From Myxococcota bacterium (GTDB lineage Bacteria > Myxococcota > UBA727 > JABDBI01): a DNA stretch of 27,945 nucleotides. The notes beneath the pieces are model-generated. The model did no database searches. It saw only the letters and a program-made list of their open reading frames with translations, and was not told the origin of the DNA. Positions 1 through 27,945 of this stretch are shown in pieces. The first letter of the stretch is position 1, and each line of letters opens with the position of its first letter. The stretch covers positions 1 through 27,945 of the forward strand of contig JBCCEX010000001.1 of assembly GCA_039030035.1 (NCBI GenBank), read 5' to 3'. A program made the position numbers and the translations under genes.

Positions 1-8689: not shown

Positions 8690-9292
8690 CTATGGCGCAT
8701 TGGCCACACGATTGCTGCTGTGAAATCGTTGCTGTGCTGCAACAACACCACGAGAGATGAGATCTTCAACCGCCTCACAGCCTAGTGTGAGCTGCTCAAC
8801 AAGATGTGACTGCTGCGCTGCGGCAAAGCGCTGCAGCACATATTGTGTCTCTTGGCCTTTGACGGCGGGCCGGCCAATACCCAAACGCAAGCGCACAAAA
8901 TCACCTCCTACATGGGCAATGGTATCACGTATGCCGTTGTGGCCGCCATGGCCGCCGCCAACTTTGATACGCACTGTACCGGCCGGCAGATCAAGCTCAT
9001 CGTGCACAACCACCAGATGTTGCAGCGGCAATTTGCGATAGGCCATGACGGCCGACACCGCTTGCCCGCTGCGGTTCATGTAGGTTTGCGGCTTCATCAA
9101 CAAAACATCTTGCTGTGCAATCCGGCAGCTGGTCAACTGTGAGCAGAAACGCTGCCGAAACGAACAGGCTGACCACGCCTGCGCCAACGCGTCGATTAGC
9201 ATGAAGCCAATGTTATGACGTGTTGCTGCATATTGCATGCCCGGATTGCCCAGGCCAACCACTAGCCACATTGATAGCGCCTCGTTGGCCAT
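8690..9292 (-). CDS. pth: Peptidyl-tRNA hydrolase
   Basis: LVVGLGNPG, TRHNIGF, KPQTYMNRSG, VVHDELDL, GGHGGHNGIR, RLRLGIGRP. Confidence 0.97.
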   Translation of the reverse strand: MANEALSMWLVVGLGNPGMQYAATRHNIGFMLIDALAQAWSACSFRQRFCSQLTSCRIAQQDVLLMKPQTYMNRSGQAVSAVMAYRKLPLQHLVVVHDELDLPAGTVRIKVGGGHGGHNGIRDTIAHVGGDFVRLRLGIGRPAVKGQETQYVLQRFAAAQQSHLVEQLTLGCEAVEDLISRGVVAAQQRFHSSNRVANAP

Positions 9293-9320
9293 AGCTTACA
9301 GACCATTACCCAAGCCCCCG

Positions 9321-9959
9321 CTAAGAAGAGGCCTCCTCTTGTGAATCGGCCTTGGCCTGGCCAGAGGTTTGCCAAATATTGATCACAGACAGCTGCGGAT
9401 CGCAATTTAGCTGCACTCTCTCAGGCAGCGCCACCTGCTGTGCCCGCAAGTGGCCCAGCGGTAGATCGGTAATATCTATATCGATTTGGTGCGGCACATC
9501 TTGCGGCAAACAGGCAACACGCATTGTCTGCTGCAGCTGACGCAACTTGGCTCCAGCCACCACCTGCTTGCTACGCCCTTGCAAACGTACAGGCACGCGC
9601 ACCTGCATCGGCTTATTGGCATCAACCTGCACAAAATCGATATGAATCGGCACACGCTTGACCGGATGCACCTGTACATCTTGCACCATCACCGCATGCT
9701 GCGAGCTGCTTGCCCCTTGTGCGTCATCTTGCAAATTTAGCTCAATAAAGCCGTTGCGCCGATGCGGCTTATGCAAAATCTGCGTTGCTTGAATCGGACA
9801 TACTGTTAACGCCAAGCTGGGCTGCCCCTTGCGCGCCAACACCGCAGGAATACGCCCCTGCTGCCGCAATTTGCGCGCAAACCCCTTACCAAACTTTGTA
9901 CGAGCAGTTGCCGCAAGCTCCAACGGCGGATTTCTGACTTCAGCTTGTTGCAGGTCCAT
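9321..9959 (-). CDS. rplY: 50S ribosomal protein L25 / Ctc (long form)
   Basis: GKGFARKLRQQGRIPAV, VQDVQVHPVKRVPIHIDF, plus a C-terminal beta domain; AGGAG SD; upstream of pth as usual. Confidence 0.93.
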   Translation of the reverse strand: MDLQQAEVRNPPLELAATARTKFGKGFARKLRQQGRIPAVLARKGQPSLALTVCPIQATQILHKPHRRNGFIELNLQDDAQGASSSQHAVMVQDVQVHPVKRVPIHIDFVQVDANKPMQVRVPVRLQGRSKQVVAGAKLRQLQQTMRVACLPQDVPHQIDIDITDLPLGHLRAQQVALPERVQLNCDPQLSVINIWQTSGQAKADSQEEASS

Positions 9960-9998
9960 AATCTTCTCCTATTTGTCATTTATCTTACAATCTCTTTT

Positions 9999-10028
9999 AA
10001 TGTAGCCAAAAAAATCCACCTACGTCAA
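9999..10028 (-). promoter_or_regulatory. Putative sigma70 promoter for rplY-pth-tRNA-Ser
   Basis: TTGACG-N18-TACATT on the minus strand, about 40 nt before the rplY ATG. Confidence 0.5.
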
Positions 10029-10103
10029 CCGGCTCGCATTGCCATATCTGTGTCACCACAATCTAATGATCTAAATTGATCGCAAAAACATGCTTTAATA
10101 GAG

Positions 10104-11552
10104 GTGATGTCTAACTATGCAATACAACTGCCCTTTGATTTTGTCTGCCAAGCTCTTAGCAGCAAGTGTCGGCTGCGTATTGTCGGCCCCAGGCAAAATA
10201 TACCTGCGCATGTGGGCATCTGCACCGATTCGCGCCATATTCAACCTGGAGATCTGTTTTTTGCCCTCAAAGGCGAGCAGTTTGATGGCCACAACTTTGT
10301 GCAGCAGGCGCTGCAGGCAGGCGCTTGTGCGGTGCTGGTGCGTGCTCAACAACGGCTGCAGGCCACAACAGCTGTGCAGCTGCTGGTCAATGATCCATTA
10401 ACAGCGCTGCAGCATCTGGCTCATGTACACCTGCAGCGCTTGCCGGCCACGCGCATTGGCATTACCGGATCGGTTGGCAAAACAACTACTAAAGAGCTGG
10501 TGAAGGCGCTACTGCAATTTTGTTTGGGCCAAGAGGCGGTGCTGGCCTCTGCGGGCAATTACAATAACCACATTGGCTTGCCGCTCAGCGCGCTGCAGGC
10601 CAACAGCAGCCACAAGGCGCTGGTGTTTGAAATGGGCATGAACCACGCCGGCGAAATTGCGCAGCTGGTCAGCATTGCGCAACCACACATCGGCTTGATC
10701 ACCAATGTGAGCCATGCCCATCGGGCCTTTTTTCGCGATGTCGACGCCATTGCCCAAGCCAAAGGGGAGCTGTTTGCTGCACTGGCACACAATGCCAACC
10801 ATGTTGCCATTACCCATCGCGATGATGAGCGCTGCATGAAGCTGCTGGCACAAACCTCCTGTTGCCACCTAACATTTGGTTGGCACGAGCAGGCCGACAT
10901 ACGTATTTGCCAAACACAGCTACCGCAAGATATTCCCAAACAGCTACAAGGGCAGTGGCTGCTGCTGCAGCATAGGAATAACCGGCAACGCCCATGGGTT
11001 CCAATTATAGGCAAGTCTCACGCCAACAATGCCGCTGCAGCCGTAGCCGTAGCGGTGGCCATGGGCTTAGACTTTGCCCAAGCGTGCCAAGGCCTGCAGC
11101 AGATGCAACCCGTTGCTCGCCGCCTGCAGGTACACAGTTTGTCCAACAATGTGCTACTGCTCAACGACAGCTACAACGCCAGCCCCAAAGCGTGCGAAGC
11201 AGCACTGCAGGTGCTGCAACAGCTACCCGCCAAACGCCGCATCGCCTGCCTAGGCGACATGCTAGAGCTAGGCGATGCCGCCCCTGCCCTACACCGCCAG
11301 GTCGGTCAACAATGCGTGCAATATGGTGTATCGCAACTATTTGCATGCGGCCCGCTATCGGTCGAATACCTCAACGGCAGCCAGCAAGCCGGCATGCCAC
11401 AAGCCTGCTGCCACTATGCTAGCAACAGCAAGCAGCTGGCACAACATATTATCCCCCTCATACAGCCCGGTGATGCAATACTGGTGAAGGGCTCGCTGAG
11501 CACCAACATGCACGTTGTGGTACAGGCGCTGCATAGGGCAGATCAAAACTAA
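10104..11552 (+). CDS. murF: UDP-N-acetylmuramoyl-tripeptide--D-alanyl-D-alanine ligase
   Basis: TDSRHIQPGDLFFALKGEQFDGH, P-loop GITGSVGKTTTKE, EMGMNHAGEI, NDSYNASP, LGDMLELG, LVKGS. Confidence 0.95.
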   Translation: MMSNYAIQLPFDFVCQALSSKCRLRIVGPRQNIPAHVGICTDSRHIQPGDLFFALKGEQFDGHNFVQQALQAGACAVLVRAQQRLQATTAVQLLVNDPLTALQHLAHVHLQRLPATRIGITGSVGKTTTKELVKALLQFCLGQEAVLASAGNYNNHIGLPLSALQANSSHKALVFEMGMNHAGEIAQLVSIAQPHIGLITNVSHAHRAFFRDVDAIAQAKGELFAALAHNANHVAITHRDDERCMKLLAQTSCCHLTFGWHEQADIRICQTQLPQDIPKQLQGQWLLLQHRNNRQRPWVPIIGKSHANNAAAAVAVAVAMGLDFAQACQGLQQMQPVARRLQVHSLSNNVLLLNDSYNASPKACEAALQVLQQLPAKRRIACLGDMLELGDAAPALHRQVGQQCVQYGVSQLFACGPLSVEYLNGSQQAGMPQACCHYASNSKQLAQHIIPLIQPGDAILVKGSLSTNMHVVVQALHRADQN

Positions 11553-11615
11553 GCCATGGGCTTATCATGCCAATAGCAGCAGCATGTGTCGGCCCTGCTT
11601 TTACCGGCAAAATTC

Positions 11616-11644
11616 TTGACAAGCATTGGGCCGAGGTGGATAAT
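11616..11644 (+). promoter_or_regulatory. Near-consensus sigma70 promoter for the orphan at 11724
   Basis: TTGACA (11616-11621), N17, GATAAT (11639-11644). Confidence 0.7.
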
Positions 11645-11656
11645 TTTTGACATAAC

Positions 11657-11705
11657 TATTGCCGTAGGGAACAAGACCACGGAGGTCTGGTTCTTTGCGG
11701 CAATA
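11657..11705 (+). promoter_or_regulatory. 49-nt leader hairpin (16-bp + 5-bp stems, 5-nt loop) in the predicted 5' UTR
   Basis: TATTGCCGTAGGGAAC-A-AGACC-ACGGA-GGTCT-G-GTTCTTTGCGGCAATA: all 16 outer positions pair (13 Watson-Crick, 3 G-U), then one A/G mismatch and a 5-bp inner stem. Confidence 0.75.
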
Positions 11706-11723
11706 TAACATAAGGAGAAAACC

Positions 11724-12107
11724 ATGATGCGAGAGAAACTAGGTTCGAACATGAAAATGCTGGCTTGCCTTTTTGCGACGGCGCTAACGGCTGTTTCGGC
11801 ACAAGCTGTTACAAGCGCGAACGTCGATCAAAACAAAAACGTCGAGTTTCCAGCCGACTTTGACAAGGAGCAAATCAAACACCGTTTCGATGATGACATT
11901 ATTTGCGGTATGTTAAGAATAGCTCTTCAACAGCAGCAAGGAAAAACCATGACAAAGAAAAGAGAAGCTGAAAAAGCATGTGAAGCCAAACCCGAAACAA
12001 GCTGCAAAAAACTCGAGCGCGAGTTTGAGAACATGAAAATCGACTACAACAACAAAGTAAACCAATATGCGAGGAATTGTGGTTACGACGTAGAAACGAT
12101 CGAATAA
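11724..12107 (+). CDS. Hypothetical secreted protein, 127 aa, signal peptide, four Cys in the predicted mature part
   Basis: AAGGAG SD 6 nt upstream; promoter; signal-like MKMLACLFATALTAVSAQA; charged, helical-looking mature region. No family recognised. Confidence 0.75.
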   Translation: MMREKLGSNMKMLACLFATALTAVSAQAVTSANVDQNKNVEFPADFDKEQIKHRFDDDIICGMLRIALQQQQGKTMTKKREAEKACEAKPETSCKKLEREFENMKIDYNNKVNQYARNCGYDVETIE

Positions 12108-12236
12108 TCTTACGCAGATGAGGACTGACCTCGCGAAATCCCTATTTGCAAAAGCTATCTCCCTACCTGCAGCAGATCAAACAGCAGCCCGGTGGGGCTG
12201 ATTGTATCGAGGCTATCATGAGCTGCTGGAGTATAA

Positions 12237-12447
12237 ATGTCGGCAGATAGCAGCAACACATTGACAAAGGTTTACCCGGGGCAAGAGCATACGCTGCAGA
12301 TTGAAAAGTTGGCTTTTGGCGGTCAAGGTGTTGCCTACCTGCAGGGCAAGCGGCATGGGCACCATTGGGCAATATCTTGCCCAGCAGTGCTAACATGTTG
12401 TGGGTATTGAAAGCAACGCAGCCGCCATTGCAGAATATACCATGTGA
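12237..12447 (+). pseudogene. rlmD: Collapsed remnant of a 23S rRNA m5U methyltransferase (RlmD/TrmA family)
   Basis: GGAG SD, ATG 12237, TRAM-domain start HTLQIEKLAFGGQGVAYLQG, joined directly in another frame (from 12349) to the SAM-binding segment SGMGTIGQYLAQQC*HVVGIESNAAAIAE, which has a TAA at 12391-12393. Confidence 0.8.
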
Positions 12448-12457
12448 AGAGGTTTAT

Positions 12458-12862
12458 GTGCATAGATTGACCATTCTATTGGTAACTGCCTGTTTATCTG
12501 TAACCTCATGGACGGTTGCTGCTGCAGTGCCGGCGCAGCACACACCTGCACAGCGCAGCATGCAGATGGCCGGTGCAGCCAAAATTGCGGTCGGCAAAAA
12601 ATCGCAACGCAGCAGGCGTAAAATCGATCTCAACTTAGCCACATCCAAGCAGCTGCAACAGCTCAAAGGCATTGGCCAAAAGAGGGCTGAAGCGATTGTG
12701 CGCTATCGCCAACAACACGGGCCCTTTACCCGCATCACGCAGCTGTTTCATATTAAAGGCATCGGCTCTAAATTACTCAAAAAGCTACAGCAGCAGATCA
12801 CGTTTGCAGCTGCGCACCAGCCAAAGCGCTGCCCTGTGCAGCCTACGGTGTGTCGACAGTAG
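12458..12862 (+). CDS. comEA: ComEA family helix-hairpin-helix DNA-binding protein with signal/anchor sequence
   Basis: IDLNLATSKQLQQLKGIGQKRAEAIVRYRQQHGPF...LFHIKGIG. Start placed at GTG 12458 after a GAGG SD, followed by a hydrophobic N-terminus. Confidence 0.9.
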   Translation: MHRLTILLVTACLSVTSWTVAAAVPAQHTPAQRSMQMAGAAKIAVGKKSQRSRRKIDLNLATSKQLQQLKGIGQKRAEAIVRYRQQHGPFTRITQLFHIKGIGSKLLKKLQQQITFAAAHQPKRCPVQPTVCRQ

Positions 12863-12991
12863 CCATTGCCCTGTACGGATGCAACATCAACTGCAGCAGC
12901 TTGAATCTCTAAAGCTTTTGCCCACAAACGGCTTGCTGGTTGCGTCTAAAAAAATTATGGTTTTTTCTTCTGTGTTGCCAAGATCTGCTGG

Positions 12992-13130
12992 AGATACTCT
13001 GTTGCTTGTGTCAAGAGCGGGCAGAGCAAATGCTAGGATTGAAGGGCTTCCCAGATTTCAAGACGCCATAGATGATGTGCAGCAATTTCCTCATGATGGC
13101 CCCTAAGATGACCATTTTGCTCTTTCCTTG
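12992..13130 (-). mobile_element. IS110-family remnant: last 39 codons of the recombinase plus the right end
   Basis: Minus strand QGKSKMVILGAIMRKLLHIIYGVLKSGKPFNPSICSARS* (stop at 13011-13013) matches the IS110 transposase C-terminal helix (MRKLLHIIYGVLK). It is followed by a 19-nt end finishing ...ACAGAGTATCT. Confidence 0.8.
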
Positions 13131-13212
13131 TATGAATTGATAGAATTTGAACAGCACGTAGGTCGACGGGCTCACGTGTTAGTACTTCTTCTCAATGTGC
13201 ATAGGGCGATAG

Positions 13213-13263
13213 AGTCAGCGCCTGAAGATGCCTTTCTATGCTTTTTTTAATGCGTCGGCCCTG
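13213..13263 (-). repeat. Dispersed IS-end-like repeat, copy 1 (51 bp)
   Basis: CAGGGCCGACGCATTAAAAAAAGCATAGAAAGGCATCTTCAGGCGCTGACT; 47/51 identical to 27791-27841 and shares the terminal 21 bp (one mismatch) with 22048-22068. Confidence 0.85.
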
Positions 13264-13331
13264 TGTTGACCGCCCGATACAAGATAGTTGCCATCGGGGC
13301 TTAGAGCCATGGTTGTAATGTAGCCGAATTC
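13264..13331 (-). pseudogene. Single WD40-repeat fragment truncated at the IS-end-like repeat
   Basis: Minus strand EFGYITTMALSPDGNYLVSGGQ, a typical WD40 strand pattern; in-frame stop two codons upstream; the repeat begins immediately after. Confidence 0.55.
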
Positions 13332-13849
13332 AACTTAATGCTAGGGGTAAATGGCATTTGAGGGCACAAGCATGCCCTGCAAAAGCAGTTTAGCTTTTCC
13401 TCTTGTTGCATGTTCATGATGCAGCGATCATGCAACCTTTATTATGTCATGAACGAATCGTTAATCAGACGCCTACCTTGTGCTTTTTATCCATTCGGAC
13501 CATGTGGGACTGAATTACCATCACTCAAGACACAGAAAACCGCAACGATCGCTGCATTCTGTCAACAGAGCCATCATGACTCTGTCAAAAACATGACGAC
13601 ATAGTTTGAGACAATTGTCAATAGGAATTTTATTTCAGGCTGTTTTGGGGCGGTTTATCGCGCTTTTGCAACACAATGCGACAAGAGAGACTAGAATTTT
13701 TTGGAAGGCATTTGTTTAACTGCGTGTGTCGTTTGGCTGATTTGATGGCACACTCTAGCAGCCAGCAGTCGTTCGCCAACATATAGAAGCTGTGTGGCCC
13801 GTTATCGGCTGACAAAGCAGCGTGTACATCAGATGATCGAGCAAGCGTG

Positions 13850-13879
13850 TTGACAAGGAGTGCATCTTGCTGGTATTCA
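13850..13879 (+). promoter_or_regulatory. Possible sigma70 promoter for rplJ-rplL
   Basis: Perfect TTGACA at 13850-13855; weak -10 (TATTCA at 13874-13879, 18-nt spacer). Confidence 0.35.
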
Positions 13880-13904
13880 ATGGGGGTAACAGTAGGTGAT
13901 GATT

Positions 13905-14444
13905 GTGGATCGTGCACAAAAAGAGAAGCAGATAGAAGACCTCAAGCAAATTGGGCAAGAGGCAGAGTGTTTGGTGTTGTCGAGTGTTGAGGGGGTTGAC
14001 TCAGAACAGATGGCTACTCTCAGAAAGAATCTCAATGAGGCGGGCTGCTTGATGAAGGTTTGTAAAAACAAGCTGGCGCGCATCGCTTTTCAGGGTTCTG
14101 ATTTGGAGAGTTTGTCAGAAGACTTTGTACAATCGACGGCAATTGTTTGGAGTACAGAAGATGCGGTGATGCCGGCCAAGGTGTTGGTTAAATCGGCAAA
14201 AAAGATTAAGCCCTTGGCTATTAAGTCGGGTTACTCTTCTCGTGCTAGGTTGGACATGAACGAAATTAAGGCGCTTGCTGACCTACCAAGTTTGCCGCAG
14301 CTGCGCGCGCAGATTTTGGGGCTATTGCAGGCTGTGCCTAGCAAGTTGCTTGCACAGATTCAGGCACCATCGAGCCATTTGGTTTCTGTGCTGCAAGCTA
14401 AGGTAGATAAGGATTCTCAAAAAGAGGAAAAAGAGGCTGGTTAA
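13905..14444 (+). CDS. rplJ: 50S ribosomal protein L10
   Basis: MDRAQKE start (GTG 13905, AGGTG SD; the ORF track starts at 13896), LRKNL...[30 protein letters not shown]. Confidence 0.95.
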
Positions 14445-14463
14445 TAATAAAAGGAGGACTAAG

Positions 14464-14853
14464 ATGGCCGATGTGGTAGAACAGTTAAGTCAGGAATTAT
14501 CAAAGCTGAGCATTTTGGAGGCGGCTCAGTTGATCAAAAAACTTGAAGAGGAGTGGGACGTTAAAGCTGCTTCAGCTGCAGCAGTCGTTGCCGCTGCTCC
14601 GGGTGCAGCAGCTGCAGGAGCAGCAGCAGGTGCTGAGGAGAAAACAGAATTTGATGTGGTCTTGACTGCCGCTGGTGACAAGAAAATTCAGGTTATTAAA
14701 GAGGTACGTGCTATTACTGGTCTTGGTCTTAAAGAGGCAAAAGAGCTGGTGGAGGGTGCACCTAAGCCTGTAAAATCAGCTGTCTCTAAAGAGCAGGCTG
14801 AGGAGATCAAAAGCAAATTAGAGGCTCAAGGAGCAAAAGTTGAACTTAAATAA
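14464..14853 (+). CDS. rplL: 50S ribosomal protein L7/L12
   Basis: Ala-rich hinge, [34 protein letters not shown]; GGAGG SD. Confidence 0.98.
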
Positions 14854-14885
14854 GTTCGGTTATATTAAATATTATTTATGTAAAA

Positions 14886-14908
14886 TGGCGAGTGCTATTT
14901 TCTCGCCA
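14886..14908. terminator. Hairpin between rplL and the first translocase
   Basis: TGGCGAG / CTCGCCA 7-bp stem with a 9-nt loop; no U tract on the + strand. Confidence 0.4.
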
Positions 14909-14941
14909 CATAAAAGCTAAGGAGGTTTGTTTTAGTTTATT

Positions 14942-16453
14942 ATGTCCTCTAGCGTTGTTGAACTAAAACAAAACCCGAAGCAGCATCCTATTCGCACGAT
15001 CTTTTGGCCCGTTTATGGCTCGGAGCATAGGGCTTTTTTGCCCCTAACGCTTATTGTTTTCCTCATATTATTTAACTACACTATTTTACGAAGCATAAAA
15101 GATGCTTGTATTATTACTGCCTCGGGAGTCGAAGCGTTAACCTTTATTAAATTTTGGCTCACTGTCCCCGCGCTGTTTTGCTTTTTTATGTTTTATGCAA
15201 AAGCTGTTAACTATTTTAAAAAAACGACTCTTTTTTATGGGATTGTCAGCGGTTTCATGATCTTTTTTCTCTTGTTTGGCTGGGTGATATATCCTAACCG
15301 AGAGCTGTTGCAGCCTACCCTAACTGCCGACCTGCTGCGTAGCTGGATCGGCTTTAGCTGGGCCGATGGCATTGTTGATATTTACCGTTATTGGACACTG
15401 TCACTCTTTTTTGTGGCGGCTGAAATGTGGAACAGCGTGGTGCTACTGTTTCTATTTTGGCAGCTGGCCAACAGCATTACGACTGTCAAAGATGCAAAAC
15501 GGTTTTATCCCCATTTTGTCTTTCTGGGCCATATTGGTCTATTTGTAGCTGGAGCTGTTTTAAGATTTGTCACCTCGCAACCTGCGGTGGCTGGTTGTGT
15601 CGATTCATGGCAGCTAAAACTGCGCATTTTGTTGACTATAGTGGCAGCCAACTGTGGCATGATCCTGATCACCTACTGGGCTTTGCAGCGTTATGTGTTT
15701 AATGCCAAGAGAGTGTCGGGCTTTGCCAATGTTAGGCAGGCGGCGGCTGCCAAGCCTAAAATGTCGTTGCGAAAGAGCCTCTATTTTATTTCACGATCGC
15801 AGTATTTGGCTCTTATAGCCACACTGGTCTTGTGCTATGGCATCAGCATGAACCTTGTTGATGTGTTGCGCAAACACCAAATTAAGGCGCAGTATCCCAG
15901 TGCGCAAGATTATGCCGCTTTCATGGGAATCTTATATATGGCTCTCGGCGTAGCCACCTGTATTGTGGTGCTCATAGGTGGTAGTGCGTTGCGCCGGGTC
16001 GGATGGAAAAAGGCTGCACTGGTAGCACCTTTTGCGATATGCGGTGGTGGCTTAGTGCTGTGTTTAGCCATTATGTTTACCGATCCTGTTGCAGCTTTAA
16101 GTGTTTTATTGGGCAGCACACCCCTATTTTTGATTGTTGTGGTTGCCACAGGAGAAAATATCTTAAGTAAGAGCGTCAAGTATGCGCTGTTTGACACCAC
16201 CAAAGAGATGGCCTATATCCCTCTAGATGAAGAGTCTAAAACCAAAGGCAAGGCAGCCATTGACATGGTTGGCATGCGTTTAGGCAAGTCGTGTGGTTCG
16301 CTGATTCAGCAAGCAATGTTTATTTTCATTGGACCTGCGAGTGTTATTGCACCCTATAGCTTTTCTATTTTGGCTGTATCCATGGTGGTATGGATCTGGG
16401 CAGTGTTGCGTTTACACAAACGCTTTGAAGCCCTTCACGGTGGGTCTGTCTAA
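14942..16453 (+). CDS. tlc: TLC-family nucleotide transporter (ATP/ADP translocase, NTT/Npt type), paralog 1, 503 aa
   Basis: FNYTILRSIKD, FIKFW, AEMWNSV, FWQLAN, AKRFYP, KYALFDTTKEMAYIPLDEESKTKGKAAID, LGKSCGSLIQQ; about 12 hydrophobic segments. Confidence 0.95.
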   Translation: MSSSVVELKQNPKQHPIRTIFWPVYGSEHRAFLPLTLIVFLILFNYTILRSIKDACIITASGVEALTFIKFWLTVPALFCFFMFYAKAVNYFKKTTLFYGIVSGFMIFFLLFGWVIYPNRELLQPTLTADLLRSWIGFSWADGIVDIYRYWTLSLFFVAAEMWNSVVLLFLFWQLANSITTVKDAKRFYPHFVFLGHIGLFVAGAVLRFVTSQPAVAGCVDSWQLKLRILLTIVAANCGMILITYWALQRYVFNAKRVSGFANVRQAAAAKPKMSLRKSLYFISRSQYLALIATLVLCYGISMNLVDVLRKHQIKAQYPSAQDYAAFMGILYMALGVATCIVVLIGGSALRRVGWKKAALVAPFAICGGGLVLCLAIMFTDPVAALSVLLGSTPLFLIVVVATGENILSKSVKYALFDTTKEMAYIPLDEESKTKGKAAIDMVGMRLGKSCGSLIQQAMFIFIGPASVIAPYSFSILAVSMVVWIWAVLRLHKRFEALHGGSV

Positions 16454-16490
16454 CGAGAAAGAAACCTTATAACCCAGGAGAGCACGATTT

Positions 16491-17990
16491 ATGTCTTTAC
16501 AGCAGTCTACAGGGCCCCGTTTTTTTCAACTTTGCCGCGAGATAATCTGGCCGATATATGGGGCCGAGCACAAGGGCTTTTTGCCCATGGCAATCATCAA
16601 TACGCTGATTTTGGCCAACTACACCATTATTCGCAGCATCAAAGATGCCACTATTATCACAACCTCCGGTGTTGAAACCATTACATTTATTAAATTTTGG
16701 CTGGTGGTGCCCTGCTCTTTTCTCTTTTTTCTGCTTTATGCTAAGGCGGTTAATCTCTTCACACGTGATCAGCTCTTTTATGGTATTATATTGGGATTTC
16801 TCTCCTTCTTTATTCTATTTTCATGGGGGCTTTACCCCTACCGTCATCTGCTTCACCCCACCAGCAGTGCCGATTGGTTGCAAAGCGTGATGCCGCAAGC
16901 CCAATGGGCATCTTATGTGGTTGACATCTATCGCTACTGGACACTGTCGCTGTTTTATGTAGTGGCCGAAATGTGGAGCAGTGTGATGCTGTCGTTTATA
17001 TTTTGGCAACTGGCAAACAGTGTCACTGCGGTGAAAGATGCCAAGCGCTTTTACACCCACTTCTATCTACTGGCTCACATCAGTGTGTTCGCCGCCGGTT
17101 TGGCTGTTAGCTCTATTGCATCGCAGCAATCCAGCACAACAGAGTCTTGGCAGATTTTGCTGCAAAATCTCATGGCTATTGTCTGTATCAGCTGTGTCGT
17201 TATTATTGCAATGTATTGGGCACTGCACCGATTTGTATTTAACGGCAAACACCATGTTCCTGGTTTTACACAAATCGAGCAGACCAAAGTCGATAAACCC
17301 AAAATGTCTTTATGGGAAAGTATCCGTTTTCTTGTACACTCCCCCTATCTCGCTCTCATCGCCACCCTCGTGTTGTGTTACGGCATCAGCACCAATTTGG
17401 TAGAGATTCTATGGAAAAATCAGCTGAAGTTGCAATACCCCAATCCGCAAGATTATGCCGCCTTTATGGGTAAGCTCTACATGATTGTTGGCCTAGCCAC
17501 CTGTATTGTTATTCTTGTTGGCGGCAGCATTTTGCGCCACTTGGGCTGGAAAAAAGCCGCTTTGGTTACCCCCATTGCACTCGGCGGCGGCGGCTTGCTG
17601 TTTTGCCTAGGCCTCATTTTTACCGATAGCATGCAGCTGCTTAGCAAACTGCTGCATATTACCCCCCTGGTGCTATTGGTCTGTTTTGGCACCCTGCAGT
17701 ATGTGCTAGGCAAAAGCACCAAGTACGCCCTCTTTGACCCCACCAAAGAGATGACCTATATTCCTCTAGATGAGGAGTCCAAAACCAAAGGCAAAGCAGC
17801 TATCGATGTATTTGGTACCCGTTTTGGTAAATCGTGCGGTGGCTTTATTCAGCAGCTGTTGTTTATTTTTGTCGGCCCTGTGAGTGTGATTGCTCCCTAC
17901 AGTTTTTGCATTTTGTTTGCTATGACAGCCTTGTGGGTATGGGCTGTTTCTGCTTTACATAAGCGCTTTGCTGCACTCAATGCTGAGTAA
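16491..17990 (+). CDS. tlc: TLC-family nucleotide transporter (ATP/ADP translocase, NTT/Npt type), paralog 2, 499 aa
   Basis: NYTIIRSIKD, AEMWSSV, FWQLAN, AKRFY, NLVEILWKNQL, KYALFDPTKEMTYIPLDEESKTKGKAAID, FGKSCGGFIQQ; AGGAG SD. Confidence 0.95.
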   Translation: MSLQQSTGPRFFQLCREIIWPIYGAEHKGFLPMAIINTLILANYTIIRSIKDATIITTSGVETITFIKFWLVVPCSFLFFLLYAKAVNLFTRDQLFYGIILGFLSFFILFSWGLYPYRHLLHPTSSADWLQSVMPQAQWASYVVDIYRYWTLSLFYVVAEMWSSVMLSFIFWQLANSVTAVKDAKRFYTHFYLLAHISVFAAGLAVSSIASQQSSTTESWQILLQNLMAIVCISCVVIIAMYWALHRFVFNGKHHVPGFTQIEQTKVDKPKMSLWESIRFLVHSPYLALIATLVLCYGISTNLVEILWKNQLKLQYPNPQDYAAFMGKLYMIVGLATCIVILVGGSILRHLGWKKAALVTPIALGGGGLLFCLGLIFTDSMQLLSKLLHITPLVLLVCFGTLQYVLGKSTKYALFDPTKEMTYIPLDEESKTKGKAAIDVFGTRFGKSCGGFIQQLLFIFVGPVSVIAPYSFCILFAMTALWVWAVSALHKRFAALNAE

Positions 17991-18012
17991 GATTGGCTTT
18001 AAAAAAGGTGCG

Positions 18013-18429
18013 CTAAGCAGCCTCTTCACTAGGGCGATGCGATGCATATTTCTCTCTTTTTTTGCGAATATGCGTCACAATTTTGCGTACAGTTACGATA
18101 TCTTCCGAATAGATACGATCCACAATTTTTGTATCTGCCATCAATCGCAATGCCTCATCGATTGCAATAGCTTTTTGGGCAGATTCTCGGGTAGGAAAAA
18201 GAGCCTCCCACACACGGTATTTCGATAACGGTACCATGTGGTTTTTAACAAACTGATCGTAATCTGAGCCAGGACGCGTATCGATACGTTGGCAACCACG
18301 CCCAATTCTATATTGGCTGTAGTAAAGCTCGTACATGCTATCGATCACCTCTTTACGCCAATCATCTGCAGGTAATCGAAAATCCTTTTTGCCCTTAATC
18401 TCTTGCAGCAATCGCTCCCAGTTCACCAT
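18013..18429 (-). CDS. Hypothetical protein, 138 aa, no family recognised
   Basis: Globular-looking charged composition, not nested in another gene, with a strong promoter and GGTG SD-like sequence upstream. Confidence 0.7.
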   Translation of the reverse strand: MVNWERLLQEIKGKKDFRLPADDWRKEVIDSMYELYYSQYRIGRGCQRIDTRPGSDYDQFVKNHMVPLSKYRVWEALFPTRESAQKAIAIDEALRLMADTKIVDRIYSEDIVTVRKIVTHIRKKREKYASHRPSEEAA

Positions 18430-18487
18430 TTAGACACCACAATAGGCTCACAGGCCTGCTTCATGTTCACATCAAATCAATATGGCA

Positions 18488-18516
18488 ATTTTAGCAAGGG
18501 TTATAGATCTTGGCAA
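18488..18516 (-). promoter_or_regulatory. Sigma70 promoter with extended -10 for the 138-aa orphan
   Basis: Minus strand TTGCCA-N17-TAAAAT with TGn immediately before the -10 hexamer. Confidence 0.65.
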
Positions 18517-18575
18517 GAATCTGATCAACTGCCATCAGACAGCGTTGCCAAATTGTTGTTAGTTCGTATCCCCAA

Positions 18576-21122
18576 CTATTCGGCAAGCTTAGCCTGCGTC
18601 TGTTTGTGCTCAAAGCACTCTAATATATCGCCCTCTTGCCAATCGTGAAATCTCTCGACTTCAATACCACACTCATACCCTGATTCAACACGACGCACAT
18701 CATCTTTAAAGCGGCGCAGCCCTGTAATGCGGCTGGTACACAACAGTTCGGCTCCGCGCTTAACTCGTACGTGGGCCGATCGGGCAACAGCGCCTTGTGT
18801 AACAATGCAACCGGCAATTTTGCCCAACTTAGAAACCGAAAAAACCTGCCGTACTTGAGCCTGACCAAGTGGCACCTCCTCAAAAACAGGTTCTAGCAGG
18901 CTCTGCATAAGGTGGCGAATTTGATCGAGCATTTCATAGATGACATTGCAGGAATAGATGGTTAGCTTGGAGCGCAGGGCCCGCTTTTGCGCCTTGCTGT
19001 CTGGTTTGGTATGAAAACCGATAATATGGGCACCGGTTGTGAGTGCTAGCTCCACATTGCTTTCGGTGATGGTGCCAACACCGCTGTGCACAATTTCGAC
19101 ATCTACTTGAGATTGTGAGGTCGACAGCCCTTTTACAGCAGCTTGAATCGCCTCTAGTGAGCCAAATACATCTGTTTTGATAACCAGCCGTAGCAGCTTG
19201 CTCCCCTTTTCATCTGTTTTTTGCAATACATTTTCTAGGCTAGCCCCCCCTGAGTGCAACAGCTCCTGTTCACGCTGCTGCTGCGAGCGGTGTGATGCAA
19301 TAAGTTTAGCCACGCGATCTCCTTCGACGCTATGGCAAGAGTCACCTGGTTTGGGCACGCCAGATAGACCCAACAACTGCGCCGGAATACAGGGGCCTAC
19401 CTGTTTGAGTGGCTTTCCTTGGCAGTCCAGCAGCAATCGCACGCGACCGCTATACGGACCAGCCACAATCCAGTCTCCCTGCTTGAGTGTTCCTGATTGC
19501 AGCAGCAGTGTTACCAGCGGGCCTCTGCCCTTATCTAGCTGCGCCTCTACCACCAAACCTTGGGCCTTGCAGTCGGGGTTTGCTTGCAGATTCATGATTT
19601 CAGCCTGTACAGCAATACCATCTAGCAGCTCTCGCAAACCCTGTTTTTTCTTGGCGCTAATCTCAAACACCTGCACATCACCGCCCCACTGCTCGGTGAC
19701 AACACCATATTCAGATAGCTGCTGCAACACCTTTTGCGGTTGCGCACCACCGGCATCCATTTTGTTGAGGGCAACTACAATGGGCACCTTGGCCGCTTTG
19801 GCATGATCAATAGCCTCTTTGGTTTGAGGCATGACGCCATCATCGGCAGCGACGACCAACACAACAATGTCGGTCAGCTGAGCACCACGAGCACGCATGG
19901 CTGTAAAAGCCTCGTGACCGGGTGTGTCTAAAAATGTGACCTGGCCGTGCGGTGTTTTGACATCGTAGGCACCAATATGCTGCGTAATGCCACCATACTC
20001 TGACGATGCAACACCCTCTTGGCGCAGCGCATCGAGCAGCGTGGTTTTGCCATGATCAACGTGGCCCATCACAGTTACCACAGGTGGTCTGGGTTTCAGA
20101 TTGCTGGGGTCTTGCTTGACAGCTGTATCAAGCAGCGTCGACTCCTGAAACGAAACATCTTTGGTTTCAAAGCCAAACTCGCCAGCTACCAGCGTGGCAG
20201 TTTCTTGATCGACAGATTGGTTAATGGTAACCATCATGCCCATCTCCATGAGCTTGGCGACAACGGCAGAAGCCTTTACCGACATATGATGAGCCAGCTC
20301 ACTCACCGCCATTGGGCCACTTAGTTCAATAACACGTTTGTGTGCGTGCGGTTGCATAGTAGTAGGCTGCTGCGGCTCTTTGGTTTTGGCCGATTTTTTC
20401 TTCTTAGTCTTAGGTGCCCACAAATCTTGCCAGTCGCCTTTTTCTTGACCACGCTGGGGCCACTGATTGCCCGACCGGCGCTTGCCGGGTGTATTTCGAC
20501 CAGATCCCGGTAATCCCGGCTTTGCAGCAGCGGGCGGCACAGCTGCGCCAATGGTTACTTCACGTACACGAGCTGGCGATGAAGAGGCGGCAGAGGCATG
20601 TTTTTTGCCCGCATAATCAAAATTTCTCCCCTCACGAGCCAAACGGGCACGAATGGAGTTGGCATCGATAACCCGTACCACGCTCACAGAGGCACCAGAC
20701 TCTTTGGCCTTGTCAGCAGATGTTAGCTCGGCAGGTGGAGGCGGTTCATCCACAGGCACAGCAGGCTTTTCGCTCTTTTCGGTAGGCGGTAGAGTTTCAA
20801 CAGGCGGCGGTGTTGCTGTGGCTGTAGGCTGCTTCATTTCGAGTTTCTCCTGCTTAACATCAGGGATCTCCTGTGCGGCAGCAGGTGTCTCTTGTTCATC
20901 AACAACAGGTTCGTTGTGCCGCTTACGCAGCAGCGTGCGAGGACGAGAGGGGTTTTGCTGCGCCTTAGCCTGAGACAGACCCAACGCTTTGTAAGCCTCT
21001 TGCTCGTCAACATTGCTGGAGTGGGTTCTGACAGACATACCCCCAGCTCGCAGTTTTTTTAACAGATCTGTATTGGCCATCTTTAATTTTTTAGCCAGTT
21101 CATACACACGCAATTGCGTCAT
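18576..21122 (-). CDS. infB: Translation initiation factor IF-2
   Basis: LRVYELAKKL N-terminus, RPPVVTVMGHVDHGKTTLLD, FLDTPGHEAF, LNKMD, GYECGI. Confidence 0.98.
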   Translation of the reverse strand: MTQLRVYELAKKLKMANTDLLKKLRAGGMSVRTHSSNVDEQEAYKALGLSQAKAQQNPSRPRTLLRKRHNEPVVDEQETPAAAQEIPDVKQEKLEMKQPTATATPPPVETLPPTEKSEKPAVPVDEPPPPAELTSADKAKESGASVSVVRVIDANSIRARLAREGRNFDYAGKKHASAASSSPARVREVTIGAAVPPAAAKPGLPGSGRNTPGKRRSGNQWPQRGQEKGDWQDLWAPKTKKKKSAKTKEPQQPTTMQPHAHKRVIELSGPMAVSELAHHMSVKASAVVAKLMEMGMMVTINQSVDQETATLVAGEFGFETKDVSFQESTLLDTAVKQDPSNLKPRPPVVTVMGHVDHGKTTLLDALRQEGVASSEYGGITQHIGAYDVKTPHGQVTFLDTPGHEAFTAMRARGAQLTDIVVLVVAADDGVMPQTKEAIDHAKAAKVPIVVALNKMDAGGAQPQKVLQQLSEYGVVTEQWGGDVQVFEISAKKKQGLRELLDGIAVQAEIMNLQANPDCKAQGLVVEAQLDKGRGPLVTLLLQSGTLKQGDWIVAGPYSGRVRLLLDCQGKPLKQVGPCIPAQLLGLSGVPKPGDSCHSVEGDRVAKLIASHRSQQQREQELLHSGGASLENVLQKTDEKGSKLLRLVIKTDVFGSLEAIQAAVKGLSTSQSQVDVEIVHSGVGTITESNVELALTTGAHIIGFHTKPDSKAQKRALRSKLTIYSCNVIYEMLDQIRHLMQSLLEPVFEEVPLGQAQVRQVFSVSKLGKIAGCIVTQGAVARSAHVRVKRGAELLCTSRITGLRRFKDDVRRVESGYECGIEVERFHDWQEGDILECFEHKQTQAKLAE

Positions 21123-21772
21123 TTTTTCTCCTCACAAGTTTTGTCCAAAGACGACTGCAAACGACAAAGCCTCTGTAAATGCAGCCGCAAAGAGGCTGCT
21201 AATGCTCCCGAAAGGATCGCCACACAACCGACTTGCTGCTGCCCCAGGCAATGCCCTATCTGCACCTTGGTTAGTGGGGGATCAAAGATCGTATCTCGCT
21301 GTTCACCCCAGCTATCCAATAAAAATTGACGCGCCCTGTCAGCAAGATCACAAGCATAAACAAACGCTTGAGCATGCCCCTGCTGCACTGCCTGCAAACA
21401 GCGCTGTTGCCCAAAACAGCACTGACCGGCTCGATAAGCCAACCCCATAGTTGTTAGTACCTGCTCCTTTAGCAACACACAAACACGCTCGCTCAAATCC
21501 CATGCATCAACCGCTCGTGGCCGTGCCCGCAAACAGCGGGCAAATGCCTGTCGCTGCAAGCTTTGTTGCACACAGATCAGCTGTGGGCATACCCAAGCAC
21601 CACGCCCCTGCAGTACCGCTCTTACATCAAAATCCAACTCTCCTTGTGGATTACACACAAAGCGCAACATCAGTTTTGTCGGCAGCGTCGTTTTACATCC
21701 TGCACAGGCCCGCAGACAATCTTCCAGGCTCCCTTTGGCCACGCGCAACAGCACCTCTTGATCAAATAACAT
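21119..21772 (-). CDS. ylxR: YlxR (DUF448/RnpM-like) domain fused to an L7Ae/YlxQ-like RNA-binding domain, about 217 aa
   Basis: RACAGC...LRFVCNPQG...GRGAWVC (YlxR), then MGLAYRAGQCCFG...VYACD (L7Ae-like). Stop overlaps the infB start (ATGA). Start placed at ATG 21772. Confidence 0.85.
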   Translation of the reverse strand: MLFDQEVLLRVAKGSLEDCLRACAGCKTTLPTKLMLRFVCNPQGELDFDVRAVLQGRGAWVCPQLICVQQSLQRQAFARCLRARPRAVDAWDLSERVCVLLKEQVLTTMGLAYRAGQCCFGQQRCLQAVQQGHAQAFVYACDLADRARQFLLDSWGEQRDTIFDPPLTKVQIGHCLGQQQVGCVAILSGALAASLRLHLQRLCRLQSSLDKTCEEKK

Positions 21773-22047
21773 CGTAATATCGTAATACTGTGTTATTATC
21801 ACACACAGATGCCATCGCGGCAAAATATTTGATCTTTGCTGTGCAGCAGAAATGGTGTAATCACACACAAACGACACAGCAAATAGCACTAGAGCTATCG
21901 CAAGGCTCGTAGCTAAAGTGACCGGTTTTTGTTCGTATCTTTGCTAGATTCCCGGTTGCGCGGCATGAAACGGCATGAGAAGGACACCGGAAATTTGTTG
22001 CATGGTCTAAGCTAGCCTGGCTTACAGGTGGTTGCGCGTTTGAGTTG

Positions 22048-22068
22048 CAGAGCCGACGCATTAAAAAA
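22048..22068 (+). repeat. Dispersed IS-end-like repeat, copy 2 (terminal 21 bp only)
   Basis: CAGAGCCGACGCATTAAAAAA; 20/21 identical to the terminus of copy 1, with a different interior. Confidence 0.75.
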
Positions 22069-22453
22069 CTGGATCACCAGATTCGGTTTTAAGAGAGAAG
22101 CATAAGCGATTTTTCCCTCTTTCTAGCAAGACTATTCCGACCTCTATTGAAACAAAACCGCCCGTGATTGCGTTGCCTTTAGATGCCTCGTATCCATGAT
22201 GACTTTCATGCATTCTGAACACATAAGCCTTCAGGCTCATGCTACACTGGACAAGACTGAAACTCGCCTCTAGAGGCTGATTGTGACATAATAAGCAATA
22301 ATGTATACAATAATACCCGCACCGGCACACGTCAGCAGCAGGAGAAGCGGGGGGAGATTCAAAAAAAGCAACAAGAAAACCTGTTTTCTAAATTGGTACA
22401 AGAGGCATGCAACGGTGCAGTCATCTATGAAATTCATATCTTAAAATAGCTTC

Positions 22454-23914
22454 ATGACACTGAATCAATATACCGGCACCACTGCTTTTGTTTTGTATGC
22501 ATCTATTTTACTGGCTGTAGGAATTTGGTCGCGCCTGCATCACAAACCCTCTGAGCAAGCTAACTTTTTGCTGGCCAACCGTAATCTCAATTTCTGGATC
22601 GGCGCGATTTCGGCCAATGCGAGCGATATGAGCGCCTGGCTGTTTGTGGGGTTGCCCTATGTGATGTACACACAAGGTGGCCTCGAACTGTGGACTGCGC
22701 TGGGGCTGTTGCTGTTTATGTTTTTAAGCTGGCATATGGTAGCCCCGCGGCTGCGCCAACAGACTGCAAAGCTTGGGGTCAATACGCTATCGAGCTACTT
22801 CGAAGCGCGCCTCAACGACTCTTCGGGGGCACTGCGTGTGGTGGGAACAATCATGACGCTGTTTTTTTTAACCCCCTATGTTGCTGCCGGACTCATGGCG
22901 GTAGGGCGCTATTGTGAAACGTTGCTGTATATTCCCTACCACATTGGCTGTATCGTTGGCACAATACTGGTGGTAACCTACACCACCATTGGCGGCTTGG
23001 CAGCTGTTGCGTGGGTCGATTTTTTCCAAGGTCTGTTTTTGTTGGGGGTGATTGTTGTGGTGCCAATCTTGGCCTATTGCAATATTCCAGCAGATCAAAC
23101 GCTATGGGCCGCAGCACAGGCCAAAGGCGTATCTCTCATGCTGCTATCCGATACATCCAGCGCCTCTATCATTGCGGCTGCTAGTCTCTTTTTTGGCTGG
23201 GGGATGGGATATTTTGGGCAGCCCCATATCTTAGACAAATTTATGGCACTGCGCGATCCCGATAAAATCAGCTACAGCAAATGGCTGAGCAGCACATGGC
23301 AGATCTGTGCACTAGGCTCCTCTGCGGCCTGTGGCCTGGTGGCCATCGCCTTTTTACAGCCGCCACCTGCCAACCCTGAACTGCTGTTTGTCGATATGGT
23401 GCAGCGGCTGTTTAACCCCATGATAGCAGCATGGATGCTGTGTGCTGTGCTGGCAGCAACTCTGTCGAGCATGGATTCGCAGGTGCTGGTGCTAGCGTCG
23501 GCCATTGCGCACGATCTTGCGCCGCGTATCTACAAAAGGGCTGCTTTATCCTCCAAACAGATGCTGTGGATCTCGCGAGCAGCTATTGTGGTGATCAGCT
23601 TCATTGCCTTGGCCATTGCGTGGAATGAACATCAATTTATTTTCGATCTGATTGGATTTTGCTGGATGGGACTAGGCTGCTCGTTTGGCCCTGTGGTGCT
23701 GCTGTGCTTGCATAGCCGCTGGCTAACACAATGGGGCGCACTGGCAGCACTATGCACCGGCGGCTTGATTGGAGCAACTTGGGATCTATTCAATACTCCC
23801 CTATCGGCACCGCTGCCTGGTTTTGCAGCCGCTTTGATTGTTGCCTACTGTGTCTCACAGCTGCAGCGTCGTTGGCAATCAATCTCATCGTTTTTGGGCA
23901 ATCGGCGTGGTTGA
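22454..23914 (+). CDS. putP: Sodium/proline symporter (SSS family)
   Basis: FLLANR, ISANASDMSAWLFVGLP, TTIGGLAAVAWVDFFQG, GYFGQPHIL, LAATLSSMDSQ. Confidence 0.88.
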   Translation: MTLNQYTGTTAFVLYASILLAVGIWSRLHHKPSEQANFLLANRNLNFWIGAISANASDMSAWLFVGLPYVMYTQGGLELWTALGLLLFMFLSWHMVAPRLRQQTAKLGVNTLSSYFEARLNDSSGALRVVGTIMTLFFLTPYVAAGLMAVGRYCETLLYIPYHIGCIVGTILVVTYTTIGGLAAVAWVDFFQGLFLLGVIVVVPILAYCNIPADQTLWAAAQAKGVSLMLLSDTSSASIIAAASLFFGWGMGYFGQPHILDKFMALRDPDKISYSKWLSSTWQICALGSSAACGLVAIAFLQPPPANPELLFVDMVQRLFNPMIAAWMLCAVLAATLSSMDSQVLVLASAIAHDLAPRIYKRAALSSKQMLWISRAAIVVISFIALAIAWNEHQFIFDLIGFCWMGLGCSFGPVVLLCLHSRWLTQWGALAALCTGGLIGATWDLFNTPLSAPLPGFAAALIVAYCVSQLQRRWQSISSFLGNRRG

Positions 23915-23962
23915 TTGCCTCTTGTTGAGCCGCGAAGGGTGAAAAGATATGATGGTGGTAGC

Positions 23963-27945: not shown

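Follow-up and report, generated by a model that had tools for sequence, protein, structure and literature searches.

NTT-type nucleotide transporters encoded in tandem behind rplJ-rplL in a reduced-genome Myxococcota family that may be host-dependent

Myxococcota have a reputation as social predators with large genomes and a free-living habit, and we know of no host dependence described in this phylum. What, then, is the role of two adjacent genes of the ATP/ADP translocase (NTT) family in the genome of one of its members? The pair, NTT1 and NTT2, lies in a window of 27,945 nucleotides, by which we mean the whole stretch of DNA that was analysed, and a preliminary description took it as the sign of an undescribed energy parasite. 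Our observations concern the identity and integrity of these genes, their paralogue history, synteny, taxonomy and the gene content of the genome. The explanation that we find probable is that NTT1 and NTT2 encode functional NTTs and form an old tandem pair, and that the organism would be a genome-reduced, host-dependent member of an uncharacterised Myxococcota UBA727 family.

The two genes of the TLC family are intact and adjacent on the forward strand, exactly as first described, with NTT1 at positions 14942-16453 (503 aa) and NTT2 at 16491-17990 (499 aa). The products reach 507 and 515 bits against the profile PF03219, for which the cut-off is 21 bits, and cover profile positions 4-491 and 6-491 of 491, respectively. 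TLC is the sole domain found by the Pfam scan in either protein, with no HEAT or cNBD fusion. Residues 16-497 of NTT1 align with residues 11-496 of the structure 9j3n with short gaps only (E 4.8e-117), and the solved ATP/ADP carrier 9j3j provides a second full-length alignment without large gaps (E 4.7e-101), while a crude hydropathy scan recovered 10-11 hydrophobic stretches, two of which have the length for two helices each. NTT1 and NTT2 share 61% identity (297/485) and differ at only 2 of the 29 positions of the KYALFD...KAAID block, the count reported earlier. The dN/dS ratio of NTT1 is 0.09 between this genome (G000) and the same-genus genome G001, and both tandem copies appear to be under purifying selection. 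An apparent NTT2 pseudogene in G001, flagged by one TGA and two TAA codons, was rejected as an artefact of contig ends: no stop is further than about 30 codons from the two contig ends, both of which interrupt the gene at one and the same position, and the local sequence is garbled there. As part of the main explanation, NTT1 and NTT2 are predicted to work as nucleotide transporters in the inner membrane, of the single-domain NTT (TLC-family) type. The NCBI annotation names these genes Npt1/Npt2 family transporters.

The location of the pair directly behind rplJ and rplL, on the same strand, was correctly described. The conserved block rplJ-rplL-NTT1-NTT2 opens with rplJ (ribosomal protein L10; 13896-14444, forward strand; PF00466, 82.7 bits), which is 82% identical to the syntenic gene of G001 and 55% to that of genome G010. 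It continues with rplL (ribosomal protein L7/L12; 14464-14853, forward strand; PF00542 and PF16320), found in synteny in G001, in G010 and at the loci L113/L114 and L115. The spacer between rplL and NTT1 (14854-14941, forward strand, 88 nt) carries a Shine-Dalgarno-like AAGGAGG at 14919-14925; no sequence resembling a terminator was detected there by a consensus scan, the promoter and terminator scans performing overall at chance level. NTT2 starts 37 nt past the NTT1 stop codon, with AGGAG 10 nt upstream of its ATG. Co-transcription of rplJL and the NTT genes is a plausible consequence of this layout, and the position of the pair after rplJL, uninterrupted by a terminator-like site, would couple its expression to growth. 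The pair occupies the site of the ribosomal-protein cluster where rpoBC normally sits. Across the window, the Rfam scan returned a tRNA-Ser only, and the L10 leader was not found.

Downstream and convergent with NTT2, the gene orf138 (18013-18429, reverse strand) is conserved and keeps its position in relatives: its counterparts at the same place encode 137-142 aa and are 62-80% identical at L112, L113 and L115 and 78% in G001, with no match to orf138 in Pfam or Atlas. The remaining gene context is borne out as well, citrate synthase, MurF, a Fic protein, a PutP-type SSF symporter, IF-2 and YlxR all being present in the window. An independent Logan contig from the source run covers 13610-17138, from upstream of rplJ into NTT2, and another covers 17147-21932. 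With the first of these contigs across the junction and the same gene order in other genomes, the junction is not chimeric.

The genome is a marine metagenome-assembled genome (MAG) of 1.38 Mb in 201 contigs, 94% complete and with an estimated contamination of 0.8%. The nearest named relatives of its IF-2 are MAGs labelled Myxococcota, Myxococcales or Myxococcaceae, and a genome of the same GTDB family (G016) is 100% identical over 4434 nt to contig JAHFEF010000007 of nzgw262, a MAG listed as p_Myxococcota; c_UBA727; o_UBA727 (supplement of PMC9562985). Both results agree with the earlier view that the housekeeping genes are of Myxococcota and not of Chlamydiae, Rickettsiales or Holosporales. 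By its GTDB family and its IF-2 relatives, the genome is assigned to Myxococcota, class and order UBA727. The genomes of the 20 other species of the family range from 0.3 to 3.4 Mb, against 2.8-8.3 Mb in the other families of the same order. The identification of the smallest member (0.3 Mb; 312 kb) as Ca. Azoamicus / UBA6186 was considered and rejected, as the order UBA6186 is gammaproteobacterial and this member is labelled Deltaproteobacteria. The lineage is undescribed in the sense that no published work on it was found in the literature searched (NTTs, endosymbionts and genome reduction in Myxococcota/UBA727), but it has not gone unseen: 20 species-level MAGs are public and the transporter genes already bear a family name.

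How did this family acquire its transporters? In a sample of 401 genomes of the phylum, a canonical NTT is present in the genome studied here and in 16 of its 20 relatives within the family, and none of the 380 genomes drawn from 35 other families has one. This distribution, restricted to a small-genome family, fits the proposed horizontal gain, dated to the root of the family or earlier. The ancestor of the family would thus have received a canonical NTT horizontally, and that copy would persist as a third gene, NTT3, which in this genome is split over two contigs (C138 and C124) joined by an exact 141-nt overlap. NTT loci in genome contigs were found by an alignment-based scan; a scan with NTT1 alone gave none. 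NTT3 is 48-49% identical to chlamydial NTTs, and NTT1 and NTT2 are 42-46% identical to them; NTT3 is likely the paralogue closest to the chlamydial Npt1-type ATP/ADP exchangers. In the phylogeny, the NTTs of the family all fall in one 51-row clade (support 100/100) that includes Berkiella sequences and stands beside Chlamydiota, not inside. This shared clade points to an exchange of this NTT type between the family and Berkiella or related Gammaproteobacteria. The genes around P0012 and P0023, the nearest outgroup proteins, placed their organisms neither inside the family nor outside it.

Within this clade, the NTT1-type (100/100) and NTT2-type (97/93) proteins form two groups whose union (100/100) sits on a stem of 0.86, and both groups show the same split into g1-like and g10-like sequences. 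The order rplJ-rplL-NTT1-NTT2 is also found in G001, G010, L113/L114 and L115, and L112 holds the two NTT genes side by side, preceded by an incomplete gene; in all, both copies recur in this order in five or more other genomes or contigs. The proposal of a local duplication therefore stands as regards the tandem arrangement and falls as regards its restriction to this genome: the duplication is old, inherited and shared with a second genus. The succession of events would be that another NTT gene was duplicated in tandem behind rplJ-rplL in an ancestor common to this and the neighbouring genus, and that both copies then diverged fast, became fixed and were co-inherited since. The ancestor of NTT1 and NTT2 may itself be the product of a duplication inside the family, or may have come in by a second transfer.

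The divergence of the pair bears on its function. In all seven NTT1-type proteins we found the substitutions E307D, W310R, G164N, N197H and F373L. Among 115 other NTTs, these sites are 98-100% conserved. The first two substitutions fall in the motif NLVEVxWK, common to both solved ATP/ADP carriers (9j3n and 9j3j). NTT1 appears to be the more derived paralogue of the pair. Four charged residues of AtNTT1 (K155, E245, E385 and K527) were mapped using the 9j3j chain, whose numbering was shifted by an offset of 84: NTT2 has all four, and NTT1 has K70, E161 and K449 but an aspartate at 307, in 7/7 orthologues. The roles of K155, E245 and E385 reportedly come from Trentmann and colleagues, in 2000. 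These three residues are not mentioned in PMC2606016, which ties K527 of AtNTT1, equivalent to K446 of PamNTT1, to the gamma-phosphate of ATP and to phosphate, and describes it as conserved in ATP/ADP transporters. The equivalent lysine (K449) is invariant and kept by all three paralogues. NTT3 would mainly exchange ATP for ADP, with NTT1 and NTT2 having a shifted substrate range or transport mode. The NTT1 type is a conserved natural variant at a motif of both solved ATP/ADP carriers, and a target for work on substrate specificity.

The gene content of the genome indicates what such transporters could supply. Markers for PurH, PyrF, PurA, GuaA, phosphofructokinase (PFK) and NuoD were not found in this genome or in the same-genus G001 (88% complete), which answers the call for a check on nucleotide biosynthesis loss, with one marker per step in draft genomes. 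Each of these absences is provisional because the MAG is fragmented, though the same-genus MAG has the same gaps. The family genome G002, which is closed and measures 2.5 Mb, has all six markers, and the genus g2 has all six and an FHIPEP-type export gate, none of which is found in the genus studied here. A 7.7-Mb same-order genome has PurH, PyrF and PFK, and the larger relatives for the most part have PurH and PyrF. Retained in the genome studied here are ATP synthase gamma, cytochrome oxidase subunit I (COX1), citrate synthase and 2-oxoglutarate dehydrogenase, together with ribonucleotide reductase (RNR) and CTP synthase (PyrG). From the missing markers for de novo purine and pyrimidine synthesis, for the steps from IMP to AMP and from XMP to GMP and for PFK, and the retention of respiration, ATP synthase, RNR and PyrG, we infer an uptake of nucleotides by the three transporters, which together would take adenine, guanine and uridine nucleotides from the cytosol of a host, presumed to be eukaryotic.

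The term energy parasite consequently holds in part. Nucleotide parasitism agrees with the data and a loss of own ATP generation does not, since ATP synthase, cytochrome oxidase and TCA enzymes are kept; a nucleotide parasite that can also take ATP is the better fit, and with respiration and ATP synthase retained, ATP import may be dispensable. More broadly, the gene content suggests that the whole family is host-dependent for nucleotides.

The same organism could nevertheless use NTT1 and NTT2 as redundant ATP/ADP exchangers, serving as dosage or regulatory isoforms. We regard this as unlikely, though worth serious attention. The lysine of ATP/ADP transporters (PMC2606016) is kept in all three paralogues, and NTT2 has the full set of mapped charged residues. 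Moreover, three family members with one NTT each (G005, G007 and G013) are also without PurH and PyrF, so that losing these two does not require the extra pair. Redundancy is harder to reconcile with the long shared stem followed by strict conservation, with the many changes fixed at otherwise invariant sites, including E to D and W to R within the motif, and with the missing PurA and GuaA, owing to which the genome has to obtain guanine and uridine nucleotides from elsewhere. GuaA is missing in 3/3 holders of the NTT pair and present in 13/17 non-holders, an association that probably rests on a single clade.

From whom would the nucleotides be taken? The members of the family could be obligate predators or epibionts of bacteria, whose NTTs take nucleotides from bacterial prey and not from a eukaryotic host. 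This would agree with the fact that Myxococcota are predatory and that same-order relatives have large genomes; according to a preprint, UBA727 MAGs carry genes for gliding motility, and neither the T3SS export-gate (FHIPEP) gene nor VirB4, as a T4SS marker, was found in this genome. We consider it improbable on several counts. The family as a whole is far richer in ankyrin-repeat genes than its same-order relatives: this genome has 22 candidates in 1.38 Mb, where genomes of 4.5-8.3 Mb from the same order mostly have 0-4. Family genomes also go down to 0.3-0.6 Mb. The NTT clade, next to Chlamydiota, is common to Berkiella, an amoeba associate, and the sequence recurs in macroalgal and plant metagenomes, besides marine ones. 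The ankyrin enrichment and the occurrence in marine, macroalgal and plant metagenomes point only indirectly to a life in or on a host cell, and an intracellular habit of the organism is presumed.

A free-living organism with non-parasitic NTTs is very improbable. NTT genes have been described in many free-living bacteria, including 33 deltaproteobacterial sequences, with NTT-HEAT fusion proteins of unknown function among them (Major, Embley and Williams 2017, PMC5381601), and respiration and the TCA cycle are retained here. However, the large-genome relatives in the same order and phylum have only weak, partial TLC matches (65-96 bits) in open frames of about 1000 aa, the size of NTT-HEAT fusions and probably of that kind, unlike the 500-aa single-domain type found here, and a genome of 1.38 Mb without purine, pyrimidine, AMP, GMP and PFK markers is hard to reconcile with such a life. 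Chlamydial DNA joined into a myxobacterial MAG, which the chlamydial affinity of the nearest named NTTs outside the family and the slightly lower G+C over the NTT genes (45% against about 50%) could suggest, has a negligible probability and was rejected, given the Logan contig across the rplL/NTT1 junction, the same block in five other genomes or contigs whose ribosomal genes also match this family, an identity to chlamydial NTTs far too low and the small contamination estimate.

If our main explanation is true, a family whose genomes of 0.3-3.4 Mb combine canonical NTTs and numerous ankyrin proteins with a loss of nucleotide synthesis would represent an independent origin of host dependence in Myxococcota. 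With large relatives in the same order, taken as free-living, and a graded reduction within the family, it would also offer a natural series for the transition from predator to parasite. We put forward more tentatively, as a possibility that falls somewhat short of an even chance, that the family is the first radiation of obligate eukaryote endosymbionts or parasites in Myxococcota, with genomes reduced from 3.4 to 0.3 Mb, and that one sublineage has a set of three NTTs built by tandem duplication, in which NTT3 exchanges ATP/ADP and NTT1 and NTT2 are retuned to guanine/uridine nucleotides or another cofactor.

Sets of several NTTs are known from Chlamydia (Npt1 and Npt2), Protochlamydia (NTT1-5) and Rickettsia (Tlc1-5). 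The chlamydial proteins, Npt1 (an ATP/ADP exchanger; PDB 9j3n/9j3o), Npt2 and the five NTTs of Protochlamydia amoebophila, are likewise single-domain proteins of about 500 aa that align over the full length. Like the genome studied here, chlamydiae combine several paralogues and the K446/K527 lysine with a loss of nucleotide biosynthesis. The Myxococcota proteins differ from them by an identity of 42-49%, a separate well-supported clade and a tandem duplication of their own, and in the NTT1 type D and R replace the E and W of both solved carriers. For the substrates of the chlamydial paralogues we draw on PMC1951785 and PMC2606016. The NTTs of Candidatus Berkiella and related Gammaproteobacteria share the 51-row clade with this family, but come from a different class of bacteria. 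NTT-HEAT fusions have the TLC domain in common with the tandem genes, which are instead canonical, single-domain and above 500 bits.

Lawsonia intracellularis (Desulfovibrionales), an intracellular bacterium of the former Deltaproteobacteria, is the classical deltaproteobacterial case of an NTT and belongs to another phylum in the current taxonomy; its NTT was not among the nearest sequences recovered. Rickettsia keep the TCA cycle, the respiratory chain and ATP synthase, miss glycolysis and de novo nucleotide synthesis, and possess several Tlc and many ankyrin proteins. No rickettsial Tlc appeared among the nearest 120 proteins or 80 loci, and the phylum is different, yet in lifestyle Rickettsia is the closest metabolic match to this genome. 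The metabolic profile appears closer to that of a nucleotide parasite that respires, as Rickettsia does, than to that of a pure energy parasite.

Two intact, adjacent TLC-family paralogues do stand behind rplJ and rplL, as the preliminary description held. NTT1 (14942-16453, forward strand, 503 aa) and NTT2 (16491-17990, forward strand, 499 aa) match the Pfam TLC profile (PF03219) over its whole length with 507 and 515 bits, the cut-off being 21 bits. They share 61% identity (297/485), and in a block described as nearly identical 27 of 29 positions agree and 2 differ. The genes rplJ and rplL lie immediately upstream of NTT1 on the same strand. A spacer of 88 nt, in which a consensus scan for terminator-like sites found none, separates rplL from NTT1, another of 37 nt separates NTT1 from NTT2, and the two genes are preceded by AAGGAGG and AGGAG, respectively. 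On the reverse strand, a 138-aa ORF (orf138, 18013-18429), with no match in Pfam or Atlas, is 62-80% conserved in four relatives and convergent with NTT2 in each; it could be a partner peculiar to the lineage or just a stable neighbour.

The window is one entire contig of a 1,383,075-bp MAG (201 contigs, 94.2% complete, 0.8% contaminated, 51% G+C). A chimeric origin of the NTT locus can be dismissed, as Logan contigs, assembled independently from the likely source run, match 13610-17138 and 17147-21932 with zero mismatches, the first thus spanning rplJ-rplL-NTT1 into NTT2 as a single assembled piece, and as other genomes share this gene order. Identical pieces of both NTT genes were also found in two runs of other studies, labelled as a macroalgae and a marine metagenome. 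Elsewhere in the window, the intergenic stretches 13050-13410 and 21820-22180 carry short modules of 43-87 bp. Copies at 88-98% identity are scattered over no fewer than 25 other contigs, often at their ends, and source-run depth rises from about 10 to 192 over 13053-13403. These dispersed modules look like MITE-like repeats and probably caused the fragmentation of the assembly. Within 1-4515, two genes diverge. One, truncated by the contig end, encodes a restriction-modification enzyme of the MmeI type, in which Pfam recognises N, helicase spacer, MTase and TRD domains; the other encodes a protein with AAA-ATPase_like and PDDEXK_9 domains, and a remnant of this second type also lies beside the rplJ block in G010, from another genus of the family (L099, 6759-6923).

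The housekeeping genes were thought to fall outside Chlamydiae and Rickettsiales, and IF-2 agrees: its nearest relatives come from MAGs labelled Myxococcota, Myxococcales or Myxococcaceae (85%, then 65% identity and lower), with no chlamydial or rickettsial sequence among the near relatives. The GTDB family of this genome (f1) holds 20 other species, in 13 genera. One member, G016, is 100% identical across 4434 nt to JAHFEF010000007 of MAG nzgw262, classed as p_Myxococcota; c_UBA727; o_UBA727 (supplement, PMC9562985). Among the family's other public MAGs, NORP243 comes from subseafloor fluid and SMAG_U12337 from soil, and more were recovered from other metagenomes; G002 is a closed 'Myxococcales bacterium' genome of 2.5 Mb. 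Genome sizes are 0.3-3.4 Mb in the family versus 2.8-8.3 Mb in other families of the same order. Three very small genomes, those of G006 (a 'Deltaproteobacteria bacterium' MAG in a single contig of 311,843 bp, protein QQG35075.1), G008 (0.6 Mb, two contigs) and G011 (0.5 Mb), are in the size range of organelle-like symbionts.

With a threshold of E <= 1e-60, the TLC profile hits the present genome and 16 of its 20 fellow family members; across the 35 other families sampled from the phylum, none of 380 genomes has a match. Four members of the family lack a match at this threshold: two are drafts of 73% completeness, and the others are genomes of 0.6 and 0.3 Mb; G008 (0.6 Mb) has only a divergent NTT of 88 bits, and the TLC search of the single-contig G006 (0.3 Mb) gave no match whatever. 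Larger relatives show only weak, partial TLC matches within open frames of about 1000 aa, which are as long as the NTT-HEAT fusions of free-living bacteria (Major et al. 2017, PMC5381601). A single horizontal acquisition, no later than the family's base, would account for this distribution, in line with the horizontal origin first proposed. In our trees, all NTTs of the family form one clade (100/100) with a Berkiella/gammaproteobacterial subclade and metagenome proteins, beside a mostly chlamydial clade and not within it.

The genome has five TLC matches in all, including NTT1 and NTT2. Two are partial and lie at the ends of contigs C138 and C124, which overlap exactly over 141 nt; NTT3 is therefore a single intact gene of 499 aa that the assembly broke in two. 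It is the orthologue of the family-wide single NTT, 89% identical to the copy of G001, a second species of the genus. Identity to chlamydial NTTs is 48-49% for NTT3, 42-44% for NTT1 and 44-46% for NTT2. The fifth match (C27:379-1677, L121) is a distant TLC/MFS-like ORF of 433 aa (TLC 67.6 bits, MFS_1 27.9 bits); similar ORFs of 404-431 aa occur in nearly every family member. Genus g2 carries an extra NTT type (L101 6196-7734, L103 6209-7798 and L105 4752-6311, in G002, G017 and G019) on a branch of 2.05 changes per site, outside every other sequence in the tree.

The duplication of the pair was proposed to be local, and it is indeed tandem, but it is not recent. In the careful tree, the NTT1 type (7 rows, 100/100) is sister to the NTT2 type (6 rows, 97/93) on a common stem of length 0.86 (100/100), and both clades show the same split between the group of this genus and that of genus g10. 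The order rplJ-rplL-NTT1-NTT2 is conserved in G001, G010, GCA_014238175.1 (L113/L114) and Logan contig L115, while Logan contig L112 carries both NTT genes in tandem behind a truncated gene. IF-2 likewise gives g10 as the nearest genus, at 58% identity versus 52-54% for most other genera. As the tree splits match and gene order and IF-2 agree, the duplication is old and inherited, and common to g10. In L113 (963-7264) and L115 (91-5310) the pair lies between rplJ-rplL and rpsL-rpsG, and so stands in the usual rpoBC site; in our genome rpoC is on a separate contig (C8:10138-14079), and IF-2 and ylxR follow beyond the pair in opposite orientation. The NTT2 of G001 was considered as a decayed gene and rejected: its in-frame stops, confined to the garbled sequence of two contig ends with the same break point (L098 1-100 and L108 5840-5931), are an assembly artefact.

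The genes are typical representatives of the canonical NTT family. NTT1 aligns over residues 16-497, with short gaps only, to two solved structures: 'ADP,ATP carrier protein 1' (9j3n, E 4.8e-117) and the chloroplast carrier (9j3j, E 4.7e-101). The equivalents of four charged residues from AtNTT1 mutagenesis, K155, E245, E385 and K527, all map onto conserved charged positions (9j3j chain numbering, offset 84). The lysine equivalent to K527 is K449, invariant among the NTTs compared here; K527 (PamNTT1 K446) has a role in binding ATP gamma-phosphate or phosphate (PMC2606016). A comparison of NTT1 from the genus's two species gives a dN/dS of 0.09, with synonymous sites near saturation. All seven NTT1-type proteins carry E307D and W310R within the NLVEVxWK motif common to both solved ATP/ADP carriers, as well as G164N, N197H, F373L and others, at sites 98-100% conserved across 115 other NTTs. 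The NTT2 type has its own set (F44A, S in one; G164S; N197H). Such a rapid shift followed by strict conservation suggests that the two types may have changed function.

The term 'energy parasite' holds only in part. The expected loss of nucleotide biosynthesis is apparent, since whole-genome profile searches of G000 (the genome studied here) and G001 found no PurH, PyrF, PurA or GuaA, nor phosphofructokinase, NuoD or the FHIPEP export gate. G002 has all seven, and most larger relatives have PurH and PyrF. Genes for respiration and ATP synthesis are kept, however: ATP synthase gamma and cytochrome oxidase I are present, with ribonucleotide reductase large subunit, CTP synthase and a fused 2-oxoglutarate dehydrogenase, as are the citrate synthase, MurF and PutP-type symporter already reported. 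The dehydrogenase, of fused E2-E1 type, is one 1357-aa ORF (C10:11690-15760, L117) with 2-oxoacid dehydrogenase acyltransferase, E1, transketolase-like and OxoGdeHyase_C domains. The cell apparently respires and makes its own ATP, so that nucleotide parasitism is the better description. By these markers it has no visible route to AMP, GMP and UMP, and must therefore import adenine, guanine and uridine nucleotides; CTP can be obtained from UTP. We infer that the three NTTs answer this need. GuaA was not found in the three pair holders and is present in 13 of 17 genomes without the pair; its loss might conceivably be tied to the pair, whose holders probably form one clade.

Candidate ankyrin-repeat stretches number 22 in the 1.38 Mb of this genome. 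Most family members have 11-116 matches, with fewer in the two smallest genomes, in G008 and in G013; for genomes of the same order with 4.5-8.3 Mb the count is 0-16, and in most of them 0-4. This enrichment, together with the very small genomes of the family, makes a eukaryotic host more likely than bacterial prey. A search of this genome for VirB4 gave no match.

The finding is real. Its initial interpretation is supported but needs refining in two respects: how old the duplication is, and whether the parasitism is one of energy or of nucleotides. The MAGs of the family were already public and NCBI calls the NTT genes Npt1/Npt2 family transporters. Our searches of open-access papers and preprints turned up no account of NTTs, of endosymbiosis or of genome reduction for either Myxococcota or UBA727; the sole substantive mention of UBA727 is that of a free-living class with motility genes. 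The novelty is the lineage and not the transporter type, which is of relevance to the study of symbiosis and of myxobacteria. Among known systems, Rickettsia has the closest metabolic profile, and the use of several NTT paralogues finds its parallel in Chlamydiae.
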